Origin: a virus
Taxonomy: Duplodnaviria > Heunggongvirae > Uroviricota > Caudoviricetes
Virus record (IMG/VR): IMGVR_UViG_2558860170_000007
Reading direction: 5' to 3' (one strand)
DNA length: 48,271 nt
Shown: one piece after another, positions 1-48,271 of the stretch
Layout of the letters: every line of letters starts with the position of its first letter
Numbering within the stretch: the first letter of the stretch is position 1
Position numbers and translations under genes: made by a program
Notes under the pieces: model-generated
What the model was told of the DNA's origin: nothing
What the model saw: the letters and a program-made list of their open reading frames with translations, nothing else
Databases searched by the model: none

Positions 1-10610: not shown

Positions 10611-11127
10611 TCAGAATTTATAACCGACACCCACGATGAAACCGTCAGTGCGCCAGAGACGTGTTGCTGTGGCGACCGTCATCACTTCCGGTCAGCACAT
10701 CGTGCGTTTTCCCCTTATTGTCAGTTACGCGGATATAATCCCCGGAAAAAGTCGACACACGGCTGTAAGCCACACCCGCCATCGCATACGCGCTGAACCA
10801 TTCATTCACGCGCACAGACGGCCCCGCCATCACGCTGAACCAGCGGTTACGCACGGAATCTTCATGCCAGCGGGTATCGCTGTAACGGGTCAGCTGGCGA
10901 TTCTTGTCTCCTGCATAGCTGAATGACGTCACCAGCCCCAGCGTATCCGTAAACTCATAACGGTATTTCACGTTAATCCCGTTCAGATCATCACTGCCGG
11001 GAACGTTGGTCCGGGCATGAAGATACCCCGCGCTCAGCGTGGACTGATGTTCAGACGCCCATGCAGGCGCACCGGATACGGCCAGGCAAATGGCTGCGGA
11101 CAAAATGGCTGCACAAACTTTACGCAT
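10611..11127 (-). pseudogene. lom: Lom-family outer membrane protein (Ail/Lom), C-terminally frameshifted
   Basis: Signal peptide MRKVCAAILSAAICLAVSGAPAWA and Lom-like body; the reading frame stops at ...SLAH while the canonical OMP C-terminus WRTDGFIVGVGYKF is encoded in another frame just downstream. Confidence 0.7.
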
Positions 11128-11197
11128 AATTACCTCTCGCTTTTCTGCAATAAAAAAGGCGTCATTCCTGACGCCATTTATTGGGGTTATAAATATT

Positions 11198-14100
11198 TCA
11201 ACGAATACTGATGCCGGAAGCCGCTTTTTTGGTCACAATCACCGTACAGTCGGTGATATTGCCTGCCCCCTGATTGCCTTTCTGGAAAATCTTAAACTCC
11301 AGAGTGACGCTACCACCACCACTAGGCATATCAATAACTGCACTGTAACTACCGGGAATGGCACCTTTAGTTTCTCTGGATGCGATTAATACGCCGTTTT
11401 TGCGAACTTCAAAACCATAACCCGTGTATCGCGTGCCTCCTGGGTTATTTCCGCTCCCCGGATCGTCATACGCTATACCGTTAAAAATAATGGGCGGAAT
11501 AATAATCTGGCGGTCAAAGTTATGATCATCGCTTATGGTGACTGTAACCGTCCCGTTTGGTGTTTCCGTGTTACCCCACGTACCAGCCTGTTTCGGAAAT
11601 GATTTGGATACAGCTTTAACGAAGTCACCTCTGACCTGAGTCGCCTCCAGCATGCCCTTAATCGTACAGTTTTCATTTACCGTGACATTGTTGAGCGTCC
11701 CGGCGTTCGCATTCACACTGCCACTGATATCCGCATTTTTAGCGGTCAGCTTTCCGTCCGGAGTCAGGGAAAATGCCGATGGATTTCCACCGCTGGTAAT
11801 GGTGGGGGCCGTCAGGCGTTTCAGGAACACGTCGTTCATGAATATCTGATCGCCCTGACCAACAAACATCGGTTTTGTGTTGCCATTCGCAGGATTAACC
11901 ATCGCAATCCTGTCCGCCGCCAGCAGCACCTGACTCTGCATGCCGTCAGGGGTGTTCTCAATACCGGCACCAATACCCGCGATATAAAGGCGTCCGTCCT
12001 GCATCTGCTGCAGCTTCACAGCCCACATGCTGTTCAGGTTATTATTTGTATCAACCTGAACCTTCTGTATCTGCTGAATTGCCGCACTCTGGTCTTCCAG
12101 TTTCTTATTGACGGTCTGCGTGATTTCATTGCTGACATCCGTAATGGACGTCCTGATTTCAGCCAGGTCAGGCGCAAGCTGACCGTTATCAATCTGCGTC
12201 CACAGCTCCTGAGCCAGATGGGTTTTCCCTATCTCGCCTTTGAAAAAATCCAGATAACCGGATGCATCATCACTCGGCTGACCAACAGCCTCCACGAATG
12301 CCGATTTGCCAACGGTGTTCACACTGCGGATATAAAAGTAATAATCATGGCCCGGTTTGATATTGATACTGGCGGCTATCCAGTACAGCGCCGTGCCAAG
12401 ATAGCGTGCTGTGGTTTCAACCTGCCTGATATCCGCAATCCGCTTTTCCGAGAACCAGAACTCAAACTGTACCGTCGGATCATAAACCGCAAGATGCGGC
12501 GTGGCGGTTATCTGAAAATAGCCCGGCGTCAGCTCAATCCGCGACAGCGCTGCCGGTGCGGCAATCCGGAACGATACCGACGCCGGATCGCCCTGCTGCC
12601 CCCACGCATTTACTGCCCGGACTGTCAGCCTGTAGTTCCCCAGCGCCAGTTGTGTGAAGCGGTAAGTGGTTTCCGTCGTCCGGGCCGTGCTGACCAGCCG
12701 CTCACTGCCGTCATCCGCTGTTACGGTCAGACGGAGCAGGAAGCTCACGCCCTTCACCACCTTCGGCGTGTCCCAGCGCGCCAGCACCTGATATTCCCCG
12801 CTGTCTGCGGTGACTTCGGCAGTCAGGTGCTGCACCGCTGGCGGCGTGACACCATTCACCGTGCCGCTCTGGTCGCCGTCAAAGTGCGCCCCGTTATCCA
12901 CGATGGCTTCTTTTTCCGGCACATGCTGCACGGCGGTGATGGCATACGTGCCGTCGTCGTTCTCACGGATACTCACGCAGCGGAACAATCGCTGGTGCAG
13001 CGTCGGCAGCTTCAGCCCCCACACGCTGTATTCAGCAACACCGTCAGGAACACGGCTCACTTTTACCTTCACGCCGTCGGTGACGGACTGGACCTCCACG
13101 CTGACCGGATTCCCCTGCCCGTCAACCAGGCTTATCAGCGTGGTGCCGGAGGATGGCAGCGTGATTTCACGGTCGAGCGTCAGCGTCCGGGTCTGGCTGT
13201 TCACCGCCAGCACGCGCCCGCCGGTGCGGATACCGGCATAGTCATCATCGCAGATTTCAATGACATCGCCCGGTACATGACGAAGCCCTTCAGCACCCAC
13301 GCTGAAATCCACGGTCTGCGTCTCCAGCAGTTCCGTTTTAATCAGCCACAGCCCGGCGCGGTGTGCCTGCCCCCGGCTGGTACAGCCAAAGGCATCCATC
13401 TTCGTGACGTTACGACCGTAACGGACAATGGCCTGCGTATCCTCCACAAGCTCTGTCGCCGTCTCCCAGCCGTTATCCGGGTCAATCCAGTTCACCTCAA
13501 CGGCATTATGGCGGTCTTTCAGGGCGCTGAAACTGTAGCGGAACGGCGCGCCATCATCCGGCATCACCACATTACTGCGGTTATAGGCCCACACCTTATC
13601 CGACTGTCGGTCCTGCACGAACGTCAGCGTCTGCCCGTTCCATACCGGCATACAGCGCATCGCCGAGCAGAAATCACTGAGCACATCCCACGCCTTGCGC
13701 TGTGTGGTCAGCCAGGCATTACAGGTGATGCGCGGCTCCGTGCTGCCAAAGCCGTCCGGCACCGACTGGTCACAGTACTGGCCGATGACATACAGCGCCC
13801 ATTTATCCACATCTGCCGCACCAAGACGTTTCCCCATGCCATAGCGCGGATGGGTCAGCATATCCCACAGACACCAGGCCATGTTGTTGCTGTATGCCGG
13901 TTTTAACGTTCCGTCCCAGATACCGCTGTATTGCCGCGTCTGCGGATTATAGTTCGACGGCACCTGCAGAATGCGCCCGCGAAGATGATAATTACGGCTC
14001 ACCTGCTGGCTGCCGAACTGCTCCGAATCCACCTGTACGCCGACCAGTGCCGTGTTCGGGTAGCACTGTTTCACATCGATGATTTCGGTGTATGACGACC

Positions 14101-14695
14101 AGAGCGTTTTGTTCTGCAGCTGGTCTGTGGTGCTGTCCGGCGTCATTCTGCGCATCCGGATATTAAACGGGCGCGGCGGCAGGTTATCCACCACCACCGA
14201 GGCCAGATACTGCGAGGTGGTTTTGCCCTTAATGGTGATGTCTTTTTCCGTCACCCAGCCACCGTTACGCTGTATCTGAACCAGCAGGCGAACTTCAGAC
14301 GGATTCCTGTCTCCCTTTGAGGTGGTTTCCACCAGTGCCTGTACACCGAAGGTAAAACGCAGTCGGTCAATGTTTGCCGACGTGATGGTCCGGGTGATCG
14401 GCGTGTCATATTTCACTTCCGTACCCAGCACCGTCTCGGAGCCGGAGGATTCAAATCCCTCCGGCGGTGACTGCTCCTGCTCACCTGCCCGGAACACCAC
14501 CGTGACGCCGGAGATGTTGGTATTCCCCTCACTGTCCAGCACCGGCGTACTGTTCAGCAGCACGCTTTTTAATCCATCCACCGGACCTTCAACCGGCCCT
14601 TCGCTGATGGCATCGATCACACTCAGCAGCTGCGTGGACTTCAGGTTGTCCTTCGCTTCGCGCGGGGTATGCCCCTTACTGCTGCCTTTACCCAT
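11198..14695 (-). CDS. J: Tail tip / host specificity protein J
   Basis: 1165-aa ORF, N-terminus [34 protein letters not shown]..., near-collinear with lambda J as recalled. Confidence 0.95.
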
Positions 14696-14755
14696 TCGTC
14701 ATGCTCCATAAACGATAAAACCGCCCGGAGGCGATTTCACATAAAACATTTTGCA

Positions 14756-15427
14756 TCAGCGACCAATCACCACAACCTGACCACCGTCCCCTTCGTCTGC
14801 CGTGCTGATCTCCTGAGATACCACACGTGACCCCACGCGCATTTCACCATACAGAACAGGCATAACATTGCCCTGGGCAACCATGTTATCCAGTGAGGAG
14901 AAATAGATGTTCTGCTTACCGTTATCCGTTGTCTGTGTGCGGGGAGTTCTGGCTTTCGGTGCCAGCATCTGAGCCACACCGCCGAGCACCATACTGGCAC
15001 CGAGAGAAAACAGAATGCCGGTCATACCACCGGCACCAATGGCAGCCCCCCATGCTGCAAGGGTGGCTCCGGCGGTAAAGAATGATCCGGCAATGGCGGC
15101 TGCTCCCAGGACAATCTGGAATACACCACCTGACTTGGCCCCGGCGACTCTGGGAACAATATGAATCACAGCGCCGTCAGGCAGAGCCTCATGTAACTGC
15201 GCCGTTAATCCGGACGTGCTAACATCCTGCCCGGCAATACGCACCTGATACCAGCCGTCGCTCAGCTTCTGACGAAACGCAGGGAGCTGTGTGGCCATCG
15301 CCCGGATGGCTTCGGCACCCGTTTTCACACGAAGGTCGATGCGGCGGCCAAATCGTTGCAAATCCCCGTAAAGGCAGATGCGTGCCATGCCCGGTGACGC
15401 CAGAGGGAGTGTGTGCGTCGCTGCCAT
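14756..15427 (-). CDS. I: Tail assembly protein I
   Basis: 223 aa, MAATHTLPLASPGMARICLYGDLQRFGRR..., C-terminal Gly/Ala-rich hydrophobic segment; lambda I-like. Confidence 0.9.
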   Translation of the reverse strand: MAATHTLPLASPGMARICLYGDLQRFGRRIDLRVKTGAEAIRAMATQLPAFRQKLSDGWYQVRIAGQDVSTSGLTAQLHEALPDGAVIHIVPRVAGAKSGGVFQIVLGAAAIAGSFFTAGATLAAWGAAIGAGGMTGILFSLGASMVLGGVAQMLAPKARTPRTQTTDNGKQNIYFSSLDNMVAQGNVMPVLYGEMRVGSRVVSQEISTADEGDGGQVVVIGR

Positions 15428-16068
15428 TTGTCGGTATACCTCTCTCGTTTGCTCAGTTGTTCAGGAATATGGTGCAGCAGCTCGCCGTCACCACAGTAAA
15501 TGGCGGCATGATTCGGCACCGATGAACCAAAACAGCACAGCAGCACATCGCCCGGCTGCGCCGCTGACAACGGCACCTGATACAGCCCTGTGGCCTCCAG
15601 ATTATCCAGATAGAGATTCTGACCGTGACGCCACCAGTCATCCTCACGATGAAAATCCGGCATCTCAATCCCCGCCAGATGGTAAGCATCCCGGAACAGC
15701 GTGTAACAGTCCGTCACCCCGTGCTCAAAGCGCCGCCCGGTAAGATGTGGCACACAGCGGAACTTGTGAATCGCCCCCCGGCAGACCAGCCACCACGGCA
15801 AATCACTCTGCACCTGCAGCCGCCGGTCGGCCTCACTCAGCCAGGGCAGACCACCGGGGTGGCTGTGGACCAGTGCCACAATCTCACCCTGCATCTCTGC
15901 CTGCAGCCAGTCTTCCGGCGACATACGGAAATACGCCTCCGGCTCACCGGAGATATTCACGCAGGGGAAATATCTTTCCCCCTCCGGCGTTCTTACCACG
16001 AAGCCGCACGACTCCGCTGGAGCACATCGCCGGGCGTGCGCCAGAATCGCTGATTCTGTCTCTGTCAT
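15325..16068 (-). CDS. K: Tail assembly protein K (MPN/JAMM plus NlpC/P60 domains)
   Basis: HSHPGG...SEAD JAMM-type motif and C-terminal Cys/His peptidase region. The start may instead be the internal Met at 15924 (199-aa form). Confidence 0.85.
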   Translation of the reverse strand: MTETESAILAHARRCAPAESCGFVVRTPEGERYFPCVNISGEPEAYFRMSPEDWLQAEMQGEIVALVHSHPGGLPWLSEADRRLQVQSDLPWWLVCRGAIHKFRCVPHLTGRRFEHGVTDCYTLFRDAYHLAGIEMPDFHREDDWWRHGQNLYLDNLEATGLYQVPLSAAQPGDVLLCCFGSSVPNHAAIYCGDGELLHHIPEQLSKRERYTDKWQRRTHSLWRHRAWHASAFTGICNDLAAASTFV

Positions 16069-16073
16069 GGGAT

Positions 16074-16772
16074 TTACTGCGAAAGTTTGTTAATGGAAAG
16101 GAAGCCGCCAAAGTTGCCGACGTTATTGCGAAACTTACAGCCACTCAGGCATTTGCTGCATTTATCCTTCGTGATGTCGGACGTTGGCTGGTCATATTCA
16201 TCCGCGACCGCCGGACCGTGATAACCGCACTCATCGCCGCGATAGGTCCAGGTGCAGGTGTTGGCCAGCATGATACGTCCCGGAAAAACAGCGCCATCTG
16301 TTTCCGTCGGCGTGGACAGTACAAAAGAGGCACTCACCGCGCTCAGTTCGCTGCACTGCTCAATGCGCCAGCGGCTGATCACCTCCTGCTCCGGATCGGC
16401 GTCACTGTTTCCGTTGACGAAGTTCACCGCATCCAGAAAACGGGCGTAAACCTTACGCCGGACCACCGTTCCGCCGACCAGACTCTGTAGATCTTCCGCC
16501 ATCCCGGTGACCATACCGTACAGGTTAGAAACCATCAGCGTGGGGCGCGTACTGGTGCCTTTGCCATTCAGTTCAAAACCACTCCCCTGAATGGGATACG
16601 GCTGATACTGTCGCCCCTGCCAGGTGACCGGCTCACCTTTTTCGTTCTGCTCATTACAGAAAAAATAACGTTCTCCACCGACCTCTGTCAGATCGATTTC
16701 CCAGAGCACCACGCTGGCCGACTGCTCCGCACGGGTGCATTCATTCAGTGTTTCCTGCCGGATATCCTGCAT
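16074..16772 (-). CDS. L: Minor tail protein L
   Basis: 232 aa, MQDIRQETLNECTRAEQSASVVLWEIDLTEVGGERYFF..., with a Cys cluster near the C-terminus. Confidence 0.9.
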   Translation of the reverse strand: MQDIRQETLNECTRAEQSASVVLWEIDLTEVGGERYFFCNEQNEKGEPVTWQGRQYQPYPIQGSGFELNGKGTSTRPTLMVSNLYGMVTGMAEDLQSLVGGTVVRRKVYARFLDAVNFVNGNSDADPEQEVISRWRIEQCSELSAVSASFVLSTPTETDGAVFPGRIMLANTCTWTYRGDECGYHGPAVADEYDQPTSDITKDKCSKCLSGCKFRNNVGNFGGFLSINKLSQ

Positions 16773-17101
16773 CAGTTCACCACCTGTTCAAACTCTGCGC
16801 TGAACTCAACACGCAGCATACTGACCCGCGACGACCATTTTGCGCAGGTCACCTTTATCTGCCGCCACTCATAAGGCGGCGTCCACAGAAAGGCTTTCCA
16901 GCCCCCGTGCTCTTCCAGAAACGACTCCAGTACCATGGCCTCCTCACGGGGGACAGAAAGCGTCACGCTGTACGTTTTCAGGTTGGCATTCAGCCCGGCA
17001 GGCGCTCGCTGGGAATAGCCATCACCAAAGCGCACCTTTCTTACAGAAGGGGCCGAAGCCACATCCATACCGGGTTTCACTTTCCAGCGGAAGGTTTTCA
17101 T
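16772..17101 (-). CDS. M: Minor tail protein M
   Basis: 109 aa; 1-nt overlap with L, as in lambda. Confidence 0.9.
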   Translation of the reverse strand: MKTFRWKVKPGMDVASAPSVRKVRFGDGYSQRAPAGLNANLKTYSVTLSVPREEAMVLESFLEEHGGWKAFLWTPPYEWRQIKVTCAKWSSRVSMLRVEFSAEFEQVVN

Positions 17102-19659
17102 CGTCCACCTCCGGAGAACAGGCCACCATCACGCATCTGTGTCTGAATTTCATCACGGGCACCCTTGCGGGCCATGTCATACACGGCCTTCATCATCTGT
17201 GGACCTGGCAGACCATTCGTACCGTCGTTCTGAATCACCACGTGATTGTTCTGATTAAAATTAATGCCTTCAGCCCGCCGCATCTGCGCCGGACTTCCGG
17301 CACCGCCCACATAACCACCTTCCGCATAGCCGCGCATCAGCCGGTAGAGATTCCCCACGCCAATCCGGCTGGTTGCCTCCTTCGTGAAGACAAATTCACC
17401 ACGGTGAACAATCCCCGCTGGCTCATATTTGCCGCCGGTTCCCGTAAATCCCCCGGTTGCAAAATGGAATTTCGCCGCAGCGGCCTGAATGGCTGTACCA
17501 CCTGACGCGGATGCGCCGCCACCAACAGCCCCGCCAATGGCGCTGCCGATACTCCCGACAATCCCCACCATTGCCTGCTTAAGCAGAATTTCTGTCATCA
17601 TGGACAGCACGGAGCGGGTGAAGCTGCGCCAGTTCTGTTCACTGCCGGTCAGCATCGCCGCCATATTCTGTGCAATACCATCAAAGGTCTGCGTGGCTGC
17701 ACTTTTAACCTGTGACATACTGTCCGTGGCGCTCTCTTCCCACTCACTCCAGCCGGACTTCAGGCCTGCCATCCAGCTCCCGCGAAGCTGGTCTTCAGCC
17801 GCCCAGGTCTTTTTCTGCTCTGACATGACGTTATTCAGCGCCAGAGGATTATCGCCATACTGTTCCTTCAGGCGCTGTTCCGTGGCTTCCCGCGCTGCCT
17901 GCCGGTCAGTCAGCCCCCGGTTTTTCGCATCAATGGCTGCCCGTTTTGCCCGTTGCTGCTGTGCGAATTTATCCGCCTGCTGCGCCAGCGCATTCAGGTG
18001 CTCCTGATACGTAACCTTGTCACCAAGTGCAGCCAGCTGGCGTTTGTACTCCAGCGTCTCGTCTTTATGCGCCAGCAGGGATTTCTCCTGTGCGGACAGC
18101 TGGCGACGTTGTGCCGCCTCCTCCAGTACCGCGAACTGACTTTCTGCCTTCCACAAATCCCGGCGCTGCTGGCTGATTTTCTCATTCGCTCCGGCATGCT
18201 TCTCCAGCGTCCGGAGTTCTGCCTGAAGCGTCAGCAGGGCCGCATGAGCACTGTCTTCCTGACGATCGCCCGCATACACCTTCACGCCGGACTGTTTCGG
18301 CTTTTTCAGCGTCGCTTCATAATCCTTTTTCGCCGCCGCCATCAGCGTGTTGTAATCTGCCTGCAGGATTTTTCCGTCTTTCAGTGCCTTGTTCAGTTCT
18401 TCCTGACGGGCGGTATATTTCTCCAGCGGCGTCTGCAGCCGTTCGTAAGCCTTCTGCGCCTCTTCGGTATATTTCAGCCGTGACGCTTCGGTATCGCTCT
18501 GCTGCTGCGCATTTTTGTCCTGTTGACGCTGTTGATCTACCCTCTTTTGGGCTGCATCCCGCTCCAGGCGTTTTTTTTCACGATCATCCCAGTAACGCGC
18601 CCGTGCTTCATCGTTAACGAAATAATCATCCTTGCGCAGATTCCAGATGTCGTCTGCTTTCTTAAACGCAGCCTCTGCCTTAATCAGCATCTCCTGCGCG
18701 GTATCAGGACGACCAATATCCAGCACCGCATCCCACATGGATTTGAATGCACGTGCAGTCCTGTCTGCCCAGGTCTCCAGCGTGCCCATGTTCTCTTTCA
18801 GGCGGCGGGTCTGGTCATCAAACCCTTTCGTTGCGGCCTCGTTCGCCGCCTGCAATGCCCCGGCTTCATCGCCGGAACGCTGCAACTGAGCAACATACGC
18901 AATCTGCTCCGCCGTCACGTTATGGAACTGGCGTGCCATCGCCGTCAGCCCCGACGTCGGGTCTGTGGTCAGCTTCCCGAAGGCTTCAGCGACCTTGTCC
19001 ACCTCCACGCCGGATGCAGAGGAGAAACGCGCCACACTCTGGCTGATGGACGCAATCTGAGCCTCACCGCTTACCCCCGCCTTAACCAGTGCGCTGAGTG
19101 ACTCGCTGGTCTGGTTAAACGTCAGCCCTGCCGCCTGCCCGGCTCTGGACAGGACCAGCATACGATCTGCCGTCAGTCCCGCCTGATTACCGGAAAGGAC
19201 CAGCGTTTTGTTGAAATCGGACAGGGTTGAGTTGCCCTGATACCAGGCATACGCCAGCGCACCGGTCGCCACCGCCAGCGAGGTGGCCCCCACCATCGGC
19301 AGGGTGATCGCGCCGGCAAGCCCCCTGAACATGGGGATCATCCCGCCGAAGGAGTCCTTAACCTGACCACCCTGTTGCAGCAGGATCAGCCAGGGATTCT
19401 GCCCCCCTGCAAGCTGCGTGGCCACGTCGGTGAACTGTGCAGGCAGCATACGCATGGCGGCTTTATACTGCCCGACGGAAATCCCCGCTTTCTGTGCAGC
19501 CAGCGCCTGTCGGCTCAGCGACTGTTCAACGACTGCCGCTGTTTTTTTCGCATCACTTTCCGTACCGGAAAAATGACGCCTGACTCTGGCCATCTGCTCG
19601 TCAAATCTGGCCGCATCCAGACTCAAATCAACGACCAGATCGCCTACCGGTTCAGCCAT
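17098..19659 (-). CDS. H: Tail tape measure protein H
   Basis: 853 aa, coiled-coil-rich central region with a Gly-rich C-terminus; located between G/T and M. Confidence 0.9.
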   Translation of the reverse strand: MAEPVGDLVVDLSLDAARFDEQMARVRRHFSGTESDAKKTAAVVEQSLSRQALAAQKAGISVGQYKAAMRMLPAQFTDVATQLAGGQNPWLILLQQGGQVKDSFGGMIPMFRGLAGAITLPMVGATSLAVATGALAYAWYQGNSTLSDFNKTLVLSGNQAGLTADRMLVLSRAGQAAGLTFNQTSESLSALVKAGVSGEAQIASISQSVARFSSASGVEVDKVAEAFGKLTTDPTSGLTAMARQFHNVTAEQIAYVAQLQRSGDEAGALQAANEAATKGFDDQTRRLKENMGTLETWADRTARAFKSMWDAVLDIGRPDTAQEMLIKAEAAFKKADDIWNLRKDDYFVNDEARARYWDDREKKRLERDAAQKRVDQQRQQDKNAQQQSDTEASRLKYTEEAQKAYERLQTPLEKYTARQEELNKALKDGKILQADYNTLMAAAKKDYEATLKKPKQSGVKVYAGDRQEDSAHAALLTLQAELRTLEKHAGANEKISQQRRDLWKAESQFAVLEEAAQRRQLSAQEKSLLAHKDETLEYKRQLAALGDKVTYQEHLNALAQQADKFAQQQRAKRAAIDAKNRGLTDRQAAREATEQRLKEQYGDNPLALNNVMSEQKKTWAAEDQLRGSWMAGLKSGWSEWEESATDSMSQVKSAATQTFDGIAQNMAAMLTGSEQNWRSFTRSVLSMMTEILLKQAMVGIVGSIGSAIGGAVGGGASASGGTAIQAAAAKFHFATGGFTGTGGKYEPAGIVHRGEFVFTKEATSRIGVGNLYRLMRGYAEGGYVGGAGSPAQMRRAEGINFNQNNHVVIQNDGTNGLPGPQMMKAVYDMARKGARDEIQTQMRDGGLFSGGGR

Positions 19660-20086
19660 ACCGGACTCCTCCTGCGATCCCTTCTGATACTGTCATCAGC
19701 ATTACGTCATCCTCCGTCATGTCCGCCACATCCGGGGAAGCGGGGATAACTTCATTCCCGTCCGGGCCAAAGCGGACACCTCCGGCAAGCCCTGCCGCTT
19801 TCTGCATCAGCACATCATCTTCAGGCTCTTCGTCAGCCTCGCGCCGGTTCAGCAGACTGAAATCCAGCGGATGCATCTCCGGATCGCTGAAAAACAGGCT
19901 GAGCACGGTGTACGTCAGCCCGGAAAAGTGCATATCCAGCAGAACATCATGAAAATAATGGGTACTGTAAAAGCGGTGCCAGTCGGCATACTCCGTGGAT
20001 GACATCCCGGCAAGCATGGCGCGCCAGTCGGGTCGCCCCATCTCACGCGCCAGTTTCAGGGCAAAACTCAGCTCACCGTCGAACAC
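19652..20086 (-). CDS. T: T reading frame of the tail assembly chaperone (expressed as a G-T fusion by -1 frameshift)
   Basis: ORF overlapping the 3' end of G in the -1 frame; slippery heptamer GGGAAAG on the minus strand at 20085-20091, five codons before the G stop. Confidence 0.75.
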   Translation of the reverse strand: MFDGELSFALKLAREMGRPDWRAMLAGMSSTEYADWHRFYSTHYFHDVLLDMHFSGLTYTVLSLFFSDPEMHPLDFSLLNRREADEEPEDDVLMQKAAGLAGGVRFGPDGNEVIPASPDVADMTEDDVMLMTVSEGIAGGVRYG

Positions 20087-20490
20087 TTTCCCGCAGAAAC
20101 AGGCTCTGCAGGCCCGGCGTCCTCTGCCTGTTCAGGAGCATCATTCACCACAAACTCATACATACCGGACAGCCGGTACACCACGTTTTCAGCATGAGAA
20201 ATTGCCTCTGTGGGCCAGGTGGTAAGCACTTCCTGCTCAATCTGTTTAACGGCTTCATTCATGGACGGCATCTGCGTCTTCTTCGGATGGTTATGCCACA
20301 GGGACATCGCAACCACAAAAGCGCCGGTTCTGATGGCGTCTTCCACAGTAAACTTCCGGTTGCTGTCTGACTCCGCCTGTTCTGCCTGCCGTTTCATCAG
20401 GTCGAGATGCTCAATACGCTGCAGGGCTGACAGTTCAGAAAGCGTGACGGTCACACCGTTATGTTCAAATGATTCGGTTTTCAGGAACAT
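20068..20490 (-). CDS. G: Tail assembly chaperone G
   Basis: 140 aa, MFLKTESFEHNGVTVTLSELSALQRIEHL..., lambda G-like. Confidence 0.85.
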   Translation of the reverse strand: MFLKTESFEHNGVTVTLSELSALQRIEHLDLMKRQAEQAESDSNRKFTVEDAIRTGAFVVAMSLWHNHPKKTQMPSMNEAVKQIEQEVLTTWPTEAISHAENVVYRLSGMYEFVVNDAPEQAEDAGPAEPVSAGKCSTVS

Positions 20491-20505
20491 CGCTGACTCT
20501 CCGGA

Positions 20506-21246
20506 TTAACTGGCGGTGACGTTGATTTCTGCAACCGCAGCAAACTCACCATTACCAGATACGACCGGAATGTTGACCTTGCCTGCAGCAACACCTTTCA
20601 CGGTGATGGTCATACCACTGACCGACACGGTGGCTTTTGTTTTATCCGCAGACACCGCACGGAAGCTCTTGTCGGTTGCGCCATCCGGCTGGAATGCCAC
20701 GGTCAGCGTGGTGCTCTGCCCTTTCACTACGGAAGCACTGGCGGGTGTCACCGTCATGCCGGTCGTCGCCGTCACCGTGCTGCGATCTTCTGCCATCGAC
20801 GGACGTCCCACATTGGTGACCTTCACCGTGCGGGTAATCACCTCCTTCGCCGTCACCGCCTTACCGATACTGCTGACCCAGCCACGGAACACATCGACCG
20901 TGCCGTTCGGGAAGCGGATTTTATAGGCACGGGTATCACCTTCATTAAACCACGCCAGCAGCGCCTGCTGCCCCTGCTCTCCGGGCATCCACGCCAGCGT
21001 GAAGCTGGTATCTCCGGCAGATTTCTGCCCCTGCCCGGTCGCAGTCCAGTCTGCATCTTCATCATCGAGATAGCTGTCGTCATAGGACTCAGCGGTCAGT
21101 TCGCCGGGCGTCAGGTCTTTAACTTTTGCCAGACGCGACCAGTCAACGTCTGAAAGCGGGTTCGCATAAGGGTCACCGCTCCCCTTATAAACCCACAGGG
21201 TGGTCCCGGCACCTTTCACCGGCATTGTAGGATTTGGTACAGGCAT
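20506..21246 (-). CDS. V: Major tail tube protein V with C-terminal Ig-like domain
   Basis: Starts [24 protein letters not shown]... (246 aa from the Met at 21246; the ORF track extends 10 codons upstream). Confidence 0.9.
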
Positions 21247-21253
21247 AGCGTCC

Positions 21254-21649
21254 TCACATTTCATAGATAATGACATAAGTCAGATCGGCTGAACTCCACA
21301 GGCCCGCATCATCGTCGCGCCGGTAGTCATAGCCGCTGGCCACCATACTGGTGATCAAATCTGACAGTGCCGGGATATCGCTCATCACCGGATAAATCCG
21401 GGACTCCATCCACGAATCCAGCTCTGAATCCGGCACCTGAGCAGGCAGGAAAACTTCAATATGCAGCTCCGCCTGCCAGGTATCGCTGTCCAGCTCTTCG
21501 CCCGTGTATTCAGCGCCGGTGAGATAAACGGCAATTGCCGGAAAATCTTCCTCATCAAAAACAGCGGGGCGACCATCAAAAAGCGTCGCCCCGGTGTCAT
21601 GCTTCTCCAGTGCATCCAGTACGGCTGCACGGAGTTCAGTATGTTTCAT
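21254..21649 (-). CDS. U: Tail terminator protein U
   Basis: 131 aa, [36 protein letters not shown]... Confidence 0.9.
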
Positions 21650-22224
21650 CGCTTTATTACCATTCTCAGTTGATGCTGCAGCGCATAGCCCAGCTCTTTC
21701 GGAAGACGTTCACGCCGTATCCGTTCAATATTCTGTTTAAACGCCGTGGTCAGCGGCACCGCCATCGGGATTTTCACCACATCAATGGGGTAACGGTTTT
21801 TCCCGGCCACACGCTGCATAACATGCCACCGGCCGTTTTTCAGTTGCTGAATAAACGCGCCGGGAATACGACGGTTACCCACCACAAGCACGCTGCCGCC
21901 ACCTTTCAGGGATGAACGCTGCCCCTTTTTATGACGCCTGCGGCGGGACAGGACAACCCGCGCATTACCCAGCTTGATTACGGGCAAATCCCCCCGGTTA
22001 ACTTTGATTCTGGCCTGCGGATTTTTGACCGTGGCCCTTTTCAGCCTGGCCCTTTCCTTTACCAGTTTCCGGCGTACCTTTGTCTCACGGGCAACCTGTG
22101 ACGCAGACTGCGATATCGCGGATGAAGCAACGCGGTTAATGGCCATTGCGGCGGCACCGGGCACCGCCGTTTTGCTGATACGGCTGAGGTTTTCAACGGC
22201 CTGCTCAAGACCTTTTATGGCCAT
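21646..22224 (-). CDS. Z: Tail completion protein Z
   Basis: 192 aa, MAIKGLEQAVENLSRISKTAVPGAAAMAINRVASSAISQ... Confidence 0.9.
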   Translation of the reverse strand: MAIKGLEQAVENLSRISKTAVPGAAAMAINRVASSAISQSASQVARETKVRRKLVKERARLKRATVKNPQARIKVNRGDLPVIKLGNARVVLSRRRRHKKGQRSSLKGGGSVLVVGNRRIPGAFIQQLKNGRWHVMQRVAGKNRYPIDVVKIPMAVPLTTAFKQNIERIRRERLPKELGYALQHQLRMVIKR

Positions 22225-22235
22225 ACATCCCCCTT

Positions 22236-22589
22236 TCAGCGGCGACGGTTAACGGCAGGCGGTACGCCCCGTCCAAGCCAGAGATGACAACTTCCGCCAT
22301 CATCCGGCGAAACCCGATCTACCCAGAAATTTTCCTCACCGATGGTCAGCGTGTCTCCACGCCGCAGCTGCCGCACCTCATCAGTCCGGACAAACAGGGA
22401 CGGGCTGGAGCCTTCAACGCGCACGCCCTGTCCGGCATAGCTGATATTTTCAGGGTCATCAAAAACACCACGTATCACCGCACCTGACTGCTCACCGGAT
22501 GTCATGGTGGCTGACGTTCCCATGTACCCGCGTATCGTTTCATCGGCGCGGGCAATGGCAGCATCGAACAGGTTATCGAAATCAGCCAC
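22236..22589 (-). CDS. FII: Head-tail connector protein FII
   Basis: 117 aa, MADFDNLFDAAIARADETIRGYMG... Confidence 0.85.
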   Translation of the reverse strand: MADFDNLFDAAIARADETIRGYMGTSATMTSGEQSGAVIRGVFDDPENISYAGQGVRVEGSSPSLFVRTDEVRQLRRGDTLTIGEENFWVDRVSPDDGGSCHLWLGRGVPPAVNRRR

Positions 22590-22600
22590 AGCGCCTCCCG

Positions 22601-22999
22601 TTATTGCATTCTGGCCAGGCCGCGCTCTGTCATTTCGGCTGCCACACCGGCAGAGACACGAAACGCCGTTCCCGGCAGCACAAATGCCACAGGTTTATCC
22701 CGCGTGGCGTGAAGTGCATCAGTATGCAGCGTCACCAGTGCCACGACCGTGACCAGTTCAGCCGTATCCTGAATCACGGTATCCGGCTGCGCTGATACCA
22801 CCTCATTTTCATGCCCGGTCAGCACATTTTCCCGGCTGAGAGGGGTGTCCTGACCGGCAGTTTCATCCGTGTCATCAAGCTCTTCTTCCAGCTCTGCCAC
22901 ACGAAGCGCCAGTTCTTCTTTCGTTCCCGTCAAACTGACATCGCGGTTCAATTGCTCACCCAGCTCCTGAAGACGGGCAATCAGTTCATCTTTCGTCAT
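22601..22999 (-). CDS. FI: DNA packaging protein FI
   Basis: 132 aa from MTKDELIARLQELGEQLNRDVSL... (the ORF track extends 13 codons upstream). Confidence 0.8.
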   Translation of the reverse strand: MTKDELIARLQELGEQLNRDVSLTGTKEELALRVAELEEELDDTDETAGQDTPLSRENVLTGHENEVVSAQPDTVIQDTAELVTVVALVTLHTDALHATRDKPVAFVLPGTAFRVSAGVAAEMTERGLARMQ

Positions 23000-23040
23000 G
23001 AACTCCTCCACAGAGAGAAAATGGCCCCGAAGGGCCATGA

Positions 23041-24066
23041 TTACGCCAGTTGAACGGACACGAACTCATCAGGATCAGCCAGCAGCATCAGCGGTGCTGA
23101 CTGAATCATGGTGAACTCACGCGCCGGATCGCCGGTGGTCACCCAGTTTTTCGGGTAACGGGCAGAGGCGTTAATGCCTTCGCGCTGTGCGTCCGCATCC
23201 TGAATGCAGCCATAGGTGCGCAGACCGCGAGCCTGAGTGTTCCCCAGCACCATCGTGTTGTCCGGCAGGAAGTTCTTTTTGACGCCGTTTTCCACGTACT
23301 GTCCGGAATACACGACGATGGCCACATCGCCATACATTCCCTTATAGGACACCGCTTTGCCCAGGTCTTTTACCGCTGTCTCCAGCTCGGAATGAGAGCC
23401 GCGACGGGTATCCAGCTTCTCCTTGACGGCTTTGAAGGAACGGAACAGCGCCCAGCCTTTCGGGTCAAACACGATGATATTCACCACACCGCTGGCGTTC
23501 AGCGCGTAGGCTTCGATATCGTCGGTCGGGTCATACGTGGACTTGTCACGCTTGCTCCACTCCGTGACGCCGGACTGTGTGATGTTGTTCGCCGCACTGC
23601 GGCCCATATCCACCTCAACCGGATCGAAGGCTTCACCGGTCATGGTGTATTTGCCCTTGAGCACGGCAGAAACTGCCTGCATCTCTTCGACCTGAGCAAT
23701 GGCCAGCTCTTCGTCACGCATGTTCTGCATGATGATGCGACGGCGGCGGTAAGCCGGGTCCGCCAGATTCTGCGGATCTTCATCCGGCAGGCGACGCAGG
23801 GTCATCTGCGGATTCACCTCATGCTTGGGTTTGACATATCCCGGCGTAAATTCAGAGGTGGAGCCGCCACGGGAACGGATAACCTCACCGGAAACAATCG
23901 GCGAAACGTACAGCGCCATGTTTACCAGTCCCGGAATTTGTGAGAGATAGACTTTCTCCGTAGTGAAGGGATAGCTCTCACGGAAAAAGAGACGCAGAAA
24001 CAGCGGATCAAACTTAAATTTCTGCTCATTTGCCGCCAGCAGCTGGGCGGTTGTGTACATCGACAT
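23041..24066 (-). CDS. E: Major capsid protein E
   Basis: 341 aa from MSMYTTAQLLAANEQKFKFDPLFLRLFFRESYPF... Confidence 0.9.
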   Translation of the reverse strand: MSMYTTAQLLAANEQKFKFDPLFLRLFFRESYPFTTEKVYLSQIPGLVNMALYVSPIVSGEVIRSRGGSTSEFTPGYVKPKHEVNPQMTLRRLPDEDPQNLADPAYRRRRIIMQNMRDEELAIAQVEEMQAVSAVLKGKYTMTGEAFDPVEVDMGRSAANNITQSGVTEWSKRDKSTYDPTDDIEAYALNASGVVNIIVFDPKGWALFRSFKAVKEKLDTRRGSHSELETAVKDLGKAVSYKGMYGDVAIVVYSGQYVENGVKKNFLPDNTMVLGNTQARGLRTYGCIQDADAQREGINASARYPKNWVTTGDPAREFTMIQSAPLMLLADPDEFVSVQLA

Positions 24067-24121
24067 AAAAAAATCCCGTAAAAAAAGCCGCACAGGCGGC
24101 CTTTAGTGATGAAGGGTAAAG

Positions 24122-24454
24122 TTAAACGATGCTGATTGCCGTTCCGGCAAACACGGTCCGTTTTTTCGTCTCGTCGCTGGCAGCCTCCGGCCAGAGCACA
24201 TCCTCATAACGGAACGTGCCGGACTTGTAGAACGTCAGTGTGGTGCTGGTCTGGTCAGCAGCAACCGCAAGAATGCCAACGGCAGCACCGTCGGTGGTGC
24301 CATCCCACGCAACCAGCTTACGGGTGGAGGTGTCCAGCATCAGCGGGGTCATTGCAGGCGCTTTCGCACTCAATCCGCCGGGCGCGGTTGCGGTATGAGC
24401 CGGGTCACTATTGCCCAGCGGCTGGTAATGGGTAAAGGTTTCTTTGCTCGTCAT
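24122..24454 (-). CDS. D: Head decoration protein D
   Basis: 110 aa from [27 protein letters not shown]... Confidence 0.9.
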
Positions 24455-24463
24455 AAACATCCC

Positions 24464-25763
24464 TTACACTGGTGTGTTCAGCAAATCGTTAACGGCATCA
24501 GATGCCGGGTTACCTGCAGCCAGCGGTGCCGGTGCCCCCTGCATCAGACGATCCAGCGCAGTGTCACTGCGCGTCTGTGCACTCTGTGGTGCTGCGGCCA
24601 GAATACGGCGGGCCGTTTCCACGGTCATACCGGGGGTTTCGGCCAGCACGCGTGCCTGTTCTTCGCGTCCGTGAGCCTCCTCACAGTTGAGGATCCCCAT
24701 AATGCGACTGTTTTCTGCCGCAACCGCTGCGGTGATCTGCGCGTTCACGTCCGGCTGCGCCGCGCTGGCGTTCTCGCCCTCCGTCGCTTGCACCACGCCA
24801 GTAACGTCAGCCTGCGAAGCAGTGGCTGAAACAGTTGTTGATTGAGTCTCTTTGGTCATTCGCCCTCCTGAGAGACGGGATTTACGTGCATCCAGTGCAT
24901 CACGCATGACGGTGATCGCATCGGTACTGTTAACAAGTTCATCAGCCAGTCCGGCATCAATGGCCTCCTGACCGCTGTACACTGCAGCCTCGGTATCCAG
25001 CACAGCCTGCACGGACAGGCCGGTATATGCCGACACCTTCTGTGCAAACATCCGGCGGGTTGCATCCATCCGGGACTGCAATGTTTCCCGGACATCATCC
25101 GGTAGATGGCTGTAGGGGTTGCCATCCACCTTATGGCTGCCGCTGTAAATCAGCGTGATTTCCACGCCCTGTTTCTCCAGTGCAGCGCCGTAATTACTGT
25201 GAGCCATCATGACGCCGATGGAGCCTGTCCGGGCGGTCTGCGTGACCAGACGCCGGGAGGCGGCACTGGCAAGCAGCTGACCTGCGCTGCAGTTCATGTC
25301 ATTGGCCAGCGCCCATACCGGCTTTATGTCACGCACACGGGCGATGATGTCAGCGCAGTCAAATGCTCCCGCCACCATTCCGCCCGGTGTGTCCATATCG
25401 AGCAGAATGCCGTCCACCATCGGGTCGCTGGCAGCCTGTTGCAGACGGGCGATAATGCCGTTGTAACCGGTCATCCCCGAGTACGGCTGCAGCGCCCGCG
25501 TCCGGCTGACCAGCGTGCCGGACACCGGCAGCACGGCGATGCCGTTCATTACCTGATAACTGCGGGCCTGTCGTGGTCCGTCATCATCACCGGATAACGC
25601 CAGCGCCGCGGGTGCCTCTCCGGCAGTCAGGCTGTCGCCGGATACTGCATCCGTCAGGCAGCTGATCCCAAGCTGGCCTGCAAGCGCACAAAAGAAAACC
25701 CGCGCATAGGCGGGTTCAAGCATCAGCGGCTCATTAAAAGCCATGCTGGCAATATGCGGGAGA

Positions 25764-25783
<20 letters not shown>
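24464..25783 (-). CDS. C: Capsid assembly protease C (S49/ClpP-like), with scaffold Nu3 nested in-frame in its 3' part
   Basis: 439 aa from MTAELRNLPHIASMAFNEPLMLEP...; the ORF track extends 45 codons upstream, overlapping B. Confidence 0.85.
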
Positions 25784-29464
<3,681 letters not shown>

Positions 29465-29490
<26 letters not shown>

Positions 29491-30010
29491 TCAGCAACCC
29501 CGGTATCAGTTCATCCAGCGCGGCTGCTTTGTTCATGGCTTTGATGATATCCCGTTTCAGGAAATCAACATGTCGGTTTTCCAGTTCCGGAAAACGCCGC
29601 TGCACCGACAGGGGGATCCCGTCGAGAATACTGGCAATTTCACCTGCGATCCGCGACAGCACGAAAGTACAGAATGCGGTTTCCACCACTTCAGCGGAGT
29701 CTCTGGCATTTTTCAGCTCCTGTGCGTCGGCCTGCGCACGCGTAAGTCGATGGCGTTCGTACTCAATAGTCCCTGGCTGGAGATCTGTCTCGCTGGCCTG
29801 CCGCAGTTCTTCAACTTCCCGGCGCAGCTTTTCGTTCTCAATTTCAGCATCCCTTTCGGCATACCATCTTATAACGGCGGCAGAGTCATAAAGCACCTCA
29901 TTACCCTTGCCACCGCCTCGCAGAACGGGCATTCCCTGTTCCTGCCAGTTCTGAATGGTACGGATACTCGCACCGAAAATGTCAGCCAGCTGCTTTTTGT
30001 TGACTTCCAT
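29465..30010 (-). CDS. Nu1: Terminase small subunit Nu1
   Basis: 181 aa, MEVNKKQLADIFGASIRTIQNWQEQGMPVLRGGGKGNEVLYD... with a winged-helix N-terminus. Confidence 0.9.
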
Positions 30011-30019
30011 TGTTCATTC

Positions 30020-30260
30020 CACGGACAAAAACAGAGAAAGGAAACGACAGAGGCCAAAAAGCCCGTTTTCAGCACCTGTCGTTTCCTTTCTTTTCAGGGG
30101 GTGTTTTAAATAAAAACATTAGGTTACGGCGAAGAAGAACGGAAACGCCTTAAACCGGAAAATTGTCATAAATAGCGAAAACCCGCGCGCCTTCCGCCCC
30201 GTAACCTGTCGGATCGCCGGAAAGGACCCGCAAAATGATAATAATTATCATCTACATGTC
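30020..30260. other. Phage cos region (cosB/cosN/cosQ) adjacent to Nu1
   Basis: Sequence upstream of Nu1 is collinear with the lambda left end as recalled (AAAGGAAACGACAGGTGCTGAAA..., TTTTCGCTATTTATGA...). Inferred cosN at about 30189-30200 reads GGGCGGAAGGCG on the phage strand, differing from lambda GGGCGGCGACCT. Confidence 0.6.
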
Positions 30261-30398
30261 ACAACGTGCATCTACGCCATCAAACCACGTCAAATAATCA
30301 ATTATGACGCAGGTATCGTATTAATTGATCTGCATCAACTTAACGTAAAAACAACTTCAGACAATACAAATCAGCGACACTGAATACAGGGCAACCTC

Positions 30399-30632
30399 AT
30401 GTCAACGAAGAACAGAACCCGCAGAACAACAACCCGCAACATCCGCTTTCCTAACCAAATGATTGAACAAATTAACATCGCTCTTGTTCAAAAAGGGTCC
30501 GGGAATTTCTCAGCCTGGGTCATTGAAGCCTGCCGCCGGAGACTGTGCTCAGAAAAAAGAGTTTCGCCTGAAGCAAACAAAGAAAAGAGTGACATTACTG
30601 AATTGCTCAGAAAACAGGTTAGACCAGATTGA
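30399..30632 (+). CDS. ylcI: YlcI-like small protein (DUF3950), ribbon-helix-helix-like
   Basis: 77 aa, MSTKNRTRRTTTRNIRFPNQMIEQINIALVQKGSGNFSAWVIEACRRRL...; position next to cos matches the DLP12 layout. Confidence 0.6.
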   Translation: MSTKNRTRRTTTRNIRFPNQMIEQINIALVQKGSGNFSAWVIEACRRRLCSEKRVSPEANKEKSDITELLRKQVRPD

Positions 30633-30689
30633 AGCAATTTAGATAATCGTGCAGACTACGCCCCCTCATATCACATGGAAGGTACTACA

Positions 30690-31100
30690 ATGGCTCAGGT
30701 TGCCATTTTTAAACAAATATTCGATAAAGTGCGAAATAATTTAAACTATCACTGGTTTTATTCTGAACTAAAACGTCACAATGTCTCACATTACATTTAC
30801 TATTTAGCCACAGAGAATATTCATCTTGTTCTTGAAAACGATAATACGGTTTTAATAAAAGGACAGGGTAAGGTTGTAAATGTAAGATTTTCAAAAAATA
30901 AATGCCTTATAGAAGCCACCTTAAAAGGATTCAAATCAGGAGAGTTATCATTTTACGAATACAGGAAAAATCTTGCTACAGCAGGGGTTTTCAGATGGAT
31001 TACAAATATCCACGAAAACAAAAGGTATTACTATACCTTTGATAATTCATTACTCTTTACTGAGAACATACAGAACACTACACAAATATTTCCGCACTAA
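30690..31100 (+). CDS. ybcV: YbcV-like protein (DUF1398)
   Basis: [58 protein letters not shown]...; start taken at the internal Met (ORF track 30675). Confidence 0.65.
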
Positions 31101-31266
31101 ATCATAACGTCCGGTTTCTTCCGTGCCAGAACCGGACTCGCTGGCATGATGAAATATGTGTACCCGGTAACCCCGGTGTGCATCGTTTTTGATTATTCCC
31201 GCACACTCGCGCAGAAGGAGTTCCCCGTCGGGCTACGGTCTCTGTTAATACGGGAATACGGCGACG

Positions 31267-32599
31267 ATTGGATTTGCCCCTATATTTCCAGACATCTGTT
31301 ATCACTTAACCCATTACAAGCCCGCTGCCGCAGATATTCCCGTGGCGAGCGATAACCCAGCGCACTATGCGGATGCCATTCGTTATAATGCTCGAACGCC
31401 TCTGCAAGGTTCTTTGCTGCCGTTAACCCGTCTGGTTTGGGCATGATACTGATGTAGTCACGCTTTATCGTTTTCACGAAGCTCTCTGCTATTCCGTTAC
31501 TCTCCGGACTCCGCACCGCCGTGTTCTTCGGTTCAAGTCCCAACATCCGGGCGAACTGGCGTGTTTCATTAGCCCGGTAGCATGAACCATTATCCGTCAG
31601 CCACTCCACTGGAGACGACGGAAGATCGTTGCCGAAGCGGCGTTCCACCGCTCCCAGCATGACGTCCTGTACTGTTTCACTGTTGAAGCCGCCGGTAGTC
31701 ACCGCCCAGTGCAGTGCCTCACGATCACAGCAGTCCAGCGCGAACGTGACACGCAGTCTCTCTCCGTTATCACAGCAGAACTCGAACCCGTCAGAGCACC
31801 ATCGCTGATTGCTTTCTTTCACGGCCACTCTGCCTGTATGTGCCCGTTTCGATGGCGGTACAGCAGGTTTTCGCTCAAGCAACAGCGCATTCTGGCGCAT
31901 GATCCGGTAAACACGTTTGGCATTGATCGCAGGCATACCATCAAGTTCTGCCTGTCTGCGAAGCAGCGCCCATACCCGACGATAACCATACGTGGGCAGC
32001 TCTCCGATAACATGGTGTATACGGAGAAGCACATCCGTATCATCAGTGTGACGACTGCGGCGGCCATCCATCCAGTCATCGGTTCGTCTGAGAATGACGT
32101 GCAACTGCGCACGCGACACCCGGAGACAACGGCTGACTAAGCTTACTCCCCATCCCCGGGCAATAAGGGCGCGTGCGCTATCCACTTTTTTGCCCGTCCA
32201 TATTCAACGGCTTCTTTGAGGAGTTCATTTTCCATCGTTTTCTTGCCGAGCAGGCGCTGGAGTTCTTTAATCTGCTTCATGGCGGCAGCAAGTTCAGAGG
32301 CAGGAACAACCTGTTCTCCGGCGGCGACAGCAGTAAGACTTCCTTCCTGGTATTGCTTACGCCAGAGAAATAACTGGCTGGCTGCTACACCATGTTGCCG
32401 GGCAACGAGGGAGACCGTCATCCCCGGTTCAAAGCTCTGCTGAACAATTGCGATCTTTTCCTGTGTGGTACGCCGTCTGCGTTTCTCCGGCCCTAAGACA
32501 TCAATCATCTGTACTCCAATGACTAGTCTAAAAACTAGTATTAAGACTATCACTTATTTAAGTGATACTGGTTGTCTGGAGATTCAGGGGGCCAGTCTA
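31267..32599 (-). mobile_element. IS2 (1333 bp), complete copy with 5-bp target duplication
   Basis: Ends TGGATTTGCCCCTATATTTCCAGACA (31267 onward) and TAGACTGGCCCCCTGAATCTCCAGACA (reverse complement ending at 32599); InsC-type OrfA (32143..32553) and InsD-type OrfB (31280..32185) on the minus strand; direct repeat ACGAT at 31262-31266 and 32600-32604. Confidence 0.9.
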
Positions 32600-33024
32600 A
32601 CGATACAGCGCATGATGTGTCAGGCTTGAATACCTTTATCCTTTAAAAGGGATATCAGTTAAGTTATCCCGTGTAGGGTATAAGCCATTATCAAAGCCAC
32701 TCTGTAGGGAATGGCTTTTGTGATGGCATCACTTACTCTTTACGCTGCTATCCCACTCATCCCGGAATTTTGATGGGTTATTGAAACCTTCTGCTGACAT
32801 AACAACTCCTTCAATGTTTGGCTGAAATTGGGATGTCTTTCCATCAGTCCGCCACCACAAAGAATCTTTTTTGCCATAAGGCAGGAGGTTCATCTTTCAG
32901 TGGCTGCCGGTGTTATTTCCCCACTTACTGGCTTGGGTTGTTTCGTGGTACTGCCGTTAACTGGTGGCCCAGAATAAATTCCGGTTTCATTATCAAGCCC
33001 ACCCGTAAATGGGCTTTGTAATGG

Positions 33025-33282
33025 CTACTTCGCTTTTGCTTCCGCTCGCTTACGCCGGCGCTCTTCTTTCCTCTCGGCTTTTGCCATGTCCATGAATGCC
33101 TGCATGATCGAGTTCCGCATCATGTAGCTAACAAAGTGATGATTGACACAGCCGTTGAGGCGCAGCTGCTCGCCAAACTCATCCACCGAGGCCAATGCTT
33201 CCATCATGCCCTTCTCGCCTTTCATGAACTCTGAGAAGTCGCGCCCCGCTCTGGAGGCGCATTCAATAACATGATCACTCAT
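33025..33282 (-). CDS. Hypothetical small phage protein with basic Lys/Arg/Glu-rich C-terminus
   Basis: 85-aa ORF whose start overlaps the stop of the upstream KilA-N-like gene (ATGA); no family recognised. Confidence 0.4.
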   Translation of the reverse strand: MSDHVIECASRAGRDFSEFMKGEKGMMEALASVDEFGEQLRLNGCVNHHFVSYMMRNSIMQAFMDMAKAERKEERRRKRAEAKAK

Positions 33283-33776
33283 CCCGGAAGCCCGGGGATC
33301 GTAATCTGCAGCTGGTTAGCCAGGGAGTTAATCTCAGCGACCAACACTGGCTTCGTATAGCGCCATGCTGCCAGCCCTTGTCCGCAGAAGCTCGCCATGT
33401 CTTTCTTCTGGTCAAATTCATGACATTTCATGTTGAGCTGCGCACTTAAGCTGTTGCGATGCTGAAGTTCTCCGGTGAAGTAGTCATCGAGGACTTTATA
33501 GGCCGCGTACTTGAACCCGGGGTTTAACCAAGCCGCATAATCGTAAGCAACAAACTTCCCGCCATATGTTCCACCGTGTACACCGCGCTCAGTAAAAACC
33601 ACAGATTCGTGGTTTTTCTCCAGCTCGGCTAAGAACTCTTTGGTCTGCTTGTTTCGCAGGTAGTGGTAAGGCGATTCAGATTCACTTTTACCACTGGCTT
33701 TCCACATATCAGTGAGGCAGATCATGCCATCTTCACCGATACGAATTGGTTGATTGAAGAGGGTTAATGATTTCAT
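33279..33776 (-). CDS. KilA-N domain-like phage protein (putative DNA-binding/antirepressor-like)
   Basis: 165 aa; N-terminal region (…IRIGEDGMICLTDMWKASGKSESESPYHYLRNKQTKEFLAEL…) resembles the KilA-N/APSES pattern. Assignment is from motif recall only. Confidence 0.5.
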   Translation of the reverse strand: MKSLTLFNQPIRIGEDGMICLTDMWKASGKSESESPYHYLRNKQTKEFLAELEKNHESVVFTERGVHGGTYGGKFVAYDYAAWLNPGFKYAAYKVLDDYFTGELQHRNSLSAQLNMKCHEFDQKKDMASFCGQGLAAWRYTKPVLVAEINSLANQLQITIPGLPG

Positions 33777-33977
33777 AGCGTGTACCTACTCTTTGAAATG
33801 AACCTTTGCCGCACAGGAAACCAGCCCACCGAGGCTCGCCAGCACTAACTGGTATCCTCAAAGGCCCATTCCAAAGGGGCAGGTTCGGTGTAAAAAACAT
33901 GCGTTGCGGTACGCATTTATTGCAAAAAGCCCCGCATCGCGAGGCTCATTAAATGGACTTTGTGATTTGCAAAAAAA

Positions 33978-34436
33978 TTATTTCAGGCATTGCGTCCTGA
34001 TGTATTCCTGCAGGTAGTTAACCTGCGCGGTTATCTTGTCGATTCCACTTCGGAGACGGTAATAATTGAGTTCAGCATCTGCTGTAAGTCCTGGGCTTTC
34101 TCCATCGCCCATGCCGCTGGCTCCGGTCGTTGACTTTGCACAGGTGGCGGCGACTTGCAGGCGCTTACGCCCAGCAGAAACATCAGCACGGAGACTTTCG
34201 ATAGTCGCGTTAGCATCAGCAAGCTCCTTTATGTATCTTGCGTCGAGTTCTGCTACATCACGTTGACGCTTCCGCATGTCAGCGATGGTGGCGTTCGCCT
34301 TCTCCAGTTCACTGGCCTTGTTATCGCGCTGCTCTTTGTAGGCGATTGCGTTATCACGGTAATGATTAACAGCCAATGACAGGCAGACGATGATGCAGAT
34401 AACCAGAGCGGAGATAATCGCGGTTACTCTGCTCAT
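33978..34436 (-). CDS. Rz: Spanin inner-membrane subunit Rz (i-spanin)
   Basis: [30 protein letters not shown]..., N-terminal TM helix plus coiled-coil periplasmic domain; start at the internal Met. Confidence 0.8.
34031..34222 (-). CDS. Rz1: Spanin outer-membrane lipoprotein Rz1 (o-spanin), embedded in Rz in the +1 frame
   Basis: 63-aa ORF wholly inside Rz; lipoprotein signal with Cys (…LLGVSAC…) and Pro-rich mature part. Confidence 0.7.
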
Positions 34437-34930
34437 TGTTTCCCCCACAAACAGACTTCACGCTCAATCTCACGGCGAGTCATCAGTCCTTTCCATTGAT
34501 TACCGCCAGCGTATGTCCAGCGCCGTAGCTGATCACATGCGCCTTTAATATCACCCTGGTTTATTTTGCGAAGAAGCGTCGATGTTCTGAAATTGCCAGC
34601 ACCCACGTTGTAGACGAACGAGTAAAGAGCGCAGCGCGTTGTTTCCGGTATATCGACTTTGATGTACGGGTTAATTTGTCTGGCGACAGTGGCAAGGTCT
34701 TTATTCAGGAGGGCTTTGCACTCTGCTTCGGTATACGTTTTACCGGGAATGATGTCTTTTCCTGTATGCCCGTAACATACAGTCCATACACCAACTATGT
34801 CTTTGTAAGGATTATGTCTCACACCTTCCAGACCATCGTTACCACCTGGGCCAGTGATTAACACAGATGCTATAGCAATAGCCCCGCCACCAATAGCAGC
34901 AGCAACAGCTTTTCGTAATGATGGAGGCAT
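34433..34930 (-). CDS. R: SAR endolysin (T4-lysozyme-like muramidase with N-terminal signal-anchor-release domain), phage-21 R-type
   Basis: 165 aa; weakly hydrophobic Gly/Ala-rich N-terminus [22 protein letters not shown] followed by a lysozyme catalytic region ([10 protein letters not shown]...VCYGHT). Confidence 0.85.
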
Positions 34931-35145
34931 TATCCACCTCTCGCAGCCTTGCGCTTATCTTCTTTAATCTTGAAATAAAGGTTTGTCAGGTACGTCAGCA
35001 GGCCAAATACCAGGCTACCCAGCACTCCAATTGCCGCCCACTGTGAGGGCGTGACTTTATCTAGCAGCTGTAAAAACCAGTACCCGGCACTACCTGCTGA
35101 GGTGCCATAGGCGACACCCGTTGTTAACTTATCCATGGATTTCAT
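34930..35145 (-). CDS. S: Class II holin (pinholin, phage-21 S-type) with dual-start motif
   Basis: 71 aa, [58 protein letters not shown]...; two TM helices; Met1 and Met4 give the antiholin/holin dual start; stop overlaps the R start. Confidence 0.85.
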
Positions 35146-35335
35146 AACCCCACCTCGCAGACAAAGCGGGTGTAAATTGAGGGAATACTACGAAACGTAA
35201 CAGACTCGGAGTCAGTGAATAACTCAGGTATTGGGTTATCAGCTAATATCGAGACTCAAAAAATGGAAAAACCCGCTCGACGGCGGGTTTAAGCTGTGTG
35301 ACGAAGTAACCACTCTTAACAGCATAACCAATTTT

Positions 35336-36103
35336 GGTGATGCTGCCAACTTACTGATTTAGTGTATGATGGTGTTTTTGAGGTGCTCCAGTGGCTTCTG
35401 TTTCTATCAGCTGTCCCTCCTGTTCAGCTACTGACGGGGTGGTGCGTAACGGCAAAAGCACTGCCGGACATCAGCGCTATCTCTGCTCTCACTGCCGTAA
35501 AACATGGCAACTGCAGTTCACTTACACCGCTTCTCAACCCGGTACGCACCAGAAAATCATTGATATGGCCATGAATGGCGTTGGATGCCGGGCAACTGCA
35601 CGCATTATGGGCGTTGGCCTCAACACGATTTTACGTCACTTAAAAAACTCAGGCCGCAGTCGGTAACCTCGCGCATACAGCCGGGCAGTGACGTCATCGT
35701 CTGCGCGGAAATGGACGAACAGTGGGGCTATGTCGGGGCTAAATCGCGCCAGCGCTGGCTGTTTTACGCGTATGACAGTCTCCGGAAGACGGTTGTTGCG
35801 CACGTATTCGGTGAACGCACTATGGCGACGCTGGGGCGTCTTATGAGCCTGCTGTCACCCTTTGACGTGGTGATATGGATGACGGATGGCTGGCCGCTGT
35901 ATGAATCCCGCCTGAAGGGAAAGCTGCACGTAATCAGCAAGCGATATACGCAGCGAATTGAGCGGCATAACCTGAATCTGAGGCAGCACCTGGCACGGCT
36001 GGGACGGAAGTCGCTGTCGTTCTCAAAATCGGTGGAGCTGCATGACAAAGTCATCGGGCATTATCTGAACATAAAACACTATCAATAAGTTGGAGTCATT
36101 ACC
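35336..36103 (+). mobile_element. IS1 (768 bp), complete copy with 8-bp target duplication
   Basis: IRL GGTGATGCTGCC at 35336, IRR ...GTCATTACC ending 36103; insA 35391..35666 and insB 35585..36088; direct repeat CCAATTTT at 35328-35335 and 36104-36111. Confidence 0.95.
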
Positions 36104-36493
36104 CCAATTTTTTACGTACGTAAACCACTAAATGATATTTGCGAGAATGCTACCGAGTATTGAAAACACCACTACAAATACATAAGCAAATCCCAACAAA
36201 TAACCAACAAATAATTTCCAGTGTTATTTTTAGCCGGTTTAAATTGAACCTTCAAATTATAGAGCACTTATAAATAACAGCCGTTAATATAAATTGGCTA
36301 ATAGATTTATTTTTATTCAGCCAAGAGCCATGAATAGGATTCGATAGAAAAAAGTTCAGATAAAAATAGAGATCTACTTCACAAATCAAACGAGAAACCA
36401 AAACTTACATCTTGAAATAATCACATTGATTAGATGAATATTTATCGCGCAGTGACATCATTTTTTAATAATAGTTCAAAAAAAGGGCTCACG

Positions 36494-37576
36494 ATGAAAA
36501 AATTAACAGTGGCAATTTCTGCTGTAGCTGCATCAGTACTGATGGCGATGTCTGCTCAGGCAGCTGAAATTTATAATAAAGACAGTAACAAGCTGGATCT
36601 GTACGGGAAAGTTAATGCTAAGCACTACTTCTCCTCTAATGATGCAGATGATGGTGATACTACTTATGCCCGTCTTGGCTTCAAAGGTGAAACCCAAATC
36701 AACGATCAACTGACTGGTTTCGGTCAGTGGGAATATGAATTCAAAGGCAACCGCGCTGAATCTCAAGGTTCCTCCAAAGATAAAACCCGTCTTGCCTTCG
36801 CTGGCCTGAAATTCGGTGACTACGGCTCCATCGATTACGGCCGTAACTACGGTGTAGCATACGACATCGGTGCGTGGACTGACGTCCTGCCAGAATTCGG
36901 TGGTGACACTTGGACTCAAACAGATGTGTTCATGACTGGTCGCACCACTGGTGTTGCAACTTATCGTAACAACGACTTCTTTGGTCTGGTTGATGGTCTG
37001 AACTTTGCTGCTCAGTATCAGGGTAAAAATGACCGCACTGACGTAACTGAAGCTAATGGTGATGGTTTCGGTTTCTCCACTACTTATGAGTATGAAGGAT
37101 TCGGTGTAGGTGCAACCTATGCTAAATCTGACCGCACTAATAATCAGGTTATCTACGGTAACAACAGCCTGAATGCATCTGGTCAAAATGCTGAAGTATG
37201 GGCAGCTGGTCTGAAATATGATGCGAACAACATCTATCTGGCTACCACCTATTCTGAAACCCAGAACATGACTGTTTTTGGTAATAACCATATTGCCAAC
37301 AAAGCACAAAACTTCGAAGTAGTTGCACAATATCAGTTCGACTTCGGTCTGCGTCCGTCCGTTGCTTACCTGCAATCTAAAGGAAAAGACTTGGGTGCGT
37401 GGGGTGATCAGGACCTGGTTGAATATATTGATGTAGGTGCAACCTATTACTTCAACAAAAATATGTCCACTTTTGTTGATTACAAAATCAACCTGATTGA
37501 TAAGAGCGATTTCACGAAAGCATCTGGCGTTGCTACCGATGATATCGTTGCTGTAGGTATGGTTTACCAGTTCTAA
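36494..37576 (+). CDS. nmpC: Prophage-encoded general porin NmpC/OmpD-type (OmpC/OmpF family), apparently intact
   Basis: Signal peptide [23 protein letters not shown] then [16 protein letters not shown]...; C-terminal ...VGMVYQF. Start taken at MKKLTV (ORF track starts 20 codons upstream). Confidence 0.85.
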
Positions 37577-37704
37577 TTTGATTACTAAAAGATATGTTGC
37601 GGGAGGCTTTGCCTCCCCAACATATAAGTGGCTCCCTCAAGCCACTTCCTTTAGGAGCACAACCTTGCTTCTAACTATATAAACCTTCTGTTATATATTA
37701 CCCT

Positions 37705-37740
37705 TTATTTTTGGGGGCGTTGCAACGCCCCATTTTTAAT
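37705..37740. terminator. Hairpin terminator between nmpC and Q (bidirectional appearance)
   Basis: TTTTTGGGGGCGTTGCAACGCCCCATTTTT: perfect GC-rich stem at 37714-37731 with T-runs on both sides. Confidence 0.45.
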
Positions 37741-37764
37741 AATTTTTAGTAAACAATTGGCATA

Positions 37765-38148
37765 TTAATTAGAGTTATTAACAACGATATCCATCTCTAA
37801 CCGGATATCTAATGCCATTAACATCCCTTCAATTATGCCCTCAGCCTTCTGTAACCTTTTCCCGATATAACCATCAGAGCAGCAATGCTTACCTGCCAGT
37901 GACATGAATGTCATACCGACTACATAATAATCTACTAATAAATCGTGCAAATCGCTGTTGTTCTTTTTCAGACGGGCCATGCACCCGCAAATAATCATCG
38001 CGTCATCGTCACAACATTGCGGGCGAGATTTTACTTTTGAAGTAATTAATCCCTTAAAACCGGCGGCAATGGACGACCAGGTCACATCTTCATGATTATT
38101 AGCCGCCCACGCTCCCCAACGCTCAAGAACCATCTGAATATCACGCAT
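37765..38148 (-). CDS. Q: Late-gene antiterminator Q (phage-21/DLP12 QuuD-type)
   Basis: [60 protein letters not shown]...; Cys-rich zinc-binding region. Confidence 0.8.
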
Positions 38149-38233
38149 CAACTTACTCCACAAAAATCAGACCAGAACGCCAATTACAAGCAAAAATCAA
38201 CAAAACAGTATTAGTTGATTGTTATCTCTGACT

Positions 38234-38374
38234 TCATACTCCTGCTCCTGTCAGGGTTTTGGCGTAATTCTTCAGTATTCGGTAATCGGTCAAAACAGAA
38301 CCGGGGAAACGATATAAGCGCAGATGCCCCCAGCGGTGGCGAAGAAGTTCTGCCATATAAAACTCAAACATCAT
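38234..38374 (-). CDS. ylcG: YlcG-like small protein (DUF3927)
   Basis: 46-aa [49 protein letters not shown]; its start overlaps the rusA stop (ATGA); not in the supplied ORF track because it is under 60 aa. Confidence 0.5.
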
Positions 38375-38733
38375 TCATTCCCCATTTCGGTGATGGTCAG
38401 TTCCAGCCTCCCACCTTTGGTAACAGGCATCTTCACAACGCGGTAATCAACGACCTGAGCATCATCCAGCCAGAAACCTGCTTTGGTGAGTGCGTCAAAA
38501 GCGGCTTTTTGCAGATTATCCAGGTCACGGCGACGGCGATCCGGCATGTGGCACTCAATACGGATTTTCACTGGCATAGCCAGGCCGATATCCAGCATTG
38601 CGTTTTTAATGATTCGGGTGACGTTATCGCGGTATGCCTGCCCTTCTGCGCTGATGTGTGTGCGCCCGCGATTATGGCGGTAATAGCGGTTATTGCTCGG
38701 AGGCCAGGGTAATGTGATGCTGTAGGTATTCAC
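38371..38733 (-). CDS. rusA: Holliday junction resolvase RusA
   Basis: 120 aa, [38 protein letters not shown]...[26 protein letters not shown]... Confidence 0.85.
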
Positions 38734-39020
38734 GCCTTAATAACCCCCTCTTTCAGCCAGATAACCTGCGTTCTCGCCATACCTTCCAGCGCGCATTCTT
38801 TTGCATACTCAGCATCGACAAAATATGTGCGGCGGTCGATTTCGTCGTGACAGGCAGAACATGCAATGGTGGCAATCAGGTCTGGCGGTTTGATACCGGT
38901 ACCGCACAATCCAGCCAGCCGGATATGTGCCAGTACTGACGTTTCAGGATTGCCATTACATACGCCAGGGATTCTTACCTGGCATTCCCGACCACGCGCT
39001 GCTTTTCTCAAATCAGCCAT
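38730..39020 (-). CDS. ybcO: YbcO-like protein (DUF1364, putative nuclease of the nin region)
   Basis: [62 protein letters not shown]...; Cys/His-rich. Confidence 0.7.
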
Positions 39021-39183
39021 GATTCCTCCTTGCTGCCAGTCGCAACCATTTTTTATCAACCAGGCTAGCGGTATATCCGAGCAGTGTTGGTATTTCGGAT
39101 GGCTTCAGCTCAGGCTTACGCTTACGACGATTTGATACTCTGTAGATGTGCCCGTTCATGACACGAATAAGCGGTGTAGCCAT
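39013..39183 (-). CDS. ninE: NinE-like small protein
   Basis: 56-aa [59 protein letters not shown]; start overlaps the ybcN stop (TAATG) and stop lies 3 nt after the ybcO ATG; not in the ORF track (under 60 aa). Confidence 0.6.
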   Translation of the reverse strand: MATPLIRVMNGHIYRVSNRRKRKPELKPSEIPTLLGYTASLVDKKWLRLAARRNHG

Positions 39184-39638
39184 TACGCCTCCTGCTTATC
39201 GCGCAGCTGCTGGTATTCACAGCTCTGCGGAATTGTCAGGTGGCAGCCGATATTCATCGCCCAGGCTTCGACTTTGCACAGGAAGATGTACATCTCGCCG
39301 GTTTCCAGCTCTGACGTATGGCGGAGGGATTGGACGGTGGTGACCTCGCCGGACACGACATCTACACGGTCTTTGCTTTCGTAGCCGAGATAGGTGTGCT
39401 TCATCGCGTCTTTGACCCACTCAGGCGTAGCGAAGGTCTTGCCGCGGGCGATGAGATATTCGCTGATCTCCGTGTACCACATGTGGCTGAGCGCGTTCTG
39501 CGACAGGCTGCGCTTCTCGCGCCACGGCTTAACCTGCAGGCGTAAGCATTGCCCGGCATCCAGCAATGGCTGAATCTGCTGGCCGATGGCCGCGAAGTTA
39601 CCGCGATGGAGTTTGATGCCGTCTACTGGCAGAGTCAT
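39183..39638 (-). CDS. ybcN: YbcN/NinB-like nin-region protein (DUF1367-type)
   Basis: 151 aa, MTLPVDGIKLHRGNFAAIGQQIQPLLDAGQCLRLQVKPWREKRSLSQNALSHMWYTEISEYL... Confidence 0.65.
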   Translation of the reverse strand: MTLPVDGIKLHRGNFAAIGQQIQPLLDAGQCLRLQVKPWREKRSLSQNALSHMWYTEISEYLIARGKTFATPEWVKDAMKHTYLGYESKDRVDVVSGEVTTVQSLRHTSELETGEMYIFLCKVEAWAMNIGCHLTIPQSCEYQQLRDKQEA

Positions 39639-39902
39639 ACGGCCTCCCTAACGGAAACCGCAGAATGCAGAAAATCGCAGGTGCATTTCTGCATCTGTGA
39701 CAAGGTGATGAGTTCAGATTGTGGTCGCATTTAAGTCCCCTTAAATGCGCAGAAGTCACCGGAGTTGTTCAGGCTCCGATGAGAGGATTATGGCGGATTG
39801 ATTACGATAAATCAAAACTATCTTGAAGCCAAAACAGTGATCTTCGCTTTAAAAACCTTGTATACTTTCACCTAATCACAGCCAGAACTATGGATCTAAC
39901 CA

Positions 39903-40280
39903 ATGACCAACAAAGAAAACAAAGATAAATATATTAACAAGTTCAAGAAAGAGCTTTCAAAATATATACAACCAACTGCTGGAGTGGACATTCAATTATT
40001 TAACTCTAAGGATGGTGGTGGTGTAATTAAAGCCACTTTGAATAGAAGTGGAAAAAGAAAATCATCTATTGCTGGTAATTTTACTAAATTAGGTGAGGCA
40101 ATTACCTCGAGTGGGCAGAGGGTTTTTGGTGGTGATCTATCAAATGTGAATTTTTACGGAACAAATACGATTTTTGATGGAGATACAATATTTTTAATTA
40201 AATCACCTGATTCAGAGGAGTGGTCATCACAAAAAGCTTCCAAAGACGTAGAGGGCATCGTATTTGGAGGGAAAAAATGA
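39903..40280 (+). CDS. Uncharacterised small soluble protein, first gene of an AT-rich two-gene cassette
   Basis: 125 aa; Lys-rich N-terminus, Gly-rich motifs (SKDGGGV, VFGGD, IFDGD, VFGGKK); no TM segment; TATACT -10-like hexamer at 39861-39866 upstream; no family recognised. Confidence 0.6.
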   Translation: MTNKENKDKYINKFKKELSKYIQPTAGVDIQLFNSKDGGGVIKATLNRSGKRKSSIAGNFTKLGEAITSSGQRVFGGDLSNVNFYGTNTIFDGDTIFLIKSPDSEEWSSQKASKDVEGIVFGGKK

Positions 40281-40705
40281 TTAACATTACTACTAAGGAT
40301 GGCACTCAAGTCAGTGGTGAAGTAAGAGATCTAGTAATTCTTCTTGAAACTGATGGAAAAACGGTGTCTGATTATTTGCAGCCAATCCCTCCCAAAAAAG
40401 ATACACACTGGAGCATGATTTTCATTCCGGTAGCAATTTATATACTACTTAATCTTGTATACATTATTGCTCACCCATTATTTCCTGAAAAATATCTAAA
40501 AACATCAACATCTATATTTCTATTCATTTCCTTCATATTAAGTGCAATAGTAGCATATTTTGTTTTCCATAAGCATAAATCTGCCACTCTATCCATATGC
40601 AGCTTAGTGTTCTTAGTGTTAATTGTAGGTGCTAACGTAGGGTTTATCAGTTACAGCGACCTAACACAAAAAGCGACGCAAAAATTAGATAGTTTGTCTA
40701 AATAA
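40277..40705 (+). CDS. Uncharacterised small membrane protein (about 3 TM helices), second gene of the cassette
   Basis: 142 aa from the ATG at 40277 (GGAGGG Shine-Dalgarno 5 nt upstream; ATGA overlap with the stop of the upstream gene); about 45-aa soluble N-terminus then three hydrophobic helices. The ORF track gives an upstream alternative start at 40220. Confidence 0.6.
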   Translation: MINITTKDGTQVSGEVRDLVILLETDGKTVSDYLQPIPPKKDTHWSMIFIPVAIYILLNLVYIIAHPLFPEKYLKTSTSIFLFISFILSAIVAYFVFHKHKSATLSICSLVFLVLIVGANVGFISYSDLTQKATQKLDSLSK

Positions 40706-41144
40706 TTATGTTGCCATGCGAAGTATGCATGGCTGCATGTCTGCCTTCCATTTAAAATGGGCTAAGACCTATAACCCTAAATATTATTCTTTATTATCTT
40801 CTTTACCACTTCGGTGATGCTGCCAACTTACTGATTTAGTGTATGATGGTGTTTTTGAGGTGCTCCAGTGGCTTCTGTTTCTATCAGCTGTCCCTCCTGT
40901 TCAGCTACTGACGGGGTGGTGCGTAACGGCAAAAGCACTGCCGGACATCAGCGCTATCTCTGCTCTCACTGCCGTAAAACATGGCAACTGCAGTTCACTT
41001 ACACCGCTTCTCAACCCGGTACGCACCAGAAAATCATTGATATTGTCAGCGCCAGTGATATAAGACGGTAATTCGCCATTTGGATTGTCCGCTCCACCCA
41101 ACATGTTGTTTCCTTAAGGTTCTCACACCAGAAAGGACATCAAC

Positions 41145-43114
<1,970 letters not shown>

Positions 43115-43714
43115 CGAAAGTATTTAGCGGGCATGAAAATGGCAAATAACGGTCAAACATCGTGGCGTTGACAATATGGCCATGAATGGCGTTGGATGCC
43201 GGGCAACTGCACGCATTATGGGCGTTGGCCTCAACACGATTTTACGTCACTTAAAAAACTCAGGCCGCAGTCGGTAACCTCGCGCATACAGCCGGGCAGT
43301 GACGTCATCGTCTGCGCGGAAATGGACGAACAGTGGGGCTATGTCGGGGCTAAATCGCGCCAGCGCTGGCTGTTTTACGCGTATGACAGTCTCCGGAAGA
43401 CGGTTGTTGCGCACGTATTCGGTGAACGCACTATGGCGACGCTGGGGCGTCTTATGAGCCTGCTGTCACCCTTTGACGTGGTGATATGGATGACGGATGG
43501 CTGGCCGCTGTATGAATCCCGCCTGAAGGGAAAGCTGCACGTAATCAGCAAGCGATATACGCAGCGAATTGAGCGGCATAACCTGAATCTGAGGCAGCAC
43601 CTGACACGGCTGGGACGGAAGTCGCTGTCGTTCTCAAAATCGGTGGAGCTGCATGACAAAGTCATCGGGCATTATCTGAACATAAAACACTATCAATAAG
43701 TTGGAGTCATTACC

Positions 43715-43776
43715 CGCTTGCAGTAACGGCGAAAGGGGCAATGACAGCGCTGCCATGTCGACAAGAACTGGAATAG
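43715..43776 (+). pseudogene. cscK: Fructokinase CscK, 3'-terminal fragment (last 20 codons)
   Basis: Frame ...ALAVTAKGAMTALPCRQELE-stop directly after the IS1 right end; begins with the 9-bp sequence CGCTTGCAG that is also found (inverted) beside the IS1 at 48052-48060. Confidence 0.6.
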
Positions 43777-43847
43777 TGAGAAGTAAACGGCGAAGTCGCT
43801 CTTATCTCTAAATAGGACGTGAATTTTTTAACGACAGGTAGGTAATT

Positions 43848-45095
43848 ATGGCACTGAATATTCCATTCAGAAATGCGTACTATCGTTTTGCATCCAGTTA
43901 CTCATTTCTCTTTTTTATTTCCTGGTCGCTGTGGTGGTCGTTATACGCTATTTGGCTGAAAGGACATCTAGGATTGACAGGGACGGAATTAGGTACACTT
44001 TATTCGGTCAACCAGTTTACCAGCATTCTATTTATGATGTTCTACGGCATCGTTCAGGATAAACTCGGTCTGAAGAAACCGCTCATCTGGTGTATGAGTT
44101 TCATCCTGGTCTTGACCGGACCGTTTATGATTTACGTTTATGAACCGTTACTGCAAAGCAATTTTTCTGTAGGTCTAATTCTGGGAGCGCTCTTTTTTGG
44201 CCTGGGGTATCTGGCGGGATGCGGTTTGCTTGACAGCTTCACCGAAAAAATGGCGCGAAATTTTCATTTCGAATATGGAACAGCGCGCGCCTGGGGATCT
44301 TTTGGCTATGCTATTGGCGCGTTCTTTGCCGGCATATTTTTTAGTATCAGTCCCCATATCAACTTCTGGTTGGTCTCGCTATTTGGCGCTGTATTTATGA
44401 TGATCAACATGTGTTTTAAAGATAAGGATCACCAGTGCGTAGCGGCGGATGCGGGAGGGGTAAAAAAAGAGGATTTTATCGCAGTTTTCAAGGATCGAAA
44501 CTTCTGGGTTTTCGTCATATTTATTGTGGGGACGTGGTCTTTCTATAACATTTTTGATCAACAACTTTTTCCTGTCTTTTATGCAGGTTTATTCGAATCA
44601 CACGATGTAGGAACGCGCCTGTATGGTTATCTCAACTCATTCCAGGTGGTACTCGAAGCGCTATGCATGGCGATTATTCCTTTCTTTGTGAATCGGGTAG
44701 GGCCAAAAAATGCATTACTTATCGGTGTTGTGATTATGGCGTTGCGTATCCTTTCCTGCGCGCTGTTCGTTAACCCCTGGATTATTTCATTAGTGAAGCT
44801 GTTACATGCCATTGAGGTTCCACTTTGTGTCATATCCGTCTTCAAATACAGCGTGGCAAATTTTGATAAGCGCCTGTCGTCGACGATCTTTCTGATTGGT
44901 TTTCAAATTGCCAGTTCGCTTGGGATTGTGCTGCTTTCAACGCCGACTGGGATACTCTTTGACCACGCAGGCTACCAGACAGTTTTCTTCGCAATTTCGG
45001 GTATTGTCTGCCTAATGTTGCTATTTGGCATTTTCTTCCTGAGTAAAAAACGCGAGCAAATAGTTATGGAAACGCCTGTACCTTCAGCAATATAG
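43848..45095 (+). CDS. cscB: Sucrose:H+ symporter CscB (LacY-family oligosaccharide/H+ symporter)
   Basis: 415 aa, 12 predicted TM helices, MALNIPFRNAYYRFASSYSFLFFISWSLWWSLYAIWLKGHLGLTG... recalled as CscB; it is separated from the 5' part of cscK and from the csc promoter. Confidence 0.85.
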   Translation: MALNIPFRNAYYRFASSYSFLFFISWSLWWSLYAIWLKGHLGLTGTELGTLYSVNQFTSILFMMFYGIVQDKLGLKKPLIWCMSFILVLTGPFMIYVYEPLLQSNFSVGLILGALFFGLGYLAGCGLLDSFTEKMARNFHFEYGTARAWGSFGYAIGAFFAGIFFSISPHINFWLVSLFGAVFMMINMCFKDKDHQCVAADAGGVKKEDFIAVFKDRNFWVFVIFIVGTWSFYNIFDQQLFPVFYAGLFESHDVGTRLYGYLNSFQVVLEALCMAIIPFFVNRVGPKNALLIGVVIMALRILSCALFVNPWIISLVKLLHAIEVPLCVISVFKYSVANFDKRLSSTIFLIGFQIASSLGIVLLSTPTGILFDHAGYQTVFFAISGIVCLMLLFGIFFLSKKREQIVMETPVPSAI

Positions 45096-45535
45096 ACGTA
45101 AACTTTTCCGGTTGTTGTCGATATCTCCCTATCCCTCAACCGGAAAATAATAATACTAAAGTGCTTAGCCCGGCTAATAATCACCTAATCCAAACGCCTC
45201 ATTCATGTTCTGGTACAGTCGCTCAAATGTACTTCAGATGCGCGGTTCGCTGATTTCCAGGACATTGTCGTCATTCAGCGACCTGTCCCGTGTATCACGG
45301 TCCTGCGAATTCATCAAGGAATGCATTGCGGAGTGAAGTATCGAGTCACGCCATATTTCGCTATCAGGATTCTGTGTGATGGTTACATCGCCCGGCCCAG
45401 GGCTGTTTAGTCATCAGCGCTTTCTGACAGTGCTGAGATTTCAACCTGTTGCAGTAAAAATGAGTAGATATAAGGCAAGTGTGCTGCCAAACCCATCTTT
45501 TACGGGGTGAAGGTAGATTTCGTTTGAAGGGTATC

Positions 45536-45550
45536 TGGTGTCCCCTGCAG
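45536..45550 (-). repeat. att-like copy of the argW 3' end (15 nt, CTGCAGGGGACACCA)
   Basis: Exact 15-nt match to the last 15 nt of argW (2635-2649) in inverted orientation; partial similarity extends a few more bases. Confidence 0.55.
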
Positions 45551-45623
45551 ACATCTACTTGAGGCGGCAGGGGATTGATTGGAATGCTGTTTTTTAGATT
45601 TGAAAAATATTTTACCCGCTATT

Positions 45624-45824
45624 TTACCCATTGGCGCGGCTTAAGAGCTTATTTTTGAATTCACAATGGTCACGATATAACCATCTTGCTCGTCCGTGGA
45701 TAACTTTGGCTTTAGGCAGGTCGCCGGACTTAATCCGGTCATAGATGAAGGTCTTACCGAAGCCAGTATCAGCCATGATGAATTTCAAATCAACCAGTGA
45801 ATCAGGTTGTAGTTCGTGTTGCAT
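45624..45824 (-). CDS. alpA: AlpA-family small DNA-binding protein (prophage regulatory/excisionase-like HTH)
   Basis: 66-aa ORF; ...GFGKTFIYDRIKSGDLPKAKVIHGRARWLYRDHCEF... resembles the AlpA/Xis HTH family; the start may be the internal Met at 45779. Confidence 0.6.
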   Translation of the reverse strand: MQHELQPDSLVDLKFIMADTGFGKTFIYDRIKSGDLPKAKVIHGRARWLYRDHCEFKNKLLSRANG

Positions 45825-45843
45825 GAGTGCTATCTCCGAATAT

Positions 45844-45858
45844 GGAATCGAACCTGCA
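45844..45858 (-). repeat. Second argW-like fragment (T-arm region, GCAGGTTCGATTCC)
   Basis: Reverse complement reads ...CTGATTTGCAGGTTCGATTCC, matching the argW T-arm (2617-2634) apart from a few upstream mismatches; lies immediately upstream of the alpA-like start. Confidence 0.45.
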
Positions 45859-45946
45859 AATCAGGCAATAAAAAGCCGCATTGATGCAGCAATGGTAGGT
45901 CTGGATATCTTGAGAAATGAACAGGCCTCATCGAGTGTGAGGCGGG

Positions 45947-46291
45947 TTAGTCCTTGCGTAGCTCGCTGATTCTTCTGTAAGTCTCTGGTGCTTTGTTCCC
46001 GTACGTCTTCATTTCAGACTTCAACAGAGCAACGAGTGAATCCCATTCGTTGAGGATTCCTTTGAATGCCGGAACGCGCTTTGCAACCTTGTCGAATGAA
46101 TCTCTGATTTCTGGAATCTGCTCAACAAGTGCAACGCATCGCCGAAAGTCTGCTGCGTCATGGGGAGCGCCGAAGTGATGACCATAGATATTCTTTTTCA
46201 GGCCACATGCGATTGAGGCAAGAGTTGCGCTACTGATGCCGACATCGCCAGTTGATTGCCATTTCAAAACCTTCATAGCCAAATCTGACAT
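45947..46291 (-). CDS. Hypothetical protein (114 aa), no family recognised
   Basis: ORF with plausible start; divergently arranged with the downstream membrane protein gene. Confidence 0.4.
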   Translation of the reverse strand: MSDLAMKVLKWQSTGDVGISSATLASIACGLKKNIYGHHFGAPHDAADFRRCVALVEQIPEIRDSFDKVAKRVPAFKGILNEWDSLVALLKSEMKTYGNKAPETYRRISELRKD

Positions 46292-46532
46292 TTCTTGTCT
46301 CCATAAAACAAAACTCGCCGTAGCGAGCTCAGATAAAAGAAATCCCCGTCAGTGCGAGGATGCTGTTCATTGCTGCTATACACTTTTTTGCTCTCAACGT
46401 AAGCGGTAGCCCATTCTGTTGGGTTGGTCAGTTGCTTTTAGGAAATGCTCTTTACCCCTTAAACGTCGGCTGAAAGAGCTAAAATCCATGCAAAAAATTT
46501 ACGCAATTTTGTGTATTATTGTGCAGTAAGTA

Positions 46533-47135
46533 ATGAGCTATTTTCTGTGCAAAAAATGGATGATAAATTTGTCCGGGGCAGGAAAAATTTTATGGGCGCT
46601 AAACATGAAAAAAGATTCGTATCCTTATTTGATTTGCATGACAGTTTCAGGGCTGATCTTTATTTTCCTTTTCTTCTGGTGGCGGGCAGATATCTACAGG
46701 GTCACGTTTCTTAATCAGAGTATATCCCACTATTACATTCTGTTTAGCATGGGAATAGCTTTTCTGTTATCTCTGTTTTGGGTTAAGAAGGGGATAGTAA
46801 AACAAAGCGGCTGGAAGAGTCTGTCAGCATACCTTAAGGTTTATGCAGGGATATGCATATTTTCTGGATTTTTTCTGATTATACCCCTTACAACACTAAC
46901 TTATTTTTTGCCTGGAGAGACATCGTCTTATGTTGCACCGTATCGGTATACTTCCGGTAGTTCAAAAAGTTGTTCTGGAGCTGAGGTGGATGACCCCGAT
47001 CTACATGAGAATATTCGCATTTGCTATCCGTATGGCAATTATGAGTACGATAATATTATCTATGTTGAAAAGAAAATTAATACATTAGGTGCGGTAGTGA
47101 CATATGCACAGACCGCGCGTGATGATACTGAATGA
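46533..47135 (+). CDS. Hypothetical membrane protein (about 4 N-terminal TM helices plus Cys/Tyr-rich C-terminal domain)
   Basis: 200-aa AT-rich ORF; start uncertain (alternatives at 46560 and 46605); C-terminal region contains ...CSGAEVDDPDLHENIRICYPYGNYEYDNIIYVEKK... Confidence 0.45.
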   Translation: MSYFLCKKWMINLSGAGKILWALNMKKDSYPYLICMTVSGLIFIFLFFWWRADIYRVTFLNQSISHYYILFSMGIAFLLSLFWVKKGIVKQSGWKSLSAYLKVYAGICIFSGFFLIIPLTTLTYFLPGETSSYVAPYRYTSGSSKSCSGAEVDDPDLHENIRICYPYGNYEYDNIIYVEKKINTLGAVVTYAQTARDDTE

Positions 47136-47283
47136 GATAGTATATAGCGGGCAAGTTTTAGTTAATTTATCGAGGTAATATAATTTACCTCGACTCGTTT
47201 ATTCTGGTATGAATATTTCGCTTTACGATCGATTTTTATCTGATGATATCATGCGGTTTTCATATACTGACTTACTGTCTTTT

Positions 47284-48271: not shown

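Follow-up and report, generated by a model that had tools for sequence, protein, structure and literature searches.

The window, which is the whole 48,271-nt stretch of DNA that was analyzed (IMG/VR record IMGVR_UViG_2558860170_000007, Caudoviricetes), is, as judged from its sequence, an IS-riddled, defective lambdoid prophage. It contained four identical IS1 copies, one IS2-like element, and one IS21-like element (at least six IS copies), and the prophage early region was cut off at 40813. The host genome was probably Shigella sonnei, to which the neighbouring accessions and the density of IS1 point. The region of interest comprised the lysis genes, an IS1 copy, an AT-rich spacer, the porin gene nmpC with a structured 3' UTR, and the late antiterminator gene Q (Table 1). 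The anatomy and integrity of these features and their conservation were read directly.

Table 1. Features of the nmpC locus in window coordinates.
Feature	Positions	Strand	Description and basis
Rz gene	33978-34448	-	Lysis cassette
Lysozyme gene	34433-34930	-	Lysis cassette
essD holin gene	34930-35145	-	71 aa; opens the lysis cassette
Intrinsic terminator-like hairpin	35255-35290	-	Stem 35290-35269, then UUUUUCCAUUUUUU; between IS1 and essD
Target-site duplication, left copy	35328-35335	.	CCAATTTT; direct-repeat search
IS1	35336-36103	+	Exact 768 bp; insA, insB', A6C motif, terminal inverted repeats; ORFs and NCBIfam
Target-site duplication, right copy	36104-36111	.	CCAATTTT; direct-repeat search
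AT-rich spacer between IS1 and nmpC	36104-36493	.	30% GC; counterpart of the K-12 nmpC/essD promoter island
Inferred nmpC promoter zone	36368-36449	+	CRP scan and hexamers read from the sequence; consistent with the K-12 report
Leftward lysis promoter, as in K-12	36445-36478	-	Sigma-E-type GAACT-N16-TCACT (36477-36451), putative +1 at ~36445
nmpC, intact prophage general porin	36494-37576	+	360 aa, of which the first 23 form the signal peptide; ORF, profile and structure matches
Structured nmpC 3' UTR, IpeX counterpart	37577-37750	+	Hairpin 37714-37731 plus T-run, a terminator (scan)
Q late-gene antiterminator	37765-38148	-	127 aa, QuuD-like, Q21/Q933W family

The nmpC reading frame was searched for internal stops and frameshifts and held neither, and its product carried an N-terminal signal peptide and ended in ...YQF. 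Residues 24-360 matched solved chains of OmpC, OmpF, PhoE, and OmpK36/37 from end to end (E-values down to 2e-137), and the protein scored 518 against the OmpC-subfamily model of NCBIfam (cut-off 484). The signal peptide, complete barrel, and C-terminal Phe expected of a full-length porin were all present in NmpC, bearing out the original prediction that the porin is full-length from signal peptide to YQF. The statement in the same prediction that nmpC of the K-12 prophage DLP12 is inactivated by an IS was also correct, as MG1655 nmpC is split by IS5. The start codon was the ATG at 36494, as annotated in all relatives; a longer frame from 36434 was rejected as a merely mechanical ORF. The gene lay on the strand opposite to Q and the holin gene, which flank it in this lambdoid prophage, and this placement fits the NmpC/Lc porin class. 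The exact protein was very common, being indexed in 17,488 blocks of a public assembly collection.

The 3' UTR of nmpC folded with a minimum free energy of -64.6 kcal/mol (z = -8.1) and was 96% conserved across five alleles including that of K-12, with the changes mostly in hairpin loops. Castillo-Keller et al. reportedly placed IpeX, in 2006, between the nmpC stop codon and the nmpC terminator. Here, ~170 untranslated nt conserved with DLP12 ran from the porin stop codon to a Rho-independent terminator, and 37577-37750 is best read as the intact counterpart of the IpeX RNA of DLP12/PA-2. The literature describes IpeX, the 3' UTR of the porin transcript, as lowering host OmpC, and OmpF, when transcribed. 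No Rfam model matched the IpeX region. Conservation of the spacer between Q and nmpC was also considered as a possible promoter; the IpeX 3' UTR on the other strand explained it better, given the fold and the pattern of conservation.

The IS1 copy had intact frames for insA (35391-35666, 91 aa) and for insB', which continued to 36088. A -1 frameshift at A6C connects the insA and insB' frames in IS1, and the motif AAAAAAC was intact at 35642-35648. Both ORFs matched NF033558 (transpos_IS1, NCBIfam). The features that define the IS1 family were all found: a length of ~768 bp, imperfect inverted ends of ~23 bp (recovered by the repeat search), the A6C frameshift, and a target duplication of 8-9 bp. 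The copy was 100% identical to the remaining complete IS1 copies within the window, and IS1A of E. coli B and of MB22 matched it at 99.6% identity. At the left junction CAGCATAACCAATTTT was followed by the IS1 end GGTGATGCTGCC, and at the right junction the IS1 end GGAGTCATTACC was followed by CCAATTTTTTACG. The duplication was 8 bp long, with a mismatch at the ninth base.

The empty site (240 bp) was reconstructed by deleting IS1 and one repeat copy and was then searched for in complete E. coli genomes. It was found at 100% identity in at least nine of these genomes and with at least 80% coverage in 2,356. Because other genomes carry, at 100% identity, an empty site with just one copy, the CCAATTTT repeat is not a chance repeat. 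With exact ends, CCAATTTT on both sides, and the empty site present elsewhere, the predicted IS1 with an 8-bp duplication between the holin gene and nmpC was confirmed, as was its distance from the porin gene, given as about 390 bp and found to be 390 bp from the IS1 end to the ATG. The element is best explained as having arrived by simple cut-in transposition into the spacer between nmpC and the holin gene.

A second IS1 in the same orientation lay at 40813..43714, so that 36104-40812 was bracketed by two directly oriented IS1 copies. The pair could be taken as a Tn9-like composite with nmpC, ipeX, Q, and the nin genes as its cargo, and E. coli B often undergoes deletions mediated by IS1. The outer flanks shared no common duplication (left CCAATTTT vs right CGCTTGCAG), however, and the left IS1 was inserted alone because it has its own complete 8-bp duplication. 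Moreover, the bracketed genes were in standard prophage order, native flanks lay on both sides of the left IS1, and the right IS1 copy was disrupted by the IS21-like element. As a past event, the composite was largely refuted by the duplication test, and we regard it as hardly credible. Read as a composite, the segment would be a porin cassette able to move, or one primed to be deleted or amplified.

The spacer between IS1 and nmpC was near-identical to that of K-12. The K-12 counterpart, promoter island 576129_354 nmpC(-)/essD(+), is bound by RNA polymerase and, in all data sets, by H-NS (PMC3661553). Deletion of -199..-1 (numbered from the ATG) abolishes activity of PnmpC in K-12, where the transcript start mapped by 5' RACE is 'G' (PMC11677980). 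The stretch upstream of nmpC in the window was identical to K-12 through -285 and thus covered -199..-1. Promoter positions, and the expression effects drawn from them, are carried over from K-12 or deduced. Hexamers that could serve nmpC were read by eye as a candidate -35 TTGAAA (36412-36417) and a candidate -10 GAATAT (36436-36441), and we infer a transcript start at the G at 36447 or 36449. A CRP-like site, AGAGATCTACTTCACA, lay at 36368-36383 (position -71.5 in the CRP scan). In a conservation profile of 16 distinct sequences, 36402-36521 was near-invariant, with 36402-36491 as the promoter block. The CRP-like site and this block were about 265-340 bp away from IS1, and the distance from IS1 to the inferred start was about 343 bp. 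Regulation of nmpC in K-12 involves CRP, OmpR, IHF, MprA, and RyhB.

Since IS1 lies 390 bp from the ATG and ~343 bp from the inferred start, outside the promoter/CRP block, the porin module would be expected to keep its native regulation. The original prediction had suggested that IS1 may change nmpC expression, a proposal that the position of the element does not support, as the promoter falls within 199 bp of the ATG and no outward promoter was seen. The promoter scan of the + strand found no outward promoter-like site from the right end of IS1 toward nmpC, and an IS-made promoter for nmpC, with an outward -35 in the IS end spaced from a -10 and facing the gene, was not found. The sole hybrid promoter-like site was at the left end of IS1; it was directed at the holin gene, with a terminator ~24 nt further on.

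If IS1 did alter the level of nmpC/IpeX, it could do so either by splitting an H-NS-bound silencing domain, as at bgl, or by read-through from insAB'. IS1/IS5 insertions upstream of bgl relieve H-NS silencing, and those that activate it sit at most ~125 bp from the promoter. IS1 and nmpC are co-oriented here, the + strand between them had no terminator-like site in the scan, and the insertion placed 768 bp of 53% GC into 30% GC DNA, at a target inside the region bound by H-NS in K-12. Shigella can also transcribe nmpC: transcription in S. flexneri M90T is FNR-dependent and anaerobically induced, and patients make antibodies against S. flexneri NmpC. The inferred start is nevertheless ~343 bp from IS1, beyond the distance of the bgl-activating insertions and beyond the -199..-1 needed for PnmpC, and in addition the conserved promoter/CRP block is intact and the right IS1 end is without an outward promoter-like site. 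The promoter of IS1 itself is weak and auto-repressed. Context is given in PMC12428005. An effect of this kind is considered unlikely, although IS1 may act on nmpC indirectly through H-NS silencing. The -199..-1 deletion speaks to necessity and not to sufficiency, and H-NS or IHF architecture further upstream could matter for nmpC.

The same IS1 configuration was present in CP049179.1 (99.96% identity over 7 kb), whose neighbouring accessions are cited as S. sonnei isolates. Among 5,426 complete E. coli genomes the left IS1 junction was absent; the junction could be of use for marking a lineage. A set with one genome per species, scanned for exact matches, also lacked the IS1 junction, an unsurprising outcome if that set merges Shigella into E. 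coli. The lone apparent junction match, in LR-24, was rejected, the IS1 there being inside the porin gene. Sixty E. coli genomes that covered the 2.6-kb query were considered as having the same arrangement and were rejected, as IS1 was elsewhere in every one inspected.

Insertions into the Q-nmpC-essD module had occurred independently in other lineages: K-12 carried IS5 in nmpC, E. coli B carried IS1 in nmpC, and IS1 was found at five other positions of the module (LR-24, JNEC-KY204, DXMF6-3R, NMBU-W13E19, and MB22). AT-rich prophage DNA bound by H-NS captures transposons (PMC11335895), and the H-NS-bound promoter-island DNA at this locus would likewise attract insertion sequences. Because promoter-island DNA attracts insertion sequences, the IS1 event would need no selective explanation. 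Placed in the AT-rich spacer, it is best read as an ordinary insertion that disturbed neither the porin gene nor its known promoter.

On the other side of IS1, the order of the lysis genes was identical in the locus with 99.96% identical DNA (L006) and in other loci, where they carry the Pfam domains Phage_holin_2_1, Phage_lysozyme, and Phage_lysis. The 190 bp upstream of essD was 100% identical to K-12 DLP12. The hairpin at 35290-35269 matched in the terminator scan (fold -12 kcal/mol, z = -3.0), fell inside a nearly invariant block (35116-35335), and was homologous to one that immediately follows Q in Stx2 phage II. The only Rfam match, Trp_leader over the IS1 end and this terminator, was sub-threshold (28.8 bits vs 41) and was judged spurious.

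Q was 100% identical to its counterparts in PhiR34_1 and PhiR68_2, both viable phages; against Q of Stx phages the identity was about 78-81%. PF06530 is recorded on the Q gene in L006 and in other loci, and no NCBIfam model matched Q. The protein has been assigned to the Q21/Q933W family (bioRxiv 10.1101/651190). The putative leftward lysis promoter, with a motif read from the sequence, would overlap, on the other strand, the 5' UTR of nmpC. Close to the 5' end of nmpC there is also an RpoS-holoenzyme SELEX peak. In K-12 the lysis reporter fragment spans -121..+650, and the 5' end of its primer maps to 36566 (PMC7918800, Table S1). The position of the lysis +1, at about 36445, is imported from K-12 by way of this primer position and the quoted coordinate range.

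IS1 separates Q and the putative leftward lysis promoter from the holin gene, so that leftward lysis/late transcription runs through it. Such a transcript would have to traverse the 768-bp element ahead of the terminator at 35290-35269 and of essD. IS1 may lower basal expression of the lysis genes by Rho-dependent polarity, which Q-modified polymerase would probably override. Because IS1 is in the path of this transcript and the nmpC promoter is clear of IS1, any effect in cis is more likely to be polarity on the lysis genes than a change in nmpC.

IS1 could also have touched the late genes more directly, by splitting a Q-dependent late promoter (TTTACG-N16-TATGCT) that spanned the target and so uncoupling lysis and morphogenesis from Q. 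In the empty site such an element would be followed by a ~25-nt leader and the terminator at 35290-35269; IS1 would replace the old -35 with TTGGCA, spaced by 17 bp, and remove any Q-binding element upstream. The scan did find a minus-strand TTGGCA-17-TATGCT at 35349-35321 (9/12 match), the block 35116-35335 was nearly invariant, and 83 bp around the target and terminator was the sole part of the spacer homologous to DNA directly after Q in Stx2 phage II, with TATCAT in the same register. The hexamers are weak, however, and the region had fewer promoter-like sites than its shuffles (2 vs 5.9), so that a lone match carries no statistical weight. The putative pR' annotated in Stx2 phage II is, together with its terminator, downstream of the 83-bp homologous block. 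Phage 1H12, with Q 87.5% identical, has the second type of terminator, that of the Stx2 phage II pR', right after Q, and the K-12 reporter puts the start of the lysis regulatory region near 36445. Cassettes of the Q21/Q933W type have a pR' with a Q-binding element and a sigma-dependent pause element, then a terminator, ahead of the late genes; of these the terminator was present here. A consensus scan for a Q-dependent late promoter (pR') gave no convincing site, and the pR' regions of 1H12 and Stx2 II, when aligned locally, scored no higher than shuffled controls. There are three candidate positions for pR', one of which would be split by IS1. Among the phages inspected with Q at least 95% identical there was no porin-free comparator, as all carried nmpC. 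Loss of a late promoter to IS1 is quite improbable, and polarity is preferred as the effect on the lysis genes.

Overall, the locus is probably an intact porin module (promoter, nmpC, IpeX-like 3' UTR, and terminator) in a decaying prophage, which received a simple IS1 insertion and kept the native regulation of nmpC. The analysis added to the original prediction the place of IS1 in the lysis/late path, the H-NS-bound IS hot spot, the IS-riddled and defective state of the prophage, and the IpeX 3' UTR. A bolder reading starts from IS1 splitting the promoter island bound by H-NS and RNA polymerase and lying in the lysis/late operon leader. If it thereby both de-silenced nmpC-IpeX and damped a toxic lysis cassette, Shigella sonnei would have domesticated a prophage moron in a single step; we consider this reading very improbable. 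If it were true, the cell would gain a new major porin with OmpC/OmpF down, altering antibiotic permeability, phage receptors, and antigenicity. Should NmpC and IpeX be expressed in Shigella sonnei, beta-lactam permeability, phage receptor availability, and surface antigenicity would be affected, a possibility that hinges on the intact nmpC and its native promoter and not on IS1. The overall importance of the locus is limited. It is a clean example of AT-rich, H-NS-bound prophage DNA near nmpC being struck repeatedly by IS in different lineages, and the whole porin-plus-IpeX module was kept here, unlike in the laboratory strains K-12 and B.

Among known systems, the locus resembled bgl-type activation by IS1/IS5 in that the AT-rich DNA hit by IS1 is bound by H-NS and precedes a gene often called quiescent, but IS1 was ~343 bp from the nmpC promoter, against at most ~125 bp at bgl. 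As in IS1 hybrid promoters, a hybrid promoter-like site arose at the left end of the element; here, in contrast, the site faces in the direction opposite to nmpC and runs into a terminator.

E. coli B (REL606 and BL21) carries nmpC::IS1 in the same prophage module, with a 99.6% identical IS1 in the same orientation to nmpC. There, IS1 lies inside the nmpC coding sequence and silences the porin, whereas here the coding sequence was untouched. A 777-bp excision from nmpC restores expression in E. coli B (bioRxiv 10.64898/2026.08.19.745717), which implies a 9-bp duplication, compared with 8 bp here.

DLP12 (qsr') of K-12 shared the module and its gene order, with rusA-ylcG-Q followed by an oppositely oriented nmpC and then essD-rrrD-rzpD, as well as the identical essD-proximal 190 bp, a near-identical stretch upstream of nmpC, and the same 3' UTR. 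The K-12 nmpC, however, is split by IS5 after codon 346 and cut off from its 3' UTR, whereas nmpC here was intact and IS1 was in the upstream spacer. NmpC of the window was 90% identical (329/365) to the reconstructed 365-aa K-12 NmpC and 5 aa shorter, with the differences clustered in discrete segments.

The phages PA-2 (Lc), PhiR34_1, PhiR68_2, ev243, and Perceval likewise have an intact porin gene and structured 3' UTR between Q and S; the comparison with PA-2 rests on the literature. PhiR34_1 and PhiR68_2 were 98.9% identical to the window over 36104-38170. These are complete phages with an IS-free spacer, whereas the prophage in the window has lost its early region and acquired its IS copies.

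The 768-bp IS1 between the holin gene essD and nmpC had canonical ends (GGTGATGCTGCC... and ...GGAGTCATTACC), and both of its ORFs matched the NCBIfam IS1 transposase model. It was 99.6% identical to the IS1A of E. coli B and MB22, and the other two complete IS1 copies in the window were 100% identical to it. The repeat CCAATTTT flanked the element on both sides; the ninth flanking base mismatched, setting the target duplication at 8 bp. IS1 and one repeat copy were removed in silico to rebuild the 240-bp empty site. Of 5,426 complete E. coli genomes, at least nine carried this site at 100% identity and 2,356 covered at least 80% of it, which proves simple transposition into known sequence. 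Exact ends, flanking repeats and empty-site alleles bore out to the base the predicted IS1 with an 8-bp duplication, and the distance from IS1 to the nmpC ATG was again 390 bp. The IS1 junction was found in none of the 5,426 complete genomes. One public genome, CP049179.1 (assembly GCA_013147205.1), already carries exactly this insertion, with the same IS1 configuration and 99.96% identity over window positions 33494-40577. Accessions close to it in number (CP049164, CP049174, CP049176 and CP049186) are cited as isolates of Shigella sonnei, which, with the lack of the junction in E. coli, points to a probable S. sonnei-like source. The insertion is real and was well described by the original prediction.

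Coordinates of IS elements, genes and candidate signals in the window
Feature	Position	Strand	Remarks
mlaA, yfdC, argW tRNA-Arg(CCT), intS-like integrase	left end of window		
IS1 copy	5430-6197	-	complete
Lambdoid prophage	~6.9 kb to 40.8 kb		read on minus strand
IS2-like (IS3-family) element	~31269-32599	-	inverted ends 31277-31309, 32558-32590
Terminator hairpin before essD	35290-35269	-	
IS1 between essD and nmpC	35336-36103	+	complete
Flanking repeats of this IS1	35328-35335, 36104-36111		
insA of this IS1	35391-35666		91 aa
Frameshift motif AAAAAAC	35642-35648		
insB' frame	to 36088		open
Candidate B, TTTACG-N16-TATGCT			spans IS1 target (empty site)
nmpC candidate -35, TTGAAA	36412-36417	+	read from sequence
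nmpC candidate -10, GAATAT	36436-36441	+	read from sequence
nmpC candidate start, G	36447 or 36449	+	read from sequence
nmpC	36494-37576	+	360 aa
nmpC 3' UTR	37577-37750	+	174 nt
Terminator hairpin in 3' UTR	37714-37731		
Q	38148-37765		
IS1 copy	40813..43714	+	interrupted by IS21-like element
IS21-family element inside third IS1	~41043-43100		istA 41145-42317, istB 42314-43114
LacY-family permease gene	43848-45095		
IS1 copy	47284-48051	-	complete

Independent IS insertions were found at seven further positions of the Q-nmpC-essD module in other strains: IS5 at the 3' end of nmpC (K-12), and IS1 within the nmpC ORF (E. coli B strains), within nmpC (LR-24), at the 5' end of nmpC (JNEC-KY204), between nmpC and Q (DXMF6-3R) and within Q (MB22 and NMBU-W13E19). 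The GC content of the spacer was 30%, against 51% for the whole window. Allowing for the +777 by which MG1655 coordinate versions differ, the IS1 target falls within K-12 island 576129_354. In K-12 this nmpC/essD spacer is one of 78 'promoter islands', which showed RNA polymerase and H-NS binding in all ChIP data sets (PMC3661553). H-NS-bound, AT-rich prophage DNA traps transposons (PMC11335895), and the repeated IS hits are consistent with such a trap. Selection is unnecessary to explain the IS1 insertion in the window; biologically it is an ordinary event at a hot spot for IS elements.

The nmpC gene was full length, as predicted: NmpC had a typical signal peptide and a C-terminal YQF, residues 24-360 aligned end to end with the solved structures of OmpC, OmpF, PhoE and OmpK36/37, and its score (518 bits) lay above the NCBIfam OmpC-subfamily cut-off (484). 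An identical protein was indexed in 17,488 blocks of a public assembly collection; outside laboratory strains, nmpC is usually intact. This allele was 90% identical to, and 5 aa shorter than, the reconstructed K-12 protein, with changes and indels clustered at approximately residues 181-232, 262-266 and the C-terminal 60.

The porin unit is more than an ORF, and includes the upstream region and a structured 3' UTR, a feature absent from the original prediction. The 3' UTR consisted of a hairpin stack followed by a terminator (MFE -64.6 kcal/mol, z = -8.1) and was 96% conserved among alleles whose ORFs differed by up to 10%. An Rfam search returned no family match for it. The region matches IpeX, the porin-regulating 167-nt RNA of DLP12/PA-2, reportedly placed by Castillo-Keller and colleagues in 2006 between the porin stop codon and the terminator. 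In all loci compared, the hairpin of the nmpC/IpeX terminator had a conserved stem and a variable loop (TTGCAAC, TCTCAAC, CTTCAAC, TTTCCAC).

The 285 bp 5' of the nmpC ATG did not differ from K-12. In that strain the PnmpC start was mapped to a G by 5' RACE, deletion of -199..-1 abolished the promoter, which is regulated by CRP, OmpR, IHF, MprA and RyhB (PMC11677980). A CRP-like site, AGAGATCTACTTCACA, was centred at -71.5 relative to the putative nmpC start. Comparison of 16 distinct spacer versions showed 36402-36521 to be almost invariant and 36192-36341 to vary. Because the putative start lies approximately 343 bp from IS1, the conserved promoter block is spared, and a promoter scan found no outward promoter-like site from IS1 toward nmpC, a direct effect on nmpC is unlikely. 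Nothing indicates the suggested alteration of porin expression; an indirect influence through H-NS architecture, or weak read-through from insAB', would be conceivable.

On the opposite strand, a reporter said to span -121..+650 of the S-R-Rz (lysis) regulatory region has been used in K-12 (PMC7918800 with Table S1). The 5' end of the reporter's forward primer mapped to window position 36566, which places the lysis +1 at approximately 36445 (minus strand) and, therefore, IS1 at approximately +343 of the lysis leader, upstream of the terminator hairpin and essD. Six nucleotides upstream of this start was a sigma-E-type motif, GAACT-N16-TCACT, that fits the RpoE control cited for the lysis operon, which is also under Q and Hha control (PMC7918800). 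At 36412-36478 the putative nmpC promoter and the sigma-E-type lysis promoter overlapped face to face, with predicted starts only a few bases apart in a block invariant in the 16 distinct sequences; mutual interference of porin and lysis transcription seems possible.

IS1 is polar in both orientations via Rho, and antitermination overrides such polarity. The most likely effect of the insertion would be lower basal transcription of the lysis genes, of little consequence since the early region of the prophage is already lost. The left end of IS1 formed a hybrid promoter-like site toward essD (TTGGCA-17-TATGCT) that ran into the terminator approximately 24 nt on; the scan gave 2 sites, fewer than the 5.9 expected from shuffled sequence, and a single match carries no statistical weight. 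An Rfam Trp_leader match at 35263-35354 (minus strand), spanning the left end of IS1 and the terminator hairpin, was sub-threshold (28.8 bits against a gathering score of 41, E = 0.01) and is almost certainly a chance hairpin likeness to the trp attenuator. The IS2-like element, which interrupts the late region between the lysis genes and the gene for the small terminase subunit, formed a second obstacle to late transcription.

Q belonged to the Q21/Q933W family (bioRxiv 10.1101/651190), carried PF06530 and was 78-81% identical to Stx-phage Q. With the first late gene starting at 35145, a Q-loaded polymerase starting upstream of 35336 must traverse IS1. The candidate Q-loading sites were the start at approximately 36445 (A), the IS1 target (B) and the DNA just after Q (C). 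That candidate B is the late promoter and was split by IS1 is improbable. The 83 bp around it, terminator included, was the sole spacer segment homologous to post-Q DNA of Stx2 phage II, in which TATCAT stood in the register of TATGCT, and the block was nearly invariant; the annotated putative pR' and terminator of that phage, however, lay farther downstream than the candidate B-like block. For candidate C, conservation after Q was better explained by IpeX on the opposite strand. The Stx2 phage II segment (L015, the locus of this phage, 2922-3003), directly 3' of Q and including a terminator hairpin, was 77% identical to window 36125-35267 (minus strand), around the IS1 target and terminator, and the neighbouring DNA was unrelated. 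This suggests that insertion of the nmpC moron parted Q from a Stx2 phage II-like terminator block.

On its early side the IS-riddled prophage still had Q together with rusA, ybcO and ninE of the nin region; it also had the lysis genes holin, lysozyme and Rz, and apparently full-length structural genes (terminase, portal, capsid, tape measure, J and tail fibres). The early region ended abruptly at 40813, and no repressor, replication or integrase gene of the lambdoid prophage was left in the window; the prophage is therefore defective. Among the four IS1 copies only the one beside nmpC retained a target duplication, and the other three showed signs of IS1-mediated rearrangement. The flank CGCTTGCAG (43715-43723) was the reverse complement of CTGCAAGCG (48052-48060), the hallmark of recombination between inverted IS1 copies that turned round 43715-47283, the segment with the permease gene. 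Within window 1-6200 the tail-fibre end adjoined IS1 beside the mlaA-yfdC-argW-intS region, so the window holds no attachment-site end of the lambdoid prophage's own.

All components are already known: IS1, the NmpC/Lc porin, IpeX, the Q21/Q933W-type Q and the DLP12-type lysis cassette. Disruption of the nmpC locus by IS elements is textbook knowledge in K-12 and E. coli B. The split K-12 gene was given correctly in the original prediction; there IS5 cuts nmpC off from its 3' UTR, whereas the whole porin unit is intact in the window. In E. coli B the ORF is split by IS1, unlike the intact ORF here, and nmpC is reactivated through IS1 excision (bioRxiv 10.64898/2026.08.19.745717). The viable phage PhiR34_1 has the whole porin unit intact, as in the window, with 98.9% identity over 36104-38170.

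Follow-up and report, generated by a model that had tools for sequence, protein, structure and literature searches.

A conserved leader RNA with compensated hairpins ahead of the nin operon of lambdoid phages and prophages

The nin region sits between the replication genes and Q, the late-gene switch, and its genes are packed with ATGA overlaps in lambdoid phages (PMC8022706). The closest described counterparts of the locus analysed here lie immediately upstream of orf151/ybcN in phage 82 (X92588; Mahdi, Sharples, Mandal and Lloyd 1996) and, as ylcH, in the DLP12 prophage of K-12. The element has been partly annotated since 1996, the phage 82 record marking orf33, an RBS, putative -10 and -35 signals and a 'possible regulator-binding site'. 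Another counterpart occurs in phi80 (JX871397), whose repeat IR4, upstream of the ybcN homologue PHI80_53, is annotated merely as a repeat, with no small ORF annotated there. In K-12, rusA lies downstream of the homologous leader and is expressed only where an IS insertion provides it with a promoter (PMC4118853; PMC10956419), which implies that the native promoter is weak, repressed or succeeded by termination; ylcH RNA is detectable and increases about 2-fold under microaerobic conditions (PMC8910356). The literature on ylcH, phi80 IR4 and nin promoters yielded no functional study of the element, phage 82 being represented by its database record only.

Layout and distribution of the module

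We analysed the homologous locus in IMG/VR virus record IMGVR_UViG_2558860170_000007, a stretch of 48,271 nucleotides (hereafter the window), where it precedes a prophage nin operon with the gene order ybcN-ninE-ybcO-rusA-ylcG-quuD. The original prediction described a palindrome-rich 263-bp spacer between ybcN and a divergent two-gene cassette. The region is real, although it is not pure spacer, since a minus-strand ORF of 31 codons (39730..39635) lies inside it. The features recognized are as follows.

39183..39638, minus strand: ybcN, first nin gene, Orf/NinB family (Pfam NinB, E 3.6e-5)
39635..39730, minus strand: leader ORF of 31 codons, ylcH / phage 82 orf33 family (MRPQSELITLSQMQKCTCDFLHSAVSVREAV)
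39639..39661, minus strand: hairpin H4, GCGGUUUCC / GGAGGCCGU, with the 3' end of the leader ORF as its 5' arm
39665..39694, minus strand: inverted repeat IR-A, AUGCAGAAA-N12-UUUCUGCAU, inside the leader ORF
39726..39749, minus strand: hairpin H2 (inverted repeat IR-B), 10-bp stem and GGGA loop, with the leader AUG (39730..39728) in its 3' arm
39756..39782, minus strand: hairpin H1, UCAUCGGAG / CUCCGGUGA, loop CCUGAACAA, at or adjoining the predicted transcript 5' end
39787..39815, minus strand: sigma-70 promoter-like site, TTGATT (39815..39810), 17-nt spacer, CATAAT (39792..39787)
39798..39815, minus strand: dyad TTGATT-N6-AATCAA overlapping the -35 hexamer and spacer, a candidate protein-binding site
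39818..39902, plus strand: cassette-specific upstream region with the conserved block AAAAACCTTGTATACTTTC (39851-39869)

Both repeats proposed at the outset are present. The arms of IR-A (ATGCAGAAA-N12-TTTCTGCAT) occupy 39665-39673 and 39686-39694, exactly as first placed, and those of IR-B (CGCATTTAAG-N4-CTTAAATGCG) occupy 39726-39735 and 39740-39749, a shift of one base rightward from the 39725-39748 first given. A count of perfect inverted repeats over the whole 48-kb window, with a minimum arm of 9 nt and a loop of 3-20 nt, gives about 15, or 0.087 per 263 bp; among 2000 dinucleotide-preserving shuffles of the region, 1.45% contain one and 0.2% contain two. Two inverted repeats in 263 bp are far above chance. 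The nin side carries additional dyads absent from the original prediction, namely H1 (39756-39782), H4 (39639-39661) and TTGATT-N6-AATCAA (39798-39815), as well as the promoter-like TTGATT-17-CATAAT (39815..39787, minus strand). Read in the nin sense, the order is dyad and promoter-like site, H1, H2, the 31-codon ORF, H4 and the ATGA overlap with ybcN.

On the minus strand, positions 39635-39817 have matches in the orf33 region of phage 82, in ylcH of K-12 and in the "IR4" region of phi80. The phage 82 and ylcH loci share with the window the -35, the -10, the H1 dyad, the RBS and a small ORF overlapping the ybcN start. They differ in the arms of H2 (CGCAUUUAAG in the window versus GCGCUAAACG with a bulge) and of H4, in the length of the ORF (31 codons in the window, not 33, with a different N-terminus) and in the upstream neighbour, which is the divergent cassette here and ybcM in K-12. 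The phi80 IR4 is IR-B exactly, with the same 10-nt arms and 4-nt centre, whereas the H1 stem of phi80 is a fully compensated variant, CUGCCAG / CUGGCAG. In total, the module is present in at least 160 lambdoid phage or prophage loci of Enterobacteriaceae and was recovered from at least 120 IMG/VR contigs and from 32 species-representative genome contigs, almost all of the latter belonging to Escherichia, Enterobacter, Citrobacter, Trabulsiella, Lelliottia and their relatives; E. coli has roughly 2800 copies, and O157:H7 genomes carry the module at 88% identity. Phages carrying it differ in the flanks upstream and in the first gene downstream, and a copy duplicated within one phage also heads other genes.

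Although regulation of the cassette was one of the roles first envisaged for the palindromes, neither repeat is part of the cassette: phage homology spans ybcN to approximately 39817 and then stops, and therefore only 39818-39902 travels with the cassette. The TATACT hexamer was found at 39861-39866 as claimed, inside a 19-nt block and 36 nt before the ATG of gene 1 at 39903. Its assignment as the cassette -10 is plausible, the block being identical in an allele of about 88% identity (about 12% diverged) at locus L117; however, a consensus scan missed it and gave no acceptable -35. Of the whole region, probably 39818-39902 alone, with its TATACT, serves the divergent cassette. At least 80% of the 263 bp is covered in just 46 of 5426 E. 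coli genomes. Searches of the cassette against Pfam, PADLOC and PHROGs returned matches only to the unannotated PHROGs 18061 and 16940.

Leader frame and RNA hairpins

The leader ORF is preceded by an AAGGGGA Shine-Dalgarno sequence 6 nt ahead of its AUG, and its TGA stop overlaps the ybcN ATG as ATGA (39638..39635). Its homologues include phage 82 orf33 and a 33-codon hypothetical-protein CDS of the K-12-derivative strain C600, which we identify as ylcH. An open frame of 31-33 codons ending in the overlapped ATGA (54) or GTGA (28) is retained in 82 of 94 distinct homologues. The leader peptide had no match in Pfam, PADLOC or PHROGs. In strain CV839-06, whose sequence is identical across the stretch, the RefSeq annotation labels ybcN as YbcN family protein and lists no small ORF here; an "intergenic" stretch thus holds a conserved small ORF, which is a lesson for annotation.

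Base pairing was counted in a covariance-model alignment of 101 matches; plain MAFFT alignments put H1 and H2 variants out of register and were not used for this purpose. In the covariance-model alignment 96.2% of cells are paired, whereas shuffles give 83.9%, none of 500 attaining the value observed, these paired percentages being inflated by the fitting of the alignment to the model's own structure. Sliding the partners by 1-3 columns lowers the paired cells to 36-46%. Single-sequence folds, run independently for 50 leader variants and 84 H4 variants, gave the same hairpins, and the leader of the window itself has a folding energy of -61.6 kcal/mol (z -4.5). These comparisons show that the leader RNA forms H1, H2 and H4 and that the three hairpins are maintained by compensatory substitutions. 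In Rfam 15, at the gathering score, the only matches in the whole window were IS009 and a tRNA, both elsewhere, and a permissive scan of 39560-39920 gave chance-level matches alone (E at least 1).

H1, the feature labelled 'possible regulator-binding site' in phage 82, folds at -12.5 kcal/mol (z -4.8). All of its 46 sequence variants have the same fold, with a stem of 9-14 bp and a loop of 7-9 nt, and both-sided changes occur in seven of nine pairs, with 97% of cells paired in the covariance-model alignment. G.U cells far outnumber A.C cells (95 versus 12), which assigns the structure to the RNA of the nin sense strand. The phage 82 annotation proposed a DNA regulator site, whereas the covariation points to RNA. 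The pairing, with covariation, reaches 2-6 nt upstream of the predicted +1, which suggests that H1 may also, or instead, act in read-through transcripts from the early promoter. With its conserved UGAAC loop, H1 would most simply be a stabilising or protein-binding 5' stem-loop. Pairing of the H1 loop with the Shine-Dalgarno sequence or the ORF, as a pseudoknot or kissing interaction, was rejected, the partner sequences varying between variants; the partners of a possible CUUCUGC versus GCAGAA competition are likewise unconserved.

H2, which is IR-B, folds at -13.3 kcal/mol (z -6.7). The Shine-Dalgarno sequence of the leader ORF (39742..39736) consists of the GGGA loop of H2 and the adjacent AAG. 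At least six arm variants remain complementary while the GGGA loop is invariant, and both-sided changes are seen in seven of ten pairs (97.3% of cells paired in the covariance-model alignment). The counts for H2, 8 G.U and 12 A.C cells, do not by themselves discriminate between the strands.

H4 folds at -15.5 kcal/mol (z -4.5). Its 3' arm contains the ybcN Shine-Dalgarno sequence GGAGG (39647..39643) and adjoins the ybcN ATG (39638..39636). The hairpin was found in all 84 distinct variants, regardless of which first nin gene comes next; seven of nine pairs show both-sided changes, and 96.6% of cells are paired in the covariance-model alignment. There are 212 G.U cells and no A.C cell, so the structure belongs to nin-sense-strand RNA.

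IR-A behaves differently. Its 5' arm belongs to a near-invariant 24-nt core, CACAGATGCAGAAATGCACCTGC, and its 3' arm drifts without compensation. Both-sided change affects one of nine pairs (two cells), and five pairs depart by mismatch alone. An independently anchored sample contained phages with the 5' arm replaced (ATGCTTAAC and similar) and the 3' arm unchanged. A selected hairpin is not supported here; IR-A appears to be a by-product of the conserved coding core. The suggestion that the palindromes act as RNA hairpins regulating the nin operon has therefore divided between them: IR-B stays a hairpin in at least six sequence variants whose changes compensate each other, whereas IR-A lies inside the small ORF and its arms change without compensation. 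Likewise, when conservation in related phages is considered, the pairing of IR-B is kept and the symmetry of IR-A is not maintained.

Promoter-like site, proposed translational gate and rival explanations

The nin-side TTGATT-17-CATAAT matches the sigma-70 consensus at 9 of 12 positions in a consensus scan, its spacer lies within the required 16-18 nt, and its predicted start is near 39780-39782. Identical positions carry the putative -35 and -10 labels in X92588. Across 103 homologues the TTGATT and ATAAT columns are nearly invariant and the flanks variable. Among 129 distinct upstream variants, the overlapping dyad is perfect in 80, and TTGAT-N8-ATCAA occurs in 92, always exactly 5 nt before the -10, which is CATAAT in 79 of these 92 at a distance that is always fixed. 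An automated -10/-35 caller applied to all loci often took ATAATC within the dyad, and its hexamer tallies were discarded. In some phages the site is substituted by a non-homologous extended -10 (TGnTATAAT). The site with its overlapping dyad may represent a weak or regulated internal promoter. FNR was rejected as the binder of the dyad, since it requires TTGAT-N4-ATCAA and the spacing here is N8. Of the two half-sites, AATCAA falls within the spacer, a part of sigma-70 promoters with no specific sequence requirement. In 12 of 138 variants a perfect-stem terminator is located just upstream.

We propose, with moderate confidence and from comparative sequence data, that 39635-39817 is a promoter-proximal nin-operon leader, a portable lambdoid module of about 180 bp, that acts as a two-step translational gate. 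At the first step, H2, a stem of about -13 kcal/mol, would sequester the start codon of the leader and expose the Shine-Dalgarno sequence in its loop; with its start codon masked, the leader is expected to be translated to a limited extent. At the second step, H4 would sequester the ybcN Shine-Dalgarno sequence by pairing it with the 3' end of the leader ORF. A ribosome finishing the leader ORF would melt H4 and restart at ATGA, which would be the main route to ybcN translation. In this way the module probably controls how far the first nin gene is translated; in the window, that gene would be ybcN. The 24-nt core is near-invariant at synonymous positions too, of which the translational gate gives no account.

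The most credible rival is a transcription attenuator, in which an untranslated leader would cause a stop before ybcN, either through IR-A or an inner hairpin with a U-rich tail or through Rho, and leader-ORF translation would relieve termination; it could operate alongside the translational gate, and we consider it unlikely. At 39693..39676 a terminator scan picked out a minus-strand stem of 5 bp with AUUUUCUG after it, and IR-A folds at -13.4 kcal/mol in the sequence of this window. Cheng, Court and Friedman reportedly found Rho-dependent terminators in the lambda nin region in 1995, which counts for attenuation, and the silence of K-12 rusA is compatible with early termination (PMC4118853). 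However, IR-A is not maintained, with one covarying pair of nine, many mismatches and a 5' arm replaced in some phages, and it lacks the conserved G+C-rich stem and U tract of an intrinsic terminator, having just three G-C pairs and a tail that is a poor U tract. No U tracts follow the stems of H1, H2 and H4. More improbable still, in our judgement, is the absence of any regulatory role, the module persisting as a 'linker' that serves as a recurrent crossover point for homologous recombination between lambdoid phages. Its homology does start abruptly just 5' of the -35 and stops at the first nin gene, whether ybcN-type, NinB-type or other, and phi80 and DLP12 recombine within diverged nin regions (PMC3945230). 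Recombination alone, however, yields neither compensatory changes in three helices nor a strand-specific excess of G.U pairs, and it leaves unexplained the invariant Shine-Dalgarno loop and the short frame kept with its stop/start overlap.

That the palindromes are DNA operators, as first suggested, now seems highly improbable. A dimeric repressor bound to IR-B, H1 or both would block nin transcription in the lysogen, the candidates being the prophage's own repressor, a host protein or a heterologous repressor of the P22 c2 type. The IR-B arms ATTTAAG / CTTAAAT fit the P22 c2 consensus ATTTAAGATATCTTAAAT at every one of its 14 half-site positions and at the 4-bp spacing (PMC5175364), the phage 82 depositors marked H1 as a possible site for a regulator, and the G.U to A.C ratio of H2 is neutral. 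A genuine candidate for an operator is TTGATT-N6-AATCAA, which covers the -35. Yet the arms of H1 and H2 change while their centres are invariant, the opposite of what is expected of operators, and the abundant G.U cells of H1 would be mismatches in a DNA palindrome. Both IR-A and IR-B are located in the transcribed leader or ORF, with some 40-60 nt separating IR-B from the predicted start upstream of it; of the dyads, TTGATT-N6-AATCAA alone overlaps the promoter. The centre of IR-B is GGGA and that of the P22 consensus AT-rich (ATAT), and other H2 variants lose half-sites yet stay paired. In contigs with the ATTTAAG variant neither a P22-type operator cluster elsewhere nor a P22-type immunity region was seen, the module is associated with many different immunity regions, and a phage-collection search with the region returned no P22 record. 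The agreement of IR-B with the P22 c2 consensus is probably a coincidence. A second near-match to the P22 operator, at 4125-4142 of the window, was set aside as lying at the end of an IS3-family element, with no adjoining repressor gene. Finally, we give almost no credence to hairpins of a plus-strand small or antisense RNA transcribed towards the cassette promoter region or out of it. Plus-strand RNA folds better than shuffles (z -3.1), but the G.U pairs become A.C mismatches on that strand, in 62 of 90 homologues the sense strand has a better fold than the antisense, a consensus scan gave no suitably placed plus-strand promoter or terminator match, and no Rfam family matched.

The translational gate, if correct, offers one possible explanation for the silence of K-12 rusA despite a good-looking upstream promoter. 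How strongly nin is expressed without N-type antitermination matters for prophage stability, for the expression of Orf/YbcN and RusA as recombination functions and, where the phage encodes Shiga toxin, for toxin release. More tentatively, and as a doubtful extension, the module could be an undescribed widespread cis-regulatory unit in which an internal promoter and leader RNA control antitermination-independent expression of nin and ultimately of Q, with H1 and/or the 24-nt core binding a specific host or phage factor that decides leakage of the prophage late activator. The unit would then comprise a promoter, possibly protein-regulated, and a leader RNA in which a 5' hairpin with the UGAAC loop is combined with a leader ORF whose start codon is masked and with a downstream RBS that is likewise masked. 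The covariation-supported leader provides a concrete mutational target of about 180 bp and a candidate new entry for RNA-family databases.

Relation to known regulatory systems

The position of H1 near the promoter, its conserved loop and its location in an antitermination-subject operon recall the ompA-type 5' stem-loops, boxB/nut and the put sites of HK022. A stabilising, ompA-like role for H1 may be suggested by this analogy. Unlike boxB, H1 has a loop of 7-9 nt and not a GNRNA pentaloop on a 5-bp stem, and no boxA-like CGCTCTTA was found in the leader. Moreover, the module occurs across phages with different antitermination systems, including HK639, a phage with put-type antitermination.

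Translational coupling through a masked RBS is known for the coat and replicase genes of MS2 and for mok/hok. The proposed gate resembles these systems in the stop/start overlap, in the sequestration of the downstream RBS by the upstream coding sequence and in the need for an upstream ribosome. It differs in that the upstream cistron is a dedicated leader of 31-33 codons with a masked start codon of its own, and in that the same leader serves non-homologous downstream genes.

Conserved leader of the nin operon

In the window, a DLP12-like lambdoid prophage, the 263 bp at 39640-39902 separate the minus-strand nin operon from a divergent two-gene cassette. Direct reading and an inverted-repeat scan recovered the two inverted repeats originally predicted in this spacer, IR-A at the same coordinates and IR-B one base to the right of its predicted position; the TATACT hexamer was also found by direct reading. 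The repeat observation is real and above chance: when the 263 bp were shuffled 2000 times with dinucleotides preserved, only 1.45% of the shuffles contained one such repeat and 0.2% contained two, and about 15 perfect inverted repeats of such size occur across the 48-kb window. The palindromes, suggested originally as regulators of the cassette or the nin operon, are not a property of the cassette, and both sit instead in a conserved leader of the nin operon, together with two further hairpins (H1 and H4), a small ORF and a promoter dyad that were absent from the original prediction.

Features of the region
39861-39866: TATACT hexamer
39815..39787, minus: promoter-like site TTGATT-17-CATAAT, from a consensus scan
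nin sense strand, overlapping the -35 and spacer: dyad TTGATT-N6-AATCAA
39782..39756, minus: hairpin H1, loop CCUGAACAA
between H1 and H2: conserved linker GACUUCUGCGC
39726-39735 and 39740-39749: IR-B, arms CGCATTTAAG and CTTAAATGCG 4 nt apart, the stem of hairpin H2, loop GGGA
39730..39635, minus: leader ORF, 31 codons, ATGA overlap with the ybcN ATG
39675-39698, minus: near-invariant 24-nt ORF core CACAGATGCAGAAATGCACCTGC, peptide SQMQKCTC
39665-39673 and 39686-39694: IR-A, arms ATGCAGAAA and TTTCTGCAT 12 nt apart, inside the leader ORF and before H4 in nin sense order
39661..39639, minus: hairpin H4, the ORF end paired with GGAGG, the following gene's Shine-Dalgarno
39183-39638, minus: ybcN, first gene of the nin operon, followed by ninE, ybcO, rusA, ylcG and quuD
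39903-40280 and 40277-40705, plus: cassette genes, ATGA overlap at 40277-40280

RNA hairpins and the small reading frame

In single-sequence folds, H1 and H2 were present in all 50 distinct 5' leader variants (46 stem variants of H1 and at least six of the H2 arms were seen), and H4 masked the Shine-Dalgarno in 84 of 84 distinct variants. Because plain MAFFT placed the variants out of register, a covariance model was built from ten gap-free sequences with four helices, and pairs were counted in an alignment of its 101 matches. In this alignment, which is fitted to the model's own structure and thus favours pairing, 96.2% of cells were paired, compared to 83.9% after shuffling (the observed value was reached in 0 of 500 shuffles) and 36-46% with partners slid by 1-3 columns; the pairing agrees with the slid controls and with the independent single-sequence folds. 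Changes on both sides were observed for 7 of 9 pairs in H1, 7 of 10 in H2 and 7 of 9 in H4. The excess of G.U over A.C cells in H1 (95:12) and H4 (212:0) shows that both form in RNA of the nin sense strand; for H2 (8:12), the strand follows from the Shine-Dalgarno loop, which does not vary, and from the 3' arm, which carries the start codon. The four hairpins of the window fold with -12.5, -13.3, -13.4 and -15.5 kcal/mol (z from -4.1 to -6.7), and the entire leader with -61.6 kcal/mol (z -4.5); no Rfam family matched.

IR-A was rejected as a selected hairpin. Only one of its nine pairs (two cells) changed on both sides and five depart by mismatches only, and when loci were sampled with an anchor outside the ORF, the 5' arm proved to be replaced in several phages (ATGCTTAAC, ATGCTTATC, ATGCTTAGC) and the 3' arm unchanged. 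The suggestion that the palindromes are RNA hairpins thus holds for IR-B, which is well supported, and is not supported for IR-A; H1 and H4 are the better-supported hairpins of the region. As for the operator reading of IR-B, its arms agree with the consensus of the P22 c2 operator, ATTTAAGATATCTTAAAT (PMC5175364), at 14 of 14 half-site positions (39729-39746). Against a functional link, contigs carrying the IR-B variant contain no other P22-type operators, other hairpin variants lack the half-sites and still keep the pairing, the hairpin centre is invariant, and a second near-match (13 of 14, CTTTAAGCCATCTTAAAT, 4125-4142) lies at the end of an IS3-family element, just upstream of its orfA (3899-4120, minus). 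The search revealed neither a P22-type repressor nor a cluster of such operators, and we regard the match as a coincidence.

The reading frame starting from AUG or GUG in the 3' arm of H2 and ending at a stop that overlaps the next start is kept open over 31-33 codons in 82 of 94 distinct sequences, with the overlap being ATGA in 54 and GTGA in 28 of the 82. The N-terminus of the ORF is of three unrelated types, and its tail tracks the Shine-Dalgarno of whichever gene follows. The kept frame, the overlaps and this tracking argue that the leader ORF is translated; its peptide belongs to no known family in Pfam and PHROG searches. The CACAGATGCAGAAATGCACCTGC core is invariant, synonymous positions included, where the flanks are only 70-80% identical, and the peptide does not account for this nucleotide-level invariance, nor does IR-A, which is unsupported as a hairpin. 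In the K-12 derivative C600, a 33-codon hypothetical-protein CDS, identified here as ylcH, occupies the homologous place and overlaps the ybcN start.

Three RNA hairpins, a small reading frame and a stop/start overlap are therefore conserved in the leader. Initiation at the leader ORF would be limited by H2, which holds the start codon in a -13 kcal/mol stem and displays the Shine-Dalgarno in its loop, and the ybcN ribosome-binding site would be held closed by H4 until opened by a ribosome terminating on the leader ORF. Translation of ybcN would thus be coupled to that of the leader, which would also set its ceiling. H1 lies at the predicted 5' end or directly beside it and may serve to stabilise the mRNA or to bind a factor; since its stem extends past the predicted +1 by a few nucleotides on the upstream side, it may function in early-promoter read-through transcripts as well. 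Attenuation via Rho or the weak IR-A hairpin may add a further layer to this translational coupling.

Transcription signals and the divergent cassette

The hexamers of the promoter-like site are near-invariant across 103 sequences, and 92 of the 129 distinct variants of the upstream sequence contain TTGAT-N8-ATCAA, invariably 5 nt before the -10. Elsewhere the equivalent place is taken by unrelated sequence that includes an extended -10 (TGTTATAAT). In one phage group (homologous loci L011, L036, L046, L071, L106, L124) the dyad and CATAAT promoter are replaced by TTGATAATCATTTTTCAAAAGTGATGTTATAAT, some 90-50 nt before the GACTTCTGCGC linker; it has an extended -10, and a stretch of it may resemble a Fur box. 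A perfect-stem intrinsic terminator lies just 5' of the module in 12 of 138 variants. This evidence fits an internal promoter, with the dyad as the best operator candidate in the region. In K-12, rusA expression depends on IS insertions bringing a promoter (PMC4118853, PMC10956419), which argues against a strong constitutive nin-side promoter; ylcH RNA is detectable and approximately two-fold higher under microaerobic conditions (PMC8910356).

On the other side, coverage of the 263 bp reaches 80% or more in only 46 E. coli genomes, and thus 39818-39902 is cassette-specific. The L117 locus carries a cassette allele diverged by about 12% with an identical junction with the module, and in it AAAAACCTTGTATACTTTC (39851-39869) is unchanged amid diverged flanks, which makes TATACT a reasonable putative -10, as originally predicted, although the consensus scan found no convincing -35. 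The two promoter-like sites stand back to back, about 45 bp apart. The cassette is AT-rich and occupies the interval from P to the nin genes, antisense to the early-right operon. Its genes match only PHROG 18061 and PHROG 16940, both of unknown function; none matched in PADLOC or reached the curated score cut-off in Pfam, and the second looks, by its sequence, like a multi-pass membrane protein. In strain CV839-06, the cassette is found between P and ybcN, opposite to early-right transcription, with its first gene interrupted by IS1; the replication and immunity genes that follow it there are displaced in the window strain. The stretch directly 3' of the cassette, 40868-43114, comprises a fragment resembling IS1 insA (40868-41071) and a complete istA/istB pair of IS21 type (41145-42317 and 42314-43114). 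At the left of the window, a tRNA gene, an integrase-like ORF and, further on, an Rfam IS009 RNA match (2575-2646, 2775-3968, 6987-7185) suggest a separate integrated element.

Distribution and earlier records of the module

The module (39640 to approximately 39817) recurs widely in related prophages and phages. Matches were found in 2778 of 5426 complete E. coli genomes, mostly to query positions 16-178 with 76-88% identity, beneath an annotated "hypothetical protein", and in phage 82, phi80, HK639, HK225, CobraSix and others. IMG/VR was scanned separately with the invariant 21-mer and with a pattern placed in the linker between H1 and H2, and either scan gave at least 120 loci; a one-genome-per-species scan gave 32, nearly all from Escherichia, Enterobacter, Citrobacter, Trabulsiella, Lelliottia, Huaxiibacter, Scandinavium and Pseudescherichia. 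The enterobacterial 21-mer and full module on short contigs assigned to unrelated taxa, namely Kocuria (L154), a Planctomycetaceae MAG (L156) and an Oxalobacter MAG (L178), most likely reflect assembly or binning contamination.

The flanks 5' of the -35 are unrelated from phage to phage, and the gene 3' of the module is of ybcN, NinB or another type. A few phages (L032, L118, L033, L135, L099) have two copies 2-4 kb apart. In L032, the first (2273-2428) has a truncated leader ORF and is followed by a 49-codon hydrophobic ORF, a Bro-N/P22_AR_C (P22 antirepressor-like) gene, a HEPN gene and a 133-codon ORF, and the second (4584-4747) heads ybcN. Being duplicated before different genes, the module behaves as a portable expression cassette.

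The element is a well-populated structured leader with a small ORF that is probably coupled to the next gene. No functional study of it turned up in the searchable literature; it had been noticed in 1996 in phage 82 and in 2012 in phi80. In the phage 82 record (X92588), the homologous positions bear annotations for orf33 and its RBS, for putative -10/-35 signals and for a "possible regulator-binding site", and the annotated phi80 repeat "IR4" is exactly IR-B.

What the first reader, a model, noticed from the sequence alone, without database searches (positions are those of the whole stretch)
39903..40705. AT-rich, translationally coupled two-gene cassette (soluble 125-aa protein plus 3-TM 142-aa protein) at the truncated early boundary of the prophage
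Two ORFs on the + strand, opposite to the flanking phage nin genes. ORF1 (39903-40280) is a Lys/Gly-rich soluble protein. ORF2 (40277-40705) has an approximately 45-aa soluble N-terminus followed by three hydrophobic helices. The ORF1 stop overlaps the ORF2 start (ATGA) and a GGAGGG Shine-Dalgarno sits 5 nt upstream of ORF2, so the pair looks like one operon. The segment is clearly more AT-rich than the phage genes next to it, suggesting separate acquisition. It sits where lambdoid prophages carry variable moron cargo, between the nin genes and the (missing) replication/immunity region. I do not recognise either protein as a member of a named family. A small cytoplasmic protein plus a small membrane protein is an architecture seen in superinfection-exclusion, abortive-infection and toxin-type pairs, but that function is inference, not observation.
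Basis: partly seen in the sequence, partly recalled or inferred. Interest (0 to 1): 0.8.

Follow-up and report, generated by a model that had tools for sequence, protein, structure and literature searches.

The report
Uncharacterised mobile two-gene membrane module
The two overlapping genes are real and form a rare module of unknown function (a small soluble protein plus a three-helix membrane protein) that travels as a unit on prophages, plasmids and defence islands in many bacterial phyla, so it is a credible but untested candidate for a new anti-phage or exclusion system.

Summary
ORF1 (39903-40280) and ORF2 (40277-40705) overlap in ATGA, with a GGAGGG ribosome-binding site 5 nt upstream. 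Their GC is 34% against 54% in the neighbouring nin genes. They lie antisense between prophage gene P, which IS1 cuts at about 40813, and ylcH/ybcN.

Both genes are under purifying selection (dN/dS about 0.1). Neither matches Pfam, NCBIfam, PADLOC, PDB sequences or any solved fold. Each matches only one PHROG of unknown function.

An exhaustive profile search shows that ORF1 belongs to a rare, wider family (111 representatives) spread across Proteobacteria, Bacteroidota, Acidobacteriota and Myxococcota. In every locus examined (about 80), the ORF1-like gene is followed by an ORF2-like partner, usually with a 4-nt overlap. The partner has a roughly 35-aa soluble N-terminus (EGTPEE-type motif) and three TM helices. 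The divergences of the two proteins are correlated (Mantel r = 0.88).

The module occurs at a variable cargo site in lambdoid prophages, in other phages, downstream of rep on ColE2-type plasmids, between the Mod and Res genes of a Type III R-M system, and near PD-Lambda-1. One relative is fused to an HNH nuclease.

The best reading is a new sensor-plus-membrane-effector defence or exclusion module. It resembles RexAB in architecture only, and its function is untested.

The parts
39861..39866 (+). Candidate -10 element (TATACT) of the cassette's own promoter; the -35 is weak
   Evidence: A -10-like hexamer is kept at the same distance (about 35-40 nt) upstream of the ATG in diverged copies, while the surrounding DNA is not conserved: TATACT in the window and 536, TATGAT in L003, TATAAT in L008. 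The consensus scan did not report it because the -35 is poor. It remains a candidate only.
39903..40280 (+). ORF1: 125-aa basic soluble protein (RefSeq WP_000182282.1, phrog_18061). Proposed cytosolic sensor or regulator subunit.
   Evidence: ORF. dN/dS 0.08-0.11. 111 distant relatives found, with conserved Y10, G39, F84-x-G86-T87-(N), I99-K100, W107 and D115. No Pfam, NCBIfam, PADLOC or PDB match. The AF2 model is poor (pLDDT 58) and shows alpha-beta-beta-alpha-beta-beta-alpha.
40266..40271 (+). Shine-Dalgarno GGAGGG for ORF2, inside the 3' end of ORF1
   Evidence: Read directly from the sequence; 5-nt spacer to the ATG at 40277.
40277..40705 (+). ORF2: 142-aa inner-membrane protein (WP_000608370.1, phrog_16940). 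It has a soluble N-terminal domain of about 45 aa and 3 TM helices. Proposed effector subunit.
   Evidence: ORF and ATGA overlap. TM segments at 47-65, 79-97 and 106-124. AF2 shows three long helices. dN/dS 0.08-0.13. A homologous or architecturally identical partner lies downstream of every ORF1 relative examined.
40708..40768 (.). Two stable hairpins between the convergent ORF2 and P genes (possible bidirectional terminator region)
   Evidence: RNA fold gives -23.2 kcal/mol, z = -2.8. On the - strand the second hairpin is followed by a T-run and is flagged as terminator-like. There is no U-tract on the + strand, so termination of the cassette transcript is not shown.
40784..40813 (-). Remnant (last ~9 codons plus stop) of lambdoid replication gene P, cut by IS1
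   Evidence: The window is identical to the E. coli 536 prophage up to 40813, and P in 536 ends 78 nt downstream of ORF2. From about 40813 onward the sequence is IS1: the InsA zinc ribbon lies at 40868-41068.
39632..39730 (-). Small ylcH-like ORF (32 aa) that starts the nin-region genes and marks the other border of the cargo site
   Evidence: Annotated at the equivalent position in E. coli 536, BL21 and O157 prophages. This 118-nt border sequence occurs in about 2190 E. coli genomes, whereas the cassette occurs in 46.
39183..39638 (-). ybcN (NinB/Orf family), the first conserved nin gene flanking the cassette
   Evidence: Pfam NinB; RefSeq annotation of the identical gene in 536.

Best explanation
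ORF1 and ORF2 form a self-contained two-gene accessory module that moves horizontally as a unit. Here it is carried as antisense cargo (a 'moron') at the P/nin junction of a DLP12/lambda-like prophage.

The most likely function is protection of the carrier cell, and so of the carrying element, against other phages or mobile elements. In this model ORF1 is a small cytosolic sensor or regulator that acts on the conserved cytoplasmic N-terminal domain of ORF2. ORF2 is a three-helix inner-membrane effector that, once triggered, compromises the membrane (abortive infection) or blocks entry. Logically this parallels lambda RexA/RexB, but the proteins are unrelated.

Because the cassette is convergent with the pR late-early transcript, it would be expressed from its own promoter in the lysogen. 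Antisense read-through would oppose it when the host prophage itself is induced.

**Shown:** the gene pair, translational coupling signals, purifying selection, strict co-inheritance, mobility across phages, plasmids and islands, a variable insertion site, proximity to known defence genes, and the absence of any known family.

**Inferred:** the ORF1-ORF2 interaction, the topology (N-in), the trigger, the membrane effect, the timing of expression, and the defence phenotype itself.
For: **Unit character**
- An ORF2-like partner follows every ORF1 relative examined, usually with a 4-nt overlap. This holds in lambdoid prophages of E. coli, Klebsiella, Enterobacter and Citrobacter and in Acinetobacter, Chryseobacterium and other phages.
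- It also holds on ColE2-type Mob plasmids, in 9 GTDB genomes from 5 phyla, and in 29 of 29 metagenome loci.
- The ORF1 and ORF2 distance matrices correlate (Mantel r = 0.88, p = 2e-4).
- dN/dS is about 0.1 for both genes.

**Accessory, mobile character**
- The pair is present in 46 of 5426 E. coli genomes.
- The same junction holds other cargo elsewhere.
- GC3 is 0.27 against 0.76 for the flanking ybcN.

**Defence association**
- In a Bacteroides genome the pair lies between the Mod (2e-205) and Res (2e-290) genes of a Type III R-M system, next to an SNF2 helicase candidate.
- In an Acinetobacter prophage it lies 2.3 kb from PD-Lambda-1/SNIPE (1e-177) and close to the KAP-NTPase candidate PDC-S49.
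- BstA-like genes, an Xre-MbcA antitoxin and an HSDR_N protein occur in other neighbourhoods.

**Effector modularity**
- One relative (P0104, seen in two samples) fuses the ORF1-like domain to an HNH endonuclease (1.3e-12) in place of a membrane partner.

**Own promoter**
- A -10-like element is conserved in position.
Against: - There is no experimental evidence of any kind. The literature and the DefensePredictor supplements have nothing on these proteins.
- PADLOC has no model for either protein, including its candidate (PDC) families.
- Several neighbourhoods contain no recognisable defence gene (Mesorhizobium L018, Flavobacterium L041, the islet downstream of ligA). The co-localisation rests on a handful of loci and was not tested statistically.
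- The HNH fusion is a single case.
- The cassette is very AT-rich, so H-NS may silence it in E. coli. The promoter lacks a good -35 and the + strand has no clear terminator.
- Natural knock-outs of either gene alone exist, so the module is dispensable.
Confidence: 0.42

Rival explanations
1. Toxin-antitoxin or addiction module. ORF2 is a membrane-damaging toxin and ORF1 its protein antitoxin (upstream antitoxin, translationally coupled downstream toxin). The pair stabilises plasmids and prophages by post-segregational killing. Any anti-phage effect would be secondary.
For: The gene order, small sizes and 4-nt overlap are typical of TA operons. The module sits directly downstream of rep on small ColE2-type plasmids, where addiction functions are useful. 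It is scattered over plasmids, prophages and chromosomal islets, once next to an Xre-MbcA antitoxin. ORF2 is frameshifted while ORF1 is intact in two viral contigs, as expected if ORF2 is costly.
Against: There is no similarity to any TA family in Pfam, NCBIfam or PADLOC. ORF1 has no recognisable DNA-binding domain for autoregulation. In E. coli CV839-06 an IS1 disrupts ORF1 while ORF2 stays intact. That would be lethal if ORF2 were a constitutively active toxin, although the insertion may also abolish ORF2 transcription. The HNH fusion is hard to reconcile with ORF1 being only an antitoxin.
Confidence: 0.2
2. Non-lethal superinfection exclusion at the inner membrane. The ORF2/ORF1 complex blocks DNA injection, or the use of an inner-membrane entry factor, by incoming phages or plasmids, without killing the cell. 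This would resemble P22 SieA, T4 Imm or HK97 gp15.
For: ORF2 is a small inner-membrane protein encoded as prophage cargo, antisense to the lytic operon. The module is carried by phages of several phyla and by mobilisable plasmids, which would also benefit from entry exclusion. It neighbours PD-Lambda-1/SNIPE in one prophage; a paper found here reports a membrane-bound nuclease that cleaves phage DNA during genome injection (PMC13190303, title and abstract as listed).
Against: The known exclusion proteins are, to my knowledge, single membrane proteins, and the strict need for a soluble partner is unexplained. The chromosomal copies inside an R-M operon and the HNH fusion fit a sense-and-execute system better than a passive block. 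There is no homology to any known Sie protein in the PHROGs or Pfam annotation.
Confidence: 0.15
3. A lysogenic-conversion or host-fitness function unrelated to defence, for example a membrane, stress or transport function, or a regulator of a host membrane protein. The module would be carried as ordinary prophage or plasmid cargo, like emrE, bor or nmpC at neighbouring sites.
For: In other prophages the same junction carries non-defence cargo such as emrE (multidrug efflux) and ybcL/ybcM. Several neighbourhoods lack defence genes. ORF2 has weak, sub-threshold similarity only to generic polytopic membrane families.
Against: The module spans at least five phyla with very different envelopes and lifestyles, and occurs on phages, plasmids and defence islands. 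This argues for a function aimed at mobile elements rather than a niche-specific trait. The HNH-nuclease fusion does not fit a transport or stress role.
Confidence: 0.15
4. The ORFs are not functional genes: chance ORFs, or decaying remnants in an AT-rich spacer.
For: The region is AT-rich, no family is known, and every annotation says 'hypothetical'.
Against: pN is far below pS, with dN/dS about 0.1 at 66-76% amino-acid identity. Full-length conservation extends to 20-40% identity across phyla, with conserved motifs and a conserved partner.
Confidence: 0.01

Closest known systems
Lambda RexA/RexB exclusion system (and RexAB-type systems in other prophages)
   Same: It is a prophage-encoded two-gene unit expressed outside the lytic programme, with a soluble protein encoded upstream of a small polytopic inner-membrane protein of almost the same size (RexB 144 aa, ORF2 142 aa). 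The proposed logic, a cytosolic sensor activating a membrane effector, is the same.
   Different: There is no detectable homology: hhalign probability is 1.4% for ORF2 against RexB and 0.04% for ORF1 against RexA. ORF1 is 125 aa where RexA is 279 aa. ORF2 has 3 predicted TM helices where RexB has 4 (the RexB number is from general knowledge). The location is the P/nin junction with an own promoter, not the cI-rexA-rexB operon. The ORF1/ORF2 family is also found on plasmids and in Bacteroidota.
Actinobacteriophage prophage two-component defences (Butters gp30/gp31, Sbash gp30/gp31, CarolAnn)
   Same: These have the same architecture of one cytoplasmic and one membrane protein, expressed from the prophage and protecting against heterotypic phages. 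The Butters and CarolAnn papers (PMC7542560, PMC6426606) were found; only their titles and abstracts were seen.
   Different: The host phylum is different. Whether their mechanism applies is unknown.
Lambdoid 'morons' and accessory cargo at the P/ren-nin junction (emrE, ybcK, ybcL, ybcM of DLP12-type prophages)
   Same: The insertion site between P/ren and ylcH-ybcN is the same. The cargo has foreign base composition and is present in some prophages and absent in others that are otherwise collinear.
   Different: The gene content is unrelated. This cargo is a strictly paired module that also occurs far outside lambdoid phages.
Type V-like membrane-toxin TA pairs (for example GhoS/GhoT)
   Same: A small soluble protein is encoded upstream of a small membrane protein in one operon (general knowledge).
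   Different: GhoT is a peptide of about 57 aa and GhoS an RNase. There is no sequence similarity to any TA family in Pfam, NCBIfam or PADLOC. Toxicity was not tested.

Membership tests
RexAB (lambda exclusion system) | RexA-homologous soluble component | tested here: not met
   hhalign of the 83-sequence ORF1 family alignment against lambda RexA gives probability 0.04%. No Pfam or PADLOC hit.
RexAB (lambda exclusion system) | RexB-homologous membrane component with four TM helices | tested here: not met
   hhalign of the ORF2 alignment against lambda RexB gives probability 1.4%. Three TM segments are predicted.
RexAB (lambda exclusion system) | Located in the immunity region and co-transcribed with the repressor | tested here: not met
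   The pair lies between P and ylcH/ybcN, far from the repressor, in all lambdoid copies. Compare the lambda map.
RexAB (lambda exclusion system) | Infection-triggered membrane depolarisation and exclusion of specific phages | not testable with these tools
   Requires phage challenge and membrane-potential assays.
Described or candidate anti-phage systems in PADLOC-DB v2.0 | Significant match of either protein to a system model | tested here: not met
   No hit at E <= 1 for either protein. Among 83 diverse ORF1 relatives there were only four isolated single-member hits at E 0.002-0.009. Systems described after 2023 could not be screened.
Defence systems in general (guilt by association) | Recurrent location next to known defence genes or in defence hotspots of mobile elements | tested here: inconclusive
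   Positive cases: inside a Type III R-M operon (L039); next to PD-Lambda-1 and PDC-S49 (L015); in prophages carrying BstA-like genes. Other loci have no recognisable defence neighbour. No statistical enrichment test was run.
Toxin-antitoxin systems | Homology of either protein to a known toxin or antitoxin family | tested here: not met
   Pfam, NCBIfam and PADLOC were all negative.
Toxin-antitoxin systems | Toxin lethal alone and neutralised by the cognate antitoxin | not testable with these tools
   Only indirect evidence exists. A natural IS1 knock-out of ORF1 with ORF2 intact is viable, and ORF2 frameshifts occur with ORF1 intact. Both are compatible with several models.
Lambdoid prophage moron | Insertion between genes that are adjacent in related phages, with deviant base composition | tested here: met
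   The P/ren-ylcH junction holds this pair in 46 genomes and other or no cargo in roughly 2100 others. GC is 0.34 against 0.54.
Lambdoid prophage moron | Own promoter and terminator; expressed in the lysogen | tested here: inconclusive
   A -10-like element is conserved in position but the -35 is weak. Stable hairpins lie downstream but the + strand has no U-tract. No expression data are available.
Pore-forming colicin immunity proteins, holins | Match to Colicin_im or holin families; adjacency to a colicin or to lysis genes | tested here: not met
   ORF2 has no Pfam hit to these families. The pair is not in the lysis cassette. A colicin/immunity pair lies next to it in L008, but that is a separate gene pair.

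The most novel reading that the evidence does not exclude
The pair is the E. coli/Shigella representative of an undescribed defence family that spans several phyla. In this reading a small alpha/beta 'YINNFR...GTN...LIK' sensor domain is coupled to interchangeable effectors: usually a dedicated 3-TM membrane protein with an EGTPEE-type cytoplasmic docking domain, and occasionally a fused HNH nuclease. Phages, plasmids and defence islands would spread the family. Neither component is related to any known immune protein.
Probability: 0.35. Interest if true: 0.6.

Novelty: new variant of a known kind. Interest (0 to 1): 0.5.

Why it matters
If the module is a defence or exclusion system, it adds two new protein families to the prokaryotic immune repertoire. 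The two-gene system is about 800 bp long and works in organisms from E. coli to Bacteroides, which makes it small enough for straightforward genetics and structural work.

It would also give a function to a recurrent pair of hypothetical proteins in uropathogenic E. coli 536-type prophages, Shigella, Klebsiella and Enterobacter. It would document the P/nin junction of lambdoid prophages as a defence-cargo hotspot.

If it turns out to be a TA or addiction module, it would be an unusual protein-antitoxin and membrane-toxin pair. Either way the comparative data assembled here make the question directly testable. They comprise about 110 ORF1 relatives, more than 80 paired loci, the conserved motifs and the natural knock-outs.

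Tried and rejected
**Family and homology searches**
- Pfam, NCBIfam, PADLOC and PHROGs on both proteins gave only two PHROGs of unknown function.
- Pfam, PADLOC and PHROGs on 83 diverse ORF1 relatives added nothing.
- PDB sequence-profile searches with the ORF1 family and with the ORF2 N-terminal domain gave nothing significant.
- hhalign against lambda RexA, RexB and Ren gave no similarity.
- The word-indexed homolog search with the broad alignment returned only 28 unnamed proteins.

**Structure**
- AF2 models built from shallow alignments were poor (pLDDT 58 and 68).
- The afdb50 library was unavailable.

**Sequence collections**
- tblastn of both proteins against PLSDB plasmids, and of ORF1 against INPHARED phages, found no match.
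- The search for related loci with the full 83-sequence alignment failed for lack of a conserved stretch. A YINNFR sub-alignment solved this.

**Literature**
- Searches by accession number, sequence fragment and topic found nothing on these proteins.
- The Brenes & Laub 2025 prophage-defence paper is not held.

**Ideas considered and dropped**
- Holin or lysis function: wrong location and no family match.
- Colicin immunity: no match.
- Plasmid entry exclusion only: the module also occurs in phages and chromosomes.
- A SAP/HeH-like DNA-binding N-terminus of ORF2: this was a resemblance from memory only, with no Pfam or PDB support.
Full report
**1. The observation**

ORF1 is at 39903-40280 (125 aa) and ORF2 at 40277-40705 (142 aa), both on the + strand. 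The ORF1 stop and ORF2 start overlap as ATGA. GGAGGG lies at 40266-40271, five bases before the ATG.

ORF1 is basic and hydrophilic: 17 K and 15 G in 125 residues, pI 9.5. ORF2 has a soluble N-terminus of about 45 residues and three hydrophobic segments at 47-65, 79-97 and 106-124. The AF2 model also shows these as three long helices.

GC is 0.34 for both genes against 0.54 for the adjacent nin genes. GC3 is 0.26-0.28 against 0.76 for ybcN.

The flanking genes on the - strand are ybcN (NinB family), ninE, ybcO, rusA and the Q antiterminator. An OmpC/NmpC-type porin lies beyond them. On the other side, the window is identical to the intact prophage of E. coli 536 up to 40813. There an IS1 begins, leaving only the last ~30 nt of replication gene P. 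That IS1 is itself split by an IS21-family element, and a CscB-like permease follows. The 'truncated early boundary' is therefore real.

**2. Real genes, one unit**

I compared the window with copies from Klebsiella and Enterobacter prophages that are 66-76% identical. Non-synonymous differences are about five times rarer than synonymous ones, giving dN/dS of 0.08-0.13 for both genes.

The close family is tiny: 13 and 17 clusters among 5.8 billion proteins, all from Enterobacteriaceae. In every context the 125-aa and 142-aa genes occur together with the same overlap. They lie antisense between the replication/ea genes and the nin genes of otherwise mosaic lambdoid prophages.

Only 46 of 5426 complete E. 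coli genomes carry the pair, all at >=99% identity. The 118-nt ylcH/ybcN border sequence occurs in about 2190 genomes. In those other prophages the same junction holds emrE-ybcK-ybcL-ybcM, emrE-ybcK alone, a P22AR-C-domain gene or an antisense alpha/beta hydrolase. The site is a variable cargo slot and the pair is one of its rarer occupants.

A -10-like hexamer sits 35-40 nt upstream of the ATG in diverged copies, although the rest of the upstream DNA differs: TATACT here, TATGAT and TATAAT elsewhere. The -35 is weak, and the simple scan did not call this promoter. Two stable hairpins separate the convergent ORF2 and P genes.

**3. No known family**

Neither protein matches Pfam, NCBIfam or PADLOC. 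Each matches one PHROG of unknown function, phrog_18061 and phrog_16940. RefSeq calls both hypothetical (WP_000182282.1 and WP_000608370.1).

The literature and the DefensePredictor supplements contain neither the accession numbers nor sequence fragments.

**4. A wider, ancient family**

The exhaustive profile search with ORF1 found 111 representatives at E < 1e-3. Nearly all are 120-135 aa and align end to end at 20-42% identity. The conserved positions are Y10 (often within YINNFRR), G39, F84-x-G86-T87-N, I99-K100, W107 and D115. The central region, residues 48-83, is variable and predicted with low confidence.

All 83 members that I aligned fall into phrog_18061. None has a Pfam domain or a PADLOC match.

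The organisms include Citrobacter, Enterobacter, Acinetobacter, Mesorhizobium, Chryseobacterium, Mariniflexile, Flavobacterium and Bacteroides. They also include Myxococcales, Deltaproteobacteria, a betaproteobacterium and Acidobacteriota.

**5. The partner is always there**

In every locus with enough downstream DNA, the ORF1-like gene is followed by a 120-145-aa gene. Usually the overlap is 4 nt. The counts are:

- 10 of 10 contexts from the contig index
- 8 further places for two more relatives
- 9 of 9 GTDB genomes
- 21 of 21 IMG/VR contigs, two of them with a 1-nt frameshift in ORF2
- 29 of 29 metagenome loci

The partners share one architecture. A short N-terminal soluble domain has the typical form MK.G..EGTPEE(I/V)(R/K)(D/N)F...GL....Y(I/L)E.P. 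The E. coli version is a diverged form of it. Three TM helices follow, with a basic loop (RFK, or HKHK in E. coli) between TM2 and TM3, and then a short amphipathic tail. The distribution of positive charges favours an N-in topology; this is inference.

The close-family ORF2 profile detects the plasmid partners at 1e-26 to 1e-31. It detects more distant ones only weakly.

The pairwise divergences of ORF1 and ORF2 across 23 loci are strongly correlated (Mantel r = 0.88, p = 2e-4). The two genes are inherited together without partner exchange.

**6. Where the module lives**

- **Phages.** Besides the lambdoid P/nin junction, it occurs in Citrobacter and Enterobacter at the same site. It occurs in the accessory region of an Acinetobacter prophage, in a Chryseobacterium prophage and in other uncultivated phages.
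- **Plasmids.** On small mobilisable plasmids it follows, and overlaps, a ColE2-type rep gene (Replicase + PriCT_1). MobC, relaxase and MbeB/D genes are nearby.
- **Chromosomes.** It occurs in chromosomal islets.
- **Next to defence genes.** In an uncultured Bacteroides genome it is wedged between the Mod (PADLOC MTase_III, 2e-205) and Res (REase_III, 2e-290) genes of a Type III R-M system. An SNF2 helicase candidate and a DUF4391 gene lie beside them. In the Acinetobacter prophage it lies 2.3 kb from PD-Lambda-1/SNIPE (1e-177) and near the KAP-NTPase candidate PDC-S49 (1e-146). BstA-like genes, an Xre-MbcA antitoxin, an HSDR_N protein, transposases and, in one prophage, a colicin/immunity pair and a DndB-like gene occur in other neighbourhoods.
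- **Without defence genes.** Some loci show no recognisable defence gene.

**7. A fusion**

P0104 is 447 aa and was seen in two samples. It consists of an ORF1-like domain (residues 7-119), an HNH endonuclease domain (Pfam HNH, 1.3e-12) and an uncharacterised C-terminal half. A small conserved domain joined either to a membrane protein or to a nuclease is the pattern expected of a sensor with exchangeable effectors. This is one case only.

**8. Natural knock-outs**

In E. coli CV839-06 an IS1 interrupts ORF1 and leaves ORF2 intact. In two IMG/VR contigs ORF2 carries a 1-nt indel while ORF1 is intact. Each gene can therefore be lost singly. This weakly argues against ORF1 being an indispensable antitoxin to a constitutively expressed toxin. 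The IS1 may also cut off transcription of ORF2, so the argument is not strong.

**9. Interpretation**

What is established:

- The two genes form a strictly paired, translationally coupled module under purifying selection.
- The module is horizontally mobile.
- Its two protein families are undescribed.
- Here it sits as foreign, AT-rich, antisense cargo in a variable slot of a lambdoid prophage.

Several features make a conflict function the most probable, namely defence or exclusion against other phages or mobile elements. The module is carried by phages, plasmids and defence islands across phyla. It is rare and patchy. It lies near R-M, PD-Lambda-1 and BstA-like genes. One relative is fused to an HNH nuclease. 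I put this reading at 0.42 for the sense-and-execute (abortive-infection-like) version and 0.15 for a non-lethal entry block.

The architecture parallels lambda RexAB and the two-component prophage defences of actinophages (PMC7542560, PMC6426606, found). Membership of RexAB was tested and not met. A TA or addiction role (0.2) fits the operon layout and the plasmid location. A non-defence fitness function (0.15) cannot be excluded, because the same slot elsewhere carries emrE. Non-functionality is excluded.

Nothing here shows a phenotype. The mechanism, including the ORF1-ORF2 contact, the trigger, the membrane effect and lysogen-specific expression, is inference. The low GC content raises the possibility that H-NS silences the cassette in E. 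coli.

**10. Novelty and score**

The kind of system is well known: a prophage-borne or plasmid-borne two-gene module with a membrane effector. The protein families are not described anywhere I could search, and their breadth across phyla was not apparent from the window. I therefore rate the finding a new variant of a known kind.

Candidate defence systems of unknown mechanism are now predicted by the thousand (abstract of PMC13092281), so a specialist would find this plausible rather than startling. Its merits are that it is small, strictly defined, broadly distributed, and easy to test. Interest is 0.5.

Noticed in passing
window 40813-43700: An IS1 element truncates prophage gene P. An IS21-family element (istA 41145-42317, istB 42314-43114) is inserted into the IS1 insA gene, so the IS1 is itself split. 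The IS1 transposase part resumes at 43196-43699. A CscB-like LacY-family sugar permease follows at 43848-45095, so the prophage's replication, immunity and integration half is missing here.
   Followed up: partly
L066 (E. coli CV839-06, NZ_CP025753.1) 1554-2411: An IS1 is inserted inside ORF1 (only a 49-aa N-terminal stub is annotated) while ORF2 remains intact. This is a natural ORF1 knock-out in a viable strain.
   Followed up: partly
L052 and L060 (IMG/VR contigs), about 6375-6803: ORF2 carries a single-base frameshift while ORF1 is intact. This is either a sequencing error or pseudogenisation of the membrane component.
   Followed up: partly
L019/L020 246-1589 (protein P0104): A 447-aa protein fuses an ORF1-like domain to an HNH endonuclease domain and an unknown C-terminal half. 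It was found in two sequencing runs on contigs of about 1.7 kb, so no neighbours are visible.
   Followed up: partly
L039 (uncultured Bacteroides sp. UMGS1534) 16-9919: The homologous pair is inserted between the Mod and Res genes of a Type III restriction-modification system. An SNF2 helicase candidate (PADLOC 'HKD+Snf2') and a DUF4391 gene lie upstream. This looks like a compact defence island.
   Followed up: partly
L010 3-3080; L011, L012: On small mobilisable plasmids the pair directly follows, and overlaps, a ColE2-type rep gene (Replicase + PriCT_1). It sits where ColE2-type plasmids, to my knowledge, usually carry a colicin operon.
   Followed up: partly
L008 5297-6980 and 8750-10603: In this enterobacterial prophage the cassette is flanked on one side by a colicin-like gene with a Colicin_im immunity gene. 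On the other side are a DndB-like gene and an HNH gene. The junction appears to accumulate conflict-related cargo.
   Followed up: no
window 39632-39730 (- strand): A small 32-aa ylcH-like ORF overlaps the start of ybcN by 4 nt. It is annotated in E. coli 536, BL21 and O157 prophages and corresponds to 'orf33' of phage 82. Its upstream 118 nt is the conserved border of the cargo slot.
   Followed up: partly
window 36434-37576: The prophage-borne OmpC/NmpC-type porin ORF is intact here (380 aa as listed, from an upstream ATG). In BL21 the equivalent gene is split by an IS1.
   Followed up: no
protein P0083 (219 aa) and P0116, P0132, P0136: Some ORF1-family members have N-terminal extensions of 85-110 aa with no Pfam match. 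In P0083 the extension contains a signal-peptide-like stretch, which would place that homolog outside the cytoplasm unless the gene call is wrong.
   Followed up: no

What the first reader, a model, noticed from the sequence alone, without database searches (positions are those of the whole stretch)
45536..45858. Two argW 3'-half-like fragments in inverted orientation flanking an alpA-like gene: displaced att site(s) of the argW island
A 15-nt exact copy of the argW 3' end (CTGCAGGGGACACCA) lies on the minus strand at 45536-45550, and an argW T-arm-like stretch (…TTGCAGGTTCGATTCC) on the minus strand at 45844-45858, with the 66-aa AlpA-like ORF between them. tRNA-targeting integrases duplicate the tRNA 3' end at the far boundary of the island. 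Finding this repeat inverted relative to argW (2575-2649) fits the IS1-mediated inversion of the 43.7-48.0 kb segment and would mark the original right end of the argW-integrated element. The two separate fragments may reflect serial integrations.
Basis: partly seen in the sequence, partly recalled or inferred. Interest (0 to 1): 0.6.

Follow-up and report, generated by a model that had tools for sequence, protein, structure and literature searches.

The report
Prophage attR site flipped by IS1
The 15-base copy of the argW tRNA end is the well-known right-hand attachment site (attR) of a KplE1/HK620-type prophage, next to its excisionase gene torI and turned around by an IS1-mediated inversion. 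The second tRNA-like piece is a conserved part of the phage's own torI leader, not a second integration scar.

Summary
Both matches are real: 15 nt at 45536-45550(-) and 16 nt at 45844-45859(-), each identical to argW. The 66-aa ORF between them is TorI, 100% identical to the K-12 KplE1/CPS-53 excisionase. Comparing an empty site, attL and attR shows that the 15-mer is exactly the identity segment where bacterial and phage flanks switch. It is therefore the attR core of the argW prophage, annotated "pawZ" in K-12. It is inverted because the 3.6-kb segment 43715-47283 (cscK', cscB, attR, torI, two phage ORFs) lies between inverted IS1 copies whose outer flanks carry the same 9-bp cscK target in inverted orientation. 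An intact relative has attL and attR as direct repeats. The window has also lost 9.25 kb of prophage early genes.

The "serial integrations" idea fails. The T-arm-like piece travels inside virion DNA of HK620 and Sf6, 18 nt upstream of the torI start codon. It lies outside the 135-bp attR that suffices for excision in vitro. Its core, CAGGTTCGATT(C/T)C, is conserved 4-7 nt upstream of the xis ribosome-binding site (13 nt in Serratia) in several genera. Its function is unknown. It may be an operator, since it contains TorI's GTTCG recognition core.

Overall this is a known system in a rearranged, defective copy.

The parts
2575..2649 (+). argW, tRNA-Arg(CCU), the integration target
   Evidence: ARAGORN; sequence
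2635..2650 (+). attL core. The full 16-mer CTGCAGGGGACACCAT is the identity segment shared with attR and attB.
   Evidence: 16-nt core stated in PMC2951348
2651..2810 (+). P' arm of attL, overlapping the intS promoter. TorI sites I1-I5 by homology to K-12: 2655-2662, 2675-2682, 2718-2725, 2728-2735, 2738-2745 (cores GTTCG, GTCCG, GATCG). TAAA-containing IntS arm sites at about 2766-2808.
   Evidence: sequence compared with K-12 and with site descriptions and positions in PMC2951348. The site assignment is by homology and was not tested here.
2811..3968 (+). intS integrase, 385 aa, intact
   Evidence: 383/385 identical to K-12 IntS; Pfam Arm-DNA-bind_3, Phage_int_M and Phage_integrase
40813..43714 (+). 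IS1-C, left boundary of the inversion. It is split by an IS21-family element (41049-43173; IstA 41145-42317, IstB 42314-43114).
   Evidence: repeat families; junction sequences; Pfam rve, Mu-transpos_C_2 and IstB_IS21
43715..47283 (.). Inverted 3569-bp segment: cscK 3' end, cscB, attR, torI and two phage ORFs
   Evidence: matches intact relatives on the opposite strand from the rest of the prophage
43715..43723 (+). 9-bp cscK target copy CGCTTGCAG abutting the IRR end of IS1-C
   Evidence: overlap at L001 20001-20009
43715..43776 (+). last 62 nt of cscK, now inverted
   Evidence: mapped onto the L001 annotation
43848..45095 (+). cscB sucrose/oligosaccharide MFS transporter, the chromosomal gene flanking attR
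   Evidence: Pfam LacY_symp
45096..45535 (.). Bacterial (B-side) flank of attR. The 440 bp next to the core are 99% identical to the empty-site genome, right up to the core.
   Evidence: 0.993 identity to L039 over 440 bp
45536..45550 (-). attR core (15 of the 16 core nt), equivalent to 'pawZ' in K-12
45551..45623 (-). Phage (P-side) arm between the torI stop and the core. This is the part of attR used in vitro. The 11 nt next to the core keep a weak in-register T-loop remnant.
   Evidence: attR primers in PMC3509656
45624..45824 (-). torI, the recombination directionality factor (excisionase), 66 aa, intact
   Evidence: 100% identical to K-12 TorI; PDB 1z4h; annotation
45832..45837 (-). torI Shine-Dalgarno GGAGAT
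   Evidence: sequence; conserved in 10 of 11 leaders (GGAG in all)
45844..45859 (-). T-arm-like element TTGCAGGTTCGATTCC in the torI leader. Its family-wide core is CAGGTTCGATT(C/T)C.
45865..45890 (-). terminator-like hairpin plus T-run just upstream of the T-arm-like element
45947..47135 (.). two phage ORFs of unknown function (114 aa on the minus strand, 200 aa on the plus strand), the innermost prophage DNA of the inverted segment
   Evidence: no Pfam hit
47284..48051 (-). IS1-D, right boundary of the inversion, in inverted orientation relative to IS1-C
48052..48271 (-). Remainder of cscK in its ancestral orientation. It begins with CTGCAAGCG, the reverse complement of the 9-bp target copy. 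It runs off the window.

Best explanation
The window holds a defective lambdoid prophage integrated at argW by the KplE1/HK620/Sf6-type IntS/TorI recombination module.

First fragment. The 15-mer at 45536-45550 is the attR core. It is the copy of the argW 3' end left at the far junction when IntS exchanged strands inside CTGCAGGGGACACCA(T). torI, the excisionase, sits 73 nt inside the prophage from this core, as in every member of the family.

Inversion. The 3.6-kb block that carries the 62-nt cscK 3' end, cscB, attR, torI and two phage ORFs was later inverted between two oppositely oriented IS1 copies. Either an IS1 inserted into cscK and then recombined with an inverted IS1 in the prophage, or a single intramolecular replicative IS1 transposition did it. 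Both routes give the same structure. An IS1-adjacent deletion also removed 9.25 kb of early genes. As a result attL and attR are now inverted repeats about 42.9 kb apart. By inference, the still-intact IntS and TorI could only invert the interval, not excise it.

Second fragment. The piece at 45844-45859 is not an att site. It is a phage-encoded extra copy of the argW T-arm sequence sitting 6 nt upstream of the torI Shine-Dalgarno. It is conserved as primary sequence across genera. My best guess, which is inference only, is that it is a protein-binding operator controlling the uncharacterised expression of torI. TorI itself is the prime candidate binder, because its experimentally defined recognition core GTTCG lies at the centre of the motif.
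For: Core as att site.
- The three-way comparison of empty-site attB (L039), window attL and window attR shares exactly the 15-mer, and the flanks switch at its edges.
- The 440 bp on the cscB side of the core are 99% identical to the empty site.
- Phage homology (HK620, Sf6, Kapi1 and others) stops exactly at the end of the core.
- Homology between K-12 and the window also stops there.
- K-12 annotates the same 15 nt as pawZ at the end of CPS-53.
- The literature gives the 16-nt core CTGCAGGGGACACCAT (PMC2951348) and a 17-bp duplication for Kapi1 (PMC8787464).

Proteins. TorI is 100% and IntS 99% identical to K-12.

Inversion.
- The strand of the match flips only for 43715-47283, against two intact relatives.
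- Inverted IS1 copies flank that segment.
- The 9-bp CGCTTGCAG and its reverse complement sit at the two junctions.
- The intact relative JNEC-KY177 has both cores in the same orientation.
- L121 4072-13324 is missing from the window.

T-arm-like element.
- It is contiguous with hkaC/torI and the annotated attP core in HK620 and Sf6.
- GTTCGATT(C/T)C is invariant in 11 leaders from Escherichia, Enterobacter, Citrobacter, Serratia, Pantoea, Edwardsiella, an Erwinia phage and a Salmonella phage. It always lies 4-7 nt (13 nt in Serratia) from GGAG, while the spacers are saturated with changes.
- Midgardsormr38 has two tandem copies.
- TorI sites have the core GTTCG, and PtorI is described as 'non-characterized' (PMC2951348).
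Against: - The source strain is unidentified, and no complete E. coli genome in the collection has the phage-IS1-cscK junction. The orientation therefore rests on this assembly alone. A segment between identical IS1 copies can be mis-oriented in an assembly, or can exist as both isomers in a culture.
- The operator idea is weak. GTTCG is intrinsic to any T-loop, only a single site is present in most lineages, and the flanking bases (AG..A) differ from the I1-I5 consensus (CA..C/T).
- Many TorI homologues lack the motif altogether.
- Within E. coli prophages the motif picks up point changes about as often as its flanks.
- No promoter-like site was found next to the motif.
Confidence: 0.9

Rival explanations
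1. Serial integration. The two fragments are attR scars of two successive argW-targeting elements, and the torI gene belongs to a remnant of the first.
For: argW is used by several element types with identity blocks of different length: 19 nt for a CP4-like island and a decayed pseudo-argW of about 33 nt for a resolvase-bearing island. The CUS-3 GenBank record annotates the 16-nt T-arm repeat as 'attL/attR core'.
Against: The T-arm copy, torI and the core are one contiguous block in the packaged genomes of HK620 and Sf6, with int following. All three therefore leave and enter together, and the crossover is at the 3' core. The T-arm copy is followed by the torI leader, not by the rest of the tRNA 3' end as a true attR would be. 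It lies outside the 135-bp functional attR. The CUS-3 integrase begins at nt 192 of the record, the same offset from the T-arm as intS has in K-12. That suggests the record was simply trimmed at the first repeat found.
Confidence: 0.03
2. Split identity block. An ancestral attP carried at least 30 nt of the argW 3' end, and a torI cassette of about 0.28 kb inserted into it. The two fragments are then the two halves of one att sequence.
For: In Escherichia the fragments tile argW exactly...GATTCC|TGCAGG..., sharing one C. In Serratia and in Pantoea sp. BAV 3049 (L020) the T-arm copy runs 2 nt further (CCTG), overlapping the start of the core.
Against: The P-side flank directly next to the core already holds its own in-register T-loop remnant: TTCGAT at the same offset from TGCAGG as in argW, 6-7 of 11 matches in most lineages. 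The upstream piece is therefore a second copy. Many TorI modules have the core but no upstream T-arm copy. Midgardsormr38 has two copies.
Confidence: 0.08
3. The T-arm-like piece is a neutral relic or a generic T-loop resemblance with no present function.
For: GGTTCGAWTCC is common to many tRNAs. Many TorI homologues lack the motif. Point variants occur in E. coli prophages. There is no conserved RNA fold and no Rfam hit.
Against: An exact 16-mer is not expected by chance. Ten to thirteen nucleotides stay invariant in leaders whose neighbouring spacer positions are saturated with substitutions and whose xis genes differ by up to about 50% in protein sequence. The distance to the SD is also fixed.
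Confidence: 0.25
4. The T-arm-like piece acts at the RNA level in the torI leader, for example by weak sequestration of the SD by UUCC, or as a T-arm mimic recognised by tRNA-handling enzymes. Alternatively it is part of a cII-activated promoter, as annotated for HK620.
For: It is always on the sense strand at a fixed short distance from GGAG. UUCC/GGAG pairing is possible in all sequences. Some lineages can form a T-arm-like hairpin (Edwardsiella GACAGG...CCTGTC, Serratia CAGG...CCTG). HK620 annotates TTGC-N5-TTGC plus a promoter over this stretch. A terminator lies just upstream and no sigma-70 promoter is found, which suggests read-through or activator-dependent expression.
Against: The consensus fold is only -1 kcal/mol with no compensatory changes. 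The hairpin is absent in Escherichia. The second TTGC of the cII box is not conserved outside Escherichia.
Confidence: 0.15

Closest known systems
KplE1 (CPS-53) prophage attR / 'pawZ' with torI in E. coli K-12 (Panis, Ansaldi and co-workers)
   Same: Same core sequence. TorI is identical and IntS 99% identical. torI and the core are the same distance apart. The same T-arm-like copy lies 18 nt upstream of the torI start codon. The attL architecture is the same.
   Different: Here attR is inverted relative to attL by an IS1 event. The right-hand chromosomal flank is cscB rather than dsdC, so the 16th core base is G rather than T. The prophage body is a lambdoid of about 40 kb rather than the 10-kb KplE1 remnant.
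attP-int-xis modules of phages HK620, Sf6 and Kapi1 (P22-like, argW-integrating)
   Same: The block from the T-arm copy through hkaC/torI to the attP core is 96-97% identical to the window, and homology ends at the core. The att site was defined experimentally for Kapi1 (PMC8787464).
   Different: Those are podoviruses with the module intact and circularly contiguous. The window has the same module on a siphovirus-type lambdoid prophage, with the att halves separated and one of them flipped.
IS1-mediated inversions and adjacent deletions (homologous recombination between inverted copies, or intramolecular replicative transposition)
   Same: Inverted IS1 copies bound the segment. The 9-bp target duplication is split between the two copies in inverted orientation. 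The deletion junction next to IS1-C lacks a target duplication.
   Different: Nothing unusual, except that the event separates a site-specific recombination site from its partner's orientation.
CUS-3 prophage 'attL/attR core' annotation (GenBank CP000711)
   Same: The annotated 16-nt core is exactly the T-arm repeat TTGCAGGTTCGATTCC seen here.
   Different: That annotation conflicts with HK620, Sf6, KplE1 and Kapi1. Here and in those phages the crossover is in the 3' 15-16-mer. The T-arm repeat is merely the first direct repeat one meets.

Membership tests
KplE1/HK620/Sf6-type IntS-TorI recombination module at argW | Duplicated core CTGCAGGGGACACCA(T) at both prophage ends, one copy being the argW 3' end | tested here: met
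   16/16 at attL and 15/16 at attR; core as given in PMC2951348
KplE1/HK620/Sf6-type IntS-TorI recombination module at argW | Bacterial and phage flanks switch exactly at the core when attB, attL and attR are compared | tested here: met
   three-way comparison with the empty-site locus L039
KplE1/HK620/Sf6-type IntS-TorI recombination module at argW | RDF gene torI adjacent to attR, and integrase intS adjacent to attL with its promoter inside attL | tested here: met
   TorI 66/66 and IntS 383/385 identical to K-12; the attL sequence is colinear with K-12
KplE1/HK620/Sf6-type IntS-TorI recombination module at argW | attL and attR are direct repeats, as required for excision | tested here: not met
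   The cores are on opposite strands. They are direct in K-12 and JNEC-KY177. This window is a rearranged member of the family.
KplE1/HK620/Sf6-type IntS-TorI recombination module at argW | Recombination activity (excision or integration) | not testable with these tools
   needs an in vivo or in vitro assay
Second att site / serial-integration scar (for 45844-45859) | Lies at a boundary between element DNA and non-element DNA in related genomes | tested here: not met
   It is internal to the packaged HK620 and Sf6 genomes, and phage sequence continues on both sides.
Second att site / serial-integration scar (for 45844-45859) | tRNA-derived identity runs on to the tRNA 3' end | tested here: not met
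   Identity stops after ...GATTCC, and the torI leader follows.
Second att site / serial-integration scar (for 45844-45859) | Is part of the DNA needed for recombination | tested here: not met
   By the published primers, the 135-bp attR used for in-vitro excision starts inside the torI 3' end and excludes it (PMC3509656). A need for it in integration was not tested.
AlpA family (Pfam PF05930 Phage_AlpA) | Score at or above the Pfam gathering threshold | tested here: not met
   12.7 bits against a cut-off of 21, E = 0.12; HTH_17 scores 16.9 against 27. TorI is a winged-helix excisionase with its own solved structure, 1z4h.
IS1-mediated inversion | Segment bounded by inverted IS1 copies, with the target-site duplication split between them in inverted orientation | tested here: met
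   IS1-C and IS1-D are 100% complementary over 541 nt. CGCTTGCAG sits at 43715-43723 and its reverse complement at 48052-48060.
tRNA gene or pseudogene | Recognisable tRNA structure | tested here: not met
   ARAGORN finds only argW, and Rfam gives no hit in 45300-46100 at E up to 10. The fragments are 15 and 16 nt long.
TorI binding site (I-site) | GTTCG/GATCG/GTCCG core within an 8-mer of the type YRGWYCGY, usually in arrays about 10 or 20 bp apart | tested here: inconclusive
   The GTTCG core is present. Its flanks (AG..A) match I4 (TGGTTCGC) at 6 of 8 positions. It is a single copy in most lineages, with two copies 17 nt apart in Midgardsormr38. Binding was not tested.

The most novel reading that the evidence does not exclude
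The conserved T-arm mimic CAGGTTCGATT(C/T)C, placed 4-7 nt upstream of the xis/torI ribosome-binding site (13 nt in Serratia) in many enterobacterial IntS/TorI modules, is an undescribed cis-regulatory element. Through it TorI (via GTTCG), or IntS (as a copy of its attB-side core half-site), would control RDF production. That would supply the missing control point of the 'non-characterized' torI expression that decides prophage excision.
Probability: 0.3. Interest if true: 0.4.

Novelty: already known. Interest (0 to 1): 0.2.

Why it matters
For annotation, this fixes the true right boundary of the argW prophage. It also shows that the element is locked in. Its att sites are inverted and its immunity and replication region is deleted, so it cannot excise even though intS and torI are intact.

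It also flags an inconsistency in public records. CUS-3 is annotated with the T-arm repeat as its att core, whereas HK620, Sf6, KplE1 and Kapi1 use the 3' 15-17-mer.

The only open biological point is the conserved T-arm-like element in the torI leader. If it is functional, it would be a handle on how RDF expression, the step that commits these prophages to excision, is controlled.

Tried and rejected
- Split 30-nt att block with torI inserted. I considered this because the fragments tile argW. I rejected it as the main reading because an in-register T-loop remnant sits next to the core in most lineages.
- Conserved RNA structure in the torI leader. RNAalifold gives only a 4-bp UUCC/GGAG helix at -1 kcal/mol with no covariation.
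- Rfam at E up to 10 gives nothing.
- Sigma-70 promoter scan upstream of torI finds none, only terminator-like hairpins.
- Viral-contig scan with a TorI profile, meant to find modules aimed at other tRNAs. The 80 loci returned all encode identical E. coli TorI, so there was no diversity gain. It was useful only for population variants.
- Identifying the source strain. The junction search found no complete E. coli genome with this configuration, and the cscB protein is too widespread to help.
- H67 as a possible pre-inversion state. Its IS1 is at another site, between cscB and cscK.
- The primary papers Panis 2007 (JBC), King 2007 (CUS-3) and Moritz and Welch 2006 are not held. A literature search for the 16-mer found nothing.
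- A TorI-like inverted site in torI codons 3-5 (CACGAACTA) is specific to Escherichia and is explained by coding, so I dropped it.

Full report
OBSERVATION. Both sequence matches exist. CTGCAGGGGACACCA occurs only at 2635-2649(+), the 3' end of argW, and at 45536-45550(-). Even with two mismatches allowed, 100 shuffles give a mean of 0.06 matches. TTGCAGGTTCGATTCC occurs only at 2620-2635(+), in the argW T-arm, and at 45844-45859(-), with a shuffle mean of 0.01. ARAGORN finds a single tRNA in the window, tRNA-Arg(CCU) at 2575-2649. The 66-aa ORF 45624-45824(-) lies between the two fragments. In argW the two fragments are adjacent and share only the C at 2635, so together they tile the last 30 nt of the tRNA.

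WHAT THE ORF AND THE 15-MER ARE. The ORF is torI, the recombination directionality factor (excisionase) of the KplE1/CPS-53 prophage. RefSeq annotates it as such in thousands of E. coli genomes. It is 66/66 identical to K-12 TorI and to the solved structure 1z4h. It scores below the Pfam AlpA threshold, 12.7 bits against 21, so 'AlpA-like' is only a loose description.

In K-12 the order is argW(+), intS(+), then torI(+), followed by a 15-nt feature 'pawZ' at the end of CPS-53. Alignment of the K-12 and window regions shows near-identity from upstream of the T-arm copy through torI to the end of the 15-mer, and unrelated sequence immediately after it: the dsdC side in K-12 and the cscB side here.

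The decisive test is a three-way comparison:
- An empty-site genome (L039: cscB, argW, yfdC, mlaA) reads cscB-flank + TGGTGTCCCCTGCAG + rest of argW.
- The window's attR reads the same cscB-flank + 15-mer + phage DNA (torI side).
- The window's attL reads phage DNA (intS side) + 15-mer + rest of argW.

The 440 bp on the cscB side of the core are 99% identical between the window and the empty site. Phage genomes HK620, Sf6, Kapi1 and others match the window from just upstream of the T-arm copy to exactly the last base of the core. HK620 and Sf6 annotate this 16-mer as the attP core. The literature states that KplE1 is bordered by the duplicated 16-nt CTGCAGGGGACACCAT (PMC2951348) and that Kapi1 shows a 17-bp duplication at the argW 3' end (PMC8787464).

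WHY IT IS INVERTED. The window contains four IS1 copies:
- 5430-6197(-).
- 35336-36103(+).
- 40813-43714(+), itself interrupted by an IS21-family element at 41049-43173 (IstA and IstB).
- 47284-48051(-).

Against two intact relatives (CEA224S, locus L001; JNEC-KY177, locus L121), the window is colinear on one strand from argW to the nin region (2574-40813). It is on the opposite strand for 43715-47283, and back on the first strand for 48052-48271. In JNEC-KY177 a 47-kb lambdoid prophage runs from cscB/core/torI to intS/tRNA-Arg, with both cores and both T-arm copies in the same orientation. Direct repeats are therefore the ancestral state.

The 9 bp CGCTTGCAG of cscK abut IS1-C at 43715-43723, and their reverse complement abuts IS1-D at 48052-48060. 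This is what results from an IS1 insertion into cscK followed by recombination with an inverted IS1, or from one intramolecular replicative transposition. The two routes cannot be told apart from the product. The flanks on the other sides (TACCACTTC at IS1-C, AAAAGACAG for IS1-D in the IS's own orientation) do not match. In addition 9.25 kb of early genes (L121 4072-13324, TraR/DksA to replication protein P) are absent, which indicates an IS1-adjacent deletion.

No complete E. coli genome in the collection has the phage-IS1-cscK junction. The configuration is thus specific to a strain or lineage, and the source remains unidentified.

Inference. With IntS (383/385 identical to K-12) and TorI intact but the att cores inverted and 42.9 kb apart, site-specific recombination would invert the interval rather than excise it. 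The prophage is immobilised and also lacks its immunity and replication genes.

THE SECOND FRAGMENT. The T-arm-like 16-mer is not a second att site.
- It is present at the same place, 18 nt upstream of the torI start codon, in K-12 KplE1.
- It is present in the packaged genomes of HK620 and Sf6, where it is contiguous with hkaC/torI, the attP core and int. It therefore enters and leaves the chromosome with the phage.
- Identity to argW stops after ...GATTCC, and the torI leader follows.
- The attR substrate that supports in-vitro excision is 135 bp, from the torI 3' end to about 35 nt past the core, and so excludes it (primers in PMC3509656).

The CUS-3 GenBank record annotates exactly this 16-mer as 'attL core' and 'attR core', and ends there. 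Given the other phages, this looks like trimming at the first direct repeat met rather than a different crossover.

I considered that the two fragments are halves of one 30-nt att block split by torI. However, the P-side flank next to the core keeps its own T-loop remnant in register: TTCGAT at the same offset from TGCAGG as in argW, in Citrobacter, Pantoea, Rouxiella, Midgardsormr38 and others, and weaker in Escherichia. The upstream piece is therefore an additional copy.

CONSERVATION OF THE T-ARM-LIKE ELEMENT. I collected TorI homologues from one genome per species (24 loci) and from phages. A core CAGGTTCGATT(C/T)C is found upstream of xis in these sources:
- Escherichia, Enterobacter, Citrobacter and Serratia.
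- Pantoea sp. BAV 3049 and P. stewartii.
- Edwardsiella.
- Erwinia phage Midgardsormr38, with two tandem copies.
- Salmonella phage Emek, as AAGTTCGATTCC.

It is always on the sense strand, 4-7 nt (13 in Serratia) before GGAG, which is 8-9 nt before ATG. GTTCGATT is invariant in 11 leaders, while the spacer between motif and SD and the stretch between SD and ATG are saturated with changes. The motif is absent from other homologues: Dryocola, Tatumella, Rouxiella, Arsenophonus, several Pantoea, and phages Chronis and vB_EhrS_49. It is therefore not essential to xis function. Among 80 viral contigs with identical TorI, four carry a point change within the decamer, which is similar to neighbouring positions.

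No conserved RNA fold is detected and there is no Rfam hit. No sigma-70-like promoter lies between the terminator-like hairpin at 45890-45875 and torI. HK620 annotates a cII box (TTGC-N5-TTGC) and an 'integration' promoter over this stretch, but the second TTGC is not conserved outside Escherichia.

The experimentally defined TorI sites in attL have the cores GTTCG, GATCG and GTCCG, and the torI promoter is described as non-characterised (PMC2951348). My best guess is that the element is a protein-binding operator for RDF expression, with TorI or possibly IntS as the binder, since the sequence duplicates the attB-side flank of the core. This guess rests on primary-sequence conservation, a fixed distance to the SD and one case of tandem duplication. 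It is inference only.

COMPARISON AND NOVELTY. The att core, torI, intS and their arrangement belong to the published KplE1/HK620/Sf6 module. The only defining feature not met is the direct orientation of attL and attR, which a secondary IS1 rearrangement explains. IS1 inversions and adjacent deletions are ordinary. The finding is therefore already known biology in a rearranged, defective copy. The one unexplained item is the conserved T-arm mimic in the xis leader. I found no description of it in the papers I could read (a search for the 16-mer returned nothing; the primary 2007 att-site paper is not held).

VERDICT. Interest is low (0.2). The most novel reading still open is a cis-regulatory T-arm mimic controlling excisionase expression, with probability about 0.3 and moderate interest if true.

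Noticed in passing
window 45844-45859(-); L007 1984-2015; L010 2002-2013; L011-L025 about 2470-2482: A T-arm mimic CAGGTTCGATT(C/T)C is conserved 4-7 nt upstream of the xis/torI SD across several enterobacterial genera and phages (13 nt in Serratia), with two tandem copies in Erwinia phage Midgardsormr38. It is absent from other TorI homologues. Function unknown.
   Followed up: partly
window 45550-45560(-); attR/attP flanks of L015-L032, L007-L010: The phage-side flank directly next to the att core keeps TTCGAT in register with the argW T-loop (…TTCGATGTA|TGCAGG…) in most lineages. attP also reads GATGTC-TGCAGGG-GACACC, an imperfect inverted repeat around a 7-nt stretch. This may outline the IntS core-type sites and the overlap region.
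   Followed up: partly
L003 1521-1536 and L006 1-16 (GenBank CP000711, CUS-3): The CUS-3 record annotates the 16-nt T-arm repeat TTGCAGGTTCGATTCC as the attL/attR core and ends before torI. HK620, Sf6, KplE1 and Kapi1 place the core in the 3' 15-17-mer. This is probably an annotation boundary error that leaves torI and the true attR out of the record.
   Followed up: partly
L035/L036 5689-5707; L037/L038 about 5690-5730: Other islands abut the same cscB flank. A CP4-like island (CbeA, DUF987, RadC, antirestriction) has 19 nt of argW identity (core + GAAT). A resolvase-bearing island has a decayed pseudo-argW of about 33 nt (GCTAATT-TTTCGATTCCTGCAGG-GACACCA, with 5-nt and 1-nt deletions). At least three element types therefore use argW with identity blocks of different length.
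   Followed up: partly
window 40813-43714: IS1-C is interrupted by an IS21-family element (41049-43173; IstA 390 aa, IstB 266 aa). The two IS1 pieces overlap by 9 nt in IS1 coordinates, consistent with a target duplication.
   Followed up: partly
window 40804-40812 and 47275-47283; L121 4072-13324: The inner IS1 junctions lack a matching target duplication, and 9.25 kb of prophage early genes (TraR/DksA, exo, bet, gam, repressor region, replication O/P) are missing. This points to an IS1-adjacent deletion, and the prophage is defective.
   Followed up: yes
window 5430-6197 and 35336-36103: There are two more IS1 copies. IS1-B is a simple insertion with an 8-bp duplication (CCAATTTT). IS1-A has no target duplication and sits between the intS region and the tail-fibre genes, where the window has no BLAST match of 150 bp or more to the intact relative over about 3973-6965. 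This may be another IS1-associated rearrangement.
   Followed up: partly
window 4265-4630(+) and 31321-31605: There is an rve/rve_3 transposase fragment (an IS3-family remnant) downstream of intS. A 285-nt inverted repeat of 74% identity links it to a 301-aa ORF at 31280-32185(-), possibly a second, diverged IS3-family copy inside the prophage.
   Followed up: no
window 6947-30010: The IntS/TorI module, best known from P22-like podoviruses (HK620, Sf6, Kapi1, CUS-3), is attached here to a lambda-like siphovirus late region (terminase, portal, tape measure, J-like tail tip). This is an example of module mosaicism across morphotypes.
   Followed up: partly
window 2621-2745: The GTTCG of the argW T-loop lies 31 nt upstream of the GTTCG of TorI site I1. 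It is roughly in helical phase (multiples of about 10.3 bp) with I1-I5 (offsets 31, 51, 94, 104, 114 nt in K-12 numbering). It may be coincidence or an unrecognised extra TorI contact in attL.
   Followed up: no
L122 3021-3718 (E. coli isolate 602, OW968111): An independent IS1 insertion lies between cscB and cscK in another strain, next to the same torI/attR. The csc-attR junction seems to attract IS1 repeatedly.
   Followed up: partly

Follow-up and report, generated by a model that had tools for sequence, protein, structure and literature searches.

Three genes at the attR end of an argW lambdoid prophage, probably severed by IS1, include torI and a moron encoding a predicted inner-membrane protein

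The three genes at 45624-47135 of the window, by which we mean the whole 48,271-nucleotide stretch of viral DNA analysed here, on balance probably represent the attR-proximal end of a lambdoid prophage that integrated in argW and was then severed from its phage body by IS1. The anatomy of the region and the identities of its parts can be given with high confidence, and the trio resolves for the most part into textbook biology: a prophage end with an excisionase, an accessory gene of an early operon and a moron, all scrambled by IS1. A preliminary description, made from the letters alone, placed three open reading frames (ORFs) between cscB (43848-45095) and the next IS1 (47284-48051), and we confirmed their coordinates and strands: 45624-45824 (minus strand, 66 aa), 45947-46291 (minus, 114 aa; ORF114) and 46533-47135 (plus, 200 aa). 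It had named lack of conservation as evidence against its reading; all three ORFs are conserved and, for that reason, are not chance ORFs, yet they do not form a unit of one regulator and its effectors. They were also rightly described as horizontally acquired accessory genes beside an att site, the "att-like repeat" being 15 bp copied from the argW 3' end, at 45536-45550, but their carrier is a lambdoid prophage at argW rather than the generic island that had been supposed. The relevant features, in order along the window, are these:

2575-3968, plus strand: partner end of the same prophage, with the tRNA-Arg(CCT) gene argW, the attL core (2635-2649) and intS (2775-3968); attL primers match, and the integrase Pfam domains are found
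43174-43714, plus strand: inner part of the left IS1, left boundary of the inverted segment; the remainder lies at 40813-41043
43715-43723, plus strand: 9-bp IS1 target sequence CGCTTGCAG from cscK; its reverse complement lies at 48052-48060
45515-45647, minus strand: attR arm region overlapping the torI 3' end, left limit approximate; the published attR-IHF2 primer matches exactly at 45628-45647
45536-45550, minus strand: attR core, reverse-complement copy of the argW 3' end, CTGCAGGGGACACCA; exact 15-nt match to 2635-2649, inverted
45624-45824, minus strand: torI, recombination directionality factor (excisionase) and TorR inhibitor by sequence; 66/66 aa identical to PDB 1Z4H ("Tor inhibition protein"), match to the excisionase family phrog_66
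45866-45893, minus strand: t'I-like terminator hairpin between ORF114 and torI; terminator scan, fold of -8.1 kcal/mol, position of t'-I in GenBank M60848
45947-46291, minus strand: ORF114, phage 434 ORF114 family (phrog_1229), early-left-operon gene; 96% identity to 434
46311-46361, minus strand: two leftward terminator-like hairpins upstream of ORF114; scan, -11.9 and -8.6 kcal/mol
46470-46604, plus strand: conserved region upstream of the membrane gene, with repeated ATTGTGCA(G)-like motifs at 46507-46527; conserved with E. coli and Salmonella P2-like copies
46605-47135, plus strand: most likely coding sequence of the membrane protein, 176 aa; start, invariant residues, model, hydropathy and purifying selection; alternative RefSeq start at 46533
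47170-47193, plus strand: intrinsic-terminator-like hairpin closing the membrane-gene cassette; -12.9 kcal/mol, z -4.6
47284-48051, minus strand: IS1 truncating the prophage 148 bp past the membrane gene, right boundary of the inverted segment; 768 bp, identical to other IS1 copies

The 66-aa product is TorI, identified by its sequence as the excisionase found in argW-integrating prophages of the KplE1/HK620 type, and RefSeq labels the gene torI on every matching E. coli genome. The earlier name "AlpA-like regulator" therefore falls: AlpA membership was judged by the Pfam gathering threshold, and the score against PF05930 (Phage_AlpA) is 12.7 bits, under the cut-off of 21, with HTH_17 at 16.9 bits likewise under its cut-off of 27, so that TorI and the AlpA family share a related fold class only. 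TorI is a DNA-binding winged-helix protein, and its match to the PADLOC-DB 2.0 model mad1 (E=7.6e-14) reflects nothing beyond the common Xis-like HTH. The identical K-12 protein promotes IntS-dependent excision and binds TorR (PMC3509656, PMC2951348); the product encoded here would, with IntS and IHF, direct attL x attR recombination and could also bind TorR. The surroundings are those of the KplE1 (CPS-53)/HK620/Sf6 module (IntS, TorI/HkaC/P18), with an identical TorI, the same core from the argW 3' end, matches to the published attL and attR primers, intS adjoining attL and argW, and torI abutting attR (PMC2951348, PMC3509656). Of the 16 nt in the published KplE1 core, CTGCAGGGGACACCAT (PMC2951348), the attR core matches 15, and the attR fragment as published is 135 bp. 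Unlike the K-12 KplE1 remnant, the prophage body here is lambda-like (gpA terminase, Q, RusA). Unlike the KplE1 module, moreover, attR stands in inverted orientation relative to the argW/attL core as a result of IS1-mediated rearrangement, so that recombination by IntS and TorI could only invert the intervening DNA and would not be expected to excise the element.

IS1 events deleted the immunity, replication and early-left region, whose genes are missing from the window, and inverted 43715-47283, an inversion that accounts both for the orientation of attR and for the stranding of the trio. Intact E. coli lambdoid prophages carry the trio at their attR end, followed by TraR/DksA, exo, bet, gam, kil, cIII, N and cI; past the membrane gene, these prophages and phage 434 run on into the TraR/DksA gene, where the window has IS1 instead. 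In the window cscK is split: the 9-mer CGCTTGCAG, duplicated in inverted orientation, is present only once in the intact gene, and when the reverse complement of 48061-48271 is joined to 43715-43780, the cscK C-terminus is whole again and matches that of E. coli CH4799 exactly. The left IS1 is itself split by an IS21-family element at 41044-43173, and its outer flank (TACCACTTC) differs from the expected partner AAAAGACAG, a mismatch that replicative transposition could explain, as could an adjacent deletion at a later time; the inversion itself could be the product of two recombining IS1 copies or of an intramolecular, replicative transposition event. With the pL promoter and the rest of the early-left operon lost and the segment inverted, torI and ORF114 are left without their native promoter, and in this window only the membrane-gene cassette would still keep signals of its own. 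The inverted attR is thus a clear example of IS activity locking a prophage in place.

Phage 434 (GenBank M60848) has the order int-xis-t'I-ORF114-ORF55-tL4, followed by a divergent membrane gene, "ORF-22+", in a region attributed to Baker et al. (1991, New Biol 3:297) as cited in PMC13586616. From t'I to the IS1 junction the window is ~97% or more identical to this phage, the membrane gene at 97.5%, and t'I, tL4 and the cassette terminator are all conserved. Similarity begins at the 45866-45893 hairpin, which marks the left boundary of the shared module; unlike 434, with its lambda-type xis and int, the window has the TorI/IntS module, it lacks ORF55, which was deleted between short TCTCCA(A)TAAAA repeats, and its sequence is cut by IS1. 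That neither the 114-aa protein nor the membrane protein was recognisable to the preliminary reader holds insofar as neither has an assigned function in Pfam, NCBIfam, PADLOC or PDB, but both are found in phage 434.

The comparison with 434 also bears on whether the three genes act as one unit in which an AlpA-like protein would regulate two effectors through a divergent promoter common to both at 46292-46532, an idea that we find scarcely credible. The genes do lie side by side here, as they do in phage 434 and 116 E. coli genomes, and TorI, encoded among them, binds DNA; against this, 434 has a lambda-type xis in place of torI, O157:H7 prophages bear the membrane gene without ORF114, P2-like copies of the membrane gene lack both torI and ORF114, and ORF114 occurs in 275 phage records as against 6 for the membrane gene. 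The parts assort independently, which contradicts the idea of joint control. Nor did a scan find a sigma-70-like promoter on either strand of 46292-46532. This interval instead carries leftward terminators, and one of its hairpins, at 46342-46361, corresponds to 434 tL4 (the t-L4 annotation of M60848, mapped via alignment), M60848 annotating the 434 intergenic stretch as the terminator of the leftward early transcript.

ORF114 lies in the leftward early operon between tL4 and t'I/xis, in an operon context also seen in intact E. coli prophages. It would stand last among the exo-xis accessory genes of the N-antiterminated early operon read leftward from pL; in an intact phage, transcription would pass tL4 to reach it and would continue past t'I into torI. 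ORF114 thereby occupies the same genomic slot and the same N-dependent pL unit as the lambda exo-xis accessory genes (ea8.5, ea22, orf61, orf63, orf60a, orf73 and orf55), none of which is homologous to it. Those early genes are non-essential and are believed to influence host physiology or the choice between lysis and lysogeny (PMC3824215, PMC8614690), two sources in which ORF114 is not treated. The profile and structure searches that the preliminary description had called for identified TorI and assigned ORF114 to phrog_1229 (E=1.8e-51 over residues 1-114), while the membrane protein has no known domain. Homologues of ORF114 span enterobacterial to Vibrio and actinobacterial phages. Its model is a confident all-alpha fold, predicted to be soluble and basic, with no solved structure alike; the protein has no PDB sequence match, no Pfam or NCBIfam function and no PADLOC-DB 2.0 hit at E<=1. 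Apparent fusions of ORF114 with DUF550/PF04447, Erf, Kil or Ea22 among database proteins proved uninformative, being chimeras that recombination or deletion produced at this same locus, and a 119-aa gene beside the Salmonella P2-like copies was tested as a relative of ORF114 and rejected. No search result suggests a specific activity, and a role in host takeover or counter-defence would be a guess that we think unlikely to be right. Conserved so widely and with a confident fold that has no structural relative, ORF114 is a reasonable structural and functional target.

The membrane gene most likely runs from 46605 to 47135 and encodes 176 rather than 200 aa, since all diverged homologues begin at the equivalent of M25 (MKK[DY]SYP) and an E. 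coli P2-like copy has an in-frame TAA ahead of that start. The Shine-Dalgarno sequence ahead of 46605 is weak in the E. coli/434 version. The gene is AT-rich, as first described (38.8% GC, vs 47.5% for ORF114 and 56% for the late genes), but the ~4 transmembrane (TM) helices attributed to its product reduce to 3 hydrophobic helices predicted as TM by the structure model (pLDDT 86.9) and hydropathy, and the C-terminal domain, said to be rich in Cys and Tyr, has 9 Tyr and only 2 Cys, both invariant. With its positive charges at the N-terminus and in loop 2 and an acidic C-terminal domain, the protein is likely to sit in the inner membrane with its N-terminus in and C-terminus out, placing the conserved C-terminal beta domain in the periplasm, where the two invariant Cys would form a disulfide. 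The invariant residues of the family, both Cys included, concentrate in this domain, which is conserved at 65% vs 44% for the TM part, and dN/dS against diverged copies is 0.10-0.25. Exhaustive profile searching recovered only 61 representatives of the family, all of one architecture apart from truncated fragments; a match to a 3074-aa repeat protein (P0263) was spurious and due to low complexity. The protein has no PDB sequence match, no Pfam family, no NCBIfam function and no PADLOC-DB 2.0 hit at E<=1. Literature searched under RefSeq accession and PHROG number yielded nothing. Genes of CP-933K are mentioned in O157:H7 transcriptome papers.

This gene is a moron, an AT-rich, self-contained cassette in which an upstream region, an ORF and a terminator lie together on the opposite strand, as indicated by its deviating GC content, its own terminator, its conserved flanks and the varied integration modules with which it travels; its own promoter is putative and its expression in the lysogen assumed, and neither a scan nor inspection by eye revealed a convincing sigma-70 promoter in the cassette. 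The ~130 bp upstream of the gene are conserved between lambdoid and P2-like copies, and both phage 434 and the P2-like copy from E. coli keep the hairpin at 47170-47193. Both lambdoid and P2-like prophages carry the cassette, and it occurs with three integration modules (the 434 lambda-type int/xis, the O157:H7 prophage at the ybhC-adjacent attλ site, and argW/TorI here), with or without ORF114 and ORF55, the membrane gene and ORF114 occurring independently of each other. Near-identical or related copies are present in 986 of 5426 complete E. coli genomes (~18%), O157:H7 included, and in 6 phage records only; the cassette is retained even in degraded prophages. Among nine sampled diverged homologues, six lie between the portal gene gpQ and the replication gene gpA of P2-like prophages, and three are solitary chromosomal genes outside prophages (Enterobacter, Klebsiella, Cedecea). 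The neighbours differ at every locus and include ParM/StbA partition genes at two P2-like loci, a YafO toxin gene at one and a 790-aa AAA_16 ATPase at another, and no metabolic or regulatory partner is conserved.

HK97 gp15, the first moron described, is, like P22 SieA, an inner-membrane superinfection-exclusion protein expressed from the prophage. Our cassette has the hallmarks of a moron in its deviant GC content, its terminator and its presence/absence polymorphism, and gp15, P22 SieA and the cassette are all single prophage genes for small inner-membrane proteins with expression signals of their own (the promoter of the cassette being putative). SieA, an inner-membrane protein of 162-164 aa with 3 TM helices, blocks DNA injection (PMC10883804), and the membrane protein, with 176 aa and 3 predicted TM helices, fits the same class of ~160-200 aa and 3-4 TM helices. 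It is not a SieA homologue (hhalign probability 0.2%; the motif FxRYPxEAxxFNK is absent from its sequence), and the two proteins also differ in that this SieA motif is predicted to be cytoplasmic, whereas the conserved two-Cys beta domain is predicted to be periplasmic. Homology to P22 or lambda SieB was likewise rejected (BLASTP E=2; no PHROG match to SieB families).

We tentatively propose that the membrane protein may act in the lysogen as a superinfection-exclusion or anti-phage protein at the inner membrane, where it would hinder phage DNA entry or a host envelope factor that phages need, a role that we consider quite possible. This proposal draws on its resemblance to SieA in size and architecture, on the retention of the cassette in degraded prophages and in many E. 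coli genomes, and on the position of most diverged homologues exactly in the P2 gpQ-gpA locus, an experimentally validated anti-phage hotspot that carries old, tin and other anti-phage systems (PMC9122126). In the related P4 satellites, six of eight genes without assigned function, drawn from the defence locus, gave protection against phages on testing, and 15-32% of unknown P2 proteins are computationally predicted to be antiviral (PMC13586616). Unlike that P2 cargo, the copy here lies in a lambdoid exo-xis region and matches no known defence model, and comparison with SieA, SieB, the PADLOC models and the annotated superinfection-exclusion PHROGs revealed no similarity. A strongly conserved periplasmic domain, moreover, would be unexpected in a protein engaged in an arms race with variable phage proteins. 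That the 176-aa protein founds an undescribed single-gene family of inner-membrane exclusion or anti-phage proteins, with a predicted periplasmic, disulfide-stapled beta domain, is a little less likely still.

This conserved domain would suit a protein that benefits the host directly as a lysogenic-conversion or fitness factor, acting for example in envelope stress, colicin or toxin resistance or transporter modulation, since a periplasmic domain under purifying selection suggests a conserved host target. The solitary chromosomal copies outside prophages and the retention of a gene common in E. coli within cryptic prophages are compatible with such a role, as is the non-defence cargo of the gpQ-gpA locus itself, which includes partition systems and a cytolethal distending toxin. 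We nonetheless regard it as rather unlikely, given that most diverged copies occupy a locus enriched for anti-phage genes, that no metabolic or regulatory partner accompanies them, and that the protein resembles neither colicin immunity proteins nor any Pfam family, YebO among them. An abortive-infection or toxin-type effector, permeabilising or depolarising the inner membrane when triggered in the manner of RexB, SieB or holins, would suit a small polytopic protein whose gene stands alone in defence hotspots, and the YafO and AAA_16 genes beside P2-like copies invite the comparison; yet no sensor partner is conserved among the changing neighbours, a toxic protein would hardly be carried constitutively by 18% of complete E. 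coli genomes or as a solitary chromosomal gene, a large conserved domain predicted to be periplasmic is atypical of holin-like effectors, and similarity to SieB is absent, so that we judge this role quite improbable. Very unlikely, finally, is that ORF114 and the membrane ORF are decaying, non-functional debris in this genome: the prophage is certainly defective, IS-ridden and rearranged, with ORF114 and torI bereft of an obvious promoter by the loss of pL, but the three frames are intact and 96-100% identical to copies in viable phages (434, EC.P3, mEp phages), the membrane family is under purifying selection, and the 200-aa sequence has an exact counterpart recorded for Shigella sonnei, which stands for 873 Shigella sonnei and E. 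coli sequences clustered at 90% identity.

Tentative as a role in exclusion or defence is, the membrane gene is a candidate that is cheap to test: it has no known domain, is present in the classical phage 434 and has been captured repeatedly in the P2 anti-phage hotspot. [quoted passage not shown]

The three genes between cscB and the next IS1 copy belong to a lambdoid prophage inserted in argW, of which they form the attR-proximal end. All three ORFs are present exactly where the preliminary description placed them, with cscB on their left and IS1 on the other side, as the ORF listing gives them:

43848-45095, cscB, left neighbor of the trio
45624-45824, minus strand, ORF of 66 aa
45947-46291, minus strand, ORF of 114 aa (ORF114)
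46533-47135, plus strand, membrane ORF (200 aa as listed)

A megablast search matched the whole of 45300-47290 at 98-99.6% identity in 116 complete E. coli genomes, in which the first gene is annotated as torI and the other two as "hypothetical protein." On the attR side, un-rearranged E. coli genomes carry the order dsdA-(csc or dsdXC)-torI-ORF114-membrane gene(+)-TraR/DksA, continuing as ...-exo-bet-gam-kil-cIII-...-N-cI-cro-cII-O-P-ren-nin, and it is this gene order that identifies the trio as the prophage end. The genes had been described as island-borne accessory genes beside an att repeat; their accessory character and the att site stand, and the carrier is the lambdoid prophage, for which the window holds further landmarks:

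2575-2649, argW, tRNA-Arg(CCT), at the window start
2775-3968, tyrosine integrase gene, just after argW
27565-29490, gpA terminase gene (lambda-type late genes)

Matches to the published KplE1 attL primers lie at 2615-2635 and 2811-2834, and the late genes, including gpA, are followed by RusA, YbcO, and antiterminator Q at 37.8-39.1 kb (nin region). The prophage also contains a full-length general porin gene (36434-37576; Pfam Porin_1, E=3.7e-153), flanked by IS1 (35336-36103) and the Q antiterminator gene, that resembles the prophage-borne nmpC/Lc porins. Between cscB and attR, a short DUF4942-family gene remnant (45234-45326, minus strand), listed in the E. coli CH4799 annotation as a pseudogene, is a trace of older mobile-element debris where csc meets argW.

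The 66-aa protein equals PDB 1Z4H, "Tor inhibition protein," at every position. In KplE1, TorI serves as the recombination directionality factor; HK620 and Sf6 encode the identical protein, which also binds the response regulator TorR (PMC3509656, PMC2951348). Its former label, AlpA-like, is only loosely right, as the AlpA Pfam model scores this protein below threshold. The published attR primer matches 45628-45647, and the attR core CTGCAGGGGACACCA at 45536-45550, a 15-nt copy of the argW 3' end, covers 15 of the 16 nt of the published KplE1 core.

The window aligns near-identically with lambdoid phage 434 over the stretch that begins at the t'I hairpin (about 45873) and ends at the IS1 junction (47283); the sole gap is ORF55, which the window lacks, with short direct repeats on either side of the missing part. 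To the left of t'I the two are unrelated, with torI in the window and a lambda-type xis in 434. ORF114 is 96% identical to the "ORF114" of phage 434, and the membrane ORF is 97-98% identical to genes of phages 434, 2B8, and mEp332. GenBank M60848 annotates 434 as attP-int-xis-terminator t'I-ORF114-ORF55-terminator tL4; the partial, divergent "ORF-22+" that comes next corresponds to the start of the membrane gene. A terminator scan of the window gives:

45875-45890, minus strand, t'I hairpin, -8.1 kcal/mol
46311-46330, minus strand, hairpin, -11.9 kcal/mol
46342-46361, minus strand, hairpin equivalent to 434 tL4, -8.6 kcal/mol

The interval 46292-46532 had been taken for a shared divergent promoter region, but it holds these leftward hairpins, including the tL4 equivalent, and a sigma-70-like site sought there was not found; on the leftward strand it is therefore the terminator region of the N-antiterminated pL operon. 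From lambda biology and the E. coli operon context, it follows that ORF114 and torI close this operon in the intact phage.

The trio was stranded beside cscB by IS1-mediated deletion and inversion. The window carries three complete IS1 copies and a fourth that is split by an IS21-family element:

40813-41043 and 43174-43714, split IS1 (nested insertion; inner end 43714)
41044-43173, IS21-family element, 2.13 kb (IstA 41145-42317, IstB 42314-43114; 4-bp ATAT duplication)

The split copy and the IS1 at 47284-48051 lie in opposite orientations and bracket an inverted 3.6-kb segment (43715-47283) carrying 'cscK-cscB-attR-torI-ORF114-membrane gene. At the right end of the window, the PfkB-kinase fragment represents the minus-strand 5' portion of cscK; when its reverse complement is joined to 43715-43780, the result is a cscK C-terminus that matches the one in E. 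coli CH4799 exactly. The 9-bp CGCTTGCAG, which occurs once in intact cscK, stands at 43715-43723 and, as its reverse complement, at 48052-48060; a split cscK with an inverted 9-bp target is the signature of IS1-mediated inversion, which also accounts for the inverted orientation of the attR core with respect to attL (2635-2649). The interval from the nin-region genes to the IS cluster shows no repressor, N, O/P, or recombination genes, and therefore an IS-associated deletion has taken out pL together with all that lay between ren and TraR/DksA. TorI and ORF114 would have lost their native promoter through this deletion, IntS/TorI recombination in the window would lead to inversion and not excision, and only the membrane cassette would have kept its own signals. 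At about 39.6-40.8 kb, before the IS cluster, two plus-strand ORFs that could be further moron or defense cargo stand where the repressor, N, replication, and recombination genes are missing:

39903-40280, plus strand, phrog_18061
40277-40705, plus strand, phrog_16940, with hydrophobic segments

The membrane protein belongs to a small, enterobacterial family, for which an exhaustive profile search over 1.84 billion representatives turned up just 61. Shigella sonnei is the recorded source of the exact 200-aa sequence, which stands for a cluster, at 90% identity, of 873 S. sonnei and E. coli sequences; taken with the density of IS1 copies, this points to S. sonnei as the probable origin of the window. 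All homologues down to 43% identity, with lengths of 166-189 aa, start at the equivalent of M25 (MKK[DY]SYP); in one E. coli P2-like copy, an in-frame TAA precedes this position by four codons, and the Shine-Dalgarno of this start is good in diverged copies, though weak in the E. coli/434 version; from these features we place the probable start at 46605, which revises the listed 200 aa to 176. A predicted model (pLDDT 86.9) contains three helices (5-29, 38-61, and 70-101) instead of the roughly four transmembrane helices first counted, followed by a six-strand beta domain (105-171). Positive charges at the N-terminus and in loop 2 (+4) and an acidic C-terminal domain (6 K/R versus 12 D/E) give an N-in/C-out topology by the positive-inside rule. 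The C-terminal domain, previously called Cys/Tyr-rich, has two invariant cysteines, C123 and C140, on either side of one beta hairpin, a modeled arrangement that would fit a periplasmic disulfide. Mean identity is 65% in this domain versus 44% in the TM region, and dN/dS is 0.10-0.25 in unsaturated comparisons. Pfam, PADLOC, and PDB yielded no relatives by sequence or fold, and phrog_1416 spans only the C-terminal 88 residues.

The cassette is AT-rich, as first described (38.8% GC), and is closed by a strong hairpin (47170-47193, -12.9 kcal/mol). Both this terminator and the upstream 130 bp recur in P2-like prophage copies. An (A/T)ATTGTGCA(G)-like motif, which may be a cassette operator or promoter element, occurs in two copies upstream of the gene (46507-46527), likewise in 434; a P2-like prophage of Salmonella (locus L006, about 5890-5925) has three, spaced by about 11 bp. 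The gene is present in 986 of 5426 complete E. coli genomes and in six phage records, and an O157:H7 cryptic prophage adjoining ybhC carries it without ORF114. Among nine diverged homologues examined, six lie between portal gene Q and replication gene A of P2-like prophages (from Salmonella, Klebsiella, Enterobacter, E. coli, and a metagenome) and three are solitary chromosomal genes; ParM/StbA adjoins the gene in two loci. Directly downstream of the copy in an E. coli O103:H2 P2-like prophage (L027, 5765-6135) is a frameshifted fragment of ead/Ea22-like, a lambdoid exo-xis gene, which suggests that the cassette moved from the lambdoid exo-xis region into the P2 hotspot. The Klebsiella michiganensis gpQ-gpA locus (L013/L014, 2281-5623) has, adjoining the homologue, a 790-aa protein with a weak AAA_16 match and its 279-aa partner with no PHROG function, which may be a separate uncharacterized defense pair.

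The gpQ-gpA locus is the old/tin locus, an experimentally supported anti-phage hotspot (PMC9122126). In the related P4 satellites, six of eight unknown-function defense-locus genes protected against phages when tested, and 15-32% of unknown P2 proteins are computationally predicted to be antiviral (PMC13586616). The membrane protein resembles P22 SieA, an inner-membrane protein of 162-164 aa with three TM helices that blocks DNA injection (PMC10883804), in size and architecture, and its gene fits the moron definition, as does HK97 gp15 (PMC3594210). On these grounds, we tentatively propose, at somewhat less than even odds, that the prophage expresses it to exclude superinfecting phages or otherwise act against phages at the inner membrane, via its periplasmic domain. 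Counting against this reading, no recognizable promoter was found for the cassette, the P2 hotspot also bears partition systems and toxins, with ParM/StbA beside this gene in two loci, and some copies are solitary chromosomal genes. The periplasmic domain, moreover, is strongly conserved, as would be expected for a conserved host target more than for a variable target in phages. Homology to SieA or SieB was considered and ruled out.

ORF114 is a basic protein (pI 9.2) that matches phrog_1229 (no function on record; E=1.8e-51), with invariant polar residues D45, D48, R51, C52, E61, and E93. Its tblastn matches span 275 phage records, including Stx phages, P22-like Salmonella phages, PY54, about 150 Vibrio phages, and Arthrobacter and Clavibacter phages, where its neighbors are small early genes (e.g., Lar-like, exonuclease, methylase, DinI); in Vibrio phage K66, the homologue lies inside the tail module on the opposite strand. 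[quoted passage not shown] Six database proteins (P0089, P0126, P0137, P0091, P0107, and P0108) fuse parts of ORF114 with DUF550 (dATP/dGTP pyrophosphohydrolase), Erf, Kil, or Ea22. The joints fall at short shared motifs, and we therefore reject true fusions: these proteins are chimeras, made by recombination or deletion, of genes that alternate in this part of the prophage.

The three genes are not one system, as their independent assortment shows: the xis of 434 is a different one, O157:H7 prophages carry the membrane gene without ORF114, P2-like copies lack both torI and ORF114, and the phage records number 275 for ORF114 against six for the membrane gene. Besides a known excisionase, the region consists of two conserved, uncharacterized prophage accessory genes, both already in phage 434. 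The observation is real and largely explained, with novelty confined to two points, the predicted ORF114 fold, which is without a solved relative, and the membrane-protein family, which is undescribed and offers a plausible and easily testable candidate for exclusion or defense.
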